This document shows, piece after piece, positions 1 to 64,000 of a stretch of 64,000 nt of DNA. Position numbers and translations under genes: made by a program. The stretch's first letter is position 1, and the number at the start of each line of letters is the position of its first letter. The DNA is taken from positions 25,277-89,276 of IMG/VR virus record IMGVR_UViG_3300042261_001117; one strand, 5' to 3'. Below the pieces are notes generated by a model. The model did not search any database, was not told the origin of the DNA, and worked only from the letters and a program-made list of their open reading frames with translations. The stretch is from a virus.

Positions 1-20
1 GCGACGGCACCGGCTCGCCG

Positions 21-830
21 ATGCTGCAGAAGGCCCGGCTGCGCGACGCGATGAAGCGCTCGGACAAGGTCCGCAAGATCGCAGACCTCGCTGGCAAGAT
101 GGTGTCGATCGCGGCGCAGAAGCGCGCCAGCCGCGTGCGCCCGCAGCGCGAGGAGATCGTCGACGTGGTGTGCGGCGACGACATCGACCGCGCGCTCCCC
201 GGACAGTTGGCGCTGCTGGCCACGGACGCCGGACGCGCGGAGTTCGCGCGCCTGCTCTGCGGAGGAGAACTCCAGTGCTACGAGTACGACGCCAGCGAGC
301 CGAAGGGACGCGGGCCCATGGTGCTGTGCGTCGACAACAGCGGTTCGATGAGCGGCTTCCCCGAGTGCTGGTCGAAGGCGCTGGCGTTCGGGCTGGCTGA
401 GATCGCCGCCAAGGACAAGCGCGACGTGGTGATGGTGCACTTCGACGGGCGGGTGCAGCGGGTCGCGCGCTGGACGCGCGGCGCGATCGACGCGGCCACC
501 GCGCTCGATATGATCGAGTTCTTCAGCGGCGGCGGGACGGAGTTCGAGCCACCGCTGCGTGAGGCCGTCAGCCAGATCGCTGGCGGGCTCGACGGTGCGG
601 ACGTGGTGTTCATCACGGACGGCTACGGACGGGTGAGCGCGGGCTTCGAAGCCGAGTGGGCGGCGGTGCGGAAGAGCCAGAAGGTCGTCGGGTACGGCAT
701 CCTCATCGGCTACGACCACTGCGACGATACGATGCGCCGCCTGTTCGATCGGACGTGGGCGGTCGACGAGCGAAAGCTCGACGGCATGGAGGACGGGCTG
801 CTGGAGGAGATCGCTGCACGGTCGGCGTAG
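21..830 (+). CDS. VWA domain protein (ViaA/CoxE-like); true start probably upstream of window
   Basis: MIDAS motif LCVDNSGSM, GGGTEF and VVFITDG motifs. Confidence 0.85.
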   Translation: MLQKARLRDAMKRSDKVRKIADLAGKMVSIAAQKRASRVRPQREEIVDVVCGDDIDRALPGQLALLATDAGRAEFARLLCGGELQCYEYDASEPKGRGPMVLCVDNSGSMSGFPECWSKALAFGLAEIAAKDKRDVVMVHFDGRVQRVARWTRGAIDAATALDMIEFFSGGGTEFEPPLREAVSQIAGGLDGADVVFITDGYGRVSAGFEAEWAAVRKSQKVVGYGILIGYDHCDDTMRRLFDRTWAVDERKLDGMEDGLLEEIAARSA

Positions 831-877
831 AAGCCGCTGTGGTGGCCAGCGTGCACGTCTATGAAAAATGGTTGTCG

Positions 878-913
878 AAAAGAGTTGCCAGCGCGGAACG
901 AGTCGCGTAACGT
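878..913 (+). promoter_or_regulatory. sigma70-like promoter
   Basis: AAAAGAG-TTGCCA-N17-TAACGT with A-rich upstream; near-identical layout at 36395-36430. Confidence 0.7.
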
Positions 914-975
914 CCACGATGCCAGCGACGCCCACGGTTGAGGCGCCGCGCCAACGGTCCGACAGGAGGTGCTTC

Positions 976-2514
976 ATGGCCAGCAAGATCACGGTCGCGG
1001 GTCGCGAGAACACGTTCAAGCTGCCCACCGCGGGGCAGCACATCGGCGACATCGTCGCGTGGAACCTCCGCAAGGTGGTGGTCGACGAGCGCACGCTGAA
1101 GTCGCTCGCCGACGCCAACGGCGTGTCGCACGACGCGCTGCCCAAGATGCCCAGCCACGCGCTGACCTTCAGCCGCGTGGCCAAGCGCCCCACCATCGCG
1201 CCGAAGGGCGTGCTGGTGCGCGCGATCCACGGCACCGAGGGCAACGTCAGCGCGTTCGCGATCGTCGAGGAGACCTACGACGGCGCCGGGCGCAGGGTGG
1301 GCCACCAGCAGATCGCGACGATCGAGTACGACACGAAGTCCGACGCGATCAGCATCGACGCCAGCGGGTCCAGCAAGGGCGCGGAGGTCGCGCAGGCCAT
1401 CCGCGAGGTGTACGGCGCGGAGACGGACAAGTGCACCACGCTCGACGTCAGCCAGTGGCTGGCGGACACGCTGAAGGGCGCGTGCCGGGGCTTCGTGATG
1501 CGCGAGAACGGCGGGCTCTACTGGGTCACCGCCGAGCACGCGGAGGAACTGCGCGCGCTCAAGAAGCTGGTCGAAGGCCTGACGACGAACCAGGGGCGCG
1601 CCGAGTTCAACCTGATCCCGGTGCACGACTCCGACGAGGCGCTCGAGGCCGCGCAGCGCGCCGCCCGCGACGCGCTGACGGAGGAGATCCGCGCGCTGGC
1701 GGAGGAGATCGACGGCTTCAACGACCGCACGCAGAAGCGCACGCTCGAGGACCGCATCGAGGCGGCGGACGAACTGGCCGCGCGCGCGGACCTGTACCAC
1801 AGCACGCTCAAGATGATGGCCGACGACCTGCTGGGCCAGATCGGCGGCATGCGCGACAACATCGACCGCATGCTGAGCGGGCGCCCGCTCAAGCCGGTGC
1901 GCGAGCACCGCGGGCGCGACACCCGCCTGCCGCCGAAGGGCACGGTGCTCACCGCGAAGTACAAGGGCCACGCGATCGAGGCGGTCGAGGCCGACGACGG
2001 CACGTTCACCTGCACGGTCGACGGGCAGCAGGCGATGGACGGCGACGCGCCCTTCAAGTTCCGCACGCTGAGCGGCGTCGGGCAGTGGGCGGTCGGGCAC
2101 GCGGTCAACGGCTACCTGCTGTTCGGGCTCGGATCGGACGAGCCCGTCGCGACGCCCGCGCCGGAGCCCACGATCGAGACGACGGAGACGGAGCCCGGCC
2201 ACCTCGAGACGACGGTCGAGTTCCAGCCCGCGCAGGTTCCCGCGAACGACCCGGCGCCCGACGCGCAGACGGTGCCCACGGTCGCCACGCCGATGACGGA
2301 CTTCGGGCGCTCGATCCTGATGGTGATCGGCGACAACGACGGCAGCGCGACCGCCAAGACGATCGCGACGACGCTCGGCAAGAGCACGGTCAACGTGCTC
2401 AACAGCGCCAAGAAGCTGGTGGCGAGCGGGCTGGTCAGCGTCTCCGGCGCGTCGGACGACGCGGTCCTGGCGCTGCTGCCCACCGGCTGGACCGAGTTCA
2501 ACACCAGCAACTAG
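976..2514 (+). CDS. multidomain protein: DUF6744/DUF3150-like N-terminus, DUF2924/RAMA-like domain, C-terminal winged HTH
   Basis: AGGAGG RBS before ATG 976; RENGGLYWV motif; RDTRLPPKG...NGYLLFGL; C-terminal ATAKTIATTLGKSTVNVLNSAKKLVASGLV. Confidence 0.65.
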   Translation: MASKITVAGRENTFKLPTAGQHIGDIVAWNLRKVVVDERTLKSLADANGVSHDALPKMPSHALTFSRVAKRPTIAPKGVLVRAIHGTEGNVSAFAIVEETYDGAGRRVGHQQIATIEYDTKSDAISIDASGSSKGAEVAQAIREVYGAETDKCTTLDVSQWLADTLKGACRGFVMRENGGLYWVTAEHAEELRALKKLVEGLTTNQGRAEFNLIPVHDSDEALEAAQRAARDALTEEIRALAEEIDGFNDRTQKRTLEDRIEAADELAARADLYHSTLKMMADDLLGQIGGMRDNIDRMLSGRPLKPVREHRGRDTRLPPKGTVLTAKYKGHAIEAVEADDGTFTCTVDGQQAMDGDAPFKFRTLSGVGQWAVGHAVNGYLLFGLGSDEPVATPAPEPTIETTETEPGHLETTVEFQPAQVPANDPAPDAQTVPTVATPMTDFGRSILMVIGDNDGSATAKTIATTLGKSTVNVLNSAKKLVASGLVSVSGASDDAVLALLPTGWTEFNTSN

Positions 2515-2542
2515 AACGGCCGCGAGCGGGGATGGTCCTCGC

Positions 2543-2584
2543 AGCCCCAGCGCTACCGGTAACCGTGACGGTGGCGCTGGGGCT
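2543..2584 (+). terminator. 16-bp GC-rich hairpin, putative terminator or mRNA stabiliser
   Basis: AGCCCCAGCGCTACCG / CGGTGGCGCTGGGGCT (one G-U) just after a stop codon; no clear U tract. Confidence 0.5.
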
Positions 2585-2605
2585 TCGCGGCTTCAGGAGT
2601 ACGCG

Positions 2606-4291
2606 ATGACCATGGTCTGCACCGTCGATCGCGGGCGCCTGCTGGTGCGCTACGACACAGAGAGCGAGCGTGGAGCACTGCGGACGGTGCTGGGCGCTGC
2701 GCTGGACCACGAGGCGGGCGGCTACCGCGTCCCGCGCGACCGGCGCGTGTTCGCAGCGCTCGAGCGCATCGGCGTGAGCGTCGACGGTCGCGCGGGCGAT
2801 GCCGCTGGCGCGGTGGTGCTCGAGGAGACGCCGCAGGACGCCGCGCGACGCCTGCGCGCGGTGGCCACTGTGCGCTCTGCGCCGCTCGAGTGGACTCCGC
2901 CGGACGGACTCGCGCTCTACCCGTACCAGGAGGAGGGCGCGGCGTCGATCGCTGCGCACCGCCGCCTGCTACTGGCTGACGCGCCGGGTGTCGGGAAGAC
3001 CATCCAGGTGCTGGCGTGGCTGGCGACGAACGCCGACGTGCGTCCCGTGCTGGTGCTGTGCCCGAGCAGCGTGCGACTGAACTGGTGCCGCGAGGCTGCG
3101 CGCTGGATACCGTGCGCGGTCGTGGCGACGTGGCGATCCGCTGCGGAAGCTCCCGCGCGCGTGGACGCCAGCGCGATCACCGTGTTGAGCTACGACCTCG
3201 CGGTTCGGTGCGAGACGCTGCTCAAGCGCCAGCGCTGGGCTGCCGTCGTCTACGACGAGGCACACCGCATCTCGAACACCGAGACGAAGCGCGGGAAGCT
3301 GGCCATCTCGCTGGCCAAGACCGCATCGCACGTGGTGGCGCTGACGGGGACGCCCGTGGTCAACCGGCCAGCGGAGCTATACCCCGTGCTGCGCGTGGTG
3401 GCGCCGGACGTGTTCCGGTCGTCGTGGGACTTCCGGCTGCTCTACTGCGGGATGGAGCAGCGTCGCATCTTCGCTGGCGGACAGCCTCGCTACGTGTGGC
3501 AGGCGAAAGGGCTGGCCCGTGCGGATGAACTCCGCGAGTTGCTCTCGTGCTGCATGCTTCGCAGGACGAAGGACGAGGTACTGGCACAGCTTCCGTCGAA
3601 GCGTCGCGTGGTGGTCGACGTCGAGATCGATCGCGAGGCCTACGACAGAGCAGAGGACGGGTGCTTCGCGCGCGCGGACGCCGCGCCGTCCGGTGCTGCA
3701 GCGCTGGAACGCACGGGGCGTCTCCGGCGCGAGATCGGACGAGCGAAGGCGGCGGCGGCGGCGGAGTGGATCGACGACTTCTGCGCGTCGGGGGAGTCGC
3801 TGGTGGTGTTCGCGCACCACCGCGAGGTGATCGAAGCGCTGACGAGCGCAATCGGTGTGTCGTGGGTCAGCATCACCGGCGAGACGGCGTCTGGCGATCG
3901 ACTGCAGCGCGTGGATGCGTTCCAGCGTCGCGACGCCCAGGTCATGGTTGCCAGCCTGCGCGCGGCTGGCGAGGGCATCACGCTTACACGGGCCAGCGAC
4001 GTTCTGTTCGTGGAGCGCGACTGGACGGCCGCAGCGGAAGAGCAGGCAGAGGATCGCTGCCACCGCATCGGGCAGGAGCGACCGGTCACCGCGTGGTACC
4101 TGCGAGCGGCGGGCACCATCGACGACGAGATCGCGGCGCTGGTGGAGCAGAAGCGCGCATTCGCAGGCCGCATGCTGGACGGAGCGCCAGACGAGCAACT
4201 GACGCTGCAATCCGACGCGGACGTGGTGTGCAAGTTGATAACGGAGCGGCGTTGTCGGTCGCGTTTGACAACCACGGTTGATGCGCGGTAG
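2606..4291 (+). CDS. SNF2-family (SMARCAL1/HARP-like) helicase
   Basis: LYPYQ, LADAPGVGKT, DEAH, LTGTP, LRRTK, GEGITL, QAEDRCHRIGQ. Confidence 0.92.
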   Translation: MTMVCTVDRGRLLVRYDTESERGALRTVLGAALDHEAGGYRVPRDRRVFAALERIGVSVDGRAGDAAGAVVLEETPQDAARRLRAVATVRSAPLEWTPPDGLALYPYQEEGAASIAAHRRLLLADAPGVGKTIQVLAWLATNADVRPVLVLCPSSVRLNWCREAARWIPCAVVATWRSAAEAPARVDASAITVLSYDLAVRCETLLKRQRWAAVVYDEAHRISNTETKRGKLAISLAKTASHVVALTGTPVVNRPAELYPVLRVVAPDVFRSSWDFRLLYCGMEQRRIFAGGQPRYVWQAKGLARADELRELLSCCMLRRTKDEVLAQLPSKRRVVVDVEIDREAYDRAEDGCFARADAAPSGAAALERTGRLRREIGRAKAAAAAEWIDDFCASGESLVVFAHHREVIEALTSAIGVSWVSITGETASGDRLQRVDAFQRRDAQVMVASLRAAGEGITLTRASDVLFVERDWTAAAEEQAEDRCHRIGQERPVTAWYLRAAGTIDDEIAALVEQKRAFAGRMLDGAPDEQLTLQSDADVVCKLITERRCRSRLTTTVDAR

Positions 4292-4294
4292 GAT
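4265..4294 (+). promoter_or_regulatory. sigma70-like promoter containing a small palindrome
   Basis: TTGACA-N18-TAGGAT; CAACC-AC-GGTTG overlaps the -35 and spacer. Confidence 0.6.
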
Positions 4295-4319
4295 CGCGCG
4301 TGGATGGAGAGGAGACGCC

Positions 4320-4574
4320 ATGAGCATCGCAAGACGGTTCAAAGGAGACGTGCTGCGCAGCCTGATCGAGGAGGCGAACTACCGGACGTACCACGAGTTC
4401 GCGGTCGAGATGATCCAGCGCGGGTACCTGCGCTGCTCGGGCTCGCACGTCGGAGCGTGGATCGGCGGCAAGCGCCCGCAGGAGGACACGCTGCGGATGA
4501 TCTGTGCGGCGCTGACGGAGCGGCTCGGCCGCCGCGTGAGCGCGGACGAGATGCTGCACCCGATCGAGGAGTAG
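4320..4574 (+). CDS. small XRE-like HTH regulator
   Basis: AGGAG RBS; SHVGAWIGGKRPQEDTLRMICAAL resembles the XRE C-terminal helices. Confidence 0.55.
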   Translation: MSIARRFKGDVLRSLIEEANYRTYHEFAVEMIQRGYLRCSGSHVGAWIGGKRPQEDTLRMICAALTERLGRRVSADEMLHPIEE

Positions 4575-4644
4575 CGGCGAGCCGCTAGCGCATGGGCGTG
4601 CGCTGGCGGCGGGTGCGGTTCCAGATCGCAACAGGGAGGAGCAC

Positions 4645-6030
4645 ATGAACGGCGGAGAGGCTCGCGCGTTCGACGCCAACCAGATGGCGGCGTACCTGGA
4701 GTTCGTCAACGAGATCAGCAAGACGGCCATCATCGTGGGCAACGTGATGGTCCCGAGCATCCCGGCGGGGCACCGCGTGATGCTGGCCACGCTCAAGATC
4801 GACGAGCGCGACCTGTTCCCCACGCAGTGGTTCCCCGACGACCGCGCGCAGGAGTACGCGGCGAAGGCCATTTGGGGCTGGAGCGCCACGGTCCTCGACC
4901 AGATCGCCCGCGCCGCGGGCGTGCGGTGGGACGTGGACCGCTGCAGGCGGCTCGACGACGGCAGCGACGACAACCGATTCGAGTACCGCGTCGAGGGCGA
5001 GTGGATGGACCTCGGCGGACGCAAGGTCGCGCTGGTGGGCACGTACGAGATCGACTTCTTCGAGTACCGCGCGGAGGAGCGCCAGAAGAAGCTGGACCAG
5101 TGGGACAAGGCGGTCAACCACGAGAATCCTAGCTGGCGCCGCCCGCCCAAGGACGCGCTGCCGGGCGAGTCGCGCGAGGTCTACGCGGACCGCAAGGCCG
5201 ACGCGGCGGAGCGCGCGCTCCGCAAGATGAAGCTCCGGCGCGGCGAGACGGGCGCGCGCAACCGCGCCATCGCCAAGGCGTTCGGGCTGCGTCGCGGCGG
5301 GTGGGTCAAAACCGAGGTGCTGGCCAAGGTGCTGCTGGTCGCGCGGCTGGAGCCGATCATCGACTTCGACCGCAACCCGGAACTGGCTCGCGCGCTGGCG
5401 CTCGACACGCTGGGCATCCTGGGCACGCTGGCCAAGACAGGGCAAGGCGACACGCTGCGGGCGCTGATCATGGGAACGCCGGACACGCCGCGCCGGACGA
5501 CGACGGCGCTGCCCGCTGCGCCGCAGCCGCAGGTCGTTCAGTTGCCGCCGCCCGAGCGCCTCGAAGATGTCGACGACGCGGACGACACGATCGACCACGA
5601 CGTCGCGGAGGCGGAGGGCGATGGAGCGGTTGCGCCCGAGGATGTCGTCGTCGAGCACGGGACGCAGACGGTGGCGGACAAGCAGCAGCCGATCGCGCAG
5701 CCGGTGGTGCGCGAGAAGGAGCCCGTCGCGCAGCCCGAGCCCGCGCAGGGGTCGCTGCTGCAGCCCGAGCCCGCGGCCAAGCGTGCTCCCGCCCGCAAGC
5801 CCGACTCTCCCGCTGCGAAGCCCGCCGCCACCTCGTCGCAGACGCCGCCGGACGTCGACACGTTCCGCGCCATCCCGCTGCACGAGAAGAAGGCATGGGT
5901 CTGCGACATGATCGATCGCAAGAAGCCGTACCCGGCGGACCGCATCGCGAAGTCGGACGTCGAGTCGCTGACGAGCACGGTGCTCGACGACCTGTACGGA
6001 GCGCTGATCCTGCGCGCGGACCGGAAGTAG
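4645..6030 (+). CDS. hypothetical protein, probably recombination-associated
   Basis: RBS, host-like codon usage, Pro/acidic disordered tail, directly upstream of sbcD/sbcC. Confidence 0.6.
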   Translation: MNGGEARAFDANQMAAYLEFVNEISKTAIIVGNVMVPSIPAGHRVMLATLKIDERDLFPTQWFPDDRAQEYAAKAIWGWSATVLDQIARAAGVRWDVDRCRRLDDGSDDNRFEYRVEGEWMDLGGRKVALVGTYEIDFFEYRAEERQKKLDQWDKAVNHENPSWRRPPKDALPGESREVYADRKADAAERALRKMKLRRGETGARNRAIAKAFGLRRGGWVKTEVLAKVLLVARLEPIIDFDRNPELARALALDTLGILGTLAKTGQGDTLRALIMGTPDTPRRTTTALPAAPQPQVVQLPPPERLEDVDDADDTIDHDVAEAEGDGAVAPEDVVVEHGTQTVADKQQPIAQPVVREKEPVAQPEPAQGSLLQPEPAAKRAPARKPDSPAAKPAATSSQTPPDVDTFRAIPLHEKKAWVCDMIDRKKPYPADRIAKSDVESLTSTVLDDLYGALILRADRK

Positions 6031-6039
6031 GTGGTTGCC

Positions 6040-7194
6040 ATGATCGCCAAGTTCCTGCACCTCGCGGACCTGCACATCAACGCGCAGGCCACGCTGGCCG
6101 GGCAAGTGCGCGTCGGACCCAACGGCATCAACCTCCGCACCGCGGACCTGCTGCGCGCGATCGGCGCGGTGGCTGCGGAGGCGTCTCGCGACGGCGACCT
6201 GTTCGGCGCCGTCATCGCGGGAGACCTGTACGACCACGACCGCCCGACGCCGCTCGAGGAGGAGATCGCGGCGACGATCATCGAGACGCTCAGCGGCGCG
6301 TGCGCGGGCTGCAGTACGAAGGTGCTGGTGATCGATGGCAACCACGACATCCCGCGCGGGACGGGCCCGAGCGCACCGACGTCGCTGAACTGGCACCCGC
6401 TGGCGATGATGATTCACGATCCGGAGGTGGTCTGCTACTACGGGCTGCGGATCGGGTGTCTGCCGTACCCGCGCATCGGCGGCAACGCGGAGTTGCTGCG
6501 CGCGGGCGCGGTCGATGCGATTGCCGCGGGGCTGCGAGCGGGCGGCGCGGATGTGCTTGTCGCGCATGCGAACACAGGGCAGGCGGTGGCGGGCAAGCAG
6601 CCCCGCCCACTGGACGACGCGGTCACGCTCTCGCACGCTGTCCTGGCGCAGTTCCCGTGCGTGATGCTCGGGCATATCCACCGCCCGCAGGAGTGGGGCC
6701 CGGTCGCGTACTGCGGATCGCCGATGGTCGAGGACTGGGGCGAAGCAAACGACGGTACGGTGCGCGGCGCGGCGCTGTGGACGCTGGAGTGCGACGCAGA
6801 TCTGGCGTCGTCGCCGCCGGACTACACGGTGCGCTCCGCGACGCTGCGGAGACTCTCCGCTCCGGACAGGACGTGGATCGACATCCCGGCGGACCAGTGG
6901 TGCGAGGATTCCGTTGACCCGTCGTCGGGCGCGGTCCATCGTGTCAAGGGGCGGCTGCGGGCGACGGACGCCGCCGCGGTGCACGCGGAGATCAGATCGC
7001 TACGGGCGAAGGGCGCTCTGATCCAGGCGGAGATCACGATCGAGCAGGAGGACCGGCGCCGCAGCGAGGACGTGGCGCGTGCGCTGACCGACGATCAGAT
7101 CCTGCTGGGCGCGATCAAGCTGCGGCAGACCGATCCTGCGATCGTCGACGGCGCCATGGCGGTTGTGCAGGACATACTCGGGGGTGGAGCATGA
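6040..7194 (+). CDS. sbcD: SbcD/Mre11-like metallophosphoesterase nuclease
   Basis: ADLH, AGDLYD, GNHD, LGHIH and YCGSP motifs. Confidence 0.9.
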   Translation: MIAKFLHLADLHINAQATLAGQVRVGPNGINLRTADLLRAIGAVAAEASRDGDLFGAVIAGDLYDHDRPTPLEEEIAATIIETLSGACAGCSTKVLVIDGNHDIPRGTGPSAPTSLNWHPLAMMIHDPEVVCYYGLRIGCLPYPRIGGNAELLRAGAVDAIAAGLRAGGADVLVAHANTGQAVAGKQPRPLDDAVTLSHAVLAQFPCVMLGHIHRPQEWGPVAYCGSPMVEDWGEANDGTVRGAALWTLECDADLASSPPDYTVRSATLRRLSAPDRTWIDIPADQWCEDSVDPSSGAVHRVKGRLRATDAAAVHAEIRSLRAKGALIQAEITIEQEDRRRSEDVARALTDDQILLGAIKLRQTDPAIVDGAMAVVQDILGGGA

Positions 7195-9524
7195 TCCCAG
7201 TTCGAATCGCGGTTCAGAACTTCAACAGCTACACCGGAGCGGAGATCGACTTCACCGGCGTGCGATCGGCGATGGTGGTCGGCGACACCGGCGCGGGCAA
7301 GAGCACGCTGTTCGTCGACGCGTTCCTGTGGGCGACCACCGGCCAGTGCCGGGCGCCCGGGATCGACGACGTCATCCGCCTGGGCGCGGACGAGTGCGGC
7401 GTCGATTACACGTACCTCGCGGACGGGCAGATGCGGCGCGTCGTGCGTACCCGGTCGCGGAAGGGCCGTGGAAGCGGCACGCTCGAGTACTACGTCGACG
7501 GCCAGTCGCGCAACGGCGCCAACGTGAGCGAGACGCAGAAGGCGATCCTCGCGGACCTGCGCGTCGACTACGCGACCATGGTGACGACGAGCTTCCTGGT
7601 CCAGGGCAAGAGCGGGGCGTTTGCGGAGGCGCCCAGGCGTGAGCGCATGGCGCTGGTGGCGCGGATGATCGGCTGCGACCGCTTCAAAATCTACGCGGAG
7701 ACCGGTCGCGAGATGGCCCGCAACACGAAGGCGGAGATCGCCGCTCGCGAGACGAACGCCGCGGCTCTGGAAGGACAGACCAGCGACGAGTTGCTCGAGC
7801 GGCTGCGGGTTGCGTGGGCGGATGCGACGGCGCTGCACCAGCGCTCGGCAGACCGCGAGGCGGAGATCGCGGTTGAGATGCTCAACGCCCGCAACCTCGT
7901 GGCCATGTGCGAGGACGGTGCCCGGCGCAACGCGGAGACCAGGGCTGCGCTCAACGCCGAACTCGGCAAGGGTGCGGACCTGCGACTGCGGCGCCGGTCG
8001 CTGGATGCGGAAAGCGAGCGACTCGACCGGGCGATGATCGATCTGCGGGCGCAGGTCGACGCGGATGCGCCAGATCTGGATGCGCTTCGAGCGGCGGCGG
8101 AGCTTGCCACGTCGGCAGCTACTGCTGCACGCGAAGCGGAGGTGGCGGCGCGAACCACGGCGGCGAACGCAGAGCGCGAAGCGGATGCTGCTCGACACGC
8201 GCACCAGATGGCAGAGCAGGAGGCGCTGGCGGAGTACCGCGCGAAAACGGCAGACCTGACCACTCGCACCGAGCGCGCCACCGCGGAGTGCAGGGCGCTG
8301 GCAGATCGCCTGCAGCAATCACGCGACGCGCGGAAGCGCATCTCGCAGGTGCCATGCGGAGGACTCGGCGACTACGCGACGTGCCCGCTGATCGAGGTCG
8401 CTGTCTCCAGCCAGTGCGACGAGGGTGCTCTGGCGGAGATGCTTTCCGCAGCGAACGCGGCGCTGTCTGCGCTGCAGTCGGAACGAATGTCCATGCCGTA
8501 TGCGGTGCAAGAGACGCAGAAGACGATCGAGACGAAGAGCACTCGTGTTGCGGCAGCAAAGACGCGCGACGATGCCACGGCGTCTGCCACGGAACGCCAA
8601 GCCGATGCACAGCGTGCGCTGCGCGCGCTCTCCGACGCGCAGTCGGCGCTTTCCAGCGCGGAGGCGCGCGCTACCGCGCAGGCGTCCGCCCGCGCGACCA
8701 TGGACGCAACGTCGGCCAACGTCGCGCGCGTGCGTGGCGATCTGGCCGCCATCGACGATGCCATCGCTGTGTCGGATCGCGAATGCGCGGTCTTGCGTGG
8801 TGCCATCGACGCGGAGGTCGACGCCCGGCTGGCGGCTTGCCGCGCGAACGTCGAGCGGCTGTCCACCGAGGCCGCGCAAGCGGCGCGCGCCACGGCGACC
8901 GCTGCTGGCGCAGTCGCGAACGCCGCGCGGGCCATCGACGACGTCGGCGCGATGCGCAAGCGGCTCGCGTCGGAGCGCGCTGAGATCCAGACGCGCGCCA
9001 AGCATCTCGCGCACATCGAGGTGGCGGTCGCGGCGTGTAAGGACGCGCCGCAGCTACTGATCGAATCCATCGTTCCCAGCATCGAGATGAAGGCGAACGA
9101 ACTGCTCTCGCGCGTCTCGAACACCAGCATGCAGGTGCAGCTACGGACGCAGGCGGAGTTGAAGTCGCGCGAGGCCATGGCGGAGACGCTGGACGTGATC
9201 GTGGTCGACGAGATCGGCGAGCGTCCGTACGAGATGTACTCCGGAGGCGAGCGCTTCCGCATCGACTTCGCGCTGCGGGTGGCGCTGTCGTGGGCGCTGT
9301 CGATCCGCGCGGGCGCTCCGCTCGAGATGCTGGTCATCGACGAGGGCTTCGGCACGCAGGACGCGGCGGGGAAGCAGGCCTTCGCGGAGTGCTTGAACTC
9401 GGTCAACGACTTGTTCGAGAAGGTGATCGTGATCTCGCACGTGCCCGAGATGGAGAGCGCGTTTCCTGCGCGCTTCCGCGTGACGAAGGGCCCGAGCGGC
9501 AGCACCATCGCGCGGGAGGTGTGA
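7191..9524 (+). CDS. sbcC: SbcC/Rad50-like SMC ATPase
   Basis: NFNSY, Walker A GDTGAGKST, long coiled coil, signature YSGGE, Walker B IDEGFGTQD, ISH. Confidence 0.92.
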   Translation: MIPVRIAVQNFNSYTGAEIDFTGVRSAMVVGDTGAGKSTLFVDAFLWATTGQCRAPGIDDVIRLGADECGVDYTYLADGQMRRVVRTRSRKGRGSGTLEYYVDGQSRNGANVSETQKAILADLRVDYATMVTTSFLVQGKSGAFAEAPRRERMALVARMIGCDRFKIYAETGREMARNTKAEIAARETNAAALEGQTSDELLERLRVAWADATALHQRSADREAEIAVEMLNARNLVAMCEDGARRNAETRAALNAELGKGADLRLRRRSLDAESERLDRAMIDLRAQVDADAPDLDALRAAAELATSAATAAREAEVAARTTAANAEREADAARHAHQMAEQEALAEYRAKTADLTTRTERATAECRALADRLQQSRDARKRISQVPCGGLGDYATCPLIEVAVSSQCDEGALAEMLSAANAALSALQSERMSMPYAVQETQKTIETKSTRVAAAKTRDDATASATERQADAQRALRALSDAQSALSSAEARATAQASARATMDATSANVARVRGDLAAIDDAIAVSDRECAVLRGAIDAEVDARLAACRANVERLSTEAAQAARATATAAGAVANAARAIDDVGAMRKRLASERAEIQTRAKHLAHIEVAVAACKDAPQLLIESIVPSIEMKANELLSRVSNTSMQVQLRTQAELKSREAMAETLDVIVVDEIGERPYEMYSGGERFRIDFALRVALSWALSIRAGAPLEMLVIDEGFGTQDAAGKQAFAECLNSVNDLFEKVIVISHVPEMESAFPARFRVTKGPSGSTIAREV

Positions 9525-9527
9525 TCC

Positions 9528-9737
9528 ATGGAACTGACCATCCGATGCGCCAAGCATCCAGCGCAAAAGCTCGACGCGAAGATCGTCTGCCTCGCCAGCG
9601 GTGCGCACACGATCGAAGTCGAGCCGTGCTACGAGTGCCACACGACCGACGAGTGGGCGGGCTACCAAGACGGGCTGCACGACCGCCCGCGTAAGCGCGG
9701 CGGCAAGAAGCCGAACGGTGATCCGCATGAAGCGTGA
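9528..9737 (+). CDS. small Cys-containing hypothetical protein
   Basis: RBS and tight operon packing. Confidence 0.45.
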   Translation: MELTIRCAKHPAQKLDAKIVCLASGAHTIEVEPCYECHTTDEWAGYQDGLHDRPRKRGGKKPNGDPHEA

Positions 9738-10122
9738 GCACAAGGCCATCACCACGAAGGGCGTCTCCATCGGCGGCGGGTGGTGGGAGTTGACTGCGAG
9801 CGCGCTGGACGACGACCGAAAGCCGCCGTTTCTGGCGCGCGTGTACGCGAACTCCTGGCTGATGGTCATGTGCTACGAGCGCTTCGGCGTCGAGTACGTC
9901 GGGCTGCGGCGGCATGACCGGAAGGAGTTCCAGTCCCCGTGGAGCGTGGTGCAGGAGATCAAGGAGCGCTTCTTCGCGGGCCGGTGCGCGGTGGAGTTCT
10001 ACCCCGCGCAGGACGACCTCGTGGACGACGCTCCGATGCGGTGGCTGTGGATGCTGCCGGATGACGCGCGACTCGGAGCGCTCGGGCTCGGGTGGGCAAG
10101 GGGTGGCGGAAGTCTCATGTAG
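9727..10122 (+). CDS. conserved phage protein (DUF7694-like)
   Basis: WSVVQEIKE...AVEFYPAQDDLVD...WLW pattern recalled from phage proteins. Confidence 0.55.
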   Translation: MKREHKAITTKGVSIGGGWWELTASALDDDRKPPFLARVYANSWLMVMCYERFGVEYVGLRRHDRKEFQSPWSVVQEIKERFFAGRCAVEFYPAQDDLVDDAPMRWLWMLPDDARLGALGLGWARGGGSLM

Positions 10123-10131
10123 GGGGCGACC

Positions 10132-10413
10132 ATGCGGATCGCGATTCTCTGCGTGCTGGTGGTGCTGGCTGCGTGCTCGCGCGGCAACTACTGCAAGGAA
10201 GCGAAGACCATCATGGACGACTGCGGCTTCGGGCCGTCGTCGGAATCGTCGACGGCGCTGCGGTCGGCGTGCGACGCCGGAGCGGCGGACGCGGTGATGC
10301 TCGCGAAGTGCTTGATCGTGGCGGACCGCTACGAGCAGACGCGCGGGTGCTCGCAGATGCGGTTCATGACGTGCGTCGAACTGGTGTCGCGAGCACGATC
10401 CGGCAGGCTGTGA
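10132..10413 (+). CDS. Cys-rich lipoprotein
   Basis: Hydrophobic signal with lipobox LAAC. Confidence 0.6.
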   Translation: MRIAILCVLVVLAACSRGNYCKEAKTIMDDCGFGPSSESSTALRSACDAGAADAVMLAKCLIVADRYEQTRGCSQMRFMTCVELVSRARSGRL

Positions 10414-10431
10414 TGGCCGGTCGAAACGGGC

Positions 10432-10461
10432 TTGACGGGAGCGGCGCGAACGGCGTAGCGT
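10432..10461 (+). promoter_or_regulatory. sigma70-like promoter of the replication operon
   Basis: TTGACG-N18-TAGCGT in an intergenic gap. Confidence 0.55.
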
Positions 10462-10465
10462 GTTC

Positions 10466-10566
10466 GTGCAACCGGCTCTGTTCACCAATCAAGCTCTCGC
10501 GCCCCCCGGTGGTGGCGACTCTTCGGAGCCGGTTGCACCCACCACCGGGGGCCACGCGAGTTTTGT
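10466..10566 (+). ncRNA. putative structured 5' leader (A-B-UUCG-A'-B')
   Basis: Two interleaved perfect 13-bp inverted repeats, a CTC-TTCG-GAG hairpin and a trailing TTTT. Confidence 0.55.
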
Positions 10567-10596
10567 GCGCTGGGCGTAGCGTGGCGAGGAGTGCGC

Positions 10597-11709
10597 ATGG
10601 GCGGCACTAGCTGGGTACGCATGGACGCAGCGTACGACGACCATCCGGACGTTCGGCGCGCTGGGCTTGAGGGTAGCGTGGTGTTTCAGGCGCTCGTGCG
10701 CAGATCGAAGCTGTTTGGCCTCGACGGCATCGTCAGCAAGAAGTACCTCGACGTGGAGTACCTAGCGGACGTGCTGAAAGCTCCACAGGACTTCATCCAG
10801 CGCGGGCTGGTGGCGTGCTTGCGCGTTGGACTGATCCGCGACGGCGATGGCGGCGTGACGATACCAGGGTGGGATCGCTTCCAGAGTCCCGACACGTTGC
10901 GGAAGCAGCGCTACACGGAACGGCACGGACGAGACGCAGCAGATGGTGCGCAGCAGGTTGATCCGTTCCTGTCCGTTCCAAGAACGGACGAGAACGGACG
11001 AGAACGGATTGGAACGGATTGTCCGTCTGACGTGACGGTACGTGACGAGACAGGACGTGACGAGACGCACGAGCACTGCGCGCGCGCGCGTACGCACGAG
11101 GATTCGACCCCAGCACCCGCCGCACCGACCACGCCGCCGCCTGATCCCGCGCGGCTCGCTGCGATCCGAAACGAGATGGCCATGGCGGACGCGCAGCGAG
11201 AAGCCGAGAGCGGCGTGCGTGTGCGCCCACTTCGCGTCGATCCGGAGCGCGAGGCCCGTGACGCCGCGTGGGCGGAAGAGATGGCGCTAGCGGCCAACGT
11301 CGCGCACGACGACGGCAAGATCCTCTCGGTCTACCAGCACTGGCTCGACTCCGCGGGTTTGCCTCCGCGCTGCATGTGCCCCGACGACCTGTACATGGGC
11401 AAGACGTTCCGACTGCTGGTGCTGGAGCGGCTGAGAGACGGGCTGACCTACGACGACATGAAGCGGGCGATCACGTCGTGCCACGGAAGCAAGCGGCATC
11501 AGGAGCGCGGCGTGTCGGGGTGGGGCGCTATCCTGCGGTCGCTCTCGACGGTGCAGGAGTTCATGGCAATCGCCAACGCGAAGGCCAAGCCGCAGCAGCG
11601 ATCGGGTAGGCTGTCTGACGAGGAATTCGCGAAGCGGTACGAGGAGCGCAAGGCGGAGAAGGCGCGGAACGAGGCGCTGCTGGCACAACACGGTCGGGGT
11701 CCGAGATGA
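10597..11709 (+). CDS. phage replication initiator (replisome organiser / O-like)
   Basis: N-terminal WVRMD...HPDV...L..GLI...IPGWDRFQ pattern, internal iterons and RDETGRDET linker. Confidence 0.7.
   Translation: MGGTSWVRMDAAYDDHPDVRRAGLEGSVVFQALVRRSKLFGLDGIVSKKYLDVEYLADVLKAPQDFIQRGLVACLRVGLIRDGDGGVTIPGWDRFQSPDTLRKQRYTERHGRDAADGAQQVDPFLSVPRTDENGRERIGTDCPSDVTVRDETGRDETHEHCARARTHEDSTPAPAAPTTPPPDPARLAAIRNEMAMADAQREAESGVRVRPLRVDPEREARDAAWAEEMALAANVAHDDGKILSVYQHWLDSAGLPPRCMCPDDLYMGKTFRLLVLERLRDGLTYDDMKRAITSCHGSKRHQERGVSGWGAILRSLSTVQEFMAIANAKAKPQQRSGRLSDEEFAKRYEERKAEKARNEALLAQHGRGPR
10961..11020. repeat. iterons, putative replication origin
   Basis: Four tandem 10-mers (AGAACGGACG x2, AGAACGGATT, GGAACGGATT) preceded by two inverted copies (ATCCGTTCCT, GTCCGTTCCA). 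Confidence 0.7.
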
Positions 11710-12407
11710 ACCAGACTCAATGGCGCACCCACTGGAACAGTTTGCTGATCGGGTACCAGCGACGAGACGCCAGCGAGGAAGAGGAGCTTCTGTACCTGGA
11801 GCACCTCGAGAAGTGGCAGCCGGAGATCGTCGCGGCTGCGGTAAACGCTGCACTGGAGGAGGAGTCGTACTTCCCGCGCATCCAGTCTCTGGTGTCGCGA
11901 TGCCAGCAGATCGAGCACGACGCCCGGCGGGAAGCTGCGAACTCAAGGCCACGACCGGCGGAGGAGTACGACGCGAACGCGCGCACGTACGCGTGCAGGA
12001 ACTGCCTCGACACGGGCATGATCGACTGCACGATTCCGCGCGGGAAGCATCTGATCGTCGGCATGGACGGGCGGCTGCGGTTCCGAGACGCGCGGTCGAC
12101 GTCGGTGACGTTCTACTCGAACTGCCGCGTGCGCTGCACGTGCGATCGTGGGCTGGCGAAGCCCGCGTCGTTCGGCGCGCTGTTCTCGCCGGTGATGTTC
12201 CGAGCGCTGGGCTGGTGGGCGAACAGGCAGCACGCGCACATCAACGCCATCCACGGCTTCCGGGTGTTCGCGTCGTCGGAGGAATACGTCGCGTGGGCGG
12301 AGGAGCAGGTTGGCAGGGTGGTGCCGGGCTCGCATCGAGCGCCGGATCGAGCGCCGGAGTATCAGGATCGGCGCGTGACCGACTTCGACAGCGAGGTGAA
12401 CTTCTGA
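11706..12407 (+). CDS. putative helicase loader-associated protein with Zn ribbon
   Basis: Coupled to initiator; YFPRIQSL motif and CRNCLDTG...CTC. Confidence 0.5.
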   Translation: MNQTQWRTHWNSLLIGYQRRDASEEEELLYLEHLEKWQPEIVAAAVNAALEEESYFPRIQSLVSRCQQIEHDARREAANSRPRPAEEYDANARTYACRNCLDTGMIDCTIPRGKHLIVGMDGRLRFRDARSTSVTFYSNCRVRCTCDRGLAKPASFGALFSPVMFRALGWWANRQHAHINAIHGFRVFASSEEYVAWAEEQVGRVVPGSHRAPDRAPEYQDRRVTDFDSEVNF

Positions 12408-12964
12408 TGGACACGCTGGTGGTGTCGGTTGACCCTGGAACGGTCGGAGCGGTGGCGGTCGTGCGCTATCCGCACGCGGCGGACGTCGCGTCGATCCGCA
12501 AGGCGGTGGTCGGCGTGATCGAGTGGGGGCGTCGTGCAGGACAGACGCTCGAGACGGGGTCGCTGGCAGGTGCGTGCGCGGCGGTGAGCGAGATCGAGAA
12601 GCTGATCGCCACGACGGGCGTCGAGCGGGTGTTCGTGCGCTGCGAGACGGTGTGGGTTCCCCGCGGTGGAGCAAAGCGCCCGACGTCTCCGAAGAGCTTC
12701 CTCGGGCCCGCGATGGCGCTGGGCTGCTTCCTGCCGCTGGCGAGACCGATCGGGTTCTACGAACTGATGGCGCCGGACGAGTGGCGCAAGCTGCAGGGAT
12801 GGACGTGGCCGCGCGGGAAGTCGCACCGCGAGCAGGCAAAGGCCTACGCCGAGCAGCGGGCACTGGCGTTCATGGGTGATTGGGGCATGTCAGACCACGC
12901 TGCGGAGGCGCTGTGCATGGGGCTGGTGCCGCCGCCGATGGAAGTCGCGCGGGGGAAGCGATGA
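12407..12964 (+). CDS. RuvC-like Holliday junction resolvase
   Basis: VSVDPG, central Glu, PDEWRK and DHAAEALCMG. Confidence 0.75.
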   Translation: MDTLVVSVDPGTVGAVAVVRYPHAADVASIRKAVVGVIEWGRRAGQTLETGSLAGACAAVSEIEKLIATTGVERVFVRCETVWVPRGGAKRPTSPKSFLGPAMALGCFLPLARPIGFYELMAPDEWRKLQGWTWPRGKSHREQAKAYAEQRALAFMGDWGMSDHAAEALCMGLVPPPMEVARGKR

Positions 12965-13383
12965 AGATCGTCCGCGTCTACTGCACGCACTGCGCGGGCA
13001 AGCACTCGCTGAATGGAAAGCGCGGTCGTCTGCGCTTCACGCCGACCGGGATCGGATTCCGACCGGACGGCGCGACGGAGTACATCGCGCTGAACGCCAA
13101 GACCGTCGAGGAGGGGCGCGTGACGATCGTGCTGAACGGCGGGCGCGACGAGCGCAGCGTGTCGGTGTTCGTTCGACAGCCGCTTCCGCCGGACCCCGAT
13201 CGCGCGCTTCGCGAGGTGCGCTCGGCTGCTGAAGCTCGCAACGGCAAGAAGCCGTCGCGGTGGACGGACGTCGAGCCACCTGCGGACGCTGACAGCGACT
13301 ACGGCATCGACCGTGCGCAGACCGGCGTCGATGCAGACGACCTGGGCATCGAGGAGTTCAACGACTCGAACGGGGATGAGTAG
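12961..13383 (+). CDS. hypothetical protein (CxxC)
   Basis: ATGA overlap with upstream gene. Confidence 0.5.
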   Translation: MKIVRVYCTHCAGKHSLNGKRGRLRFTPTGIGFRPDGATEYIALNAKTVEEGRVTIVLNGGRDERSVSVFVRQPLPPDPDRALREVRSAAEARNGKKPSRWTDVEPPADADSDYGIDRAQTGVDADDLGIEEFNDSNGDE

Positions 13384-13387
13384 CGCC

Positions 13388-13867
13388 ATGGGGTTTCCTC
13401 TGGATGCAGGGACACGCGCGTCGATGGTTGGCAGGAGGATCGTCGCCCTACCTGCCAGGACTGCAGCGGGCGTTGTGATGAGCGTCGACCTGATGTTCGC
13501 GACGTGTCTGGTCGACGAGGACGAATACGGGCGCGCGCTGCCGCCGATGGAGCACCGGCGCGCGCGCTACACGATCCCGCACTCTGGCGCGCAGCCGTGG
13601 GCGTTCGATCTTGAGCGGCCGGAGGATCGAGCGCGGTGGGCGCTGGAGATCGCCAACGCGGGATCCGCGGAGTACGCGCTGCGAGACGCGGTCGAGGTCG
13701 TTGCGAACTGCGGTGTGACGAACGACCAGATCGCGGACGCAGCACGCATGGCGCTGGTGTTTGACGGCAGCACGACGGCGTGGAACCTGCAGGGGCTGCT
13801 CGTGCTCGAGAACCTGCTGCGGAAGCAGCGCGGGATGCCGCCGCACGAGTTCGGCGGGAAGGAGTAG
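13388..13867 (+). CDS. hypothetical protein
   Basis: Fills operon gap with typical codon usage. Confidence 0.5.
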   Translation: MGFPLDAGTRASMVGRRIVALPARTAAGVVMSVDLMFATCLVDEDEYGRALPPMEHRRARYTIPHSGAQPWAFDLERPEDRARWALEIANAGSAEYALRDAVEVVANCGVTNDQIADAARMALVFDGSTTAWNLQGLLVLENLLRKQRGMPPHEFGGKE

Positions 13868-13870
13868 ACG

Positions 13871-14689
13871 ATGGCTGGGATCTACGAGCCTCGCGGGCGC
13901 GCACTGGAGTACAGCCCGCTGGCGCTCAACCTGTACAACGGCTGTGACCACGCGTGCTCGTACTGCTACAACCGGCGCATTTACCGGTCGAACTGGACGG
14001 CCGACGCGAAGCCCATGGCGTGGCTCACGCTCGACGCGCTGCAGAAGACGTGCGAGAAGTACGCGGGCAGCCTCGATCAGGTGCTGCTGTCCTTCGTCGG
14101 CGACCCGTACTGCGCGGCGGACGAACGCGAGCGCTGGACGCGCGTGGCGCTGGAAGCGCTGCTGCACAACCGCATTCCCGCTGCGGTGCTGACGAAGGGC
14201 GGCAATCGCTGTCTGCGGGACGTGGACCTGTTCCGCGCGTTCGGTCGGTCGATCATGGTCGGTGCGACCATCACCGGCATGGACGACCTCGAGTCCGGCG
14301 CCGCGACGAACCAGCATCGCTGCGACGTGCTCGATGAACTGGCTCGGTGCGGTGTGCCCACCTGGGCGTCGTTTGAGCCGGTCATCGACCCGGAGAAGTC
14401 GTTGGCGTGGCTGGCGTACGTGCTTGATCGCGGTGCGGTGTGGATGGTCAAGATCGGCAAGTGCAACCAGTGGGGCGGGTGCGACGACTCGAAGATCGAC
14501 TGGGCCAAGTTCCTGGCCAACGCGGTCGGCATCTGCGAGGAGTCGACGGTGCGGTACTACATCAAGGACTCGCTGTGGATCGCGGCGGGGCGGCCGGAGT
14601 TCGTGTACGTCAACCACGCGGTGGCGATGGACGACGGCCACCGCAACCCGCGGCTGTTCCAATCGGAGCCGTTCGGAAAGGTGGCATGA
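13871..14689 (+). CDS. radical SAM protein (SPL-like family)
   Basis: CDHACSYC cluster motif; GDPY, LTKG and SFEPVID. Confidence 0.85.
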   Translation: MAGIYEPRGRALEYSPLALNLYNGCDHACSYCYNRRIYRSNWTADAKPMAWLTLDALQKTCEKYAGSLDQVLLSFVGDPYCAADERERWTRVALEALLHNRIPAAVLTKGGNRCLRDVDLFRAFGRSIMVGATITGMDDLESGAATNQHRCDVLDELARCGVPTWASFEPVIDPEKSLAWLAYVLDRGAVWMVKIGKCNQWGGCDDSKIDWAKFLANAVGICEESTVRYYIKDSLWIAAGRPEFVYVNHAVAMDDGHRNPRLFQSEPFGKVA

Positions 14690-14985
14690 TGGCTGGCATC
14701 GCGATTCACTGCGGGCTGTCGGTGCGTGGCGCCATCCACCGCGCGTCTGCCACGAAGAAGCGCTCGTACCTGAAGGGCATGTTCAAGCACCCGAGCGGCA
14801 CGCGGTCTATGACGCCCGACGAGGCGTTCGAACTGCTGCTCGACGAGTTGTCGAAGGGACACGAGGTGCTTCCGTTCAGCGACTCGTGCAAGAACTGGGA
14901 CTGGAAGCACGGGTGCAGGTGCGCGCAAGTGGCGCGAGCGCAGGCAGAGCAGGTGTCCGGAAATTCCGGAGACGTGACGCCGTGA
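14686..14985 (+). CDS. hypothetical protein
   Basis: Overlaps with both neighbours; C-terminal CKNWDWKHGC. Confidence 0.5.
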   Translation: MMAGIAIHCGLSVRGAIHRASATKKRSYLKGMFKHPSGTRSMTPDEAFELLLDELSKGHEVLPFSDSCKNWDWKHGCRCAQVARAQAEQVSGNSGDVTP

Positions 14986-15869
14986 AGTCGCCAATCGTGT
15001 ACTTCGGCAAGAAGGCCTCGGTGGCCGACGTCATATGGGCGCGGCTCGGCGACGTGCGCCGGTACGTGGAGCCGTTCTTCGGGAGCGGCTCCGTGCTGCT
15101 CTCGCGCCCGGCGCTGCCGACGCGCGTCGAGATCGCCAACGACGACTCGGTCTACGTGGCGAACTTCTTCCGCGCGATGCAGTCAGACCCGGACGGCGTC
15201 GCGCGCGCTGCTCGATGGCCGAAGCACGAGTGCGAGATCGCCGCGCGACACCGCTGGCTGCTGGCCCGGCACGACGAACTGAAGCGCGACCTCATGGACA
15301 ACGCAGAGAAGTACGACGCGCAGGCGGCTGGATGGTGGCTGTGGGGCAACGCGGCGTGGCTCGGGAGCGGCTGGTGCACAGTCGGGCGGAACTGCAACCG
15401 GACGCAGGTTCCGCATCCGACGCCACAGGGGTACTGGGCCATCGACGACTTTGAGAGCTACGCCCGCGAGATGCAGGAGCGGCTGTTGCGGGTGATGTTC
15501 ATGTGCGGCGACTGGACGCGCGCGGTGACGACAGCGATGCTCGGGCTCCATGCTTCCAACTGCGTCACCGGCGTGCTGCTTGACCCGCCGTACGACGCTG
15601 GGACGGGCGCGTTCTACACGAGCGACCAGCGGTCGGTCTGGCACGACGCGCAGCGGTGGGCAATCGAGCACGGCGACGACCCCGGACTGCGGATCGTGCT
15701 CTGCGGGTACGACGGCGTCGGCGAGGCGATGCCGCCAGAATGGGAAACGGTGCACTGGGACACCGGAGGAGCCTACGGCACGGCAGAGAGCACCGCGAAC
15801 AAGGAGAACGGGAAACGCGAGGTGCTGTACTTCTCGCCGCACTGCAACCGCCAGATGGCGCTGTTGTGA
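14982..15869 (+). CDS. DNA adenine methyltransferase (Dam/D12 class)
   Basis: YFGKK, YVEPFFGSG, AND and DPPY. Confidence 0.9.
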   Translation: MKSPIVYFGKKASVADVIWARLGDVRRYVEPFFGSGSVLLSRPALPTRVEIANDDSVYVANFFRAMQSDPDGVARAARWPKHECEIAARHRWLLARHDELKRDLMDNAEKYDAQAAGWWLWGNAAWLGSGWCTVGRNCNRTQVPHPTPQGYWAIDDFESYAREMQERLLRVMFMCGDWTRAVTTAMLGLHASNCVTGVLLDPPYDAGTGAFYTSDQRSVWHDAQRWAIEHGDDPGLRIVLCGYDGVGEAMPPEWETVHWDTGGAYGTAESTANKENGKREVLYFSPHCNRQMALL

Positions 15870-15975
15870 TGTCGCGATGCGAAAGCAAGACGCGCACCGG
15901 AACGGCATTGACGCCGTTGGCAACCTGTGTTGAGAATGGGCGCGACGGTAGCACACGATGAAAGGAGCACCTCCC

Positions 15976-17370
15976 ATGCCGCGACACCGAACGACCACCC
16001 CCGACGAGCGCAAGCGCAAAGCGCTCGAGGCGAGGCGCGAGCCGATCAAGCTCGCGTCGCTCGTTAGCACGCTCAAGCTTCAGATCGACGACCTGCAGCG
16101 CAAGCTCGCGTCGGCGGACGCGCGGACGGCGCAGGCCGTCGGCATCGCCACGCACGAGCTTCGCGACGAACTCGAGCGCTTCCGCGCGGCGAAGGCGGTC
16201 CACGTGCCGCACCAGTTCGCGGACGAGGCTCGCAGCGCGGTCGAGAAGCTCGCGACGGACTTCCTCGCGCCGCTCTCGGAGCGGTGGAACGCGCTCGATC
16301 AGACCAACGTCCGCATGCGCGAGGAACTGAGCGCCGCGCTGGACCGCGAGCAAGCGCTGCTCGAGCGTGTCGAGTCGTCCGCCCGCGACGACGCGGCACT
16401 GATCGGTGAGATGAACGCGGCGAAGGCCGCGCAGATGGAACTGCTACTGGCGCTCCGCAACGCGTACGAGGACGGCGTCGCGCCGCCGTGGCTGGTGCGG
16501 TTCGCCAAGGCGTTCCACGACGCGCCGAATGGCAAGCTGAAGGACGAGCAGGCGACGGCGCTGTTCAACCGCGTCTACCGCTGGGCGATGGAGCAGGCGC
16601 GCGACGCCGCGCGCGACGTCAAGTCCGCGCTGGAGCGCGCGCGCGACGCGGCGTCCAAGAGCCCGCAGCCGCTGCAGGTCGGAACGTCGGCGGATGCAGG
16701 GCCGGGCTCTGCCGACAACGCGAAGGTGATCGAGGTCGCGGACGCGCTCGGCGTCCGGCTGGTCGATCCGGTCGCGGAGGAGTGGGAGTTGCGCTGGGTG
16801 GACGAGGACGGCAACCTCGCCATCGAGGTCGTGAGCGCGAGCCCCGCCGCAGTGGCGCAGGAGATCGCGGCGATCGTCCGCAAGCGGCCGATGCTCCGCA
16901 ACGTGATGGTCGAGACCAACGGCGTGGGCTCGATCGTGTACGAGACGCTGCGTCAGGAAGACCTGCAGGTGTGGGTGGAAGCGCACGTGACGACGAACGC
17001 CTCGCCGTTCCCGGAGCCCGCGCTGATGCGTCTGCCCGCGTGCGGGCACCGCAAGATGAAGGAGCCGGGCGAGTGCGACAACACCGCGACGCAGGAGCGC
17101 GACGGCGGGCTGGCGGTGTGCGGGCAACTGAAGCCGGGCGTGATCGACGGCAAGCCGGTCCCTCCCGCCGGGTGCGCGCACTACGAGATGCTGAACGCCG
17201 CGTCGAAGTCCGCTGGCGCCATCCGCGAAGCGCTCGAGCACACGGTCGGAGAAGAGCCCGGCGTCCCGATGCCCGGCGACAAGCCGAACTGCCACATCCC
17301 CGTCTCGTTCCGCGTGGTGAAGGACGACGAGGCGGTCGACGAGCAGCACCAGAACGGGGTGACGCCATGA
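15976..17370 (+). CDS. coiled-coil hypothetical protein with terminase-like C-terminal motif
   Basis: AAGGAG RBS; heptad-rich N-half; VMVETNGVGSIVYETL. Confidence 0.6.
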   Translation: MPRHRTTTPDERKRKALEARREPIKLASLVSTLKLQIDDLQRKLASADARTAQAVGIATHELRDELERFRAAKAVHVPHQFADEARSAVEKLATDFLAPLSERWNALDQTNVRMREELSAALDREQALLERVESSARDDAALIGEMNAAKAAQMELLLALRNAYEDGVAPPWLVRFAKAFHDAPNGKLKDEQATALFNRVYRWAMEQARDAARDVKSALERARDAASKSPQPLQVGTSADAGPGSADNAKVIEVADALGVRLVDPVAEEWELRWVDEDGNLAIEVVSASPAAVAQEIAAIVRKRPMLRNVMVETNGVGSIVYETLRQEDLQVWVEAHVTTNASPFPEPALMRLPACGHRKMKEPGECDNTATQERDGGLAVCGQLKPGVIDGKPVPPAGCAHYEMLNAASKSAGAIREALEHTVGEEPGVPMPGDKPNCHIPVSFRVVKDDEAVDEQHQNGVTP

Positions 17371-18308
17371 AGCTCGCCAACTGCCAGACGGGCGCGGCGT
17401 TCGGGCTCGATCTGCTCGTGACCGACGTGTCGACTGGCAAGACCAAGAAGGGCTCCCCGTACCTGTCGTTGATGCTGAGCGACGGTGTGGATCGGATCAG
17501 CGCGCGCTGGTGGGACTGCGACAACGCGGACGGCGCGGTGCAGAAGGGCTCGATCTACTACGTGACCGGCAACATCAACGAGTACCAGGGCGAGCGGCAG
17601 GCGATCGTGGCGAGCATGGCGCCCAGCGACGCGGCGCCCGAGGACTTCATGCCCCGCAGCGCGACGACGCCGGAGCTTCTGTTCGGGCGCATCGACCACT
17701 ACATCCGCACGATCGCATCGGAGCCGCTGCGCGAGGCGGTGGCGACGCTGGTGCAGGGGCTGTGGCACGATCGTTTCTACGCGGCACCCGCGGCGTCGTC
17801 CAACCACCACGCCCGCGTCGGCGGGCTGGCGGAGCACACGCTGTCGATGCTCGACGAGTGGGCGGCGCTGGCGCCGGTGCTGGACCGCTGGCACCCGGAC
17901 CTGCTGGACCACGACGTGATGGTCGCGGGCATCGTGCTGCACGACCTCGGCAAGGCGGTGGAGATCGAGTCGACGCCGGGGTTCCCGTACAGCACGCACG
18001 GGCAGATGCTCGGGCACATCCCGATGGCAGCCATCGCGGTGCGAGGTGCGCTCGGCGACTACGCGAACACGGAGCGCGGGCTCCGCGTGCTCAACTGCAT
18101 CCTGTCCCACCACGGCAAGCTGGAGTGGGGCAGCCCGGTGGTGCCGCGGTGCCCCGAGGCGGTGTTGCTCCACGAGATCGACATGCTCGACAGCAGGATG
18201 GAGCACTTCGCGCAGTTGGTCGCGAATGGCGTGGGCCAGGACGGATGGACGGAGCGCGACAAGCTGTTCGACGGGGCCATGCGCGGTCCCATGCAGCGGG
18301 AGGACTGA
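17367..18308 (+). CDS. OB-fold/HD-domain 3'-5' exonuclease (YhaM/Cbf1-like)
   Basis: KKGSPYLSL, APAASSNHHA..GGLAEH, LHDLGK, GHI, ILSHHGKLEWGSP. Confidence 0.9.
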   Translation: MKLANCQTGAAFGLDLLVTDVSTGKTKKGSPYLSLMLSDGVDRISARWWDCDNADGAVQKGSIYYVTGNINEYQGERQAIVASMAPSDAAPEDFMPRSATTPELLFGRIDHYIRTIASEPLREAVATLVQGLWHDRFYAAPAASSNHHARVGGLAEHTLSMLDEWAALAPVLDRWHPDLLDHDVMVAGIVLHDLGKAVEIESTPGFPYSTHGQMLGHIPMAAIAVRGALGDYANTERGLRVLNCILSHHGKLEWGSPVVPRCPEAVLLHEIDMLDSRMEHFAQLVANGVGQDGWTERDKLFDGAMRGPMQRED

Positions 18309-18311
18309 CCG

Positions 18312-18734
18312 ATGGACCAGAACGATCGTTTATGGACGCTGGACGAGTTCGGCTGCTCGTGGATGACGCGCGAGGACGGGTCGCTCGCGCAGGTGGTGCT
18401 GCTGGACCGCCGCAACGAGGTGCTCGCGCGCTTCTACGCGCAGTCGCACGGCGGCAAGATCCGCTTCCCCGGCTTCGTGATCAACGAGGAGCAGGAGGAG
18501 GCCTACGTCGACGAGTACAAGACCGAGTCGGCGGCGAAGAAGGAACTGCTCGGCGTGGCGCTGCTCTGCCGCATCGCGCGGCTCGAGGAGACCGTGCGCG
18601 TGGCCACCGCCAAGCTCCGCCACACCGACCTGATCGGCGACGCCGCCATTGCCAAAGACCTGCTCGACAGCGCGCTCGCGCCGAAGTCGCAGGCCTTCGA
18701 CGACGGGCTCGACGAGCCCCCCACGGAAGTCTGA
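18312..18734 (+). CDS. hypothetical protein
   Basis: GGAGG RBS and operon position. Confidence 0.55.
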   Translation: MDQNDRLWTLDEFGCSWMTREDGSLAQVVLLDRRNEVLARFYAQSHGGKIRFPGFVINEEQEEAYVDEYKTESAAKKELLGVALLCRIARLEETVRVATAKLRHTDLIGDAAIAKDLLDSALAPKSQAFDDGLDEPPTEV

Positions 18735-18737
18735 GGA

Positions 18738-18830
18738 TTGCGCTGGGCGCAGACGACGTGGTAATCTCCGACCGCTCCTTCCCCGCCCCTGCAGGACGTG
18801 ACGCCCCACGACACCGCAGGGGTTCTTTTT
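18738..18830 (+). promoter_or_regulatory. weak promoter followed by a terminator-like leader
   Basis: TTGCGC-N18-TAATCT, then CCCCTGC...GCAGGGG followed by TTCTTTTT just before the RBS. Confidence 0.45.
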
Positions 18831-18843
18831 GAGGAGGCATCCC

Positions 18844-20292
18844 ATGGCACGAAAGCGATCGGCAGCGGACCAGACGCCGCTGACCATCGACGACCTCGCA
18901 TCCGACCCCCGCAACCCTCGCACCATCTCGGAGACCGCGCTGGCTGGGCTTGACGTGTCGGTGACGACGTGGGGCGACCTGTCGGGCATCACGTTCAACC
19001 GCAGCAACGGGCAGTTGATCGGCGGGCACCAGCGGGTTCGTCTGCTGCGCGCAGCCGGAGCGCAGGTGCAGTACGACGAGCGGGGCCCGTTCCTGGTCGA
19101 CCCGCGCACCGACGAGCGCTTCCCGATCCGCGTGGTGGACTTCGACGAGGAGAACCACCTCGCGGCCAACCTCGCAGCGAACGCGCCAAACCTGCAGGGT
19201 GAGTTCTCGGTCGACGCGTTGCCGATCTTGGAGTCTCTGTCCGAAGACCTGCCGGACCTCTACGGGTCGCTCGGGTTTGACGCGCTGGCGGAGACGCTCG
19301 GCGCGCAGTTCAAAGAGCCCGACGCCGGTGGCCCGCGCACGACCACGCCCGGTGAGCACGACGACGACGTCCCGCCAGCGCCCAAGAATGTCGTCAGCCG
19401 GACGGGAGACATCTGGTGCATCGGGAAGCACAAGCTGATCGTCGCGGACGCGGGAGATCGCGCGGCCATCGCGAAGCTGATGGGGGGGGGCGTCGCGGAT
19501 CTGTGCTTCACCAGCCCGCCGTATGGCCAGCAGCGCGAGTACAAGAGCGGTGGCATCAACGACTGGGACAAGCTCATGCAGTCGGTGTGCGCGGCTCTTC
19601 CGATGGCGCAGGACGGGCAGGTGCTGGTGAACCTGGGGCTGATCCACCGCGACAACGAGTACATCCCGTACTGGGAGCGGTGGATCGAGTGGATGCGGTC
19701 GGAGGGGTGGCGGCGATTCGCGTGGTACGTGTGGGACCAGGGAGCGGGCATGCCCGGCGACTGGGGCGGTCGGCTGGCTCCGGCGTTCGAGTTCGTGTTC
19801 CACTTCAACAAGGCGTCGAAGCATCCGAACAAAATTGTGGAGTGCAAGAACGCGGGAAAGGTGTCGCATGGCGTGGGCGGCGACGGTCTTCGCGGCAAGG
19901 ACGGCGAGTTCGGGACGTGGCAGCATGGCGGATCGCCGACGCAGTCGCATCGCATTCCAGACTCTACGATCCGCATCGAGCGACACCACGGAGCGATCGG
20001 CGACGACATCAGCCACCCCGCGGTGTTCCCGGTGGCGCTTCCGATGCACGTGATCGAGGCATACTCGCAGCACGGAGACGTGCTGTACGAGCCGTTCTGT
20101 GGCTCCGGGACCACGATCATCGCGGCGGAGCGCACGGGTCGCGTCTGCCGCGCTGTCGAGCTAGCGCCGGAGTACGCGGACGTGACGCTGGCGCGGTTGT
20201 CGCAGGTGTTCGAGAACATCCAGATCACGCTCGAGTCGACAGGCGAGGCGTACGAGGTGGTCGCGGCTCAACGGGACGGAGGTGACGCGTGA
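18844..20292 (+). CDS. ParB-like domain fused to beta-class N4/N6 DNA methyltransferase
   Basis: PRNPRTI, GGHQR; TSPPY, HPAVFP and EPFCGSGTT. Confidence 0.9.
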   Translation: MARKRSAADQTPLTIDDLASDPRNPRTISETALAGLDVSVTTWGDLSGITFNRSNGQLIGGHQRVRLLRAAGAQVQYDERGPFLVDPRTDERFPIRVVDFDEENHLAANLAANAPNLQGEFSVDALPILESLSEDLPDLYGSLGFDALAETLGAQFKEPDAGGPRTTTPGEHDDDVPPAPKNVVSRTGDIWCIGKHKLIVADAGDRAAIAKLMGGGVADLCFTSPPYGQQREYKSGGINDWDKLMQSVCAALPMAQDGQVLVNLGLIHRDNEYIPYWERWIEWMRSEGWRRFAWYVWDQGAGMPGDWGGRLAPAFEFVFHFNKASKHPNKIVECKNAGKVSHGVGGDGLRGKDGEFGTWQHGGSPTQSHRIPDSTIRIERHHGAIGDDISHPAVFPVALPMHVIEAYSQHGDVLYEPFCGSGTTIIAAERTGRVCRAVELAPEYADVTLARLSQVFENIQITLESTGEAYEVVAAQRDGGDA

Positions 20293-21614
20293 GCGAGCAG
20301 AAGTTGCTGAGCATCGACGAACTGGCAAGCGCTCCATGGAACCCACGGACCATCAGTGATGCGGCACTGAGTGGGCTCGGCGGTTCGATCAAGGCGTTCG
20401 GCGACCTCGCTGGGATCGTCTGGAACGCTTCCAACGGGCAGTTGGTCTGTGGCCACCAGCGCATCAAGGTGCTGCGCGCCAAGGGTGCGACCATCGAGCA
20501 CGACGAACGCGGGCCGTTCATCGTGGACCCGGAGACCGGCGAGCGCTTCGGAATCCGCGTGGTCGAGTGGTCGGAGGATCGCCACGTGGCAGCATGCATC
20601 GCGGCCAACAACACCGCGATCACCGGCGAGTTCACCGCGGACACACTCCCCATGCTCCAGTCGATCGCGGACGACGATCCCGCGCTGTTCGCTGGTGCGG
20701 GCTTCGCACCGCTGCTCGAAGCGCTCGGGATGCAGTTCTCGGACACGCGGAAGGCCGGGCAGAGCGATCCGGACCAGGACGTCGCGCCACCTGCGCCCGA
20801 GGAGACCATCACCAAGACGGGCGACATCTGGCTGTGTGGGCCCCACCGCGTGGCGTGCGGCGACTCGCTGAAGGACGAAGACCTTGTGCGCCGCCTGTTC
20901 AACGGAGGGCTGGCGGACATGACCTTCACCGATCCGCCATACAATGTGAACTACGGCGAGACGATGAAAGACAAGCTTCGCGGGCCGAAGCACAAGAAGA
21001 TCGCCAACGACAACCTCGGCGCGGACTTCCCGGCGTTCCTGCTGGACGCGTGCAAGGTGATCATCGCGTGGACGAAGGGCGCGTGCTACGTCTGCATGTC
21101 GTCGTCGGAGTTGCACTCGCTGCAGAAGGCGTGGCTGGACGCCGGAGGGCACTGGTCGACGTTCATCATCTGGAAGAAGCACACGTTCACGATCGGCCAC
21201 GCTGACTACCAACGGCAGTTCGAGCCGATCCTCTACGGATGGGGCGAGGGCACGAAGCACTTCTGGTGCGGGGCCCGGGACCAGGGCGACGTGTGGGAGA
21301 TCGACAAGCCGAGCCGCAGCCCGCTGCACGCGACGACGAAACCGGTGGCGCTGGCGGAACGCGCGATCGTGAACTCCTCGAAGAGCCGCGACACGGTGTT
21401 CGAGCCATTCTGCGGGTCGGGCAGCACGCTGATCGCGTGCGAACGTACCGGGCGCATGGCGCGCACGTGCGAACTCGATCCCAGCTACGTGGACGCGCAG
21501 GTGGCGCGGTGGATGGCGTACTGCGGCGGGCAGGCGGTGCGCGAGTCGGACGGCTACAAGTTCCCGCTGGACGCTCCGGTGTTCAAAAAGGTCGCGGAGC
21601 AGAAGGATAAGTAA
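20289..21614 (+). CDS. ParB-like domain fused to beta-class N6 DNA methyltransferase
   Basis: PWNPRTI, CGHQR; TDPPY, HATTKP and EPFCGSGST. Confidence 0.9.
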   Translation: MSEQKLLSIDELASAPWNPRTISDAALSGLGGSIKAFGDLAGIVWNASNGQLVCGHQRIKVLRAKGATIEHDERGPFIVDPETGERFGIRVVEWSEDRHVAACIAANNTAITGEFTADTLPMLQSIADDDPALFAGAGFAPLLEALGMQFSDTRKAGQSDPDQDVAPPAPEETITKTGDIWLCGPHRVACGDSLKDEDLVRRLFNGGLADMTFTDPPYNVNYGETMKDKLRGPKHKKIANDNLGADFPAFLLDACKVIIAWTKGACYVCMSSSELHSLQKAWLDAGGHWSTFIIWKKHTFTIGHADYQRQFEPILYGWGEGTKHFWCGARDQGDVWEIDKPSRSPLHATTKPVALAERAIVNSSKSRDTVFEPFCGSGSTLIACERTGRMARTCELDPSYVDAQVARWMAYCGGQAVRESDGYKFPLDAPVFKKVAEQKDK

Positions 21615-21642
21615 GCTCTCGCGCATCGGGTCACAATTCTTT

Positions 21643-21671
21643 TTGACAACGCGCGTGGCGCGGGCTACGCT
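21643..21671 (+). promoter_or_regulatory. sigma70-like promoter
   Basis: TTGACA-N17-TACGCT with AT-rich upstream. Confidence 0.7.
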
Positions 21672-21706
21672 CTCCATCGACAGCAGACCACCAGGGCGAG
21701 GTGGCG

Positions 21707-22204
21707 ATGGACCAGGACTTCCGCGGCAGCACCTACGATCCGAACCAGGACCGCGACCGCCTCATGAACTACACGCAGCGGGTGTTCTCGCTGCTGCTCG
21801 ATGGTGCGTGGCACACGCCCGCGCAGTTGCGCGAGGTCGGCGGCGGTGAGTGGTCGCGGCGCGTGCGGAACCTCCGCGAGCCGCGCTTCGGGGGCTTCTC
21901 TGTCGACACCTCGCGCGACCCGGACAAGCCGGGCAAGTGGCTTTACCGGCTGCTGGACGTGGACCAGATCTCGCAGGCTCAGATCGACGCGGTGATGCGC
22001 GGCGACGTGGACGACCGCAATCCGCTCGCGCCCAGCACGCAGAAGGACCGCGAGACGCGGCTGCGGAAGTGCATCAACCGCCGCGTGGGCCGCATGCCGG
22101 AGGACTGGCTGCGGATGCTCGAGCAGTGGATGACGCACGGGCTTCCGGTGGAGATGGCAAAGCGGCAGGCTGCGAGCGCGCAGCAGGCCGCGCTGAGGTT
22201 GTAG
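21707..22204 (+). CDS. winged-HTH phage protein
   Basis: RVFSLLLDGAWHT...SRRVRNLR..RFGG pattern. Confidence 0.6.
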   Translation: MDQDFRGSTYDPNQDRDRLMNYTQRVFSLLLDGAWHTPAQLREVGGGEWSRRVRNLREPRFGGFSVDTSRDPDKPGKWLYRLLDVDQISQAQIDAVMRGDVDDRNPLAPSTQKDRETRLRKCINRRVGRMPEDWLRMLEQWMTHGLPVEMAKRQAASAQQAALRL

Positions 22205-22213
22205 GGGGTGACG

Positions 22214-23406
22214 ATGGACCGCGCACCGGAGCCGTTGCTGGACGAGTACAAGGGCTTCAAGCTCAAGCACAACTGGCAGAACCCATCGCCCATGGGCTGG
22301 ACGACGAAGGCCTACTACGACGGCGTCCTGATCACGCTGGACCGCGACGCGAACGATCCGCTGAAGTCGCAGGCGGGCGTGCTCATGGTGCTCGACACAC
22401 TGTGCTACTGGGCGGACAACGAGCGGAAGCACAGGGAGAAGTAGATGCGCCTCCAGATCGAGATCCCCGACGAAGAACTGGCGCGGTCGATCGCGGCGAA
22501 CCTACTGTCGCGGCGCGATGGCAGAGCGCTGCTAGACGACGTGCTTCGCCGCATCGGGCCAGCACTCGACGCCGCAGTGCTGAACGCCGCTCTCCCTCTG
22601 GTCGAACGCGCGACGCGCACGTCGGTTTCGCAGATCGTTGAAGTGCGCGCTCGGCGGATGATGGGTAAGGACCAGCCGCTCAAGACGGCTGTCGACGAAG
22701 CGGTGCGGAAGCGCGTCGAGCAGCTTCGGATCGGAGGTGGGCTGTGACCGAGTTCGTGAGCCCGCAGCACCTGCGCGACCTGTGGGACTGGTACGTGCGC
22801 GAGTGCCCCGACGTGAAGATCGACGGCAACCAGATGACCACGCCGGAGGGGTGGGTGCTGGTGCGACCGCCGGAGCCCGTCATCCCCGTCGTCGAGAGCG
22901 ACGCCATGCCGTTCGACGCGCTGCTGGCGATCTGTAGCGGTGGCCAGCCGGTGGGAGCGATCAAGAACCTCAAGTCGCCCAAGTTCGATCCGGAGACGGA
23001 AGCGGCGCTCGCCGCCATGGCGCGCGATGCCGACGAGCACTGCGACCGCACGGAACGACAGCGCTCCGCGGTGATGAGAGCGCTGTGGATGGAGTTCGGC
23101 GCGAACACGTGCACGCTCAACTACCTCGGCGGCCATGACTGCGGGCGGTCGATCATGGTGACGCCCGGTGGTGAACTCGCGTTCGACACGAGCGGGAAGT
23201 ACGCGCTGCGCCCGAAGATGACCACGACCAGCCGACAGGTCTTTGCCATCGCGAAAACCGCGCTCGAAGTGTTCCCGCGAGCGGAGATCGTCTGGTCGCT
23301 CGAGTGGTCGATGTCGGCGTACGAGCGCCGCGGGTTCGAAGAGATGCACGAAGTGCAGATGCGCGACCAGTTGTTCGACGCGATCGGAACGGAGGACCCG
23401 AAGTGA
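22214..23406 (+). other. three coupled hypothetical CDSs (22214-22444, 22445-22747, 22744-23406)
   Basis: Abutting or overlapping ORFs with RBS-like sequences. Confidence 0.55.
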
Positions 23407-23888
23407 TCTCATCCTTCCTCGCGCTCCCGTCCGTCGCTCTGGCGTTGCTGCTGGCGCCGGACGCACGGGTGTCCACGTACCGCGCACTCGAGGTCGCGCT
23501 GGCGTGCGAGGCGTCGTGCCGCGGGACGCTGGTGCGCCCGGATGAGTGTGTAGCGCTCGCGTACGTCGAGACGCGGTTCAGACCGGAGCGCGTGAGCGCG
23601 AAGGGGTGCATTGGTGTCGTCCAGGTTTCGGTCTGCAACTTGCTGGTCGCAGGTCGTCGCGTGAACGCACCGGCAGCGGGGCCATGGGACGTCCACTGCA
23701 TCGCTGGCGGGATCGATGCGGGTGTCCTGGCGGCAGATGCACTGAAACGCGCGCACGGGGCATTGTGGCCCCGATTTTACGGCTGTGGCACGAAGGCGGC
23801 GCGCAGGGGCGACAGAGCGTGTGTGCAGCACGAGATGCGCGTCTACCGCGCCATGAAGCGACTTGCTAGTACGGCGCCGGTGTCGTAA
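23403..23888 (+). CDS. lytic transglycosylase (SLT)-like protein
   Basis: Hydrophobic N-terminus; [23 protein letters not shown] resembles the SLT catalytic motif. Confidence 0.55.
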
Positions 23889-23891
23889 AAT
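23863..23891 (+). promoter_or_regulatory. sigma70-like promoter of the HNH gene
   Basis: TTGCTA-N17-TAAAAT. Confidence 0.6.
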
Positions 23892-23897
23892 GATCCC

Positions 23898-24007
23898 GCT
23901 TGTGACCGCTTGCTTCGGCAAGCACGACAACTTGGTTCCTCACGGTGGCGGTGGGCATCTTCCCTTCGGGGCAAGCGGCACAAGCAACCACCGCCCCGTG
24001 GGGAGCC
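23898..24007 (+). ncRNA. putative structured 5' leader (A-B-UUCG-A'-B')
   Basis: Interleaved inverted repeats of about 15 and 20 bp plus two cTTCGg hairpins. Confidence 0.55.
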
Positions 24008-24024
24008 TCGCTTACGGTGCTGAA

Positions 24025-24690
24025 ATGCCACGAAAAGCGCTATATGGTGACGATCGCCTGGGCGCTATCATAAACATGATTGCAGTAAAGTCGATTGTTA
24101 AAGACGGATGTCTGATATACACTGGTTGTAAGGATGGTAGGTACCCATACGCGGAGGTGGATGGTCGCCATATTGCATTAAGCAGACTGATATACGCGAT
24201 TGTTTTTGGCAACATACCGGATGGTATGTACGTATGCCATAGATGCGACAACAAGCGCTGTGTAAACCCGGATCACCTGTTCATTGGCACACCGGCAGAC
24301 AACACGCACGACATGATGAACAAAGGGCGTCAAAGATTCGATTTGTCGCGTCCCGGGCGGGCGGCGGAGGTCGGGAATATAGGGTGGAGCGGAAAAACGA
24401 CAAGGGGACAACGCATCGTTGAGTTATTACGCGACGGAGTTGAGCGAACAACGCGTAATGTTGCAGAGCATCTTGGGTGCGATGTGTCTGCGGCAAAGCA
24501 AAGTTTGAAACTAGAACAAGAACATGGGAGAATCAATGTAAGGAAAGTCGCGCTTGTTACAATAAAAACCGGCGCAGTGCCAATATCACGCACAAAAAAA
24601 CGCTATCGCGAGTCCAGTAGGCGCTTGGTTAGTATGTGGTCAATACACTGCAATACGCTTGCCATCCTACGACACCGGAAGGAGACCTGA
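24025..24690 (+). CDS. HNH homing endonuclease with C-terminal HTH
   Basis: [28 protein letters not shown]; clearly lower GC than flanks. Confidence 0.88.
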
Positions 24691-24691
24691 C

Positions 24692-25030
24692 GTGGAGTGC
24701 ACGCGCTGCGGGAACTGTTGCAAGACCTACCCGTGCCATCTCTGGCTTTATCAGTGGACGATGGACGGGGGTTCACCGCCGAAAGCTCCGCACGCGTGTC
24801 CGGATCTCCGCCCGATGGACGACGGCACGTGGATCTGCGGCGTGCTGGAGAACGCGCGGTTCCACGTCCAGATTGGCATGCGACCCGGCGGCTGGGACGG
24901 GCTGGTCGCTCGGCTGCTGCTGGTCGGAGACGGCTGCACCGCGACGGATCGCGTGCGGCGCGGGGAGCTTCTGCGCGAGGTTCCCGCTGACACGTTGCGG
25001 GCGATGACGATCGAAAGGGACGAGCCATGA
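24692..25030 (+). CDS. CxxCxxCC (YkgJ-like) Cys-cluster protein
   Basis: CTRCGNCC and CPDL motifs; AAGGAG RBS. Confidence 0.6.
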   Translation: MECTRCGNCCKTYPCHLWLYQWTMDGGSPPKAPHACPDLRPMDDGTWICGVLENARFHVQIGMRPGGWDGLVARLLLVGDGCTATDRVRRGELLREVPADTLRAMTIERDEP

Positions 25031-27261
25031 CCGACGACGAACTGTTTGCGATGGACCCCGTCGACCGCGCGTGGGCGGTGCTGGACATCACGTACCGCGG
25101 GCGCCACCACCTCCCGAGCGGCGGGCGCAACGTGACCGTCCACCGGAACGGCAACTGGACGTACCTCGAGGCCAACGTCATCGCGCAGTTGGCCACGTTC
25201 GACTACGACGAGTTGTCGCGGCTGGTGTTCGCGGCGCACGACTACTGCGTGCGCGTGGAGATCGCGCAGTCGGGACGCGGGATGGTCAAGCTGCTGCTGC
25301 ACCCGAGGAACACGCGCGAGGGATCGACGATGGTGCGGCACCCCGGGCTGACCGACGCGTACACGGCGTACAAGGAGCGAGGAAACTGACCATGGGCGAT
25401 CGAACGTGGGACCAGGAGTTCGACGAGTGGGACGGCGTACTGGAAGAGCATGCTCGCGTGCGAACCGGATCGCCGCTGGTCGTTGAGAAGCTGCGCGACT
25501 TCCTGCGCCGCGCGAAGGCCAACCTCGCGGAGTGCGTGAAGCTCGCAGACCGGCTGCAGGACCGCGCGGAGAAAGCGGAGAGCGCACTGGACATCGCACC
25601 GGCGTCGTTCGCGGTGCAGAAGCGGATCGTGCGCTGCCCGCACTGCTACACGCCGATGGAAGTGTGGGCGAAGGAGCCGGACGAGCCGTTCTCGACGACT
25701 TGCCCGCGCTGCACGTATTCGTTCGACGTGGTGTTCCGCGAGCGCGCGGTGGCGGTCGACGCGGAAAGGGCGGAGAACGAACTGGCTCGTGGCAACATGC
25801 ACGAGGCGACGTACCATCCCGGCGGTCTGCTGGAGTGGGCGGCGCAGCAGATCGGGTCGCTCGGCGCACGGCTGAAGCTCCGCGAGGAGGTCATCGAGCG
25901 CTTCGAACTGGAGCGCGCGGGCATGCGCGCGGACATCAACCGGCTGTGCGATGCTCGCGAGCGGGTGGCGATGCTGATTCCGCTCGGAGAGGACTCGGGA
26001 ACTGTCGAGGACAACCTCGAGCGCTACATTGCTCGGCTGAAGGCGCTGTTGGAAGAGCAGCGCGCGTGTCTGGAGAGCTACGCTGCTACGCGGGAGGAAC
26101 CATGACGCCCAGTGACAAGTGCCCGGTGTGCGGCGCGCGGTCGGTCGATGATATCGTGGCGCTGTACGAGTGCGGAAAAGGAGGACGCGCAGACCCGTGT
26201 CCGCACGCGGAGGGCATGCTGTTCGAAGCGCGCGCGGAGATCGCGCGGCTGGAATCCAAGCTCAACGAATCGTGCGGGATGATGGTGCTCCAGACGATGG
26301 AGACCGGAAAGCTTCGGCTGGCGCTGACCGGGCTGGCCGGTCTTGATCCGCTCGATCCAGCGGTCACCATCGAATCCTGCGTGAAGCGCATCGAACAGCG
26401 CGAGCGCAACACGAAACTGGTGGCGGTGGAAGAGGCATCGAAGCTGATCGACAAGCGCATCGCGGAGGAAGTCGAACCGCGCATCCGGCATGCAGCGGAT
26501 GAACTTGGCGCACTTCGCGCAGAGGTCGACCGACTCAACGCCGAGGCCAACCGTCTCGTGCTGCTCGCGGTCAAGCACGGCGTGCCGGAGAAAGAGATCC
26601 AGTCGATCATCGTCGGATGGAACCCATGAATCCCCGCAAGCCTCGCTACCGCCACGCGCCCGGCGAACCGCTCGAGCTTCACTGGGACGAGACGCCAGAC
26701 GAGTGGTACTGCCACGGACACGTCACGAAGGAGCAGTGGCTGGAGTCGTGCCTGTTCATGGTCAACGAGCACTTCGTGGTGGACGGCAACGATCCGGACA
26801 ACGAGCCCGACGACCCGGACGACCTCGTCGAGGTGTCGACGGACCCGCGCGACTGGGTCATCCGCCACGTGTGGGCGCGGTGGGAAATCTGTGCGGGCGA
26901 CACGGAGTACACGGACGACTCGTGGTACCGGGAGTTCCGCGAGTACCGAGATCGCGAGCGCGGAGCGTTTCCGGTGACGTGCGGGACGCCTGTCGACTGG
27001 CTGGTCGAGGATCAGAACGACCGCATCGACCGCGAAGTGCAGGAGATCACCGAAGCGCGGCTGCTGGAGAGCCTGTTTCCCGGTGCGGAGGTGCGAACGA
27101 AGCCGTGGCCGGAGGCTCGCTACCCGGGGTGGTTCGGCTGGACGCAGATCGAAGCCACGGACCACGGGCGGCGCTACGTCGTGGACGGGAAGGACTACTT
27201 CGCGCGGATCAGCAAAGGCGACATCGGCTACTGGCTGGCGACGAAGATCGGAAGAGTGTGA
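25027..27261 (+). other. four coupled hypothetical CDSs (25027-25389, 25392-26105, 26102-26629, 26626-27261)
   Basis: ATGA overlaps; Zn-ribbon CxxC pairs and coiled coils. Confidence 0.55.
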
Positions 27262-27271
27262 GGAGCAGACG

Positions 27272-27982
27272 ATGAGAACGATCCGCATGCCGTTCAAGAT
27301 CGAGATGGTCTGCGCGGTGCTCGGGCTGCCAGACCCCGCCGGACGTGCGCGCCCGCTCAAGCGCGTGACGCGCCGCCCGATCAACACCCGCAACAGCGAG
27401 AGCGGCTCGTGCCCGACGAACTGGTGTGACCTCGAGCACCCGATCGCCGCCGACCCCAACAGCCCGTTCGGAGCGCACTGGAAGTGCAAGCTCACGCCGG
27501 AGGCCGCGCGGTTCTACGGCGACGACTCCACGGTGCACCGCGTGCGCCCGCGCATGCAGCCCGGCGACGCGATGATCCTCTGCGAGCCGCTGGTGAAGCG
27601 GTTCATCGCTGGCAACGTCGCGTGCTACGAGTCGGACGGATCGATGGTGTTGTGCAACGACGAGACGGTCGACTGGCGCTGGCGTCACGATCGCCTTTCG
27701 GGCATGTACATGCCGCGGTCCATGGTGCGCTACGTGCTTCCGATCGAGAGCGTGCTGCCATCGGTGGTCGGCGACGTCACCGACGCGGAAGCGTGGATGG
27801 AGGGCTTCGAGTCGCGCGAGGAGTTCCTGGCGCTCTGGAGCACCATCCACCCCGGCGGGCGAGACGACACGCCGCTGTGGCGATACCAGTTCGGAGACCC
27901 CGTGCTGGTGAAGACCGGCTTCCACAAGTACACGGGGCTGGCGATCGACCCGCTGCTGCGCGACGAACAAGAAGCGGACTGA
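27272..27982 (+). CDS. ASCH/PUA-like domain protein
   Basis: VTRR, PGD and DVTDAEAWMEGFESREEFLALW...W.YQF. Confidence 0.65.
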   Translation: MRTIRMPFKIEMVCAVLGLPDPAGRARPLKRVTRRPINTRNSESGSCPTNWCDLEHPIAADPNSPFGAHWKCKLTPEAARFYGDDSTVHRVRPRMQPGDAMILCEPLVKRFIAGNVACYESDGSMVLCNDETVDWRWRHDRLSGMYMPRSMVRYVLPIESVLPSVVGDVTDAEAWMEGFESREEFLALWSTIHPGGRDDTPLWRYQFGDPVLVKTGFHKYTGLAIDPLLRDEQEAD

Positions 27983-28126
27983 GGTGATCGATGAACGAGT
28001 ACGGCGCCGAGTGGTTGCTGGGATGGTGCGTCGGGACGTTCGTCTGCCTCGCGCTGTACGGTGCGTGGCTGAAGTACGGCTGGCGCATCGGCGAGTGGCT
28101 CAAGCGGCTCAAGCGGAGGTGACGCG

Positions 28127-30310
28127 ATGGATCTGCAAGAGCGTTGTTCCTGTGACCGTGAGCCATGCGAGTGCGTCGTGACCAAGAAGCAGGCGTCCAG
28201 GTTCAAGCGTGCCATTCGCGCGCTGAACGACTTGATGGCAGAGGTCAACAAAACGCATCCAAACGCCTGCTGGTATCTGGACGGGACGGGGAACATGAAC
28301 TTGATGTCTGGCGTCAGCCATGTCGGTGGAGGACGTCAGCGTCAGGATAGGATCATGGAGAGCGTCGTGCTGTGCGGGTCGAGTGGCGGGGACTGGTGAC
28401 GCCATGGCCCACGAATGTCCGGACTGCGGGCAGGTCTGCCACTGCTCCGGAGACATCGACGACTGCGTGTTCAACGTCGACTCCTACGTCGAGGCGTGCG
28501 TCCATTGCATGGGCGTGGACGAGCCACCGGACGATGGAGACGACTGCGGGCAGTGCGGAACGTGCGCAGAGTGCGCGGAAGCAACGCGCGAGTACGTGGA
28601 AGGAGTCGGCATGAACGCAGTGAAGCGGTACACGCTCGATACGACGATCGGAATCCTCCGCGAGGCGGAAGACGGGTGGCTGGTGCGGCTCGAGGACGTC
28701 CAGCACCTGCTGGACCGCAATCGCGACCTCGAGGACGACGCTGCGAAGTGGAAGCTCTTCATGCACCACGTCGCGCAGGCAGCGGGCGTGACCGGCGTCA
28801 TGGAGCACGACGCGGGCGGCATCGTCTACGCGGTGCGGCGTCTCGCGGAGGACTCGCTGCGTCTGCGGAAGTTCGAAGAGGCGTACGAATGAAGCCCGTG
28901 TTCTCCAGCGTTCGGTGCGTGGGCGGCGTGCTCGACGGCCACTTCATTGACCTGACCGGTACGGTACTGGAGCCCGTGCGCGGCCACGTCTACCTGCTGC
29001 GGTGCGCGAAGATCATCGCGGCTGACGGCGGCGGCGGCCCGTGCGGAGATGACTCGTACGTGTACTTCATGTCGCCGTACCGCAACGACCAGACGCCAGA
29101 AGACGCGACCCATGAAGCGCTGCATACGCTGTTCGGCGGCGCGGTGATCACGAAGGCGGAAGCAGACAGCTACAGGAACCCGTTGACAGGGGGCGACCGA
29201 TGTTGAAACGGTACGACGGTGCGGTGTTGGAGGAGTGCGCGACGGGCGACTACGTGCTCTACCGGCACGCGCAGAAGGAGATCGACTGCTTGAACGCGCT
29301 GGTCGCGAAGCAAGCGGATGCCATCCGTGCCAGCGACGCGCTGGTGAACGACTGCGAAGGCCTCCGCGGCGCGCTGCAGATGCTCTACGCGGAGCGCGAT
29401 GCGCTGAAGGACGACGCGGTGTGTCTCAGCGAGTTGATCCACGAGGCCGTCGATCGCCTCTGCGAGTCGCTGCACGCTCTCCGTCCGCTGCCCGGCTGGC
29501 ACGAGTGGGCGGTCGGAGTGGAGGAGTTGATCGACCGGCTGAACTTCGCGCCGCGGCACAAGCGGGACGTCATCGATCGCCCGCCGGACGGCATGGACGG
29601 GCTTCGAGACGTGGACCATGCGTGCTACGAGTTCAAGCGCGGCACGCCGAGCGGCGACTGCGAGAGCGACGGGCACCACCTGTGCAGCGAGTGCGCAGAG
29701 ATGAAACCGGAGGAGGAGCACCATGGGTGACAGGAAGTTCAAGACGATCATCAAGCACGGGCTGCCGGTGTGCAACTGCGAGAACGGCGACTGCCCCGGA
29801 TGCGAAGGGTACGCGGACGAGGTGCGCGCGACCTGCCTCGCGGACATCAAGCTGGCCATCGCGGAGCGCGAGGACGCCGCCCGCGTTCGCGACGCCGCGC
29901 TCGACGCCATCGACGCGGAGCCCGAATTCCCCGGTGACCTGCGCGATGTGCACCCGGAGATGGCTGCCGCGCTCGAGAATGCGTTGCGGGAGAACGACCT
30001 CGATCTGCTCGTGCACGCGATGCGCGTGGCGGTGCGGCTGACGAAGGCAGGAATCCGCGAGCGGTTCCTGGCGGCGAGCCCGCGGCGCCCGGTGGCGGTG
30101 GAGTGGACGACGCTCGGAGCGGGCGATCCGGTCAGCGTCCACGTCGCGACTCGTTGCGGAGACGTGGTGGCGGTGGTCTTCGACCAGGACCATGACTGCT
30201 TGGCGATCACGGCTGGCGGCTGCACGAAGTTCGGGCCACATGCGACGAAGATGCGCGAGTGGGCGGAGCACCAGTTGTGCTCCGGCGAGAACCAGACGGA
30301 CGGGCGGTGA
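28127..30310 (+). other. five small hypothetical CDSs (28127-28399, 28404-28892, 28889-29206, 29200-29730, 29723-30310)
   Basis: Tightly packed, several Cys-rich. Confidence 0.5.
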
Positions 30311-30312
30311 CC

Positions 30313-31041
30313 ATGGCGAAGGACGCGGCCATCAACGCACTGGACGACATCGCGAAGCTCTGCGGCTGCGCGGAATGGGAATACCCCGGGCAGGTCGTTC
30401 GCGACGTCGAGGTGATCGTTCGCGAACGTGAACGGACGCTGCGCTCGCTCTACGCGACACGGGCCCGCGACGTCCCGTGGCGCGAGGCACTCGCGGGTAT
30501 CGTCGGCAAGCGCGTCGTCATGGCGCTGCCCGAGCGGTTCCGCCACCGAAAGCTGATCTGCGCGCGATGCGGAACGGAGACGCGCTACATCGTCGGCGAC
30601 GAGGACAGCGAGTGGAACGCGTGGAGAAAGTCGTTCGAGCACGACGCCCACTGCCCGGTGCACCCACTGGCCACGAAGCGCCGCGTGTTCGTGTGCACGC
30701 CGCTGCGCGCCGACACGCTCGACGGCCGCTGCTACAACGTCAACTTCGCCCGCCGCGTCTGCCACGAGGCCATCGTCCGAGGCTACGTGCCGTTCGCGCC
30801 CCACCTGCTCTACACGCAGATGCTCGACGACGGAGACGCCGCCGAGCGGGAGCTTGGGATCGACTGCGGGCTGCAGATGCTGCACGCCTGCCACGAACTC
30901 TGGTGGGCCATGCCGCGCAACACGCTGGAGCACTCGGACGGCATGAAGACGGAGATCGCACTGGCCCAACGCATCGGCATCCCCGTCAAGCGCGTGCTGA
31001 TGCCCGATGGTCCGACCGACAACCCACAGCAGGAGGAGTGA
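30313..31041 (+). CDS. protein with C-terminal nucleoside 2-deoxyribosyltransferase-like (DUF4406-like) domain
   Basis: VFVCTP, PFAPHLLY and SDGMKTEIALA...IPV. Confidence 0.7.
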   Translation: MAKDAAINALDDIAKLCGCAEWEYPGQVVRDVEVIVRERERTLRSLYATRARDVPWREALAGIVGKRVVMALPERFRHRKLICARCGTETRYIVGDEDSEWNAWRKSFEHDAHCPVHPLATKRRVFVCTPLRADTLDGRCYNVNFARRVCHEAIVRGYVPFAPHLLYTQMLDDGDAAERELGIDCGLQMLHACHELWWAMPRNTLEHSDGMKTEIALAQRIGIPVKRVLMPDGPTDNPQQEE

Positions 31042-31045
31042 GACC

Positions 31046-31540
31046 ATGGCCGAATCCCTTCGCGACTTTGCGGTGCGCTACGCGGAGCGCTTCATCGGGC
31101 GCCCGTACCGGTGGGGCGGCGACGACCCTTCAGGCTTCGACTGCAGCGGGCTCTGCGTCGAGGTGCTTCAGGCGTGCGGGCTGTTCGACCGCAAGAGCGA
31201 CGCGACGGCGGACACGCTCTGGCGCACGTTCGCGCGGCTGCAGACCACGGACGTCGTGCGGCCCGGGTGCCTCGTGCTCTTCGGCACGCCCGAGCGCGCC
31301 ACGCACGTCGAGATCGTGTGCCGCGTGGACCAGCGCAACGCGCCGGTGCCGGGCGGCGTCCGGCAGACCGTGATCACCACGATCGGCGCCAGCGGGGGCG
31401 GCTCGAAGACGCTCACCGATGCCGACGCGTGGGCGCAGAACGCCTACGTGAAGGTGCGTCCGATCCGCATCGCCGGTGCCCGTCAGGACGTGCTCGGGTT
31501 TGTGGACCCGTTCGTGGGGGTGGAAGCATGCCCCGCCTGA
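31046..31540 (+). CDS. NlpC/P60 peptidoglycan peptidase
   Basis: GRPYRWGG..GFDCSGL, PGCLVLF and THV. Confidence 0.88.
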   Translation: MAESLRDFAVRYAERFIGRPYRWGGDDPSGFDCSGLCVEVLQACGLFDRKSDATADTLWRTFARLQTTDVVRPGCLVLFGTPERATHVEIVCRVDQRNAPVPGGVRQTVITTIGASGGGSKTLTDADAWAQNAYVKVRPIRIAGARQDVLGFVDPFVGVEACPA

Positions 31541-32190
31541 CGCTGGTGGTCGAGTACGACGATGCCGCTCCGATCGAAGTCGGGTACGGTACGGAGGTGG
31601 TCGTTCGCACGCCGAAGCGCTCGGCGGAAGGTGCGCTGCGGATCATCGAGGGCACCGGCAAGCTGGTGAGCGTCGAGTTCGGAGACGCGCTGCACGATGC
31701 GGATGACGACGAGTCGACGGGTGTCGGTGTGCGCAGAGTCGCCGCAGATGGCAACGTCACGGAGATGGATTTCGACGCGCCGGAGCGCGTTGTGGCGCTG
31801 TTCGTCCACTCGTTCTCCAAGCTGTTCGAACAGCATCCGACCGCAGAGAACTACGTGCAGTTGGAGGTCAGGCGCGCGGGCGAGGACGCAGGCTACATCG
31901 TGACGGTCCAGCGATCGGACAGGAAGTCGCCGCACGAACTGCGCGTCGCGGCGGAAGCGCAACGCGACGAAGCGGAGATCCTGCTGCGAGAGATGGTCGC
32001 GCAGCACTGCGCGGACGACGGCACGATCCACGGGAGTCCGTACACGCTGCAGGCGTTCTGCCTGTCGACGAACGCTGACGCGCTCCAGTACCTCGTCGGA
32101 CGCGGGCAGGCGGTCGAGGTGTACGACGGGCTCGGACGCCAGTACTACGCGAGGTGGCCGGAGCCCGTGGCGGACGACGCGAAGGAGTAG
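31528..32190 (+). CDS. hypothetical protein
   Basis: Overlaps upstream gene; typical codon usage. Confidence 0.5.
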   Translation: MPRLTLVVEYDDAAPIEVGYGTEVVVRTPKRSAEGALRIIEGTGKLVSVEFGDALHDADDDESTGVGVRRVAADGNVTEMDFDAPERVVALFVHSFSKLFEQHPTAENYVQLEVRRAGEDAGYIVTVQRSDRKSPHELRVAAEAQRDEAEILLREMVAQHCADDGTIHGSPYTLQAFCLSTNADALQYLVGRGQAVEVYDGLGRQYYARWPEPVADDAKE

Positions 32191-32192
32191 CC

Positions 32193-32357
32193 ATGTGCGA
32201 CGGAAACCCCATCTACGCCACCGCGATCGGGATGAGCATCGGCGTGGTGCTCATGCTGGCCACGATCGGAGCGGTGTTGGTGGCGCGAGAGGTGGTGCGC
32301 TGGTGGCGCTGCGGTCGCCTGTTGCGGAACCTACGCGGCATCGGTGGTCCGTTCTGA
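32193..32357 (+). CDS. small single-pass membrane protein
   Basis: AAGGAG RBS; hydrophobic helix followed by a basic tail. Confidence 0.45.
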   Translation: MCDGNPIYATAIGMSIGVVLMLATIGAVLVAREVVRWWRCGRLLRNLRGIGGPF

Positions 32358-32380
32358 CAGTCCAAAGTCGAAAGTCTCGA

Positions 32381-32400
32381 TACTCGCGCGCGCGCGAGTA
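32381..32400. repeat. perfect 20-bp palindrome
   Basis: TACTCGCGCGCGCGCGAGTA is its own reverse complement. Confidence 0.9.
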
Positions 32401-32528
32401 GCCATCCTCCGCAAACGCAAGACGGCCATGGATGCAGAGATGCAGAAGCGGTCGTTTTCGTGCTGGTCGTGACGACCGGTCGCCGCAAAGTCGAACCGAA
32501 CGGTTACATGCGTGGTTGAGAAATAGCG

Positions 32529-32556
32529 TTGACAACGACGCGTGCCGGGGTACGAT
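32529..32556 (+). promoter_or_regulatory. sigma70-like promoter
   Basis: TTGACA-N16-TACGAT. Confidence 0.6.
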
Positions 32557-32613
32557 GGCGTCGTGTGCATCGGTCGGGCGACCGGTGTGGGTCTACCATC
32601 GCGGAGGAGCATC

Positions 32614-32898
32614 ATGACGGACAAGGTGATCGTGCGGACCGTGAACGCGGGCGTCCACTACGGCACGCTCGACAGCCGCGACGGCGGCGAGGTGGTGCTG
32701 ACGGGAACGCGCAGGATGTGGTACTGGGACGGCGCCGCGTCCCTGTCGCAGTTGGCGCGCGACGGCGTGTCGAAGCCGAAGACGTGCAAGTTCTCGGTGA
32801 CGCTCGACAAGATCACGGTGCTCGGAGCCATCGAGATCATTCCGTGCACCGAGAAGGCCGTGGCGTGCATCGAGGCGGTGCCCGAATGGACCGCGTGA
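32614..32898 (+). CDS. Sm-like phage protein (DUF6948-like)
   Basis: VIVRT..AGVHYG...RRMWYWDGAASLSQLA.DG...EIIPCT. Confidence 0.75.
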   Translation: MTDKVIVRTVNAGVHYGTLDSRDGGEVVLTGTRRMWYWDGAASLSQLARDGVSKPKTCKFSVTLDKITVLGAIEIIPCTEKAVACIEAVPEWTA

Positions 32899-33212
32899 GC
32901 GGCTCCGGCTCCGGCTACGGCGACGGCTCCGGCTCCGGCTCCGGCTCCGGCGACGGCTACGGCTCCGGCGACGGCTACGGCGACGGCTACGGCTACGGCG
33001 ACGGCGACGGCTACGGCGACGGCGACGGCTACGGCTCCGGCGACGGCTACGGCTCCGGCGACGGCTACGGCGACGGCTACGGCTACGGCGACGGCGACGG
33101 CTACGGCGACGGCTCCGGCGACGGCTACGGCTCCGGCGACGGCTACGGCGACGGCTACGGCTACGGCGACGGCGACGGCTACGGCGACGGCTCCGGCTCC
33201 GGCGACGGCTAG
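32886..33212 (+). CDS. Gly-X (X=S/D/Y) repeat protein
   Basis: ATG overlaps upstream gene; about 51 GGC-(TCC/GAC/TAC) units in frame. Confidence 0.65.
   Translation: MDRVSGSGSGYGDGSGSGSGSGDGYGSGDGYGDGYGYGDGDGYGDGDGYGSGDGYGSGDGYGDGYGYGDGDGYGDGSGDGYGSGDGYGDGYGYGDGDGYGDGSGSGDG
32901..33209 (+). repeat. 6-bp tandem repeat with a 78-bp higher-order unit x3
   Basis: X-string SDYSDYDYYDDYD occurs three times. Confidence 0.9.
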
Positions 33213-33607
33213 ATCGTAGGATCGTGCACGTCCGGCCCGTCATCCACCGGCAGCGTGATGTCCGGCGGCAGCGGATCGAGCCCTAGCTCCGCTCGCAGCA
33301 CGCGCACCGACCCCAGCGGATCTTCCTCGTCCTGTCGCCGCCACCACGGTGCGTCGGCGTACCGCCGGTGCATCTCGGTCGCGTAGTCGGTGTACTCAAG
33401 TAGCTCGATCGGCGTGATGCCGAGTGCGTCGGACAGCGCGCACAGGGTTCGCAGCGACGGCCAGCGGGTGCCCGCTTCGTACTCCGTGATCCACCGCCCG
33501 AACGGCGTGGTCTGCCCGACGACGGACGCGCGGCGGGCAAGCTCGCGCTGCGAGAGCCCCATCTCGGTGCGGGCGGCTAGCAGTTTCGCTGGTGAGAACC
33601 GCCACAC
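33209..33607 (-). CDS. XRE-family HTH regulator
   Basis: ARTEMGLSQRELAR...EYEAGTRWPSLRTLCALSDALG. Confidence 0.8.
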   Translation of the reverse strand: MWRFSPAKLLAARTEMGLSQRELARRASVVGQTTPFGRWITEYEAGTRWPSLRTLCALSDALGITPIELLEYTDYATEMHRRYADAPWWRRQDEEDPLGSVRVLRAELGLDPLPPDITLPVDDGPDVHDPTI

Positions 33608-33609
33608 TG

Positions 33610-33849
33610 CTACTCCTTGAGCGGCACGGCGAACGCGGCCAGCACCTCGGCGATGGAGCGGTCGACGACGTCCGGTGAGCCGGACACGTCGCGCAGGTGG
33701 TCAGACCAGCGCCGGACCTCGCGTTCGATGCGCTTGGCGGCTTCCGGCTCAGCGTTCGCCCAAAGTTCGGACAGGTCCACCCCCAGCAGCGCTCTGGACG
33801 CGATTGCTGCTGCAGCGTCTCTGGTTCGCTCGACGGGTCGACCGGACAT
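33610..33849 (-). CDS. hypothetical protein (start may extend to 33906)
   Basis: Its end provides the AAGGAG RBS of the XRE gene. Confidence 0.5.
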   Translation of the reverse strand: MSGRPVERTRDAAAAIASRALLGVDLSELWANAEPEAAKRIEREVRRWSDHLRDVSGSPDVVDRSIAEVLAAFAVPLKE

Positions 33850-33939
33850 GGGCGGTAACGCTTGCGTCGGTGGTTGTTGAACCTTCTTGAATTCTACGGT
33901 CGCCAATCGAAATCAGCAAGGCCGGAACGCCAAACGCAG

Positions 33940-33967
33940 TTGTGAGCGGAAACGAGTGGTGTACAAT
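33940..33967 (+). promoter_or_regulatory. promoter of the terminase operon
   Basis: TTGTGA-N16-TACAAT. Confidence 0.5.
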
Positions 33968-33985
33968 GAACGGCGGAGGGCGACC

Positions 33986-34651
33986 ATGACCGGCAGACAC
34001 GCAGGACCAGACGGGAAGAAGCGCGCGACCAGCAAGGAGAAGAAGACCTCGCCACGACTTGGCAAGCCTGGGCCGCACATCACCGTCGACCTCGCGCTCT
34101 ACCGCAGGGCGTGGGAGATCTACAAACTGCGGCCGTACCCGAACGCGATCTACGAGGGCATCCCGGAGATCGGGCGCACGTACGCGAAGCAGCTTGTCGA
34201 GCGCGGCGTGCCGGAGATTGGGCTGCCGCCGCTCTCGATCAAGATGCAGGTCGCGATGTCGTTGGCCACGCAGATGGACGTGGACGAGGCCGCGCAGTCG
34301 GTGGCGGTGGGGCGCAAGGCGCTTCGCACCGCGCTGCGCGCGATGCTGCTGCGCATCGATCAGGTGGTGTCGTCGCCGACCGAGCTAGCGCGGCTGTCGC
34401 CCGCCGCGTGCATCGCGCTGATCCCGAAGTCCGTCGAGTTGAACGAGAAGCTGTCGAAGCCGACCGATGAACTGACGATGGACGCGCTGAACCAGTTCAA
34501 CGACGGCGTCACGGACGTGCTGGGAGGCCTGTTCGCGTCGCTCCGCGACATCGCTGCCAAGCGTCTACCCAAGACGCCCGACGCCGCGAAGATGAACGCC
34601 ACCACGCCCGAGCGGCTCGACAAGCTGGAGAAGACCGGGGCCCTCGAATGA
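33986..34651 (+). CDS. putative terminase small subunit
   Basis: Basic N-terminus, helical, coupled directly to the large subunit (positional call). Confidence 0.5.
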   Translation: MTGRHAGPDGKKRATSKEKKTSPRLGKPGPHITVDLALYRRAWEIYKLRPYPNAIYEGIPEIGRTYAKQLVERGVPEIGLPPLSIKMQVAMSLATQMDVDEAAQSVAVGRKALRTALRAMLLRIDQVVSSPTELARLSPAACIALIPKSVELNEKLSKPTDELTMDALNQFNDGVTDVLGGLFASLRDIAAKRLPKTPDAAKMNATTPERLDKLEKTGALE

Positions 34652-36405
34652 AGTCCGCCGCACCTCCGCGCGGCGCCCGGCGACCGCAGGCGTCTCCGTC
34701 GCCGATCATCGTCCCGCGCATCACCGAGCCGCTGCGGGCGGTCGTCCCGCCCGCGGTGCTCCGCCAATCGAAGGAACTCAACCCCGAGCAGCGTACCGCG
34801 CTCAAGACCGCGATCGTGTCGGTGCTCGACGACTGGCTGCGTCCGTACCAGCGCGAGTGGCTGGCGGACACGTCCCAGCACAAGGTGGCCAACTGGTCGC
34901 GCCAGATCGGCAAGAGCGAGGTGATCTCGCTCGAGGCGATTCTTCAGGGCCTCGAGCCGCCGGAGACGATGGAGAAGTGCGAGATCCTCGTCAGCGCCAG
35001 CCAGTCGCAGGCGAACGAGATCATGATGAAGGCCGTGCGCTGGAGCCACATCATCGACGAGATCGCGCGCAAGACGCTGGGCGTCTCGATCTACATGAAC
35101 GGCAAGGGCCCGCAGTCCGCTCACCCGGAGCAGATCTGGTTGTACAATTCCGTGCGCGTCATCACGCTGCCCGCGAACCCGTACTCCGCTGCGGGCTACC
35201 ACGGCGACGTCTTTTGGGATGAGGTCGCCAAGACTCCCCACGATGACCTGATGTGGGACGCGCTGCACCCGATGATCTCCGGCAACAACTACCGCTTCCG
35301 CGCCACCAGCACGCCGTGGGGCGACCAGGGGAAGTACTACGAGATCTGGCACAACCTCCCCGACTGGTCGAAGCACCAAGTCACGATCATCGACGCCGTG
35401 CGCCAGGGCGTCCCGCGCGACCTGGAGTCCATGCGACGCCAGTACGACGCGATCACCTGGGCGCAGAACTACCTGTGCCGATTCCTCTCGTCGCTGACGA
35501 GCGCGTACCCGCGCGACCTGCTGAAGGCTGCGATCGAGTTGTACTCCGACCTGCCGGACCTACCGCGCGCGCCAGCTCCGGGCGTCTGGCCGGACGACGT
35601 GTACGTGACGCTGGGCATCGACATCGGCCGCACCAACGACCGCACCGCGCTGGTGTGGGAGTACGAGTACCCGCAGGGCTGCTACCGCTTTGAGCGCGTG
35701 CGGCAACTGGTCAAGATGCCGTTCGCGCAGCAAGAGCAGGTCATCCGCGAGATCCTGCGCGGCGGCGAAGTTCACAAGTGCCAGATCGACTCGACCGGCA
35801 TCGGCATGCAGATGGCGGAGAACCTCTCGAACGAGTTCCCCGAGATCGTGCGACCGGTGACGTTCACGAACCAGCAGAAGGCGCAGATGGTGCTGGCCAT
35901 GCGCGCGGACTTCGAGCGCGGCGTGCTGGCCATGGTGCCGGACAACGACCTGCTCAGCGACTTCACCTCGGTGCGGCAGGAGATCCTGGAGTCGTCGCGC
36001 ACGGTGCGGTTCGGCAGCGCACGCACCGCCAGCGGGCACGCGGACGGGCACTGGGCGGCAGGCCTCGCGCACGACGCGCAGGTCAACCGCGCGGAGTGGC
36101 AGGTCGGCGACAGCGACGTGGACGAGCCGGTCATCCGGCGTCGGCAGCAGGGCAAGGGCTTCTCGATCGAGACGCCGCTTCCGGTCGATCCGTACTACGG
36201 CGGCATGGGCGGGATGCCGAAGGGCAGCGACATCACCGGCGGCCCGAGCTACGAGGGCGACCTCGACGACCTGTCGATGCTCGACGACGAGACGCTGGAG
36301 ATGAAGCTGCTGGGGCTGGACCCGGACGACTACGACGAGGACCAGGAGAAGCGCACGGCTGGCCGCCGAGCGCAATTGTTCAAAGGCGTTCGCAAAAAGA
36401 GTTGA
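34648..36405 (+). CDS. terL: terminase large subunit (Terminase_6, Mu gp28-like)
   Basis: LRPYQ, SRQIGKS, WDEVA, TSTP, GIDIGR.ND, IDSTGIG, GHAD..WA. Confidence 0.92.
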   Translation: MKSAAPPRGARRPQASPSPIIVPRITEPLRAVVPPAVLRQSKELNPEQRTALKTAIVSVLDDWLRPYQREWLADTSQHKVANWSRQIGKSEVISLEAILQGLEPPETMEKCEILVSASQSQANEIMMKAVRWSHIIDEIARKTLGVSIYMNGKGPQSAHPEQIWLYNSVRVITLPANPYSAAGYHGDVFWDEVAKTPHDDLMWDALHPMISGNNYRFRATSTPWGDQGKYYEIWHNLPDWSKHQVTIIDAVRQGVPRDLESMRRQYDAITWAQNYLCRFLSSLTSAYPRDLLKAAIELYSDLPDLPRAPAPGVWPDDVYVTLGIDIGRTNDRTALVWEYEYPQGCYRFERVRQLVKMPFAQQEQVIREILRGGEVHKCQIDSTGIGMQMAENLSNEFPEIVRPVTFTNQQKAQMVLAMRADFERGVLAMVPDNDLLSDFTSVRQEILESSRTVRFGSARTASGHADGHWAAGLAHDAQVNRAEWQVGDSDVDEPVIRRRQQGKGFSIETPLPVDPYYGGMGGMPKGSDITGGPSYEGDLDDLSMLDDETLEMKLLGLDPDDYDEDQEKRTAGRRAQLFKGVRKKS

Positions 36406-36430
36406 CGATCGTGATGGGCCGTCGTAACGT
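36395..36430 (+). promoter_or_regulatory. sigma70-like promoter
   Basis: AAAAGAG-TTGACG-N17-TAACGT, overlapping the terL stop. Confidence 0.72.
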
Positions 36431-36472
36431 GGCACCATGACGCGGACGAACCGCGGCGAGAGGGGGTCGACC

Positions 36473-37792
36473 ATGACGAGCTTCATCCGAGCCAAGTACG
36501 AAGGGCGCTGCAGCGACTGCGGGCGCCGCATGCCGGTCGGAACGCTCATCGCGTGGAAGCACGGTGCATCGCGCGAGGTGCGCTGCATCGAGTGCGAGGA
36601 CGTGCGCAGCCGCCAGCCGATGTTCATGGCCCACGCGGATCGCCACGAGCGCGACGACTACTACGCGCGCCGTGCACGCGCGGGCGTCAACCGCGCGCTG
36701 GCCGACGCCCGCCGGAACGAGATCGCCGCGATGACCGCGCAGGCGGTCGCCCACGCGGGTGCGTGATGGAGCGCAAGAAGCACCTCTCCTGGCGCGGCGT
36801 CCTGCGCGAAGCCGCGACGGATATCCTGTCCACGGTGCGCTCGTCGCGCGACTGCGGAGCGCTTGACGAGAGCCGAAGCTACCGGCTGGACTGCAACACC
36901 GCAGATCGCGTGCGCGCTACGCTCGAGGAACTGCTCAACGGACCCATCCAGCGCGTGGGCGACGGCAACGCGACGCTGCTGGTGGCGCTGTCCGAAGCGG
37001 AGGCGGATGCGCTGCTTCGCGCGTACAGACACGCAGAAGCCTCCATCGACTACGACAGAACGAACGCCGCGCAGCACGGGTGGTCGCGTGCTGCCATCCG
37101 CTCGATGACCGGCGCCATCAGCCAGATCTATGACGCCAAGAGGAGGAACGCGCGATGCTGACGATGCAGACGCTCTGCGACCGCCTGTGCGCCACGAAGG
37201 GCGCGGGACGTACCGGGTGGCTTCACCCCGACGACGCCGAGCGCGTCGAGCACCTCGTGTGGTGCTTCAGTGAAGGGCTGGTGGCGTGATGAGGAACGTG
37301 GTGGTCGATTGCGCGCTCGGCGCAGAACTGAACGCACAACTGGAGCAGCTTCGTGTCGCGGCGGCTGCGTGTCTGAAAGCCGCAGCGATGATCGACGCGG
37401 AGGACATCGTCGAACTGGCGCTCACGCACCGCAGCGACGTGGTGATCGGACGTCTGGCGATGGCGATGGACCTGATCTCGGTCGCTGCGGCCCGGCTCGG
37501 CGTCACACAAGCGGTCGCGAACAGCGAGATCCGGTGCAACGAAGACGCGCTGCTGACGGAAGAAGACCTGCAACGCGTCGGGCTGGTGGCCGTGCAGATG
37601 AACGAGAACGGCGACGGGTTCGGTCCGGTGGGCAACGCGTAGGGGGTGGAGATGTTCGACGACCACGGGCGCTACGTGCACGAGGTGAGCGGAGAGATCG
37701 GCGTGCTGCTCACGCGCATGCTGCAGGCTGCGGTGCTGATCGGTGCGTGCGTGATCATGGGCGTCGCCGTGGCCGCGGCGTACGTGGGGTAG
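36473..37792 (+). other. small hypothetical CDSs (36473-36766, 36766-37161, 37289-37642, 37652-37792)
   Basis: First has AKYEGRCSDCG Zn ribbon; last is a single-TM peptide. Confidence 0.5.
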
Positions 37793-37841
37793 GCGATCCG
37801 GCAGTTGGGCGCGTTGGGACGTCGGCGGTCGGGTCGCGCAT

Positions 37842-37914
37842 GGGCCAGTAGCTCAGTTGGGTGAGCGCCACCCTTGCAAGGTGGAGGTCGCCGGTTCAAT
37901 CCCGGTCTGGTCCA
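37842..37914 (+). tRNA. tRNA-Ala(TGC), CCA not encoded
   Basis: Full cloverleaf: acceptor GGGCCAG/CTGGTCC with G3:U70, anticodon arm CCACC-CTTGCAA-GGTGG, T loop TTCAATC, discriminator A. Confidence 0.95.
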
Positions 37915-37934
37915 CTGCGTTGGAGAGGTAATCG

Positions 37935-38402
37935 ATGGAGTACATCGTTAGAGACGTCACACACAGCCACCGGACGATAGATGTAGGCACGGGCTCGCTG
38001 TCGTTCGACAAGAAGACGCAGGCTGTTCACCTGTTCTCTGACGAGGGACGAGGCCGGTGCGTCGCGCAACTGGATCGAGCCATGGTGACGCAGATGGCGA
38101 CGGCTGGAATCTGGATTGTCGGGTACAAGCCAGACGGAATCGACAAGCATCGACGGCAGCGATTCGTACTGACCGAGTGGTTCTGCGCGTACAAGGAGCA
38201 CTAGACCATGGAGATGCAACTTCGAGAGCCCCGCGGAGCGATCGACCCGCGCTTGACCGAGTCAGAGGAGCGCGAGGTGCTCCGCCGCATGGACGCAGAC
38301 TTTGCGCGGCTGTTCGGCGCTGGCGGTCTGCCGGAGTGCCGGTGCTGCATGCCGGACCCCGCCACGGAAGAACGCATCCAGCGTTTACGGAGCGCGACGT
38401 GA
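37935..38402 (+). other. two small hypothetical CDSs (37935-38204, 38208-38402)
   Basis: RBS before each ATG. Confidence 0.5.
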
Positions 38403-38680
38403 CACGACGTCGCCAGCACACCGGCAAGCGCGTCGACAAGGCCAAGACGCTCGCGGCGCACGCGGGCTCTAGACTGCACGAGCGCTACGGGCTCGCGCAC
38501 CGCGACGCGGAGGCCATCGCGCAGTTGATCCGCGACGGGAAGTCGACGCCGGTCGAGAAGCAATCGAACGCCCGGTCTGTCCACGACGTGGTGTACGACG
38601 GCGTGACGATTCGCGTGGTCTATGACCGCGAGCGGAAGTGCTTGATCACCGCGCTGCCGAAGGAGGCGATCGGCTCATGA
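38399..38680 (+). CDS. small basic protein, possible RelE/BECR-fold RNase
   Basis: HAGSRLHERY...RVVYD...LITALP pattern. Confidence 0.4.
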   Translation: MTRRRQHTGKRVDKAKTLAAHAGSRLHERYGLAHRDAEAIAQLIRDGKSTPVEKQSNARSVHDVVYDGVTIRVVYDRERKCLITALPKEAIGS

Positions 38681-39276
38681 GCGCTACCGGACGATCTGAC
38701 GTTCGCAGACCGATGGACTGCTACGACACGCCTGACTGGTGCGTCGAGTGGCTGCTCAACTGCCCGGCATTCATAGGAAGCATCTGCGCTGGAGAGACTC
38801 CACGCGTGTGGTGCGACCCGTGCGCTGGCTCGGGCTCGATCGTGGGAGCGGTCAACGCGTGGTCGACGAAGCACCCGGATTGCACGCCGCTTCCGGAGTG
38901 GCTCGCGTGGGACGTGGCGCCCAGGTCGCCGATCGTGCGCGCCCACGACTACCTCGACGCGGCGTTCGATCCTCCGCGCGTCGACGTGCTGTTCACGAAT
39001 CCGCCGTACTCGATGGCGGAGGAGTTCATCCGCAAGGCGGTCACGCACTCGAGCGCGGTGGTGATGCTGCTCCGGCTGCCGTTCCTGGCCAGCCGCAAGC
39101 GGCTGCCGCTGTGGAGCGCGGTCGGAACGCCGGACGTCTACGTGCTGGCGAAGCGCCCGTCGTTCACGGGCGGCGGCACGGACGCGACGGACTACGCGTG
39201 GTTCTCGTGGCCGGTGACTGCTGCGAAGGAGAAAGCCAGCGGGGTGGTTCGCGTTCTTGACGGCTCGTTCGTTTAG
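38677..39276 (+). CDS. small DNA N6-adenine methyltransferase
   Basis: DCYDTP, DPCAGSGSI, TNPPY, MLLRL.FL and YAWF. Confidence 0.85.
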   Translation: MSATGRSDVRRPMDCYDTPDWCVEWLLNCPAFIGSICAGETPRVWCDPCAGSGSIVGAVNAWSTKHPDCTPLPEWLAWDVAPRSPIVRAHDYLDAAFDPPRVDVLFTNPPYSMAEEFIRKAVTHSSAVVMLLRLPFLASRKRLPLWSAVGTPDVYVLAKRPSFTGGGTDATDYAWFSWPVTAAKEKASGVVRVLDGSFV

Positions 39277-39579
39277 CGCGACGGTAACGCTGGCGGTTGG
39301 GCGACCGCTGGCGTGGAGCGGAAGGAGCATCTCGATGTGGCGCGGCATCACGCACTCGTGCGGACACCACTGGCATTACGAGCACACGCTCATGAGATCG
39401 GAGCATGGGTACGAACAGGAGCGCGAGACGCTGGCGCGGAGCAGCGACCACCCATGCCCGAAGTGCATCGGGCTCCAGCCGCCGTACCCGTTCAACGGCA
39501 CGGATGAGTTACGGGCGATCGGGACTCCGCTGAGCCTGCACGGTGCGGATGGAGTCGCGATCCCATGGCAGGTGAAGCC

Positions 39580-40212
39580 ATGAAGACCGGCAAGCACCGC
39601 CAGGAGCGCGTCCACGATGGCTTCGGCGACTGGATGCGGAACCGCCGCGAGCACGCGAAGTACGGGCTCCGCGAACTGGCTCGGCTCATGCCCGCGTCTG
39701 CGTCGTACCTGTCGCGGCTCGAGACGGGCAGCGAGACGAGCCCGCCGAGCGAGGAGTTCCTTGATCGCTGGAGCGACTTCGTTGGCGTGCGCGCGTACGA
39801 TGCGTGCTGGCACGCGCGCCGCATTCCGCACAAGATCGCGCGATACCTGACCAGCAAGTGGGACGGTCCAGCGCTGGCCATCGAGAACAACGAACTGCGC
39901 GAGGCGCTGCTGGCGCTCTACCGGCTGCACTGCCCTGCGACGGCTGAAGACAAGCTGCGGTACGACACCGATACCAATGGGTGGAACGCGATGCTGTTCG
40001 GCGTGCTCAAAAGCGCGCAGAAGGTGCTGGGCATCGATCGCGAGGCGGAGTGGAAGGTCATCAACGAGGAGATGGACGCGCTGCAACGCGAAGACGACGA
40101 CGTCGACGAACTCGTTCCAGCGGTCGTTGCGTGCATTGAGTGTCAACACCGCGCCGAGTGCATTGATCGCGGAGTCGATCACGTTTGTCCACCACAGGAG
40201 GATGCAAGATGA
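39580..40212 (+). CDS. XRE-family HTH protein
   Basis: FGDWMRNRR...GLRELAR...SASYLSRLETG. Confidence 0.75.
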   Translation: MKTGKHRQERVHDGFGDWMRNRREHAKYGLRELARLMPASASYLSRLETGSETSPPSEEFLDRWSDFVGVRAYDACWHARRIPHKIARYLTSKWDGPALAIENNELREALLALYRLHCPATAEDKLRYDTDTNGWNAMLFGVLKSAQKVLGIDREAEWKVINEEMDALQREDDDVDELVPAVVACIECQHRAECIDRGVDHVCPPQEDAR

Positions 40213-40727
40213 AGATCGAGAAGCTGACGCCGGAGCGGGAAGCGCAGATCGCGGTCTACCGCGATCGGTACTTCGCGCTGGCGACGAGCACGGAGCGTGC
40301 GGACCGCCCGCGAGCGGAAGCAGCGGCGCGCGCCATGGCAGAGATCGCTGGTGTGAAGGTCAACAGCGTCGTGTGGGCGGCGACGCCGCAGGACGGCCAA
40401 CGCGAGTACGAGAATGCGTGGGCCTCGCTGCGGGCCTCGCTGGGGGCCTCGCTGCGGGCCTCGCTGTGGGCCTCGCTGTGGGCCTCGCTGTGGGCCTCGC
40501 TGCGGGACTCGCTGCGGGACAGCGACTGGACTGCATTCTACATCTACGCGCAGGAGCAACTCGCGGTCGTGTACGACGAGCGCAGCGCCAACGTGCTGCG
40601 GCTGCACAACGAAATCGCGGCGTCGTGCTTCGCGCTGTGGATCGCGCCCGGCACGGTCATCCTGTGCGAGCGGCCGACGAAGTGCGAGGTCGTGGGCGGG
40701 AAGCTCGTCAACGTCGAGTGGGAGTGA
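40209..40727 (+). CDS. tetrapeptide-repeat phage protein (DUF6745-like)
   Basis: KIEKLTPE...STERADR.RAE, ASLx repeats, CERP. Confidence 0.65.
   Translation: MKIEKLTPEREAQIAVYRDRYFALATSTERADRPRAEAAARAMAEIAGVKVNSVVWAATPQDGQREYENAWASLRASLGASLRASLWASLWASLWASLRDSLRDSDWTAFYIYAQEQLAVVYDERSANVLRLHNEIAASCFALWIAPGTVILCERPTKCEVVGGKLVNVEWE
40422..40517 (+). repeat. 12-bp tandem repeat x8
   Basis: G[CA]CTCGCTG[CGT]GG encoding ASLR/ASLG/ASLW/DSLR. Confidence 0.9.
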
Positions 40728-40732
40728 CAACC

Positions 40733-43461
40733 ATGGTGGAGCGCATCCTGTTCGGGCTCGGGAACGGCATGTACGGCGGGCACCGCGGCGGCGTGGTGAT
40801 GGATGGGGAGTGCATGGGGCTGGCAGTCGATCCGCACTGCGACTCATCGGAGTACGGGCTGCACTCTGCGCTTGAGGACGCGGGCTCGTTCGTCGAGTTC
40901 ATGGAGGAGCGGATCGGCGTCAAGGGCATCCGCAGCACGGACGGTGATCCCGGCAGCGGGCTGTGGGTGTACGAGATCGCGGTCGATCAGAACCACGTCG
41001 ATCCGGACGAGTGGACGCACCTGCGCCAGGGCAAGCTGCGACGACCGTCTCCGGACGAACTCGACTTCGTCAGCGGCGGCATCCCGCCGATCGGATGGTC
41101 AGGTAGTTGCTACCGGCTGTAGAGGAGGAGAACCATGGACGACGGACGCTACCGCGTCTGCGGTCGGCTCGGAACCACGCCCGCGGACGAGCAGAAGCTG
41201 GCGGTGCAGTTGGAGATCGTCTACTCCGGCACCCACCACTCGGACTGGATGCCCGTCAACCCGAAGCTGATCGCGTTCTTCATGGCGCATCCGCTCGAGA
41301 AGTGGTGGCCGCGCTTCGCCGGAGACGCCACGCTCGACGACGTGGAGCGCGTCTCCAAGCGCATCATGGACCGCGCAGGTCGGTGCCCGTGGCCGATCAC
41401 CGAAGACCTCGCGCGCGGACTGGCCCGCGTGATGACCGAGGTGGTCGTGGCCATCCGCGAACAGGTGTGGGCGGGCGAAGACGCGGAGGACGGCGACTTC
41501 GGGTTCGACGACACAGCGCTCTCGTGGGGCGGCATCCGCATTGGCATCAAGACGGATCAGATCGACGGGATGATCACCATCCCGCTGATCGAACAGCCCG
41601 CCTACGACTTCGACGTGAAGACGGGCGACACGCTGGGCGGGCTGATGGTGGCAGCGAAGGAAGCCGAGGCGCTGCTCCGAAAAGCTCTCGGGCCGGTGAG
41701 GTGAGCATGGACCCGACGCAACCGGTCGACGGAAAGCTGGGCGACGAACTGCGCGATGGCGTGGACTTCGTCGTGGACAGCGGTGGTGCGATCGAGTGGG
41801 AGAATCCAGCGGGCAAGTCGCAGGCGTTCATGGGCGTCGACTGGGGCATCGGTCCAGACAGGATCGTGACGTCGGTGGTCGACCGCGACGGGGGCGTCAT
41901 CGCGTGCATCGATGGCGGGATGGCGTCGTCGGAGGACATCCGGTCACTGATTCGCAAGTGGAGCGAGACGCCGCAAGACCCTGCGCGGATGGTGCTGCTT
42001 CCTGACGAACCGCCCGTGATGTTCGTTCCGTTCACGCGGCGTGGGATCGACGAAGACTTCAAGCTGTGGATCGAGCGCGCGGACGCTGAGGTTCGACGAG
42101 CGTTCCAGATCCCGGAGAAGATGCTCCGCGGTGAGGAGCTTCGGAAGCGCATGGTCGAGTGGAAGCGACTGCCGAAGCGTGGAGAGCACCGCCGCCGCAA
42201 GGTCCAGACGCGGCGCGGAAAGAAAGCGTGGTGGTGAGGATGAACGCCGACGACCGCCGCTATCTCGAACGCGTGAGCGACGTGCTGTGCGCGTTGCCGC
42301 TCCCGTGCGCTGCCGGTGGCACGCAGTCGCAGAGCGTCGGCGGGTTCGTGTCGTTCGGCATGGACGGGAGCTTCGCCAAGCCGCTGATCGAGAAAGCGCT
42401 GCTGCTGGTCCGCTCCAGGGGCTTGCCGCAGTTCGACGAGTTGGATCAGCAAGACCTTGACGAAGCACTCGCGCGGCTGGAGGCGTTCGTGGTGCGGAGA
42501 CGCGCGGAGGACTGGTGCGAGTGGGTGCACCGCTCGCTCAACAGCAGACGTGCGGACTACGAGATCGGTCCACTTCCGACGATGGAGGATGCGCGATGAG
42601 CACAGACAACGGCTCGAAGATGGACCGGCCGCCGTGCTACGAGACGGACCCCGCGAAGGTGTTCGGTGGGTGCGTTGCCGGTCCCGGCTGCGACGGGTGC
42701 GCGGCGGATCGGTCGCATGCTGGAGCGAAGCCGGAAGCGGATGTGGTTGAGAAACTCGACGCGCTGTTGACGTTCGCGGAGAAGGCCGCACCCGGCTTGC
42801 AGACGCCAGCGCTGATCCGTGCGTCGACGCCGGGACTGCGCGAAAAGTTCTACAAGGAACACGCGCGCTGCGAGGATTGCGGCGGAACTGGGTGGGCGCG
42901 TGTGCATGCAGGAAACGACGAGTGGCCGCTGAAGCGATGCTCGTGCGGCGGCGAATCGTCGACGCCATCCGTCGTCGTCCGCAATCGAGAAACCGGCGCG
43001 ACGACCGAGCACACGCACGCTGATCTTCGCGAACAACGCATCCTTGTGGAGTCGACGTACTACGGGCGCCCGATGTCCGAACTGTCGCGCGAGGAACTGA
43101 TCACCGCTCTGGAAGAGTGCGGGCGCGCCATGCGCGAGATGGAGCAGCGACTCCGCGACCGAACGAAGCTGGGGGTCGGAAGATGACAATCACCACGTTG
43201 GTGTTGTTGGCCTTCGCAGTTCTCGCTGCTGCCGGATTGGCGTGGAACAGTTGGCGCGCGCGGAAGCGGCAGCGGGCGTTTCAGCGGTATCTCGACAAGC
43301 ACCACGACGACTACCACTACCGCATCATCGCAGTCGGCAAGAAGATCGACGCCCCGATCAATGTGGTGGTCGGCGACCGCCATACCATAGCGAAGTTCCC
43401 GTCTGTGTCCGGCGCACCGGGCCACTACGCGATCTACCGCGGCGGGCGGGTGACGCGATGA
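40733..43461 (+). other. six hypothetical CDSs (40733-41122, 41135-41704, 41707-42237, 42240-42599, 42596-43186, 43183-43461)
   Basis: Tightly packed with RBS or ATGA overlaps. Confidence 0.5.
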
Positions 43462-43931
43462 TCTGCCTGCTCACGTACCGCGGGTACTACAAGCCCATGC
43501 GCGCAGCCGAGGTTCCGTCGTGCTCTGGCTGCGGCGCGTGCTGTGGCATCTACGGTGTCCCGATCAAAGCGGAGGAGTCCGCGTCGCTGGAGCCGTGGAC
43601 GTGTGATCAGCGGGACGAAGGACGCCACGGCATCGTCGACTACATCCCGCTCGTCGGTGCTGGCGGCGCGGCGGTGAAGTCGAAGCACCGGAATGTCGTC
43701 TGCATCGCTGACGAGAGCGTCACCGGGAGGTGTCGGAAGCTGACCGGCACAGTCGGATCTGACGCCGCGTGCTCGATCTACCACGCACGTCCCACCGACT
43801 GCCGGACGTTCGTGGCTGGCTCGTGGAACTGCTTGACGTCTCGTCTGGCGATGGGGCTGGGCGTGCCCGGGTGGTTCGCGCGAGCCCACGCACGCGTGCA
43901 TGCGCTGGCCAGCGCCGCTCCGGTCCACTGA
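43458..43931 (+). CDS. YkgJ-family Cys-cluster protein
   Basis: CSGCGACC...CSIYHARPTDCRTF. Confidence 0.8.
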   Translation: MICLLTYRGYYKPMRAAEVPSCSGCGACCGIYGVPIKAEESASLEPWTCDQRDEGRHGIVDYIPLVGAGGAAVKSKHRNVVCIADESVTGRCRKLTGTVGSDAACSIYHARPTDCRTFVAGSWNCLTSRLAMGLGVPGWFARAHARVHALASAAPVH

Positions 43932-43938
43932 GCCCGTC

Positions 43939-43967
43939 TTGCGATCCCGTCGTCCTGCGTGTACGAT
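43939..43967 (+). promoter_or_regulatory. putative promoter of the head cluster
   Basis: TTGCGA-N17-TACGAT. Confidence 0.55.
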
Positions 43968-44000
43968 TCTGGCGCGATCCCTCGCAGCCGGAGGCATCCC

Positions 44001-44663
44001 ATGCCGCGTTTTTCGCTGAAGGACGTCAAGACCGCGACGCTAGAGCACCGCTGGAACCCCGATAAGGACGACGTCAGCGAGGACGTGATCCGCGCGATGC
44101 AGGGGCTCGACGTGGAGAAGGGCGGGATCGACGCGCTGGCGAAGATCATCGACCTGGGAGCGGTCGAAAAAGCCGTCGCTCCGGCGCGCGAGGATGCCCC
44201 ACGTTCGAAGCAGTCGTCCGGCGGCGCCAACGACGCAACCGCGAAGCCCAAAGCGAAGGACGACGGCAAAGCGCCCGCGCCGGACGGTGAAGCGGACGAC
44301 TCCGGACCCGAGGACGCCATCAAGCCGCTCATCATCGAGGTCTACAAAGCCTGGGCGGGCACGACCCGCGGCCAGACGCTGCCCGAGGGCGCACCCGCGT
44401 GGGTGCAGGCGCAGCAGGGCGAGAACGCCGCGAAGTTCGCGCTGCGCGCGGCGGGCGAACTCGCCAAGATGCCCGAGGCGCGCGAGGCCATGGTGTCGGT
44501 GGGGCACGGGCCAGACTGGGACGACTGGGTCGCGGCGGTCATGCGCTACGACGGCGCGAAGGCGCTGGCGGACAAGCCCGCGCCCGGCGCCGTCGAGAAG
44601 GCGCTGCTGGACACGTCGCCGCTCGCCGCTCTGGCACAGTTGGTCGAGGAGCACGGTGCATGA
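44001..44663 (+). CDS. hypothetical head-associated protein
   Basis: GGAGG RBS; VEKG and two VEKA motifs. Confidence 0.55.
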   Translation: MPRFSLKDVKTATLEHRWNPDKDDVSEDVIRAMQGLDVEKGGIDALAKIIDLGAVEKAVAPAREDAPRSKQSSGGANDATAKPKAKDDGKAPAPDGEADDSGPEDAIKPLIIEVYKAWAGTTRGQTLPEGAPAWVQAQQGENAAKFALRAAGELAKMPEAREAMVSVGHGPDWDDWVAAVMRYDGAKALADKPAPGAVEKALLDTSPLAALAQLVEEHGA

Positions 44664-44950
44664 GGTTCGTGCGGCGCGGTGGCGACGAGGTGTCGCACGT
44701 GCAGTTGGTCGCGTTCAACCGCACCAACTGGAGCGAGAGCGAAGCGGAGTCGTGGATGCTGAACCGCGACCTCGCGACTGATGGCGGGTCGACGGCGGAG
44801 GACTGGCTGCTCTACCCGCAGGGAGAGAAGGACGAGACGCGGTACGACTACCGCGATCTGGTGCTGTCGCGCGTGGGTGGGCTGCCCGACGTGCGCGTGG
44901 TGATCGGCGTGCCCAACGGGCGCGCGATGCAACTCGGAAGGAGGCGGTGA
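44660..44950 (+). CDS. hypothetical protein
   Basis: Overlaps both neighbours. Confidence 0.5.
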   Translation: MRFVRRGGDEVSHVQLVAFNRTNWSESEAESWMLNRDLATDGGSTAEDWLLYPQGEKDETRYDYRDLVLSRVGGLPDVRVVIGVPNGRAMQLGRRR

Positions 44951-45570
44951 TGCCCCAGGTGATCGAGATCGGGAAGCGCGGAGGGAAGATCGTTGGGCAT
45001 CGCGGCGGGAAGCCGGTGTACGGTGGCGACACGCCCACCGCTCCGGCCAAGCGCTCGTCTCCGACTGACGCCACGTTCGCCAACGACGACGTGAAGAAGA
45101 AGTACGGCGAGCACGTGAAGAAGATCCACGGTCTGCTCGACAAGATCGGACCGAAGATCGCGGAGACCGGCAACGACGTCCCCGCCGATTCGCACAAGTG
45201 GACCGGCGACCTGCACCACGCCAACGAGATGCTCGCGGAGGCCTCGTCGCACGTGGGCGCGGGAGACGGCACATACGAGGAGCCGTACCACCCCGGGCAG
45301 TCCGGCGCGGAGCGCCGCGCGCTGCACAAGAAGAACGCCGCGTCGGCGATCGGCAAGCTCCACGACGCGGTCGACAGCTTCCACCGCGGCAGCAATGACA
45401 ACCGCGTCGACTACGGGCACATCGGATCGCTCAGCGAGACGCGGAACCACCTGCAGAACCTCCACGACCAGTTGCACGGCGAGGGGCAGTACGCACCGCG
45501 GCGCGAGCCCCGCATGGTGCCGAGCGCGACGAAGAAGCCCGCGGCCATCGACAAGCTGCTCAAGGTGTAG
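44950..45570 (+). CDS. GKRGG-tagged His-rich protein
   Basis: N-terminal MPQVIEIGKRGGKIVGHRGGKPVYG. Confidence 0.65.
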   Translation: MPQVIEIGKRGGKIVGHRGGKPVYGGDTPTAPAKRSSPTDATFANDDVKKKYGEHVKKIHGLLDKIGPKIAETGNDVPADSHKWTGDLHHANEMLAEASSHVGAGDGTYEEPYHPGQSGAERRALHKKNAASAIGKLHDAVDSFHRGSNDNRVDYGHIGSLSETRNHLQNLHDQLHGEGQYAPRREPRMVPSATKKPAAIDKLLKV

Positions 45571-45573
45571 TCC

Positions 45574-45888
45574 ATGCACGCGCTGCTCAAACTCGGAACG
45601 GTCGAGGTTGTCCGCGCCACGCTGCTCGACGAACCGAAGGACTGGCACGAGGCGATCGACGCCACGGTGGAGTGGTCCGGCGACGACTCGATCCTCGCAG
45701 CGATCGAGGAGCACGAGGGCTCCTACGCGGAGACCGCACGGCTCGAGAACTACGCGGTCGCGCGCATGCGAGCGCTCGCAGACGAACTGCAGAGCGACGG
45801 CGTAGACGCCACGGTCGAAGTGCACGGCATCCCGGAGCGCCCGGCGGACCCAGCGACGGACGAGAGCGGGCAGCCGATCGTCTACTAG
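45574..45888 (+). CDS. small acidic hypothetical protein
   Basis: Follows tagged gene by 3 nt; resembles 48486-48776. Confidence 0.55.
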   Translation: MHALLKLGTVEVVRATLLDEPKDWHEAIDATVEWSGDDSILAAIEEHEGSYAETARLENYAVARMRALADELQSDGVDATVEVHGIPERPADPATDESGQPIVY

Positions 45889-45897
45889 GAGGGCGTC

Positions 45898-47922
45898 GTG
45901 CCGCACATCGTTGAGATCGGGAAGCGCGGCGGCAAGATCATCGGCCGCAAGCCGGATGGCACTCCGATCTACGGCAAAGAGGGCCCCGACCGACAGCCAG
46001 CCGCGCAGGAGCAGCCCGGCGGTGAGCGGAAGCCCGCGCAGCAGGAACCGCCGAAGCGCGTGCGTGACGCACGACTGCCCGCGCAGGGCGTGCAGATGCG
46101 CGGGCGGTACAAGGGTGCCATGGGCGTGCTGGTCGAGAACGTCGACGGCACGTTCACGCTTTCGGTGGATGGCCAGCGCCACGGCGTCTACAAGAGCCCG
46201 AGCAGCGCGGCCAGTGCGTGGTTCGGAAGCGCTCAGAATGGCTTCCGGGTGTTCGGCATCCTCAACGCGAAGCCGGAGCCCGGTCCGAAGCCCCCCGAGC
46301 CCGAGCCTCCGAAACCCACGTGGCCACCGAAGCCCGTCGATCCTCCGAAGCCTCCGGTCCCGCCGGTCAACCGCGACGCGCGGCTGCCGAAGTCCGGCGA
46401 CTCGCGTGTGCGGCTGTGGAACGGATCGAAGGTCGCGGTCATCTTCGGCGAGGGCAGCGAGGTCGAGATCGAGGTCGACGGGAAGTCGCGCGGGAAGTTC
46501 AAGAGCATCTCCGCCGCGGCCAGTGCGATCACGGGCTCGGCGCAGAACGGGTACCGGTGGTTCGGGCTGGGCGGTGGCGAGAAGCCGCCGAAGCCGAAGC
46601 CGAAACCCAAGCCGACGCCGCCCACTCCGCCAAAGCCGCCGGAACCGAAGCCGATCGAGCCGGTCAAGCCGCCAGAGCCACCGAAGCCTCCGGAGCCGCC
46701 CGAGCCGAAGTCGGAAGCGTCGCAGGCCGAGTACAAAGCCGCGTGGTCGGTCGCGTCCGGCGCGAGCGCCGCGGCGTGGCGCGCGCAAAAGGGCGTCAAG
46801 AAGTCGCTGCCGCTCGAGCAGCAGATCGCGGCGCACCAGTCAGCGATCGACGCGTTCAAAAAGGCCAAGGACGAGTGGGAGAAGGTCGCTGCCATTGCGC
46901 GCAAGCTCGGGCTCGACAAGCAGGCCAAGTGGGCGGACCAGGGTGCGAGCGGATCGCAGTCGAGCATCTCGAGGAACCTCAAAGCCATCGAGAAAGCGAA
47001 GGCGCTGGACCACGTGAAGTCCGATGCGTCCACGACGCCGGTCGACACCTCCGCGCTACCGACGCTGGACGCGCTGCTATCCAGCCCCAGCGACGCGATG
47101 CTCGAAGGACTGCACGACTACACGAAGAAGCTGCTGGCGGCGTTCGGTGCGAGCGACGGGAAGATGGACGACGTCGCGGTGGAGCGCGCGGTGCAACAGT
47201 CGAAAACGATGTCGTCTGATATTGAGGCTACGTGTAAGCGCATTCACGATGGCATGCCGTCGATGCCAGAGAACTTCAAGATGGGCCTTTCGCACAGCGG
47301 TGTGGAGGGCTCGAACGCGCACATGAAGCTGCACAACGAGCTAATGAAGCGCTCGCAGTCGCAAGTAAACTTTTCGTCAGCAATGCTCACGCATCTGAGG
47401 CCAGGACATACGATCAGCGTCGAACTAACCGCGCCGCATGTATTTAGCAACGGAACCACATCGTACAATTACGGGCGTGCAAGCTGTCTATTTGAGAATC
47501 GGTTTCAATCCGTGATGAAGCTTGCTCCTGGCGACCCAAAAAAGTACGTGATCGTTCACGAAGCTGGCCACGCACTCGAGGGCGACGCCGGTTCTGGCGA
47601 TAGGCTGTCGCGCATCCAGACGCTGGCTACTAAGTACCGGAGATGGCAGTCGAATCGCACGAACAACAGCGGCATCACCGGCCACGTCGATCTGATCGGC
47701 ATGCCCGGCGAAAAGCGGCTGCGCGGCAAGTTCATCGACCCGTACGCCGCGAAATACTACGATCACGGTCACACGGAGATCGTCTCCATGGGGCTGGAGA
47801 TCTGGCACGAAGGCGGCGCTCGCCTCCGCAAGATGATCCGCGACTTCCCCGAGCACTACGCGATCATCCACGCGCTGGTCAGCGAGGCGCACAAGAAAGC
47901 GACGGCAGGAGGAACCACGTGA
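45898..47922 (+). CDS. GKRGG-tagged polyvalent protein: two DUF2924/RAMA-like domains and a HExxH metallopeptidase
   Basis: Tag, RDARLP...NGFRVFG and RDARLP...NGYRWFGL, Pro/Lys linkers, HEAGH...PYAAKYY...TEIVSMGLE. Confidence 0.75.
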   Translation: MPHIVEIGKRGGKIIGRKPDGTPIYGKEGPDRQPAAQEQPGGERKPAQQEPPKRVRDARLPAQGVQMRGRYKGAMGVLVENVDGTFTLSVDGQRHGVYKSPSSAASAWFGSAQNGFRVFGILNAKPEPGPKPPEPEPPKPTWPPKPVDPPKPPVPPVNRDARLPKSGDSRVRLWNGSKVAVIFGEGSEVEIEVDGKSRGKFKSISAAASAITGSAQNGYRWFGLGGGEKPPKPKPKPKPTPPTPPKPPEPKPIEPVKPPEPPKPPEPPEPKSEASQAEYKAAWSVASGASAAAWRAQKGVKKSLPLEQQIAAHQSAIDAFKKAKDEWEKVAAIARKLGLDKQAKWADQGASGSQSSISRNLKAIEKAKALDHVKSDASTTPVDTSALPTLDALLSSPSDAMLEGLHDYTKKLLAAFGASDGKMDDVAVERAVQQSKTMSSDIEATCKRIHDGMPSMPENFKMGLSHSGVEGSNAHMKLHNELMKRSQSQVNFSSAMLTHLRPGHTISVELTAPHVFSNGTTSYNYGRASCLFENRFQSVMKLAPGDPKKYVIVHEAGHALEGDAGSGDRLSRIQTLATKYRRWQSNRTNNSGITGHVDLIGMPGEKRLRGKFIDPYAAKYYDHGHTEIVSMGLEIWHEGGARLRKMIRDFPEHYAIIHALVSEAHKKATAGGTT

Positions 47923-48482
47923 AGCCCGAACACCTCGCGCTGGCGCTGCGGGTCAAGACCGGGCTGCCGTTCCAGCCGGACGCCATCCACCCCGGCGCGG
48001 TGCACTTCTGCCCGCGTACCGGCGAGACGTTCTTGCGCGTCTGGCCGGACGACGGATGCTACGTGGTGCAGGCGTTCATCGCATCGGAGCAGCGCTCTGT
48101 TGCGAAGTCGCTGGACGAGGTTCCGGACCTGATCGGCACGACGCTCGCGCGATCGATGTCGCGGGAGCACCACGGCGTCACTGTGGTCGCGGACGCGCTG
48201 GCGAAGGACATCGACCAGCGCGTGGCGGAGCGGCTGCTCGGTCGCGGGGCCCGCGTGGACCGGCTCGAAGACCTGGGAGACGGGTTCCTGACGTACGACA
48301 TCGTCGGCGTCGGGACGTGCAGACTGCGGCGCAGCGACAGCGGGCGCTCGGTGACGAGCGCGGAGTTCATGCCAGACGCGACGGACAAGTTCGAAGCGGA
48401 GAAAGACCTGGGCGGCATGACGCCCGAGCAGGCAGCGGACTGGATCGCGTGGCGGGCAGTGGCACCGCGCATCAAGGGGTGA
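47919..48482 (+). CDS. hypothetical protein
   Basis: AGGAGG RBS and GTGA overlap. Confidence 0.55.
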   Translation: MKPEHLALALRVKTGLPFQPDAIHPGAVHFCPRTGETFLRVWPDDGCYVVQAFIASEQRSVAKSLDEVPDLIGTTLARSMSREHHGVTVVADALAKDIDQRVAERLLGRGARVDRLEDLGDGFLTYDIVGVGTCRLRRSDSGRSVTSAEFMPDATDKFEAEKDLGGMTPEQAADWIAWRAVAPRIKG

Positions 48483-48485
48483 GCG

Positions 48486-48776
48486 ATGACTTGCATCCTG
48501 CGGGTGGAAGGCGACGTGGTGGTCACGCTGCACGTGCCCGGCAAGACGTGGGCGGAGATCGCCGATGCGGATCGCGCGGGGCGCGTGACGTGGGACGGCA
48601 ACGAGTCGCTCATCGAGCGTGCGCGCAGCCTGCGCCCGTACGTGGCCGCGTGCCGCTCGTCGGCTCAACTGCAGTCGCTCTGCAACGAACTGAACTACGG
48701 CGGCATCAACGCCGCGATGACGGTCGCGGACGCACCGCCCGCTCTGCCCGCGTACCCGCCCGAGGTGGTCGCGTAG
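48486..48776 (+). CDS. small hypothetical protein
   Basis: Resembles 45574-45888. Confidence 0.55.
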   Translation: MTCILRVEGDVVVTLHVPGKTWAEIADADRAGRVTWDGNESLIERARSLRPYVAACRSSAQLQSLCNELNYGGINAAMTVADAPPALPAYPPEVVA

Positions 48777-48786
48777 GAGGTGCCCG

Positions 48787-49119
48787 ATGCGCGCGGTGAT
48801 GAAGGTCGGGCCCCGCGGCGGGCAGATCGTCGGCTACCAGCACGGCGACATCACGAAGCCGATCTACAAGCGCGGCGATGACGGCACTATCGCCCCGCAC
48901 CCGCTCGAGCGGAACTCCAGCGAGTGGGTCTACGACCTCGAGCACGATCGGTACTCGCTCTACCGCGACGGCAACACCGTCCTGGTCTGGAGCAAGAAGG
49001 AGTGGCGCGACGACGGGCCTGTCACCATGCATCGGATCAAGATCGAACTCCCGGACGGAACTGCAGCGCACAACGCGCTCTGGTCGACAACGGCGGGTGC
49101 TCCGAAGCCTACACCATGA
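48787..49119 (+). CDS. GPRGG-tagged small protein
   Basis: AGGAGG RBS; MKVGPRGGQIVGYQHGDITKPIY. Confidence 0.65.
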   Translation: MRAVMKVGPRGGQIVGYQHGDITKPIYKRGDDGTIAPHPLERNSSEWVYDLEHDRYSLYRDGNTVLVWSKKEWRDDGPVTMHRIKIELPDGTAAHNALWSTTAGAPKPTP

Positions 49120-49394
49120 AGACGTACTCGAGCCTTAACGTCGACGAGTCGGCAAGCTCGGAGGTGATCTCCATGGGCATGCAGCGGATCGTGGGCGAGT
49201 GGGGGCTCGAGCAGCCCGGCGTCAGCCCGAACGACGTGGCGCGTCGGCTCACGAAGGACTGGGAGCACTTTGCGATGGCGGACCTCGTCATCGAGCATGC
49301 GCTGCACCGGGCGAAGGCATCGGGCAGGCTGCAGCCGACGAAGCGTGGGCGATCGGTCGAGAAGTCCGTGCGCTTCGTGGCGACGGTGGCGTGA
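49116..49394 (+). CDS. hypothetical protein
   Basis: ATGA overlap; C-terminal VEKS. Confidence 0.5.
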   Translation: MKTYSSLNVDESASSEVISMGMQRIVGEWGLEQPGVSPNDVARRLTKDWEHFAMADLVIEHALHRAKASGRLQPTKRGRSVEKSVRFVATVA

Positions 49395-49401
49395 GCGCGG
49401 G

Positions 49402-49430
49402 TTGTGCGCGCACGTGAGATCGGGTACGAT
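49402..49430 (+). promoter_or_regulatory. putative promoter of the portal gene
   Basis: TTGTGC-N17-TACGAT. Confidence 0.55.
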
Positions 49431-49456
49431 TCCGCACTGACGCGAGGAGGGATCAC

Positions 49457-51205
49457 ATGGCGAGGCGCGGGCGAGGCGCGGGCATGGGCGGTGCTGCTCC
49501 GCGGCGATCCGGAGCGGCGATCCAGCACCTGCGCCAGCAACAGAACCTCCAGCAGTCGCAGATCCCGCACGAACCACGCGACGTCGACGAATCCCAGGCG
49601 CTGCTCTTTGACCCGGACACGCTTCGCGAGTGGCACGAGGTGCTCGAGGCCACGCGCACGCACAGCCAGTTCGGCGTCTACGCGCTGAAGCAGATCGCGC
49701 GCGCGCCCGGCGTCCAAGCCATCGTCAACACCCGGCTCAACCAGCTAGCGAACTTCTCCAGGCCTCGCGAGGACAAGTACGGGACCGGCTTCCAACTGGT
49801 GACGCGCGAGGCGAAGCGCTCGCCGACGAAGCAGGAGAAGCTCCGCGCCCGCGAGATCACGAAGATGATCCAGACGTGCGGCTCGTTCGACAAGCCGTAC
49901 GAGCGCTTCCAGCGCAAGCACTTCGACGTGTTCCTGCAGGAGTGCGGGCGCGACTCGCTGGTCCTCGACGTGTTCCCGTTCGAAGTCATCATGGACCGGC
50001 GCGACAAGTACCCGCGCTGGTGGCAGCCCGTCGACGGCGCGAAGATCTTCCGCGTCATCCCTCAGAACCCCTACGGCAACTACAGCCCGACCGACGCCGC
50101 GTACGTGCAGCGGTGGCAGGACCAGGACGTCGCGTGGTGGGCGATGGACCAGTTGTGCTGCGGCGTGCGCCGCAGCCGCACCGACATGGAAAGCCAGGGG
50201 TACGGCTACCCGGAACTCGCAGAGTGCCTCGAAGTCGTCACCGGAATGCTGGTGGGCTGGGCCTACAACTTCAAGTTCTTCCAGAACGGCGGGCCCCGCG
50301 GCGTCGTGAGCGTCAACGGCGAGATCGCGAAGAAGAAGCTGCTGGCGTTCCAACGGCAGATGCTGTGGGCGGCGAGCGGGCTGAAGAACGCGTTCCGTAC
50401 GCTGATCGTGAACCCGTCAGGCCCGAACGCGTCGATCAACTGGGTGCCGTTCGGCGTCCCGAACAAGGAGATGGAGTTCTCGTCGTGGATCGACTCGAAC
50501 TTCCGCATGCTGTGCGCGGTGTTCGGCATCGAGCCCGACGAGACAGGCTACCACTACGGCAACGGCACCGGGCAGAAGGCGCTGTTCGAGACGTCGCCGG
50601 AGGCCAAGCTCAAGTACGGGAAGAGCAAGGGGCTGAGCCCGTTCCTTCGCAAGATCGAGTTCTTCCTGAACCAGTACATCGTGTGGCGGCTCGAGAACGG
50701 CGAGGACTTCGAACTGCAGTTCCTCGGCGACGGCGCCATGAGCGAGAACGAGCGTGCGGACCTCGACGAGAAGCTGGTGCGCAGCACGCACACCATCGAC
50801 GAGGTGCGCGCGGAGCACGACCTCCCGCCGCTGCCGGACGGCAAGGGCGAGTTCATCCTCAACCCGACGTACTACCAGATCGCGGTGGGCGTGGATCAGG
50901 CTGCGCAGGGCGGCATGGGCGGTGGGATGGACGGGCAGGGCGGATCGCCCGGCCAGGACGCCGCAGGTGGCGCGCAGGACGGGCAGAACGGCGCGGGAGA
51001 GCAGGGCGGTGGCGGTGACGCAGCGGGACCGGACCTCGCGACGGACTGGGGCGACGCTGGCGCGTCGGTGCCGGAGCACGACTGGGAAGGAGCGGCGGGC
51101 GGTGCGATCGGCGCCGGTGGTGGCGATGCTGCGAAGGCCGTCGCTGCGCCGTCAAACGTAGTTGACAAACGCGCTGGGCTGCGCAGAGTCACGGTCGTAG
51201 CCTGA
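49457..51205 (+). CDS. portal protein (SPO1/Twort-like)
   Basis: AIVNTRLNQ, RDSLVLD, VDGA.I, GYGYPEL, FFQNGG, KEMEF..W, KSKGL.P.L, TIDEVR. Confidence 0.9.
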   Translation: MARRGRGAGMGGAAPRRSGAAIQHLRQQQNLQQSQIPHEPRDVDESQALLFDPDTLREWHEVLEATRTHSQFGVYALKQIARAPGVQAIVNTRLNQLANFSRPREDKYGTGFQLVTREAKRSPTKQEKLRAREITKMIQTCGSFDKPYERFQRKHFDVFLQECGRDSLVLDVFPFEVIMDRRDKYPRWWQPVDGAKIFRVIPQNPYGNYSPTDAAYVQRWQDQDVAWWAMDQLCCGVRRSRTDMESQGYGYPELAECLEVVTGMLVGWAYNFKFFQNGGPRGVVSVNGEIAKKKLLAFQRQMLWAASGLKNAFRTLIVNPSGPNASINWVPFGVPNKEMEFSSWIDSNFRMLCAVFGIEPDETGYHYGNGTGQKALFETSPEAKLKYGKSKGLSPFLRKIEFFLNQYIVWRLENGEDFELQFLGDGAMSENERADLDEKLVRSTHTIDEVRAEHDLPPLPDGKGEFILNPTYYQIAVGVDQAAQGGMGGGMDGQGGSPGQDAAGGAQDGQNGAGEQGGGGDAAGPDLATDWGDAGASVPEHDWEGAAGGAIGAGGGDAAKAVAAPSNVVDKRAGLRRVTVVA

Positions 51206-51221
51206 GTCGTCGGAGGGTTCC

Positions 51222-52772
51222 ATGCCGCACGTGATCGAGATCGGGAAGCGTGGGGGGAAGATCGTCGGGCACCAGTCGGACGGGACGCCGATCTACGGGA
51301 AGGACACGCCGGACCACCAGCACACCGAGGCTCACCGCGCGTCGCATCGTGAGTGGAAGACGCGCTGGGAGTCGCGCGGCGCTGGGCGGTTCAACCAGAA
51401 GGTCGTCGAGCGTCGCGCAGACGAGCCGGTGCACGGCGCTGTGTTGCCCGGCAACTGGGACACGGACGGATCGCACAAGTTCGGGCAGCGCATCAGCGAG
51501 CACATCGACTACGCGGGGCACCGCCCGGTCACGAAGTACATGCTGCGGTCCGGAGCAACCAGCGACGACATCTACGGAACTCGCGCGTGGGACTTCAGTG
51601 GGCTGCACCATGGCGCCACGCACGAGAGCATCCACGACACCATCGACGAAGCGCAGGCCGCGGCGGACAAGCACGCGAAGAAGTGGGAGGCGGAGCACGC
51701 CAAGCGCGTCGCGGAGCATGCCAAGACCTCGAGCGCACGGAACGCGCGGCTCGAGAACGCGGGGACGCACTCGCACGAAGCGGTCGAAGGCGCTCGGATC
51801 AAGCTCGTCAAAGACGTCGCCAACGACGTCAAACTTGCAGTGTATCAAGTGGTCGATCATCCTGAGATCGAGGAGTTTTCGCACACGAATGGGCACCCGG
51901 GCGTTACGATCCACTGGCGCGACTGGGATTTCCCAAAAGACGAGTACGACGAGTCCGGCCACAGCCAGGATGAGCGCTTCGCGAAGAAGCGCAGCGCGAT
52001 CATGGACGCACTGAAGAAGTCGTTTGGCGCCAAGCTTGCGGACGTCGACGTCCAGATCTACCGCGGCGACAAGAACTACTTCGAAGCGTCGGTGGAAGCG
52101 AAGCCCCACGGCGAGTTCGGCATGGACAAGCCCGCGCCGGGATCGACGCCCACGCCGAAGCCGCCGGTCGAGGTGAAGAAGCCCGCGGACGTCGGGACGA
52201 AGCCGCCGGAGCGTGGCGACGCCCGCGAGAAGTACGAGTCGCTGAAGACCAGCGCTCAGGAAGCGGAAAACGGCGTCGAAGCCGCGTACAAACGTGGCGA
52301 CAACGCGGAGGCCTCGCGGTTGCACAAGAAAGCCGCGCACCTCTTCGGTCAGGCGGCGGCGCACAACGCGGACCACGCGGTGGGCACGACTGCGGAGCGC
52401 AAGCTGCTGGAGAGCGCCGCGCAGCACCACCACGCGGTGGCAGATGACGCGGCGCGCAAGGCGGCGGAGAAACCCGCTCCGAAGCCGGAACCCAGGCCCG
52501 ACGTGAAGCCGCCCGAGCCGAAGCCCGAGCCAAAAAAGACCACGTCGCTCTCGGTCGGTCGCGACCCCCGGCTCCCCGACAAGGGCACCGAGGTCAAGAA
52601 GACGTGGCGCGGCAAGAACGTCGTCCTCGTCGAGAACGACAACGGCCAGTTCCACCTCTTCGTCGACGGCGCGGAGCACGGCGTGTACTCGAGCCCGTCG
52701 AAGGCTGCGAGCACGCTCATGGGCAGCCCGCAGAACGGCTACCTGTTCTTCGGGCTCAACAAGAAGGGGTAG
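51222..52772 (+). CDS. GKRGG-tagged polyvalent protein with C-terminal DUF2924/RAMA-like domain
   Basis: MPHVIEIGKRGGKIVGHQSDGTPIYG; RDPRLPDKG...QNGYLFFGL. Confidence 0.72.
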   Translation: MPHVIEIGKRGGKIVGHQSDGTPIYGKDTPDHQHTEAHRASHREWKTRWESRGAGRFNQKVVERRADEPVHGAVLPGNWDTDGSHKFGQRISEHIDYAGHRPVTKYMLRSGATSDDIYGTRAWDFSGLHHGATHESIHDTIDEAQAAADKHAKKWEAEHAKRVAEHAKTSSARNARLENAGTHSHEAVEGARIKLVKDVANDVKLAVYQVVDHPEIEEFSHTNGHPGVTIHWRDWDFPKDEYDESGHSQDERFAKKRSAIMDALKKSFGAKLADVDVQIYRGDKNYFEASVEAKPHGEFGMDKPAPGSTPTPKPPVEVKKPADVGTKPPERGDAREKYESLKTSAQEAENGVEAAYKRGDNAEASRLHKKAAHLFGQAAAHNADHAVGTTAERKLLESAAQHHHAVADDAARKAAEKPAPKPEPRPDVKPPEPKPEPKKTTSLSVGRDPRLPDKGTEVKKTWRGKNVVLVENDNGQFHLFVDGAEHGVYSSPSKAASTLMGSPQNGYLFFGLNKKG

Positions 52773-52777
52773 ACCAC

Positions 52778-53011
52778 GTGCGCGTCACGCTCGAAGAGGA
52801 CCACCCCGGAGAACTCGACGCCTGCGACGCGGTCGAGAAGGCGATCACCGCAGTGCGGAAGGCGGTCCCTGACCACCACGCGGCGGAGGAAGCCGAGCAG
52901 TCGAAGTACCAGTTGATGCGGTCGGAGCAGGCGGATGCGGAGCAGCGGGCGCACGCGCGGCTGCAGCGCATGGTGGCGGACGTGGAGCGGGTGCTGCGCA
53001 GGATGAGGTGA
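52778..53011 (+). CDS. small hypothetical protein
   Basis: Fills operon gap; VEKA motif. Confidence 0.5.
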   Translation: MRVTLEEDHPGELDACDAVEKAITAVRKAVPDHHAAEEAEQSKYQLMRSEQADAEQRAHARLQRMVADVERVLRRMR

Positions 53012-53014
53012 GCG

Positions 53015-55528
53015 ATGAAGCTGGTGTTGCACCGCGCGGAGAAGTCGCTGGACGTCGGCGCGCGCCCCACGACGAACCTGACTGGCACTGTCGAGGTGCC
53101 GCGCACCACGCACCCGGTGCTGGTGCAGCCGCCGAAGAAGAAGCGGCGCGAGCACGCGTTCACGGGCTTCATCGACTTCCAAGGGCTGAAGATCGACGTC
53201 GAGAACCGCCTGGGCGAGACGCGCTCGGGCGTCGACGGCGACGGGAAGCCGTGGTCGACGGAGATGGTCGCTGGGCACTACGGCGAGATCAGAAACACCG
53301 AGGGCACGGACTCCGACGCACTCGACGTGTACGTGGGGCCCAACCACGACTCGTCGCTGGTGGTGGTGATCCATCAATTCGATCCGCAGACCGCAGAGTA
53401 CGACGAGGACAAGTGCATGCTCGGTTACGACTCGGTCGAGGAAGCGATCGGCGCGTACAAGAAGCAGTACGACCGACCGGGCTTCTATCACGATGGCGAG
53501 TACGAAGCGCTGCCGATCGGTGCGTTCTGGCGCTGGGTGCACGACGGGCGGAAGCGCGGGTTCAAGATCGACGCGGAGAAGCTCGTCGGCGGTCGCGCGG
53601 ACGGGATGACGGACGCGGACTTCGACGCGGACGCGCTCGCCGCGGGCACGAAGCACGAGCGTGAGCACACGAACGACGAGGCGACCGCGCGGGAGATCGC
53701 GCGTGACCACCTTGCAGAGGACCCGGCCTACTACACGAAGCTGGCCAAGATGGAGGCGACCATGGGCGACGCGGACAAGAGCATCCACGTGGGGGCGCGC
53801 GATGAGGTCGCCAAGAGCCAGACGATCGTGAAGGTGGGGCCGCGGGGCGGCCAGATCATCGGCTACTTGCATGGCGACGAGAAGCATCCGATCTACGCGG
53901 AGCGTGGCGCTCACGTGGCGCCGCACCCGAGCGTCGCCAACGCGGGCGGCTGGTCGCAGCACTTCGTGGAAGGCGACGACCGACCGCACCACGTCTTCGT
54001 CCCGCACCACGATTGGGTTCGCAAGCTGCAGGTCGGAGACACCGTGCCCGACCCGATGAACCCAGGCAAGGTGACGACGGTCAGCGACATCCACTATCGT
54101 GGCGAGGACAAGCACGGCGCTCCGTACGTGGGCTTCTCCGTGCCGTTCGGCGACCGCGGGACCATCTCGTCGTCGTTCAAGGGCGGGAAGCCCGAGGCTG
54201 GCCCCGGCAGCCCGCTGCTGTCGGAAGACCTGAGCAAAGAGGGCGCGCGTGTGCGCCGTGACGCTGGCATCCCGACGCCTGCGATTGAGCACCACGACGT
54301 GTGGGCGGACAGTGCAATCGCCAACGAGCAGCGGGTGGTACAGCCCGCGCCGGAGCCGGATCCCGTCGTGCAGCCCGGCCCGGTTGTCCAGCCGGTCGAG
54401 ATCGCCAAGCCCCCCGTCGACGTCGGCCGCGACCCCCGGCTGCCCGCGCCCGGCACCACCATCTCCCGCGAGTACCAGGGCAAGCGCGTGGAGGTCGTCG
54501 AGCGGGACGGGAAGTTCCACGCGTCGATCGACGGCGCGGACGCGGGCGTGCACACGTCGCTCTCGAAGGTCGCCACCTCGATCGCGGGCTCGAGCCAGAA
54601 CGGCTACGCGTGGTTCAAGCTCGGCGCCGGGCAGAAGCGTGCGGCGGTGGAGAAGCCGGAGCCTGCGGTTGTTCCTGTCGCAGTGAAACCACGCGGCGTC
54701 GACGTGCAGAACATCGGCGGGTACTCGTTCGACGCTGCGGACGCCACGCGAGACGCTGGCACCAAGACGATGCACAGCGCGATGAAGAACGGCCACACGG
54801 TTCACCTGCACCACGACGGAGACAACTGGGTCGCCACCGCCCGCGGCAGGGACATCACCGCCACGCACGAGCACTCGACGCAGGACGGCGCGGTGCTCGG
54901 AGCGTCGAAGAAGTGGCACGATGCGCATGCGCAATCCCAGCGTGATGCCACCGCAGAAGACGCGCGGCGCGAGCTTGTGCAGCGTCAGACCGCGGATCAT
55001 GCGCATGCAACGAAGCGCGTCGACCCTGCGCCGATCACCAACGCGGAACTGGCGGAAAAGTACGCTGGTGCGTTCAAGAACTCGCGCGATCGTGGCACAG
55101 AACTTGTTCGTTCGCAGTACATATCCGGACGGGAAAGCCTCCGGCCGCATCATGGCGTGACCGACACTGGAGAGCCGTACGTCATTTACGCGACGAAGGA
55201 CAGCGGCCACGTCACGCACAAGGGCACTGTCATCCGCAATCCCGCCAAGTCGTGGCACACAGGGAGGATCAACGTCGCGTGGCCGACGCGCAGCAATCCG
55301 AACAACTTCGGGGGCATGGTTATCGACCGCGTCTACGACAAGACGGTACTCGGCGAAGACGACGCCAAGATTCGTCAGCACGACTACGCGCTGGCTGACA
55401 AGTATGATGCGATCATCGACGCGCTTAAGAGCGGTAAGCATCCATACGATGCGTCCAAAGCTCGCGCCAAGTCCGCTCCGAAGCCCGTCGAGAAGTCCAT
55501 CTTCATCGGCCCGCGCCCCACGGAGTAG
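53015..55528 (+). CDS. polyvalent protein: InPase-like, DUF5661-like, internal GPRGG tag, DUF2924/RAMA-like, unknown C-terminal modules
   Basis: IDVEN..G..RSG...W...M..HYG.I..TEG.D.D.LDVYVGP...DEDK.MLG; HEREHT...AREIARDHL.EDP.YYTKL; RDPRLPAPG. Confidence 0.78.
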   Translation: MKLVLHRAEKSLDVGARPTTNLTGTVEVPRTTHPVLVQPPKKKRREHAFTGFIDFQGLKIDVENRLGETRSGVDGDGKPWSTEMVAGHYGEIRNTEGTDSDALDVYVGPNHDSSLVVVIHQFDPQTAEYDEDKCMLGYDSVEEAIGAYKKQYDRPGFYHDGEYEALPIGAFWRWVHDGRKRGFKIDAEKLVGGRADGMTDADFDADALAAGTKHEREHTNDEATAREIARDHLAEDPAYYTKLAKMEATMGDADKSIHVGARDEVAKSQTIVKVGPRGGQIIGYLHGDEKHPIYAERGAHVAPHPSVANAGGWSQHFVEGDDRPHHVFVPHHDWVRKLQVGDTVPDPMNPGKVTTVSDIHYRGEDKHGAPYVGFSVPFGDRGTISSSFKGGKPEAGPGSPLLSEDLSKEGARVRRDAGIPTPAIEHHDVWADSAIANEQRVVQPAPEPDPVVQPGPVVQPVEIAKPPVDVGRDPRLPAPGTTISREYQGKRVEVVERDGKFHASIDGADAGVHTSLSKVATSIAGSSQNGYAWFKLGAGQKRAAVEKPEPAVVPVAVKPRGVDVQNIGGYSFDAADATRDAGTKTMHSAMKNGHTVHLHHDGDNWVATARGRDITATHEHSTQDGAVLGASKKWHDAHAQSQRDATAEDARRELVQRQTADHAHATKRVDPAPITNAELAEKYAGAFKNSRDRGTELVRSQYISGRESLRPHHGVTDTGEPYVIYATKDSGHVTHKGTVIRNPAKSWHTGRINVAWPTRSNPNNFGGMVIDRVYDKTVLGEDDAKIRQHDYALADKYDAIIDALKSGKHPYDASKARAKSAPKPVEKSIFIGPRPTE

Positions 55529-55531
55529 CGC

Positions 55532-56434
55532 ATGCGCCTGACGCCCACCGACCTGCGCGAGATCCGCCAGATCATCGACGACCACTGGACGTCGTTGGTG
55601 GCGGAGACGTACGGGCCCGACGCGATCGGGCTGGCGGCGGCTGACGTGCAGCGGCTGGTGGACGCGGGCGTGCTGGACCCGAGCGTGTTGGGCACCAGCG
55701 ACCCGATCGGCGACGCGCGGGCGCTCGGGCTGGTGGAGACGCGGCTGAAGCTGTCGGGCATCGATCCTGCGCTGGCGACGGTGGAGCAGGTTCGCGCGGC
55801 GGCGCGCAACGCGGCACCGCTCATGCCGATCGAACAGGAAGCGGCGGCGTTCGCGCGGCAGTACGCTGCGCAGCATGCGGTCGCGCTGGGAAACAGAGTG
55901 GCGGATCAGATCCTGTCGGCGGTCAACGTGGAGGACGCGACGCTCCGCGCGCAGATGCTAACCACGATCCGCACCAAGACAGCGGAGGCGATCGAGACGC
56001 GGGCGAGCATCTCCAAGCTCACGAGCAGCCTCCGCAACGCGACCGGCGACTACGCGCGCGACTGGCGCAGAATCGCGGCGACGGAGATGCAGCGGGCGCA
56101 CCAGCATGGGGTGGCCACTTCGATCGCGCGCGACCTTGGCGACGGCGGGAAGAAAGACCCGCTGGTGGCAAAGATCCCGACGCCCGCGGCATGCCCGCGC
56201 TGCCGCGACCTGTACACCGAAGGCGGCAAGCCGCGCATCTTCCGCCTCAGCGAACTCATGGCGAACGGCGAGAACGTGGGGCGGAAGGCGAAGGAGTGGC
56301 TGCCGACGGTTGGGCCAATTCATCCAGCGTGCATGTGCGGCATGGTCAGCGTACACGAAGGCTGGTCGTTCGACGACGACTGGTCGCTCCGCCCGCCCGA
56401 GCCCGTCGCTCCTGCCGAACCCGTGGCGCCATGA
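55532..56434 (+). CDS. MuF/SPP1 gp7-like head morphogenesis protein
   Basis: RIAATEM..A...G, ACPRC and PIHPACMC. Confidence 0.8.
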   Translation: MRLTPTDLREIRQIIDDHWTSLVAETYGPDAIGLAAADVQRLVDAGVLDPSVLGTSDPIGDARALGLVETRLKLSGIDPALATVEQVRAAARNAAPLMPIEQEAAAFARQYAAQHAVALGNRVADQILSAVNVEDATLRAQMLTTIRTKTAEAIETRASISKLTSSLRNATGDYARDWRRIAATEMQRAHQHGVATSIARDLGDGGKKDPLVAKIPTPAACPRCRDLYTEGGKPRIFRLSELMANGENVGRKAKEWLPTVGPIHPACMCGMVSVHEGWSFDDDWSLRPPEPVAPAEPVAP

Positions 56435-56649
56435 CCGACGCCGCGAACCGTGCTCGCACAGTATCTCTCACGCGCATCCGCTGCCGCACGTGCGGGCACG
56501 ACCTCGCGTTCGAGTCGAACGGCAAGCTGAAGATCCGCATTCCCTCGCGCATGCTGGCGGTGTCGCTGGCGGATGGCTCGTGCGACATGACCTGCCCGAA
56601 CTGCAAGAGCGATACGAAGATCCCGCTGCGCTTCATCGCGCAGCCGTGA
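56431..56649 (+). CDS. small zinc-ribbon protein (Mu Com-like)
   Basis: IRCRTCG..L and CPNCK. Confidence 0.55.
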   Translation: MTDAANRARTVSLTRIRCRTCGHDLAFESNGKLKIRIPSRMLAVSLADGSCDMTCPNCKSDTKIPLRFIAQP

Positions 56650-56731
56650 TCTTCACAGCGCAACGCCCCGTAACGCAACGCGTTTTCTTTGTGTCTCGGA
56701 TCGTGCATCGCGCATCGTACTTGCAAGACTC

Positions 56732-56836
56732 TTGACAGACACCTTCCGCACTCGATACCCTGACAGCGACTTCGAGGCCTAGAAGAGGCGAGCGGCGGCG
56801 CGTGGTGAACGCGACGTTCCTCGCCTCTTTGCGTTT
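56732..56836 (+). promoter_or_regulatory. promoter and structured leader of the protease-capsid operon
   Basis: TTGACA-N18-TACCCT; AAGAGGCGAG/CTCGCCTCTT stem enclosing CGCGT-GGTGA-ACGCG. Confidence 0.5.
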
Positions 56837-56845
56837 GGGGGCAGC

Positions 56846-58435
56846 GTGGGCCAGCAGCGGCACTTCAGCGACGATCCCGGCATCCAGGCACTCGCCGAGG
56901 CGATGTACTGGCGTGGAGCGCCGGAGTCCCGCGTGGTCAGCTACGCGGAGACGCTGAAGGACGTCGGCGTCGGCGCGGGCGAGATCGTGGACTGGGCGGA
57001 GGTGTTCGTTCCGACCGTCGCGATCGAGACGGTCGCGAAGGGCGTCGCGGCTCCTACCACGAAGCGTGGCGGCAAGATCCTGGCCACCGTGCGCGGCATC
57101 GCCACCAGCGAGCGCAAGGATCTGCAGGGCGAGAAGATCCTGCAAGACGGCGTCGACTGGCGCTACTTCCTGGCCAAGGGGTGGCTCAACGACGTGCACG
57201 ATAAGGGCACGGGCGGCGGGCTCGGCTACCCGACGACGATCAAGCACACGAAGGTCAAGGGCAAGGACGGCGTCGAGCGCCCCGCGACGGAGTTCGAGGG
57301 CGTGCTGCTCGACACGCAGAAGTCCCGCGACATCCTCGATCTGTACAAGGCGCTGGACGGGCACGACCGTGCGATCGGATCGAGCATCCAGGGTCCGGTG
57401 ATCCTGCGGCTCGACGACACGGGGAACCCCGCGGAGAAGGGCAAGACGATCGCGAAGATGCTGGCGATCGACCTGTCGCTCACGAGGCACCCGGTCAACG
57501 TGGACACGTACGGGTCGGTGGACCTGTGCGAGAAGAGCATCGACGCGCTGGGGCGCAAGCTCCGGTTCGCGATGAGTGCGGACAGCGCGGCGAAGGACAC
57601 CACTGCCGGTCACCCCGCGCCCACGTACGACGGTGGCGGCTCCGCCGCGCCGTTGTTCCGGCAGGATCACAACAGGAGGCCGAGCATGAAGCGGGCGGTG
57701 TGCAAGGACGCGAACGTCCAGAAGTACCTGGACGGGCTGAAGGACGACGACTACGACAACGCCGCCAAGGCCATGAAGGCCGCCGGTGTGCAGTTCGACG
57801 ACGGCGCGGACGACGAGCCCGACAACGACAAGGACGACGCGGAGAAGGCGCTGGCGGAGTACGACGCCAAGCTCGCGGCGGCCATGGCGGACGTCAAGGA
57901 CCACCTCGAGAAGGGCGGCAAGATCCTCTTCGCGGAGGGCGCCGAGGCCGAGGCCACCGTCGACACCACCGGCACGCTGCGCACCGTGCACGACACGCTG
58001 CAGCAGGTCGTGAGCGGCATCAACGGCATCGCGAAGGGCATGGTCCTGCTCGCGAAGTACGCCGAGGTGGCGAAGGGCATCCAGTCCGGCGCCACGCCCG
58101 CGCAGCCCGTCGACCTGAGCGGCGTCGAGAAGTCGCTCGGCGCGCTGTCGGAGCGGCTCGAGTCCATCGAGAAGGATCTCGGCGGCGCGACGGTCAGCCG
58201 CTTCGTTCGGCGCCCGGCGGACGGCTCGGTGGCGCAGCCCGGCGGCGCGCCCGGCAAGGTCGACCAGAGCAAGGTGCGCGACGCGGCGTTCCGCGAGTTC
58301 TCGCGCGCGGAGCGCATCGCCGACGACGCGGAGAAGTCGATCCGCATGGACGAACTCGCCGCGATCTTCAACAAACTGGACACGGGCATCGAGGTCACCG
58401 CGAAGGACCTCACGCAGTTCAACGTGACGCTGTAG
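56846..58435 (+). CDS. prohead protease fused to scaffold domain
   Basis: GIATS..KDLQGE, GWLNDVH, IGSSIQG, LTRHPVN; acidic coiled-coil C-half with internal RBS and ATG at 57686. Confidence 0.85.
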   Translation: MGQQRHFSDDPGIQALAEAMYWRGAPESRVVSYAETLKDVGVGAGEIVDWAEVFVPTVAIETVAKGVAAPTTKRGGKILATVRGIATSERKDLQGEKILQDGVDWRYFLAKGWLNDVHDKGTGGGLGYPTTIKHTKVKGKDGVERPATEFEGVLLDTQKSRDILDLYKALDGHDRAIGSSIQGPVILRLDDTGNPAEKGKTIAKMLAIDLSLTRHPVNVDTYGSVDLCEKSIDALGRKLRFAMSADSAAKDTTAGHPAPTYDGGGSAAPLFRQDHNRRPSMKRAVCKDANVQKYLDGLKDDDYDNAAKAMKAAGVQFDDGADDEPDNDKDDAEKALAEYDAKLAAAMADVKDHLEKGGKILFAEGAEAEATVDTTGTLRTVHDTLQQVVSGINGIAKGMVLLAKYAEVAKGIQSGATPAQPVDLSGVEKSLGALSERLESIEKDLGGATVSRFVRRPADGSVAQPGGAPGKVDQSKVRDAAFREFSRAERIADDAEKSIRMDELAAIFNKLDTGIEVTAKDLTQFNVTL

Positions 58436-58475
58436 GCGCGTCGAGACCAGGAACGGAAGGACCACGGAGGACCCC

Positions 58476-59924
58476 ATGGACACTCAGTTCGCAGATCGCG
58501 ACGTGCTGAACGGCGGCTTCCCGTCGACGGAACTCATGAGCATGTACCAGCAGGTCATGAAGGACATCATGGCCGGTCACCCGGTGCCCGGGTACACCGG
58601 CGGCGGCGCGCTCGGCCCGCTGATGCTGCAGGACATCTCCGGCACGCTGAGCGTCGCCGGGTACAAGACGAAGCACATCAAGTTCTGGCCGCGCGTCCAG
58701 AAGGCGCCCGACAAGCTGCACAACACCGTGCACGAGTTCACGCGCCAGCGCGACTACGGCGACGACCTGCCGTTCTACACGGCAGAGGGCGGCATCGGGC
58801 CCCGCGTCGACGTGTCGATCGAGAGGCTGTTCGCGAAGTGCCGGTTCATGAGCCACATCCGCCGCGTGTCGCACGCAGCGGGGCTCATCAACCCCATCAT
58901 CGGCCCGGCCAAGGACGCCGTCGAGAAGGCCAACTGGGACGCGTCCCGGTGGCAGCTTCGGCAACTCGAGCGCGGCCTGTTCTTCGGCGACTCGACCACG
59001 AACCCCGAGTCGATCGACGGGCTCAAGCACGCGTGCGAGATCGAGGGCAACGTCTACGACATGCAGGGCGCGGCCATCGACACCGACGCGCTCTACAACA
59101 TCACCGTGACGCTGATCCAGAACAAGTTCGGCGACCCCGACGCGATCTGGATGGACTACACGGCGAAGCAGGACCTCGCCAAGGTCTTCCACAACTACGT
59201 CAAGTACGACATCCAGCCCGGCGTGACCGCCGCCAACATCAACGGCGGTGTCAACGCGATCGGCCTGATCGGGCCCGAGAAGCTCGTCAAGTTCGAGCCG
59301 AACGTGTTCCTGGCGCCGGACGGCGCGCCCAGCGACACCGCGCTCGGCGCCGACCAGCCCGCGACGCCCACGATCAAGGTGCAGCCCGCGGCCACGGGCG
59401 ACGCCGCGTCGAAGTTCAACAGCGACGACGAGGGCAACTACTACTACAAGGTGGTGGCGTTCGGTTCCACCGGCGACAACGGCGGCGTGACCGGGTGCAG
59501 CGCGCCCGTGACGTCGAGCGTGGTCGCGGTGACCGAGGGCGACAAGGTCGCGCTGACGATCACGAAGCCCGGCAGCGACAGCGTGGTGTTCTACCGCGTG
59601 TACCGCACGAAGCCCGGCGGCTCGGTGTACTACAAGGTGTTCGACGTGCGGCAGTCGTACTCCGAGGGCGCGGTCGCCGACACGGTCATCACCGACTACA
59701 ACGAGTACCGGCCCGACACCACGACCATGTTCGTCGTCGAGCACGACCCCGAGATCTTCATCTGGCAGCAGTTGATGGGCTTCACCCGCATCCCGTTCGC
59801 GATGACCGAGCAGACGGGGCTGAAGCAGCCGTTCGCCTACGTGCTCTACGGCATGCTCGAGGTGATGGTCCCGTCGAAGATCTACATGATCAAGAACGTC
59901 GGGCGCGAGGTCGTGACCCTGTAG
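58476..59924 (+). CDS. major capsid protein (SPO1/Twort-like, with inserted beta-rich domain)
   Basis: NTVHEF, E.GLFFGD...DGL, FGDPDAIWM, YYYKVVA...YRVYR, C-terminal IKNV. Confidence 0.9.
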   Translation: MDTQFADRDVLNGGFPSTELMSMYQQVMKDIMAGHPVPGYTGGGALGPLMLQDISGTLSVAGYKTKHIKFWPRVQKAPDKLHNTVHEFTRQRDYGDDLPFYTAEGGIGPRVDVSIERLFAKCRFMSHIRRVSHAAGLINPIIGPAKDAVEKANWDASRWQLRQLERGLFFGDSTTNPESIDGLKHACEIEGNVYDMQGAAIDTDALYNITVTLIQNKFGDPDAIWMDYTAKQDLAKVFHNYVKYDIQPGVTAANINGGVNAIGLIGPEKLVKFEPNVFLAPDGAPSDTALGADQPATPTIKVQPAATGDAASKFNSDDEGNYYYKVVAFGSTGDNGGVTGCSAPVTSSVVAVTEGDKVALTITKPGSDSVVFYRVYRTKPGGSVYYKVFDVRQSYSEGAVADTVITDYNEYRPDTTTMFVVEHDPEIFIWQQLMGFTRIPFAMTEQTGLKQPFAYVLYGMLEVMVPSKIYMIKNVGREVVTL

Positions 59925-59933
59925 TGAACGGAG

Positions 59934-59963
59934 GCGGGCGCAGATCGCGAGGTCTGCGCCCGC
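59934..59963 (+). terminator. GNRA-capped hairpin after the capsid gene
   Basis: GCGGGCGCAGATC-GCGA-GGTCTGCGCCCGC; no U tract. Confidence 0.55.
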
Positions 59964-59993
59964 ACGTTCCCGCAGGTCACGCGGGAGGAGCAA

Positions 59994-60812
59994 GTGGCGA
60001 GGAAGAGACCGACCGGCACCGCACCGGCGAGCGTCGTCAACCCGACGACGCCGCAGGCAGACGCCGCGATCGATTCGGCGGAGATGGCCCGACCAGAACC
60101 GCAGCCCGCGCTTCGTGAACCCGAAGTCGTGTGCCGGGCGCTCGCCGGGCAGCCGATGACCATCGGCGTCCATCGTTGCCACGTCGACGCGATCGGCGTG
60201 GTGACGCGCGACGATGGCGAGCCGTTCGACGAGGCGACGCTGGCGAAGTTCCGGCGCCTCCGCGGCTACACCGTCGAGGAGTAGGCCATGACGACGACCG
60301 GGAGCCTGTTCAGCCGTCGCAACCGCCGCAAGAGCCCCGCGATCGACGCGTCGCAGGCGTTCAGCGACACTGCGAAGGCGCACGTCTTCACCGACACCAG
60401 CGACCCGATCGTCTACGCACCGCCCGCGCGCAGCGGCGAGCCGAACCAGTACGAGAACCTCGGGCTGATCGGACCGCTCGATGCAAACGACGACCCGCCG
60501 AGCGAGTGGGAGACGGAGCCCGAAGGGCGCGTCATCGTCGGCAGCGGCATCGGCAAGATCGGCATCTGGCCGGACACGCTGACCGGCTCTGCGAAGGTCG
60601 CGGTGTGGACGAAGGTGCGCGTGGCGTCGATCGAGGAAGGCCACGAAGGCGAAGCATCGTACGTGTGGGTGTGCACCGGCGTCGTCGACCTGGGCGGCGA
60701 CGCGGACCTCGTCGAGGTCGTGGTGCCCACGCGCTTCCGCGACGTGTTCGTGCAGGTCGTCGAAGGCGCCACCGAGGAGACGCCCGTGACGCTGCGCATC
60801 GGCGCCTGCTAG
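59994..60812 (+). other. two virion-region hypothetical CDSs (59994-60284, 60288-60812)
   Basis: RBS and position between capsid and neck genes. Confidence 0.55.
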
Positions 60813-60867
60813 ACGACGCGCCTTCCGTCGTCGGGCTCCGCGCTAGAGCCCTTGGAGGAGGGCGCAG

Positions 60868-61608
60868 ATGGCCGCAACCCCGCTTACCGCTGACTGGCTC
60901 AAGAAGGTGTTCCTGTGGGGCGTGGACCTCACGGAGGACAACAACCTTCCGTACCCGGACGAGTTTTTCGAGCACGCGATCAAGTTCGGCAAGGACTTCT
61001 TCGCCAAGAAGTGCGACGTGCAGGTGCCGCGCAAGACGATCCACGAGCAGCACGACTGGAGCGCTGCTGCGAAGGACGAGTTCTCGCTGCTGCAGCTTCG
61101 GGTGGTGCCGGTGCGGGAGATCGTCGGCGTCACGCTCAAGTACGGGCAGAAGGACATCTGGCGCATCCCGCATGACTGGATCGTCTACGACGAGGACGAG
61201 CCCGAGCAGGTGCAGATCGTCCCGACGACCGGCGCGTACCCGATGAGCGTCGCGGAACTGGCGTTCAGCCAGCACGTCGTGCTGTCGAAGTACCAGCGCT
61301 TCCCGCGGTACTACGAAGTCGAGTACGAGGCAGGGCTCGACGACGAGGACTTCAGCGCCGACGAACTGGACGTGATCGGCAAGTGGGCAGCCATCCAGAT
61401 CCTCAACACCGCGGGTGACCTGATCGCTGGCGCTGGCATCGCGTCGCTGTCGGTCGGGCTCGACGGCGTGTCCACGAGCAAGAGTACGACGTCCTCTGCG
61501 ACGAATGCGGGCTACGGCGCTCGCATCATCCAGTGGCAGAAGGAGATCGCGCACGAGGTGGCGGTCATCCGCTCGCGCTACCACGGGCTGAACATGATGG
61601 TGGTGTAG
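60868..61608 (+). CDS. head-tail adaptor / neck protein
   Basis: LKKVFLWGVDL...GAGIASLSVGLDGVSTS..TTSSA..AGYGARI. Confidence 0.75.
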   Translation: MAATPLTADWLKKVFLWGVDLTEDNNLPYPDEFFEHAIKFGKDFFAKKCDVQVPRKTIHEQHDWSAAAKDEFSLLQLRVVPVREIVGVTLKYGQKDIWRIPHDWIVYDEDEPEQVQIVPTTGAYPMSVAELAFSQHVVLSKYQRFPRYYEVEYEAGLDDEDFSADELDVIGKWAAIQILNTAGDLIAGAGIASLSVGLDGVSTSKSTTSSATNAGYGARIIQWQKEIAHEVAVIRSRYHGLNMMVV

Positions 61609-62442
61609 ATGCCCGCGCCGATCATCGACGACCAGGGGTTTCTGAGCGACGTCTGGTGGATGCCGAAGGTCAACTCTTCGCGCGCCGACGTTGATCCGAA
61701 GCTGCTGCTGGAGCACATCTACAACAAGGGCATCATCGCGACGTGGTGGGCAGCCGCGCGCTGCCCATGCGGAACGCCTGGGCGACCCGCCGATCCAGAT
61801 TGCCCGGTGTGCAGAGGCGACGGGTGGGACTTCTTCGCGTCGCAGGTGGTGCGGGTGCTGGCGGTTGGACTGCGGACGGACCTATCGCTCTTCGAGAAGG
61901 CCAACCTGATGATCCCGGGCAGCGGCGTGTTCTGCGTGCGCCCAGAGCACTCCCCGGCGTTTATGGACCGGCTCGTGCTCGAGCACAGCCGCATCACGCT
62001 GTCCGAGATGCGTGTGCGTCGCGCAACACTCGACGACCCGATCGAGCAGTTGAGCTACCCGATCGTTGGCCAGCCGTACCGGAGAGCGCCGACCGACGAG
62101 GAGCCCAACCCCGAGCCGGGCATGATCGACGTGCTGCTGCTGCGCGCGCAGGACGCGGACGGGCTCGTCGGCGACCCGCTGGTCAACGGCGAGGACTTCG
62201 AGATCGGAGACGGCGGGACCATCGACTGGTCGCTCGGCGACGCCGCGGGCACCGCTCCGCCGGTCGGCAAGCAGTTCTCGATCTACTACAAGACCCGCCC
62301 GGTGTACCGTGTGACCAGCGACTCGCACGTGGTGCGCGACACGATGACGAAGTGGAAGGTGGAGATCCCGGAGCACCAGTACCTGCCGGTGCAGTTCCAA
62401 GCGAAGCTCGAGTGGAACTGGCGGGCGGACGAGGGAGCATGA
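61609..62442 (+). CDS. neck / head-closure protein
   Basis: AARCPC...DCPVCRGDGW motif typical of SPO1-like neck genes; synteny. Confidence 0.7.
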   Translation: MPAPIIDDQGFLSDVWWMPKVNSSRADVDPKLLLEHIYNKGIIATWWAAARCPCGTPGRPADPDCPVCRGDGWDFFASQVVRVLAVGLRTDLSLFEKANLMIPGSGVFCVRPEHSPAFMDRLVLEHSRITLSEMRVRRATLDDPIEQLSYPIVGQPYRRAPTDEEPNPEPGMIDVLLLRAQDADGLVGDPLVNGEDFEIGDGGTIDWSLGDAAGTAPPVGKQFSIYYKTRPVYRVTSDSHVVRDTMTKWKVEIPEHQYLPVQFQAKLEWNWRADEGA

Positions 62443-63236
62443 GCGCAGAAGTAGAAGCGCCGTTCACGCGGGAAGACCTGCTGCTGGCGTTCCGCGCCAC
62501 GCGTGCGGACCTGTCTGCGTGGGTGGCGCAGGTGGCGTGGGACGCTCACCGCCAACTGACAACGCTGGCCCAGCAGCGGCTCAAGACGTCGCTCCGCGAC
62601 TACCAAGAGGGCATCCAGCCGGTGGTCGAGAACGGCATGAGCGCGTCGTTCTCGCTGGTGGGCTGGCTGCCGAACGCGGTGGAGTGGGGCTGCGAGCCGT
62701 ACGACATGCGGACGACGCTGCTGCACGGTCCGAACGCGCAGGTCGTTCCGCGTGGGCAGCCCGGCATCCACGATGGCAAGAAGGGGCGCTACCGGTCGAT
62801 CCCGTTCCGCCACTACACGCCGGGATCGAGTGGGTACGAGGGTTCGGTTATGGGGATGCCGTACGAGCAGATGCTGGGGCCCGACGCCGCGCGGAAGCTC
62901 GGGCAGCAGGTCTACAATACGATGCGAGCGCGAGTGGCCGCAGCGAAGGCGAGCGGCTCCGCAAAGACGGTGCGTCTGCCAGCGTCTGCCGGTGGCCCGC
63001 TGCTTCGCCCGCACCACTCGACCGGCATCTACACCGGAATGGTCCGTCCGGAGCGCGCGTACAAGGGCACAACGCAGGGCTTCTACCAGACGTTTCGCAC
63101 CATCTCGGACGGCAACCCGGTGGGGTGGATGCACCCGGGCATCGAGCCGCAAGGGCTGATGATGGCCACGGTGTCGTACCTCGAGCAGACGGCGGGAGCC
63201 ACGCTCGTGGAGATCATGACCGCAGGTGACGCATGA
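62439..63236 (+). CDS. putative neck / tail completion protein
   Basis: PNAVEWG..PYDM, IPFRH, TFRTISD and WMHPG; synteny. Confidence 0.65.
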   Translation: MSAEVEAPFTREDLLLAFRATRADLSAWVAQVAWDAHRQLTTLAQQRLKTSLRDYQEGIQPVVENGMSASFSLVGWLPNAVEWGCEPYDMRTTLLHGPNAQVVPRGQPGIHDGKKGRYRSIPFRHYTPGSSGYEGSVMGMPYEQMLGPDAARKLGQQVYNTMRARVAAAKASGSAKTVRLPASAGGPLLRPHHSTGIYTGMVRPERAYKGTTQGFYQTFRTISDGNPVGWMHPGIEPQGLMMATVSYLEQTAGATLVEIMTAGDA

Positions 63237-63925
63237 ACGACGGCGTCGACAAGATCGTGGCGGACTACCTCGAGCGCGTGAAGGTCACGCTGCTGACCGA
63301 CGACGCGCTGTGGACGCGACTGCTTGGACGATCGCTCGACGCAGCGACGATCGCTGTGGTGCGGGACTCGTTCCGCGGTGCGAAGGAGCACGTGGCCACG
63401 CCCACGGTGGTGCTGGCGTACCCGCGCAGCCGCCAGCCGTGGCCCGTGTGGTGCGTGGTCCTGCTCGAGGACACACCCGACGAGGAACTGCTCGGAGAGA
63501 GCGAAGGCATCGAGCGTGACGACGAGACCGGCGAGGACGTCGAGGTGCAGACGATCGTGAGCCGCCAGACGGTGGCGATCATGGTCATCGACAATCGCAA
63601 CCCCGACATCGCTCGGTGGCAGTCGATGCTGGTGAAGCGCGCGATGATGATGGGGCTCGACGAGATCCTCAGCGACGAGGAAAACTCCGTCAGCGGGATG
63701 TACTTCAGCGGCATGGGCGACATGCCGCCGATGCCGTGGCTGCCGGAGGAACTGTACGGGCGCACGCAGCGGTGGTCGTTTGTCGTCGCGGAGAGCGTCG
63801 CGAGCGGCTACGACGGGCTGGTGCGCGGGCCTCTGTACGTAGGAGCGGAAGGCTTCGTCCTCGACGAGGATGGCGAGGTGACCGGCGGTGGGCACGCGTA
63901 CAGCGCCCGCGAGGACGAGGAGTAG
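63233..63925 (+). CDS. putative tail terminator protein
   Basis: Synteny after neck genes; acidic. Confidence 0.5.
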   Translation: MNDGVDKIVADYLERVKVTLLTDDALWTRLLGRSLDAATIAVVRDSFRGAKEHVATPTVVLAYPRSRQPWPVWCVVLLEDTPDEELLGESEGIERDDETGEDVEVQTIVSRQTVAIMVIDNRNPDIARWQSMLVKRAMMMGLDEILSDEENSVSGMYFSGMGDMPPMPWLPEELYGRTQRWSFVVAESVASGYDGLVRGPLYVGAEGFVLDEDGEVTGGGHAYSAREDEE

Positions 63926-63935
63926 GCGCCGGGGC

Positions 63936-63964
63936 TTGTGCCGAACCGGCGCTGTGGGTAGAAT
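63936..63964 (+). promoter_or_regulatory. putative promoter of the next (tail) operon
   Basis: TTGTGC-N17-TAGAAT, GGAGG, ATG at 63991. Confidence 0.55.
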
Positions 63965-64000
63965 CGAGCGGACACGCGGAGGGACAGGCCATGCCGGAGC

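What the first reader, a model, noticed from the sequence alone, without database searches (positions are those of the whole stretch)
10466..10566. Interleaved-stem RNA leader before the replication initiator
Seen: starting at the predicted TSS, A=GTGCAACCGGCTC (10466-78), B=CCCCCGGTGGTGG (10503-15), hairpin CTC-TTCG-GAG, A'=GAGCCGGTTGCAC (10526-38), B'=CCACCACCGGGGG (10539-51), extension CTCGCG/CGCGAG, then TTTT. Inference: the A-B-A'-B' order gives pseudoknot topology, and two 13-bp helices are unlikely to form fully together, so this looks like a co-transcriptional switch (A:A' antiterminator versus B:B' terminator) controlling replication genes. I do not recognise it as a named RNA family.
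Basis: partly seen in the sequence, partly recalled or inferred. Interest (0 to 1): 0.7.

Follow-up and report, generated by a model that had tools for sequence, protein, structure and literature searches.

The report
Covarying two-helix phage leader RNA
Right after a promoter, an uncultured freshwater phage makes a roughly 100-base RNA whose two long crossing helices have been kept by compensating mutations; it probably throttles the replication and nuclease genes behind it.

Summary
A/A' (10466-78/10526-38) and B/B' (10503-15/10539-51) are perfect 13-bp inverted repeats in A-B-A'-B' order. They are the only Watson-Crick helices of 13 bp or more in the window. No interleaved pair appeared in 0 of 20 shuffles.

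The element is one of three members. A paralogue lies before an HNH gene (23898-24007). An orthologue lies before the replication module of a very distant phage (L024). W1 and L024 are 84% identical in the leader while their flanking genes are unrelated. Six of 34 pairs changed on both sides and still pair, four in A:A' and two in B:B'. In all three, A starts 5-7 nt after a -10 box. No Rfam family matches any of them.

Best reading (0.4): a portable promoter-plus-leader cassette acting as a co-transcriptional throttle. A:A' forms first and hinders completion of the 19-20-bp B rod without sharing bases with it. Against this, only 1 of 3 members has a U-tract, and linker lengths would allow both helices at once.

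A static pseudoknot or a processing site remain live rivals. Function is untested.

This scan's earlier notes (AI, unchecked) report the same architecture on other phage DNA. I found one analogue myself (L087).

The parts
10432..10461 (+). Promoter-like site of copy W1: TTGACG (10432-37), 18-nt spacer, TAGCGT (10456-61)
   Evidence: Read. Both hexamers are kept in the L024 orthologue as TTGACG-18-TATCTT. Not listed by the consensus scan. TSS not mapped.
10466..10480 (+). A: 5' arm of helix A:A' (13 bp perfect, 15 bp with one G-U). It begins 5 nt after the -10 box, so probably at the RNA's first bases.
   Evidence: (I2)
10481..10495 (+). L1: C/A-rich, G-poor linker, predicted unpaired
   Evidence: It is the most variable part between W1 and L024.
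10496..10515 (+). 5' arm of the B rod: extension CTCGCG (10496-501), one C, B core (10503-15)
   Evidence: (I1)
10519..10528 (+). Mini-hairpin CUC-UUCG-GAG. Its GAG is also the first three bases of A'.
   Evidence: Kept in L024, and as CCC-UUCG-GGG in W2.
10524..10538 (+). A': 3' arm of helix A:A'. It lies inside the loop of the B rod.
10539..10560 (+). 3' arm of the B rod: B' core (10539-51), CCA, extension CGCGAG (10555-60). There are 0 nt between A' and B'.
10561..10564 (+). TTTT run after the B rod (in this copy only)
   Evidence: Absent in L024 (CTTGCG) and in W2 (TCGCTT).
10586..11709 (+). SD GAGGAG (10586-91) and downstream gene from ATG 10597: probable replication initiation protein
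   Evidence: phrog_16167 E 6e-4. Its homologue P0002 hits two other 'replication initiation' PHROGs at 5e-4 and 1e-3. The N-terminus WVRMDAAYD, upstream of the ATG at 10621, is conserved in P0002.
23863..23891 (+). Promoter-like site of copy W2: TTGCTA (23863-68), 17 nt, TAAAAT (23886-91)
   Evidence: Read
23898..23913 (+). W2 A arm (15 bp with A', one bulged A). Its 3' half can instead form a local hairpin GCUUGC-UUCG-GCAAGC (23908-23).
   Evidence: (I3)
23934..23954 (+). W2 B arm (20 bp with B', two G-U pairs, one bulged U)
   Evidence: (I4)
23962..23971 (+). W2 mini-hairpin CCC-UUCG-GGG
23971..23985 (+). W2 A' arm
23988..24007 (+). W2 B' arm, 2 nt (AA) after A'. No T-run follows.
24025..24690 (+). 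Free-standing HNH homing-type endonuclease gene. The start at 24025 or 24076 is not settled.
   Evidence: Pfam HNH_3 4.8e-11. phrog_1872 8e-27 covering residues 9-105.

Best explanation
The stretch is a portable promoter-plus-leader cassette. Its RNA, about 100 nt, starts at or within a few bases of A.

Proposed course of events: (1) A, the C/A-rich linker, the 5' arm of the B rod and the UUCG mini-hairpin are made. (2) As soon as A' emerges it pairs with the transcript's 5' end (13-15 bp). This closes a ring that holds the 5' arm of B. (3) B' emerges 0-2 nt behind A'. The 19-20-bp GC-rich B rod is the more stable fold. It shares no bases with A:A', so it cannot displace it by branch migration. 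With the 3' end held in the polymerase it cannot wind more than about one turn around a strand inside a closed ring. Its base therefore stays open while the polymerase passes, and transcription reads on.

If A is not available, the B rod closes fully. Causes could be a slow A:A', the competing 5' hairpin in W2, or a bound factor. A closed B rod would stop or stall the polymerase, or leave a processed or blocked leader. The cassette thus sets what fraction of starts from a strong promoter reaches the gene behind it.

Shown: the helices, their order, their conservation by compensatory change, their position at the promoter, and the predicted order and energies of folding. Inferred: the TSS, mutual exclusion, termination at B, and any input signal.
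For: (a) Both helices are selected. W1 against L024: 34 pairs, 27 invariant, 6 changed on both sides and still paired (4 in A:A', 2 in B:B'), 1 broken. Versions slid by 1-3 columns gave 0 such pairs. 6 of 500 shuffles reached the observed value.
(b) 14 of 68 paired columns differ against 12 of 31 unpaired columns inside the element.
(c) W2 keeps the same order, helix lengths (A 15 bp, B 20 bp), UUCG mini-hairpin and A'-B' adjacency with quite different arm sequences.
(d) Descriptor scans put the three elements well above background. UUCG-anchored scan: -73.6 and -68.7 against a next best of -49.4 in G000, and -67.7 against -55.2 in G001. General junction scan: -72.8, -72.5 and -71.7 against background scores no stronger than -63.6.
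(e) A begins 5-7 nt after the -10 hexamer in 3 of 3 members.
(f) All wobble positions in the helices are G-U on the + strand: 98 Watson-Crick, 7 G-U, 0 A-C and 1 other among 106 pairs.
(g) Folding order in 3 of 3: the prefix through A' folds as A:A' (-35.2, -31.6, -39.2 kcal/mol). At full length the nested optimum is the B rod (-50.4, -52.7, -63.2), against -42.7, -38.5 and -43.0 with B' held open.
(h) W1 has UUUU directly after the rod.
(i) Cassette behaviour: 84% identity over 109 columns between phages that share only a few proteins at 30-63% identity. The neighbouring genes are unrelated.
(j) Precedent for antitermination without sequence overlap: tug-of-war riboswitches, where a structure abutting a terminator suppresses it sterically (bioRxiv 10.64898/2026.06.17.733018; abstract and sections 7 and 9 read).
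(k) An analogous leader lies before a related HNH gene in L087. There the 5' end pairs into the loop of a 21-nt-arm hairpin whose 3' arm holds a U-rich stretch, UUUAUGAU.
Against: A U-tract follows the B rod in 1 of 3 members only (L024: CUUGCG; W2: UCGCUU).

The B loop is 23-33 nt, which is large for an intrinsic terminator, and the tool's terminator scan lists nothing here.

Mutual exclusion is not shown. In a crude A-form model with A'B' as one continuous strand the linkers are long enough (L2 must span 45-50 A and can reach 69-107 A; L1 must span 71-99 A and can reach 113-158 A). A rough sum of helix energies with a pseudoknot penalty (the penalty value is recalled) equals the nested optimum.

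No input signal is identified: no conserved pocket, no conserved leader ORF, no antisense promoter. The evidence rests on only three members, two of them in one genome. No transcript data exist. The host and its polymerase are unknown.
Confidence: 0.4

Rival explanations
1. Static pseudoknot. Both helices form together, stacked on the continuous A'B' strand, and bury the RNA's 5' end at the helix junction. The fold would stabilise the mRNA against 5'-end-dependent decay. Alternatively, as a double-stranded rod of 19-35 bp, it would be an RNase III-type processing site, like those that follow the early promoters of T7 (recalled).
For: The A'-B' gap is 0-2 nt in 3 of 3 members, and A starts at the predicted 5' end. 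Linker lengths suffice in the crude geometry. L2 grows with the A helix (10, 11 and 16 nt for 13, 13 and 15 bp). The linker L1 is C/A-rich and unpaired, as loops that run along helices often are. The rod length of 19-20 bp, with an internal loop or bulge, is kept in all three.
Against: The conserved UUCG mini-hairpin shares its 3' arm with A'. With only 3-5 nt before it in W1 and L024, it cannot coexist with both full helices, so at least two states exist. W2 carries a 5' hairpin that competes with A:A'. Helices longer than one turn need an end to be threaded through a loop. No nuclease data exist.
Confidence: 0.25
2. A nascent-RNA or protein-binding signal for processive antitermination or timing. 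It would act like the put RNA of HK022, or like a nut-type site for a phage protein. It would sit at the head of transcription units that must read through downstream stops.
For: The element is promoter-proximal and heads a long same-strand gene array. Sequence, not only structure, is conserved between distant phages: 84% identity, with invariant mini-hairpin and extension. putRNA acts alone on the elongation complex (PMC9378689, abstract read).
Against: W2 keeps little sequence beyond GGYGGUGG / CCACCRCC and the UUCG hairpin, so a shared binding surface would be small. put has two adjacent stem-loops, not crossing helices (recalled). W2 heads what looks like a single selfish gene.
Confidence: 0.1
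3. A small RNA of about 95-110 nt, ending at the B rod, that acts in trans or gives RNA-based immunity. It would resemble the P4 CI RNA with seqA/seqC, or P1 c4 (recalled).
For: It has its own promoter and a strong 3' hairpin, with UUUU in W1. It lies in front of replication genes, as in P4.
Against: No further copy or complement of A, or of the A'B' 26-mer, lies elsewhere in the window (1 match, itself; 5 against 3.5 expected). Looser B-like 13-mers are over-represented (10 against 2.3 expected, 0 of 100 shuffles), which I put down untested to GC-rich codon usage. W1 and W2 have different arms. No U-tract in 2 of 3 members.
Confidence: 0.07
4. A DNA-level element: operator half-sites, an origin, or only a recombination cassette.
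For: It lies next to replication genes. The cassette is conserved between mosaic phages, as PeSL promoter/terminator cassettes are in T4-like phages (PMC4122927, abstract read). The reverse complement folds even more stably by MFE in W1 and L024 (-55.7 against -46.3; -60.9 against -51.9).
Against: There are 7 G-U and 0 A-C among the helix pairs on the + strand (about 4 independent internal ones, so only suggestive). Arms 47-57 nt apart and interleaved are not how dimeric operators look. The second copy is before an HNH gene, not a replication gene. A starts at the predicted TSS in 3 of 3 members.
Confidence: 0.07

Closest known systems
Terminator/antiterminator attenuators in leaders, including countertranscript-driven attenuation before plasmid initiator genes (pT181 repC, pIP501 repR; recalled) and the zipper-type attenuator of pLS20 (PMC13401043, abstract read)
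   Same: A promoter-proximal leader of a mobile element. An early-forming long-range helix involves the 5' part. A later, more stable GC-rich hairpin lies before the first gene. The gene is a replication initiator in 2 of 3 copies.
   Different: In those systems the competing helices share bases. Here A:A' and B:B' share none; only the 3-nt GAG is shared, and that is between A' and the mini-hairpin. No antisense promoter, leader peptide or ligand site was found. A U-tract follows in 1 of 3 members.
Tug-of-war (TOW) riboswitches (Bushhouse, Fu and Lucks, bioRxiv 10.64898/2026.06.17.733018)
   Same: Antitermination without sequence overlap. A folded structure separated by a very short spacer from terminator sequence suppresses termination sterically.
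   Different: In TOW the structure lies wholly upstream of the terminator hairpin and is a ligand-binding aptamer. Here the helix encloses the terminator's 5' arm, abuts its 3' arm, and uses the transcript's 5' end. No ligand is implied.
H-type RNA pseudoknots
   Same: Two helices in the order S1-S2-S1'-S2'.
   Different: The helices are 13-15 and 19-20 bp, more than one turn each. The zero-length linker lies between the two 3' strands, not between S2 5' and S1 3', so classical stacking geometry does not apply. Simultaneous formation is unproven.
RNA-structure control of T4-type homing endonuclease genes (I-TevI/II/III, segB, mobE; review PMC2988022, passages read)
   Same: W2 and L087 are structured leaders directly before free-standing HNH genes. 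The review describes hairpins, internal terminators and promoter placement that keep such nucleases low.
   Different: Those are single hairpins that hide the ribosome-binding site, or terminators inside the gene. Crossing helices that start at the RNA's 5' end are not described there.
PeSL promoter/stem-loop cassettes of T4-like phages (PMC4122927 abstract read; PMC2839356 seen in listing only)
   Same: A small regulatory cassette is conserved at the nucleotide level between otherwise divergent phage regions. It is placed in front of different genes.
   Different: PeSL is described as a composite terminator/promoter motif. Here the promoter precedes a two-helix leader. No recombination junctions were shown here.
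HK022 put RNA (PMC9378689, abstract read)
   Same: A phage-encoded nascent RNA element near an early promoter that acts on transcription without a protein.
   Different: There is no sequence or architectural match, and binding to polymerase is untested.

Membership tests
Any Rfam 15 family | Covariance-model score at or above the family's gathering score | tested here: not met
   W1 region: best hits were miRNA models at 18-21 bits against gathering scores of 73-100, E about 4. W2 region: 17 bits against 80. L024 region: 15-17 bits against 37-137.
Intrinsic (factor-independent) terminator | GC-rich hairpin followed at once by a U-tract | tested here: inconclusive
   The hairpin is present in 3 of 3 members. 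UUUU follows in W1 only; L024 has CUUGCG and W2 has UCGCUU. The loop is 23-33 nt. The terminator scan lists nothing.
Classical attenuator / riboswitch expression platform | Antiterminator and terminator compete for the same nucleotides | tested here: not met
   The A, A', B and B' coordinates do not overlap. The only overlap is 3 nt of A' with the mini-hairpin.
Classical attenuator / riboswitch expression platform | An identified input (ligand pocket, leader peptide, tRNA, antisense RNA, protein) | tested here: inconclusive
   A 5'-terminal GUG frame of 37 codons in W1 (10466-10579) is GCG in L024, so it is not conserved. There is no promoter-like site on the minus strand by the consensus scan, but that scan also misses the sense promoter. 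Protein or ligand binding is not testable here.
H-type pseudoknot | Interleaved helices supported by covariation | tested here: met
   4 compensated pairs in A:A' and 2 in B:B'. W2 serves as an independent version.
H-type pseudoknot | Both helices present in one molecule at the same time | not testable with these tools
   Only a crude A-form distance check was possible. Linkers suffice for stacking on the A'B' strand, but the 0-2-nt A'-B' linker cannot cross a 13-15-bp helix in the classical arrangement.
Tug-of-war riboswitch | Ligand-binding aptamer immediately upstream of an intrinsic terminator, with a short spacer | tested here: not met
   The short spacer (0-2 nt) is met, but to the 3' arm only. 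No aptamer family matches. A:A' encloses the 5' arm instead of preceding the hairpin.
HDV-like self-cleaving ribozyme | Nested double pseudoknot with a 6-7-bp P1, P1.1, and a catalytic C in J4/2 between P4 and P2' (definition recalled) | tested here: not met
   The order A-B-(3-bp hairpin)-A'-B' resembles P1-P2-P3-P1'-P2'. However, A is 13-15 bp, the hairpin loop is UUCG, and A' joins B' with 0-2 nt, which leaves no P4 or J4/2. There was no Rfam ribozyme hit.
PeSL-type mobile regulatory cassette | The same short promoter/stem-loop motif at the borders of otherwise unrelated genes in related phages | tested here: inconclusive
   84% identity from the -35 box to about 25 nt past the rod, with unrelated genes on both sides. 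Only two phage lineages are known, so no exchange event can be traced.

The most novel reading that the evidence does not exclude
The helix between the transcript's first bases and the loop of the B hairpin is a topological antiterminator. It closes a ring around the 5' arm of the hairpin before the 3' arm is made. While the polymerase holds the 3' end, this stops the hairpin from winding past about one turn.

That would be a switch needing no shared nucleotides. It would be tunable by anything that delays 5'-end pairing, and it would be carried on a mobile promoter cassette. Many unrelated phages would use it to meter selfish nuclease and replication genes. This is the same architecture that this scan's earlier notes report in at least 13 other genomes, and that I saw in L087.
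Probability: 0.25. Interest if true: 0.85.

Novelty: new variant of a known kind. Interest (0 to 1): 0.6.

Why it matters
If the reading holds, phages have a compact, sequence-independent way to set expression from strong promoters. The helix arms can be changed freely as long as they pair. Control would come from RNA topology rather than from competition for the same bases.

That would extend the very recent finding that structures abutting terminators can suppress them. It would explain a recurring, uncatalogued leader before homing endonuclease and replication genes. It would also give a modular part for synthetic biology.

Even if the mechanism differs, this is a new conserved structured RNA at the head of phage replication modules. 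It has covariation support from very few sequences, so it is cheap to test.

Tried and rejected
Rfam. Nothing matched for W1, W2 or L024.

Relatives sought through proteins.
- The initiator has 2 homologues in the 5.8-billion-protein set, P0002 and P0003.
- The search for related loci with the protein or with alignment A1 found none in viral, genome or metagenome contigs.
- The L024 initiator found only its own two contigs.
- The SbcC-like gene found none.

Relatives sought through DNA patterns.
- Core pattern in viral contigs: 25 loci, 2 of them true.
- Tightened pattern in metagenome contigs: 21 loci, and in genome contigs: 12 loci, none convincing.
- L030, L038, L047 and L048 show the same order of elements, but with helices of only 8-9 bp and no informative variation. 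I treat them as chance.
- Extension-plus-hairpin pattern: 9 loci, 7 of them new and all chance.
- 5'-part pattern: 1 new locus, chance.

Covariance model and scans.
- Model R1, built from two sequences, finds W1 and its orthologue but not W2.
- A third interleaved pair at 62457-62546 lies inside a coding region, has many G-U pairs, no promoter and no UUCG. It scores -59.1, within the background range. I did not count it.
- Other scan hits (G000 5385, G001 59510) are coding sequence.

Other negative results.
- Leader peptide: the W1 frame starting at a 5' GUG is not conserved in L024.
- The regions downstream of the rods are not unusually structured (z -0.87, +0.61, -0.77).
- Expression: no RNA holder is listed. 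The contigs laid cover both leaders without variants and show no RNA.
- Host: the major capsid protein is 28% identical to SPO1-like phages, so no host can be inferred.
- Upstream of 25 HNH relatives (21 distinct segments), only L087 has a strong interleaved leader.
- Literature searches found no description of this element. These searches were few, and subscription journals are not covered. No supplementary files were consulted.

Faulty runs. One search timed out with no output. The scan mis-scored W1 and W2 because its long 3' window broke the order test; one search replaced it.

Full report
WHAT IS THERE.

The window is bases 25277-89276 of an 89,276-bp IMG/VR virus record. It is about 67% G+C and its genes lie almost all on the + strand. 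DNA holders are lake and freshwater metagenomes.

The flagged stretch lies in a 183-nt gap. Upstream is a small lipoprotein-like gene (10132-10413, GC3 0.89). Downstream is an ATG at 10597 preceded by GAGGAG. A 172-aa ORF that crosses the gap has GC3 0.57 and is not a gene.

- A 10466-78 and A' 10526-38: 13 nt, 100% complementary, 15 bp with one G-U.
- B 10503-15 and B' 10539-51: 13 nt, perfect.
- CTCGCG / CGCGAG extend B across a 1x3 internal loop.
- CUC-UUCG-GAG is at 10519-28.
- TTTT is at 10561-64.

A' lies in the loop of the B hairpin and touches B' with no base between them.

These are the only two Watson-Crick helices of 13 bp or more (span up to 130) in the 64-kb window. Shuffles gave a mean of 0.55. 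No interleaved pair of helices of 10 bp or more arose in 0 of 20 shuffles.

The nested minimum-energy fold chooses the B rod (-48.6 kcal/mol, z -2.5, 3 of 200 shuffles as good).

IT IS A SMALL FAMILY.

- After TTGCTA-17-TAAAAT come A 23898-913 and A' 23971-85 (15 bp, one bulge).
- B is 23934-54 and B' is 23988-24007 (20 bp, two G-U pairs, one bulge).
- CCC-UUCG-GGG directly abuts A'.
- AA lies between A' and B'.
- The fold has z -3.3, with 0 of 200 shuffles as good.
- It precedes an HNH_3 homing-type endonuclease gene.

A pattern built from what the two copies share found 25 viral loci. Two are true relatives, L013 and L024. They are two contigs of one phage, G001/G002, and are identical in the leader.

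In L024 the parts are:
- TTGACG (11850-55), 18 nt, TATCTT (11874-79)
- A 11884-98
- CTCGCG 11915-20
- B 11922-35
- CUC-UUCG-GAG 11940-49
- A' 11947-57
- B' 11959-72
- CGCGAG 11977-82

Then follow a 75-aa zinc-ribbon-like ORF, a clear replication initiation protein (phrog_2149, 4e-27) and a primase.

Descriptor scans of both complete records rank these three elements far above everything else. G001 has one copy only.

Six further collection scans and five protein-based retrievals found no other homologue. The family is rare in what could be searched.

BOTH HELICES ARE SELECTED.

W1 and L024 are 84% identical over 109 columns. The homology runs from the -35 box to about 25 nt past the rod.

The two phages otherwise share only a handful of proteins at 30-63% identity. 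Their initiators are barely alignable (one 24-residue BLASTP segment, E 0.004). The genes upstream are unrelated: lipoprotein-like in G000 and winged-helix in G001.

Of 34 pairs:
- 27 are invariant.
- 6 changed on both sides and still pair. Four are in A:A' (A-U to U-A, A-U to G-C, C-G to G-C, G-C to U-G). Two are in B:B' (two C-G to U-A).
- 1, near the end of A, is broken.

Versions slid by 1-3 columns show 0 such pairs. 6 of 500 shuffles reach the observed count. With two sequences this is modest statistics, but W2 adds an independent version with different arms.

Paired columns differ less (14 of 68) than unpaired ones inside the element (12 of 31).

Across the three members the helices hold 98 Watson-Crick, 7 G-U, 0 A-C and 1 other pair. 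About four of the G-U pairs are independent and internal. This points, weakly, to RNA of the + strand. Whole-sequence MFE does not help here, because the reverse complement folds more stably in W1 and L024.

A begins 5-7 nt after the -10 hexamer in all three. The paired 5' arm is therefore most likely the RNA's very 5' end. This is inferred, since no RNA data exist.

HOW IT MAY WORK.

In all three, the fold of the transcript up to A' is the long A:A' hairpin (-35.2, -31.6, -39.2 kcal/mol). At full length the nested optimum is the B rod (-50.4, -52.7, -63.2). With B' held open the values are -42.7, -38.5 and -43.0. That is the order of events of a kinetic switch.

The two helices share no base, however, so B' cannot displace A:A' by branch migration. 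What could make them exclusive is geometry and topology:
- The 0-2-nt A'-B' link cannot cross a 13-15-bp helix in the classical pseudoknot arrangement.
- A strand held at its 3' end cannot wind more than about one turn around a strand inside a closed ring.

This is my inference, and it is not proven. With A'B' as one continuous stacked strand, a crude A-form model gives linkers that are long enough. The summed helix energies are on a par with the nested optimum.

Two features argue that more than one state is used:
- The conserved UUCG mini-hairpin shares its 3' arm with A'. In W1 and L024 it has too short a 5' spacer (3-5 nt) to coexist with both full helices.
- W2 has a perfect 6-bp UUCG hairpin (23908-23) that competes for the 3' half of A.

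I therefore favour a co-transcriptional throttle at 0.4. A:A' delays or prevents closure of the B rod, and the closed rod stops, stalls or marks the transcript.

The weak point is the stop itself. UUUU follows the rod only in W1. A recent preprint shows that structures abutting terminators suppress them without any sequence overlap. That makes the principle plausible, though the layout there is different.

Live rivals are a static 5'-end-burying pseudoknot or an RNase III-type site (0.25), a put-like or protein-binding signal (0.1), a trans-acting small RNA (0.07) and a DNA-level element (0.07).

WIDER PICTURE.

Earlier notes of this scan are AI notes and I did not check them. A word search of them returned 14 findings in at least 13 other genomes. 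The listed ones mostly describe promoter-proximal leaders with interleaved helices. Several of those lie before HNH genes, and in some the first bases pair into the loop of a terminator-like hairpin.

Following that lead, I scanned 450 nt upstream of 25 viral loci that encode relatives of the W2 nuclease. These gave 21 distinct segments. One, L087 (45% G+C), has the same design with no sequence similarity:
- an extended -10 box
- A 725-740 pairing with A' 782-795, inside the loop of a hairpin with 21-nt arms (756-776 / 808-828) whose 3' arm holds a U-rich stretch, UUUAUGAU
- further competing pairings, one of which covers the ribosome-binding site

The other 20 segments show nothing above background with my scan. 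The architecture thus recurs, but it is not universal for this nuclease family.

VERDICT.

The element is a real, conserved, uncatalogued structured leader RNA carried with its promoter. Its function is inferred. It is a new variant of leader-RNA control, not an entirely new kind.

The one further orthologue that might exist, upstream of P0002, could therefore not be read.

Noticed in passing
window 23898-24007 (promoter 23863-91; HNH gene 24025-24690): Second copy of the same leader architecture with different arm sequences, before an AT-richer HNH homing-type endonuclease gene. The whole leader is open in the frame of the HNH ORF from 23863 on. In one near-optimal fold, GGCAAGCAC (23917-25) pairs with the GGUG...AUGCC start region (24017-29).
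   Followed up: yes
L087 710-845 (IMG/VR viral contig, 45% G+C): Analogous promoter-proximal leader before a related HNH gene (46% identity in the domain). The 5' end pairs into the loop of a hairpin with 21-nt arms. There are two more competing helices, 749-756/800-807 and 744-755/831-842; the latter covers the SD and the ATG. There is no sequence similarity to W1 or W2.
   Followed up: partly
window 62457-62546: Another interleaved pair (16 and 15 bp, many G-U pairs, 2 nt between the 3' arms). It starts 17 nt into a coding region (ATG 62440, overlapping the upstream stop). It has no promoter and no UUCG, and its score lies within the background of this GC-rich genome.
   Followed up: partly
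window 10452-10462 and 10573-10583: Exact 11-nt direct repeat GGCGTAGCGTG. The first copy holds the -10 box of W1. The second lies 9 nt after the T-run. L024 has a similar CTGGGGTGAGCGT at the second place. Meaning unknown.
   Followed up: no
window 10466-10579: If the RNA starts at G10466, it begins with GUG, which opens a 37-codon frame ending at TAG 10577-79. The start codon is GCG in L024, so the frame is not conserved.
   Followed up: partly
window 10132-10413: Small gene (93 aa, GC3 0.89) with a signal peptide and a lipobox-like LAAC. It may be a phage lipoprotein. No family hit.
   Followed up: no
window 6031-9524 and 13871-14689: SbcD-like and SbcC-like nuclease genes lie just upstream of the leader (Metallophos; phrog_100 and phrog_77). 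A radical-SAM protein lies downstream in the same array.
   Followed up: no
L030, L038, L047, L048 (soil metagenome contigs, about 70% G+C): Four contigs share a stretch with the same order of elements (8-bp 5' helix, 9-bp GGGGUGGCU/AGCCACCCC helix, CC-UUCG-GG). The helices are short and the one variant contig shows no informative change. Probably chance.
   Followed up: partly
window 37842-37915: A tRNA-Ala (TGC) gene in the phage. Large terminase is at 34648-36405, portal at 49457-51205, and major head protein at 58476-59924 (28% identical to SPO1-like phages).
   Followed up: no

Follow-up and report, generated by a model that had tools for sequence, protein, structure and literature searches.

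The E2 leader and its relatives

Within the window, that is, the whole 64,000-nt stretch of viral DNA analysed here, an HNH_3 homing-endonuclease gene is headed by two long interleaved complementarities that begin directly behind a promoter-like sequence (termed E2; Table 1), and a sister leader (E1) heads a probable replication initiator gene. In E2, arms A and A' pair over 15 bp with one bulged A (duplex energy of -25.9 kcal/mol) and arms B and B' over 20 bp, including two G-U pairs, with one bulged U (-41.1 kcal/mol); direct readout of the sequence reproduced all stem positions of the initial annotation together with its TAAAAT box and local hairpin. Owing to its G-U pairs, E2 is absent from the minus-strand helix scan, so only the sense RNA has this structure.

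Table 1. Features of the leaders and neighbouring genes, numbered from the first nucleotide of the window.
Feature	Position	Strand	Remarks
E1 promoter-like region, TTGACG-N18-TAGCGT	10432-10461	+	from sequence readout; aligns with TTGACG-18-TATCTT of L018
E1 sister leader	10466-10564	+	A 10466-80, outer stem 10496-501, B 10503-15, A' 10524-38, B' 10539-51
E1, remaining parts	10519-28; 10555-60	+	CUC-UUCG-GAG hairpin; outer stem, then UUUU
Probable replication initiator gene behind E1	10597-11709	+	weak PHROG 16167 match (6.3e-4)
GAACGGA iteron array	10961-11019	+	10-bp spacing; inside the initiator gene behind E1
-35-like hexamer TTGCTA, E2 promoter	23863-23868	+	aligned with TTGACG of E1 and L018
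-10-like hexamer TAAAAT	23886-23891	+	overlaps the TAA stop of the upstream gene (23886-88)
E2 leader	23898-24007	+	interleaved helix arms upstream of the HNH gene
E2 arm A	23898-23913	+	begins at the 7th nt past the -10, the predicted transcript 5' end
E2 competitor hairpin GCUUGC-UUCG-GCAAGC	23908-23923	+	occupies the 3' half of A; present in the MFE fold
E2 connector L1	23914-23933	+	A/C-rich; connectors of E1 and L018 of like composition
E2 arm B	23934-23954	+	G-rich conserved core UGGCGGUGGG at the 3' end
E2 cUUCGg mini-hairpin CCC-UUCG-GGG	23962-23971	+	final G doubles as first base of A'
E2 arm A'	23971-23985	+	
E2 AA spacer	23986-87	+	between A' and B'
E2 arm B'	23988-24007	+	CCACCGCC core; 2 nt past A'
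HNH_3 homing-endonuclease gene (MPRK...)	24025-24690	+	Pfam HNH_3 4.1e-11; PHROG endonuclease families
E3, third interleaved pair	62457-62546	+	A 62457-72, B 62486-500, A' 62514-29, B' 62532-46

The E2 promoter (TTGCTA-17-TAAAAT) showed 9 of 12 matches in a promoter scan that returned four sites in 23500-24800 against 0.6 expected, and its -10-like hexamer is the sole exact copy of TAAAAT on the + strand of the genome. In the aligned TAnnnT columns it stands beside TAGCGT of E1 and TATCTT of a third family member, located at the IMG/VR loci L010/L018 in another phage lineage. The promoter of L018 (TTGACG-18-TATCTT) was called by the scan as well (one found, 0.0 expected), and that of E1 stayed below the threshold because its -10 matches at just 3 of 6 positions, the scan of 10000-11000 returning no site. 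Helix A starts 5-7 nt after the aligned sigma-70-like -10 in E1, E2 and L018, a geometry that would place the 5' end of the transcript at A in these leaders. The phage was present as DNA in three sequencing runs, from freshwater or lake metagenomes; as RNA it was present in none of the runs listed.

The initial annotation had taken the leaders at 10466 and 23898 for one recurring class of structured RNA, and this is supported: together with L018 they can be aligned from the promoter through the cUUCGg hairpin, and they are further connected by a shared core, a covariance-model match and compensatory changes. The family is characterized by two non-overlapping interleaved helices, an A/C-rich connector and a cUUCGg mini-hairpin running into A', in the order A, B, mini-hairpin, A', B', with A'-B' gaps of 0 (E1), 1 (L018) and 2 nt (E2). 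Helix A:A', formed by the very 5' end, is sequence-variable and fully compensated; that of E2 differs in sequence from those of E1 and L018, yet still forms its 15 bp. Searched as a regular expression, the core GGYGGUGG/cUUCGg/CCACCRCC matched E1 and E2 alone in this genome (G000) and one site in G003. A covariance model (R1) built from E1 and L018 without A:A' pairing aligned E2 at full length (18.8 bits, rough E = 0.085), and E2 was its top independent match in a search of 187,646 bases, the runner-up reaching 15.4 bits. Between E1 and L018, 98.2% of the cells in 28 pairs are paired; six of the 28 pairs are changed on both sides (four in A:A', two in B:B') and none on a single side, in slid-alignment controls pairing was 34-50% with no double changes, and the observed covariation was reached by 8 of 500 shuffles. 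As judged from this covariation, which comprises one pairwise comparison and one more diverged paralogue in two phage lineages, both helices are shown to be under selection.

The promoter-plus-leader module has 78% nucleotide identity, whereas the initiator proteins behind it are barely alignable (E = 0.004). The first start codon lies at variable distance from the three leaders (17, 35 and about 60-75 nt), and the genes downstream differ as well: an HNH gene behind E2, the initiator behind E1, and behind L018 a Zn-finger ORF followed by an initiator, the product of the L018 counterpart gene being clearly identifiable as a replication initiation protein (PHROGs 2149, 1408 and 16167). Of the cis-regulator initially suggested, the recurring structured class is supported, and its placement on genes needing tight control is conjecture; the module is more conserved than the genes downstream. 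We consider it likely, with a probability of roughly 85%, that E2 is a sense-strand leader RNA which is left untranslated and opens a sigma-70-type transcript, and that it is part of a small family, not described before, of which this genome has two copies and another phage lineage one.

Chance, translation and the search for relatives

When the complete 89,276-bp genome was scanned for helices, the E2 interleaved pair ranked first with scores of 15.5/16 (gap 2), and E1 scored 14.5/13 (gap 0). Three interleaved pairs with both helices at 13 or above were observed, compared with a mean of 0.05 and a maximum of one per genome in 40 block-wise dinucleotide shuffles, whose top score at an A'-B' gap of at most 3 was 11.5; interleaved stems of this kind, which the initial annotation feared might be frequent in shuffled controls, are rare there. 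Among 2,246,150 strand-bases of real sequence with at least 60% GC, no pair had both helices at 14 or above and a gap of at most 3, and the three pairs at 13 or above with such a gap consisted of one tandem-repeat artefact, counted twice, and one weak, long, imperfect pair. Positions 23889-24020 fold with an MFE of -63.7 kcal/mol (z = -3.61), and none of 200 shuffles was as stable; the MFE of E1 by itself is not significant (z = -1.70; 16 of 200 shuffles). A chance arrangement of E2 is excluded by the shuffles, the real-sequence controls and the covariation.

The third pair in the genome, E3, stands apart. It sits in codons 7-36 of a virion-module gene and scores 13.5/13.5 with a gap of 2 and 8 G-U pairs; a promoter, the conserved core, a UUCG hairpin and a covariance-model match were all lacking, and the pair is absent at the homologous gene start in L002. 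With a real-sequence background of about 0.1 E3-like pair per genome strand, E3 may be a chance arrangement (p about 0.1), and its membership in the family is doubtful.

That translation from ATG 23890 through the E2 region extends the HNH protein at its N terminus, or that this region consists of functionless chance GC-rich repeats, is improbable in the extreme, the latter being ruled out by the controls just described. In favour of an extension, no stop codon interrupts the frame between 23890 and the HNH gene, and the contig has a recorded 266-aa product that begins at this ATG (P0001). However, in none of 116 other HNH homologues does the match extend over more than 65% of these 266 residues, and the nine that were aligned start near ATG 24025 or bear unrelated extensions, P0013, P0014 and P0018 beginning at about ATG 24025. 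Likewise, the third-position GC of 23900-24049 in the HNH frame is 0.61, against 0.78-0.98 in ORFs passing the GC3 filter, and the alignment of the homologous E1 and L018 leaders contains 1-nt and 2-nt indels. Translation of the region, a possibility raised in the initial annotation, is thus contradicted by GC3, by the leader indels and by the homologue starts. The most likely start of the HNH gene is ATG 24025, 17 nt past B', and the 266-aa record is probably over-extended by 45 codons. The HNH cassette is low in GC, with 55.5% in the bin 24001-25000 versus about 66% on either side, and until this cassette was inserted behind it, E2 was most likely a leader of the phage backbone.

Several other assignments were considered and rejected. 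A leader peptide would have its frame broken by the indels between leaders; a group I intron carrying the HNH gene found no match among the Rfam intron models, and the flanking ORFs are separate genes; and for a stimulator of -1 frameshifting or read-through, E3 has no preceding slippery site and the frames at E2 are unfit. An antisense promoter would have to rely on just one 9-of-12 site (24094-24067), and the G-U pairs favour the sense strand. An HDV-like ribozyme would require a P4 or catalytic strand, neither of which lies between A' and B', and a DNA cruciform or inversion site is at odds with the G-U pairs and the close spacing of the arms.

At gathering threshold, Rfam 15 yielded a single match in the whole window, a tRNA at 37842-37914; at E <= 10, the E1, E2 and L018 regions gave sub-threshold matches only (miRNA precursors, a CRISPR repeat, a snoRNA and Actino-pnp), which at 12-18 bits are far under the gathering scores. 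The search for the leader architecture across phages, as proposed initially, extended the family beyond this genome: a helix-filtered descriptor scan of IMG/VR returned 16 loci, of which L010 and L018 are true members, and a second one returned 21 loci with the same two true members (L046-L056 being covered solely by the whole-locus scan, if their GC was at least 60%). The two were found again among the 134 matches listed for IMG/VR (14 loci) and genome contigs (at least 120 loci), the others of which scored 9.5 or less. No true member was present among the 17 loci from metagenome contigs, among 27 loci of a genome-contig scan (best score 10.0), or among the listed matches of a further IMG/VR scan (122 matches, at least 119 loci; best 9.0). 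L211 resembled the family and was dismissed as a member; it sits within a glycosyltransferase gene.

In the phage collection, neither DNA near-identical to 23000-25000 nor, by tblastn, a relative of the upstream 159-aa protein was found, and relatives of the capsid protein came from SPO1-like phages alone, at less than 60% identity (27-29% among the rows listed). IMG/VR scans with the upstream protein and with the initiator found none; the E3 gene has one relative at 44% (L001) and the capsid protein one at 69% (L002). The contigs of L001 and L002 held no clear element, with a best pair of 12/12 at a gap of 6 in G001 and a minimum helix score below 10 in L002. For the L018 initiator, 44 homologues were found, the closest (90% and 57% identity) being P0120 and P0121 from Logan and ENA freshwater assemblies. 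Contigs assembled from the sequencing runs showed no difference or joint inside E1 or E2 among those listed, 346 further differences being outside the listing; joints across the HNH region were disregarded because their sides measure just 20-21 nt.

Predicted co-transcriptional folding and possible functions

In simulations restricted to nested folds, A:A' is the MFE structure once A' has been made (transcript length of 68-81 nt), and B:B' overtakes it 15-22 nt later, with a barrier to direct refolding of 26-32 kcal/mol in E1, E2 and L018. For the element alone, the nested MFE favours B:B' without A:A' by 10-19 kcal/mol, which speaks against burial of the 5' end as considered below; for slightly longer stretches of E1 and E2 the preference for B:B' only is 15-22 kcal/mol. 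Our preferred reading, put forward tentatively, is that of a promoter-coupled 5' leader that shields its own transcript. Helix A:A' would form first during transcription and pair the 5'-terminal nucleotides; B' would emerge directly behind A' and pair with B held in the A:A' loop, so that B:B' would abut the 5'-terminal base pair and lock it. The outcome would be a pseudoknot under strain or, should B:B' fail to complete, an A:A' fold caught in a kinetic trap. With its 5' end buried, an autonomous module of this sort would protect or insulate the transcripts of its own promoter whatever gene follows, and it would not gate a ribosome-binding site. The abutment of A' and B' may serve the stacking of B:B' on the terminal pair, and the leader would then act on RNA stability; 5'-terminal stems protect ompA and papA mRNA.

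The sterics of two coexisting helices appear unfavourable. By our own estimate, a loop L3 of 0-2 nt would make a classical H-type geometry impossible, and in a coaxial arrangement L1 (16-22 nt) would have to span 28-35 bp and L2 (8-16 nt) 13-15 bp. A further reading, which we regard as unlikely, would be an end-burying pseudoknot in which the 3' strand of the mini-hairpin, A' and B' act as one continuous strand that aligns mini-hairpin, A and B into a quasi-continuous nicked helix; the 5' triphosphate would then be an internal nick, away from 5'-end-dependent RNases or sensors, and promoter plus leader would constitute a portable cassette. Against the preferred reading, the U-run after B' of E1 is a better fit to a terminator, and since a plain 5' hairpin would be enough for end protection, the conserved core of B hints at a bound factor. 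Alternatively, the element might be a purely topological switch, whose helices are mutually exclusive without having nucleotides in common.

The folding order could also be read as that of a kinetic attenuator, a somewhat unlikely yet conceivable option, in which B:B' is a terminator-type hairpin and the early A:A' acts as a topological anti-terminator by trapping B in its loop, right beside B'; a factor or condition occupying A over an interval of ~20 nt would allow B:B' to form and stop transcription before the downstream gene. B:B' is indeed the thermodynamic winner and A:A' wins on the nascent chain, with the above barrier between them, a strong hairpin competes for arm A in E2, and UUUUGUG follows the extended B:B' stem of E1. 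This U-run is confined to E1, however: the sequence after the stem is CUUGCGUG in L018 and UCGCUUAC in E2, with about 3 U within 8-9 nt in either, and the + strand terminator scan called none at E1, E2 or L018, in part because of its loop limit of 3-8 nt. Other hairpins at gene ends of this phage lack U-runs as well (e.g., 2543-2584, and 59934-59963 after the capsid gene), from which we infer that the host may use U-poor terminators. Against attenuation, the helices share no nucleotides, unlike those of known attenuators, the position of A at +1 is left unexplained, and for the trigger there are candidates only, namely the local hairpin of E2, a protein bound to the A/C-rich connector, or the speed of RNA polymerase. 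In the manner of put or nut RNA, the folded leader might instead bind the elongating polymerase through its conserved core, alone or with a factor, and let it withstand pausing or termination throughout the operon. A core conserved within a drifting structure would suit a bound partner, and the context is like that of put, with two sequence-related copies per genome, each right behind a promoter that heads a co-directional gene block. We consider this reading quite unlikely: the element is interleaved and put consists of tandem stem-loops, Q-type (PF06530, PF03589) and NusG-like (PF02357) proteins were not found in the record (about 59% complete), and the internal terminators to be suppressed are hypothetical. 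A stretch of E1 and L018 (GCUCUGUUC..ACAA) resembles the boxA consensus, but lies partly within helix A and is missing from E2.

Two further alternatives would place control at the level of RNA pairing or translation. An improbable one is a c4-like cis-encoded antisense RNA, for which the 5' part A-L1-B would be cut out and act in cis and trans on the adjacent A'B' target, providing dose-dependent feedback on the initiator operon, with the variable A:A' determining specificity and keeping E1 and E2 from cross-talk. The order of A, B and adjacent A'B' is that of c4, A:A' is the most variable part and perfectly matched in each copy, and replication-initiator operons follow two of the three copies; on the other side, Rfam C4 gave no match at E <= 10 on E1, E2 or L018, the A'B' target is no RBS and lies 17-75 nt upstream of the start codons, the processing site is hypothetical, and intramolecular pairing would beat pairing in trans. 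Sequestration of the RBS, by which translation of the HNH gene would be controlled as for T4 I-TevI, segB and mobE, is more improbable still. Restraint of homing endonucleases by hairpins combined with internal promoters is documented for T-even phages (PMC2988022), and B' of E2 contains GGGGAG; this motif, however, lies 20 nt and the end of B' 17 nt upstream of ATG 24025, and the leader also heads non-nuclease genes. The predicted RBS accessibility in the A-state and B-state is 0.35/0.34 for E1, 0.51/0.51 for E2 (unpaired probability of positions -15 to +5) and 0.32/0.40 for L018, and this likeness between the two folds does not support gating of the T4 type.

Comparison with known structured RNAs

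The phage leaders nut, put and c4/CI each revealed a new control of transcription or RNA fate, and the architecture of the present family, with long interleaved covarying helices tied to a predicted transcript start, is unmatched in Rfam. If both helices coexist, an unusually long-stemmed pseudoknot would conceal the 5' end of the RNA; if they are mutually exclusive, switching would operate via topology rather than shared sequence. In either case, the module is compact (about 145 bp including the promoter) and apparently portable between operons.

HK022 put RNA binds the zinc-binding domain of the RNA polymerase beta' subunit and suppresses pausing and termination. Its two sites of about 70 nt each are similar in sequence and form two tandem stem-loops, putL lying directly behind PL and putR about 270 nt past the start of PR, and PMC9378689 describes no pseudoknot for them. 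As with put, the leaders described here are short structured RNAs of early operons, occur in two related copies per phage and are indifferent to the gene downstream (PMC9378689). Unlike put, they measure 100-110 nt and contain two interleaved helices of 13-20 bp.

In the c4 arrangement, a' and b' reside in the RNA, and a2 and b2 are adjacent downstream in the same operon. The leaders resemble the c4 RNAs of P1/P7 and the CI RNA of P4 in that two separated sense segments pair with two adjacent segments downstream, with compensated specificity. c4, icd and ant form one operon under the control of the C4 antisense RNA (PMC8198154); the complementarities in our leaders are much longer, their target is not an RBS, and they find no Rfam C4 match. 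In T-even phages, the homing-endonuclease genes I-TevI, segB and mobE combine stable hairpins that hide the RBS with internal promoters (PMC2988022), and E2 is likewise a very stable structure right upstream of a free-standing HNH gene with a promoter nearby. However, the T-even hairpins contain the RBS, whereas E2 stops 17 nt upstream and is a backbone leader common to non-nuclease operons.

For the preferred reading of a shielding 5' leader, the ompA and papA stabilisers, which are simple 5'-terminal hairpins, are comparable in that a leader helix would engage the very 5' end of the predicted transcript; the helices of our leaders are interleaved instead of forming a simple hairpin. The xrRNAs of flaviviruses, elements of eukaryotic viruses built from a three-way junction and a ring, shield their 5' side topologically by a pseudoknot, and end burial, if true, would constitute a phage counterpart of such exonuclease-resistant RNAs. 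A classical H-type pseudoknot has stems of about 3-10 bp; its loop 2 measures about 0-1 nt, and its loop 3 has the length needed for crossing stem 1. The leaders differ from it by stems of 13-20 bp, a loop 2 of 8-16 nt and a loop 3 of 0-2 nt facing a stem 1 of 13-15 bp, but share with it, and with the pseudoknot that activates rep of IncI and IncB plasmids, two non-overlapping interleaved helices, in our case both backed by covariation, placed before a replication-initiator gene.

Two homologous leaders with interleaved helices

The initial annotation had read the leader before the HNH gene (E2) as a succession of segments A, B, a UUCG mini-hairpin, A' and B', and had likened it to the leader at 10466 (E1). 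All of these segments are present in the sequence at the coordinates given, A:A' comprising 15 bp with one bulge and B:B' 20 bp, including two G-U pairs, with one bulge. The kinship is also correct: the two leaders are homologous, and E2 can be aligned from promoter through hairpin with E1 and with L018, a leader from another phage lineage with which it has UGGCGGUGGG and CCACCGCC in common.

Interleaved helix pairs were listed genome-wide with a helix finder (Watson-Crick pair 1, G-U 0.5, bulge or mismatch -3, span at most 140), and E2, E1 and a third pair stood out (see table); at a gap of at most 4, the weaker helix scores at most 10 in the next-best pairs. The annotation had considered that shuffled sequence might often yield such stems. 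Interleaved stems as strong as those of E2 were not reproduced in 40 block-wise dinucleotide shuffles, which gave 0.05 pairs per genome with both helices at 13 or above (maximum 1) and, at a gap of at most 3, no pair exceeding 11.5; the helix total was not enriched (291 in the genome, shuffle mean 273). As shuffling destroys codon structure, real sequence of at least 60% GC, drawn from the other searches, was scanned as well (2.25 Mb, counted in strand-bases). At a gap of at most 3 it contained three pairs with both helices at 13 or above and none with both at 14 or above. By these two controls E2 lies far outside chance, which E1 and the third pair do not by helix score alone. On the minus strand E1 alone survives, being all Watson-Crick, so that the fold is a property of the sense RNA.

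The third pair is not homologous to E1 and E2 and possibly reflects chance; about 0.1 such pairs are expected per genome strand from the real-sequence background. It spans codons 7-36 in a gene of the virion module (PHROG 16819), the ATG of which overlaps the stop of the preceding gene (ATGA); it has 8 G-U pairs and, unlike E1 and E2, adopts the A:A' state as its MFE structure. A promoter, the conserved core, a UUCG hairpin and a covariance-model match were looked for there and not found, and the homologous gene on a contig with a related capsid (identities of 69% for the capsid and 47% for the PHROG 16819 protein) differs in its N-terminal sequence, without such a structure.

A descriptor built from features common to E1 and E2 (GGTGG, a CYC-TTCG-GRG hairpin and CCACC) matched 16 IMG/VR loci, with the interleaved architecture in L010 and L018 only; these lie on contigs of 70.8 and 20.3 kb and are identical across the element, placing the leader in another phage as well. 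The core motif has just two sites in this genome, E1 and E2, and one in the 70.8-kb contig. E1 and L018 are 78% identical from the TTGACG -35 box through the entire element, and in their alignment 98.2% of the cells of 28 pairs are paired, four A:A' and two B:B' pairs having changed on both sides and none on a single side. In controls with the 3' partner strands shifted 1-3 columns along, 34-50% of cells were paired, with zero double changes, and the observed covariation was reached in 8 of 500 shuffles. At the level of this alignment, both interleaved helices are backed by compensatory changes. A covariance model trained on E1 and L018, with B:B', outer-stem and mini-hairpin pairs only, covered E2 at full length with 18.8 bits (rough E = 0.085), its top match once the training sequences are set aside on both strands; the next match has 15.4 bits. 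E1 and E2 thus belong to a new, homologous, promoter-coupled leader family that extends to another phage. No Rfam family matches the leaders, and when IMG/VR, the metagenome contigs of JGI and 185,579 species genomes were scanned with further patterns, the matches listed included no additional members; the element is new to Rfam and appears rare across the collections searched.

In all three homologues, helix A starts 5-7 nt past the -10 box, i.e., at the predicted +1, the connector is A/C-rich (16-22 nt), the 3' strand of the cUUCGg mini-hairpin continues into A', and B' begins 0-2 nt past A'. A:A' (13-15 bp) differs in sequence in every copy and B:B' has a conserved G-rich/C-rich core; E1 and L018 have an additional outer stem (CUCGCG/CGCGAG).

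Leaders and other features (window coordinates)
Feature	Position	Details
E2	23898-24007	helix scores 15.5/16; A'-B' gap 2; promoter TTGCTA-17-TAAAAT (promoter scan)
E1	10466-10551	helix scores 14.5/13; gap 0; promoter-like TTGACG-18-TAGCGT (read from sequence; under scan threshold, yet same alignment columns)
L018 leader		promoter TTGACG-18-TATCTT (promoter scan)
Third pair	62457-62546	helix scores 13.5/13.5; gap 2
P0001, HNH product as recorded	23890-24690	266 aa
Short ORF, other frame	24017-24073	GTG 24017 to TAA 24071-73; stops 2 nt ahead of HNH-frame ATG 24076
Gene upstream of E1	10132-10413	93 aa; lipoprotein-type signal (MRIAILCVLVVLAAC...)
Iterons in gene behind E1	10981-11018	GAACGGA each 10 bp
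Opposing inverted repeats	10962-10979	two TCCGTTC
Second repeat set	11028-11067	10-15-bp spacing
GC palindrome	11077-11098	in gene behind E1
Adjacent paralogous genes and D12-class methyltransferase	18829-21614 and 14262-15869	paralogues: ParB-like and DNA-methyltransferase matches (PHROG 498)
Repeat protein	40185-40727	180 aa; internal run of ASL(R/W)ASL repeats
tRNA gene	37842-37914	Rfam tRNA, 64.7 bits; sole Rfam match in window
Gene-end hairpins	2543-2584; 4581-4610; 59934-59963	perfect, GC-rich, 13-16 bp, directly past gene ends (major capsid gene among them); no U-run

Translation, cargo and genomic setting

Read from ATG 23890, the frame stays open through the leader and into the HNH gene; the initial annotation had allowed for translation of the leader from there. 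Coverage of the 266-aa product recorded for the contig exceeds 65% in none of 116 other homologues; three of nine aligned homologues (P0013, P0014, P0018) begin near ATG 24025 (MPRK...; one starts MPRGG), the others having unrelated N-terminal extensions. Third-position GC in the HNH frame at 23900-24049 is 0.61 versus 0.78-0.98 in GC3-filtered ORFs, and the indels between E1 and L018 measure 1 and 2 nt. Homologue starts, third-position GC and leader indels all speak against translation, and on these sequence criteria E2 is untranslated. Since homologue N-termini and codon statistics favour ATG 24025 as the HNH start, P0001 probably starts 45 codons too early, its surplus part running through the leader. 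With that start, the short ORF in the other frame is probably meaningless. Because the HNH cassette is low in GC (55.5% in bin 24001-25000, with 150-nt windows in 24000-24650 dropping to ~45%) while the leader has 66%, the nuclease gene appears to have been inserted downstream of a leader that the phage backbone already had.

E2 precedes this HNH_3 gene, and E1 a probable replication initiator gene with an internal iteron array of 10-bp spacing, its repeats at 10915-11073 looking like a lambda-O-type origin inside the initiator gene. L018 is followed by a 75-aa Zn-finger ORF, a clear replication initiation protein and a third ORF, possibly a primase. The initiators of E1 and L018 can barely be aligned (E = 0.004), and the two leader-bearing phages have only 7 proteins in common; judged by sequence, conservation is therefore stronger for the promoter-leader cassette than for the genes behind it. 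The cassette's upstream neighbours differ, the ORF at 11182-11802 of L018, in the position equivalent to the gene upstream of E1, being unrelated and reading like a helix-turn-helix regulator. The repeat protein, without Pfam or PHROG match, is 64% identical to 58618-59112 of G003, a genome of the only other leader-bearing lineage found, and is a candidate leader partner as one of the 7 common proteins.

The virus record (89,276 bp, the window covering its final 64 kb) is classed as linear by IMG/VR, with a CheckV completeness estimate of ~59%. The phage, found in freshwater and lake metagenomes, has a GC content of ~67% and nearly all ORFs passing the GC3 filter on the + strand, and encodes a terminase, portal, capsid and SbcC-like protein and two ParB-methyltransferase genes. 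Its capsid protein stays below 60% identity to every entry of the phage collection (27-29% among the matches listed). Besides the ParB-methyltransferase paralogues there is a D12-class adenine methyltransferase, which over its C-terminal part shares 35% identity with the gene immediately upstream of the leader in G003. The U-poor gene-end hairpins may be the host's transcript termination sites or 3' end stabilisers.

Folding and candidate functions

Nested-fold calculations gave one picture for all three copies: the RNA up to the end of A' folds as A:A', B:B' takes over as the MFE structure 15-22 nt further on, and at full length the B:B' fold is favoured by 10-19 kcal/mol. Refolding out of the A-state costs 26-32 kcal/mol along the best direct path; given this cost and the early A:A' helix, the nascent RNA should be caught with A:A' formed first. 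B' would then pair with B within the A:A' loop, yielding a pseudoknot, or remain free. Helices that both covary without common nucleotides are the usual pseudoknot signature, and A:A' and B:B' have zero nucleotides in common and both covary. Classical pseudoknot geometry would be impossible here, as loop 3 has 0-2 nt and the stems 13-20 bp. By our own geometric estimate, the sole coaxial arrangement would have A'B' as the continuous strand, with a nick where the transcript's 5' end meets the 3' end of B, and would require the long A/C-rich connector to run back along both helices. Since this arrangement would account at once for the interleaving, for A' and B' lying next to each other and for helix A starting at +1, we tentatively place first a role in which the leader buries the 5' end and protects the transcript, at a probability of roughly 0.3.

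The choice of function lies between such a locked pseudoknot that shields the 5' end, kinetic attenuation and an RNA that modifies the polymerase. That B:B' acts as the terminator of a kinetic attenuator is possible: UUUUGUG follows the stem in E1, and U-runs are also absent at this phage's other gene-end hairpins, although the U-run is not conserved among the leaders. RBS gating, documented for T-even homing-endonuclease genes (PMC2988022), is unlikely, predicted RBS access being equal in the A-state and B-state and the distance from leader to start codon variable. With two related copies right behind promoters and heading gene blocks, the context would fit a put-like RNA that modifies the polymerase (PMC9378689), but the architecture does not match put, and the finding of no Q-type or NusG-like protein in this incomplete record counts against such a role. 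A cis-encoded antisense RNA of the c4/CI type finds no backing in Rfam and would have a target other than an RBS; it fits both in segment order and in an A:A' helix that is variable yet matched.
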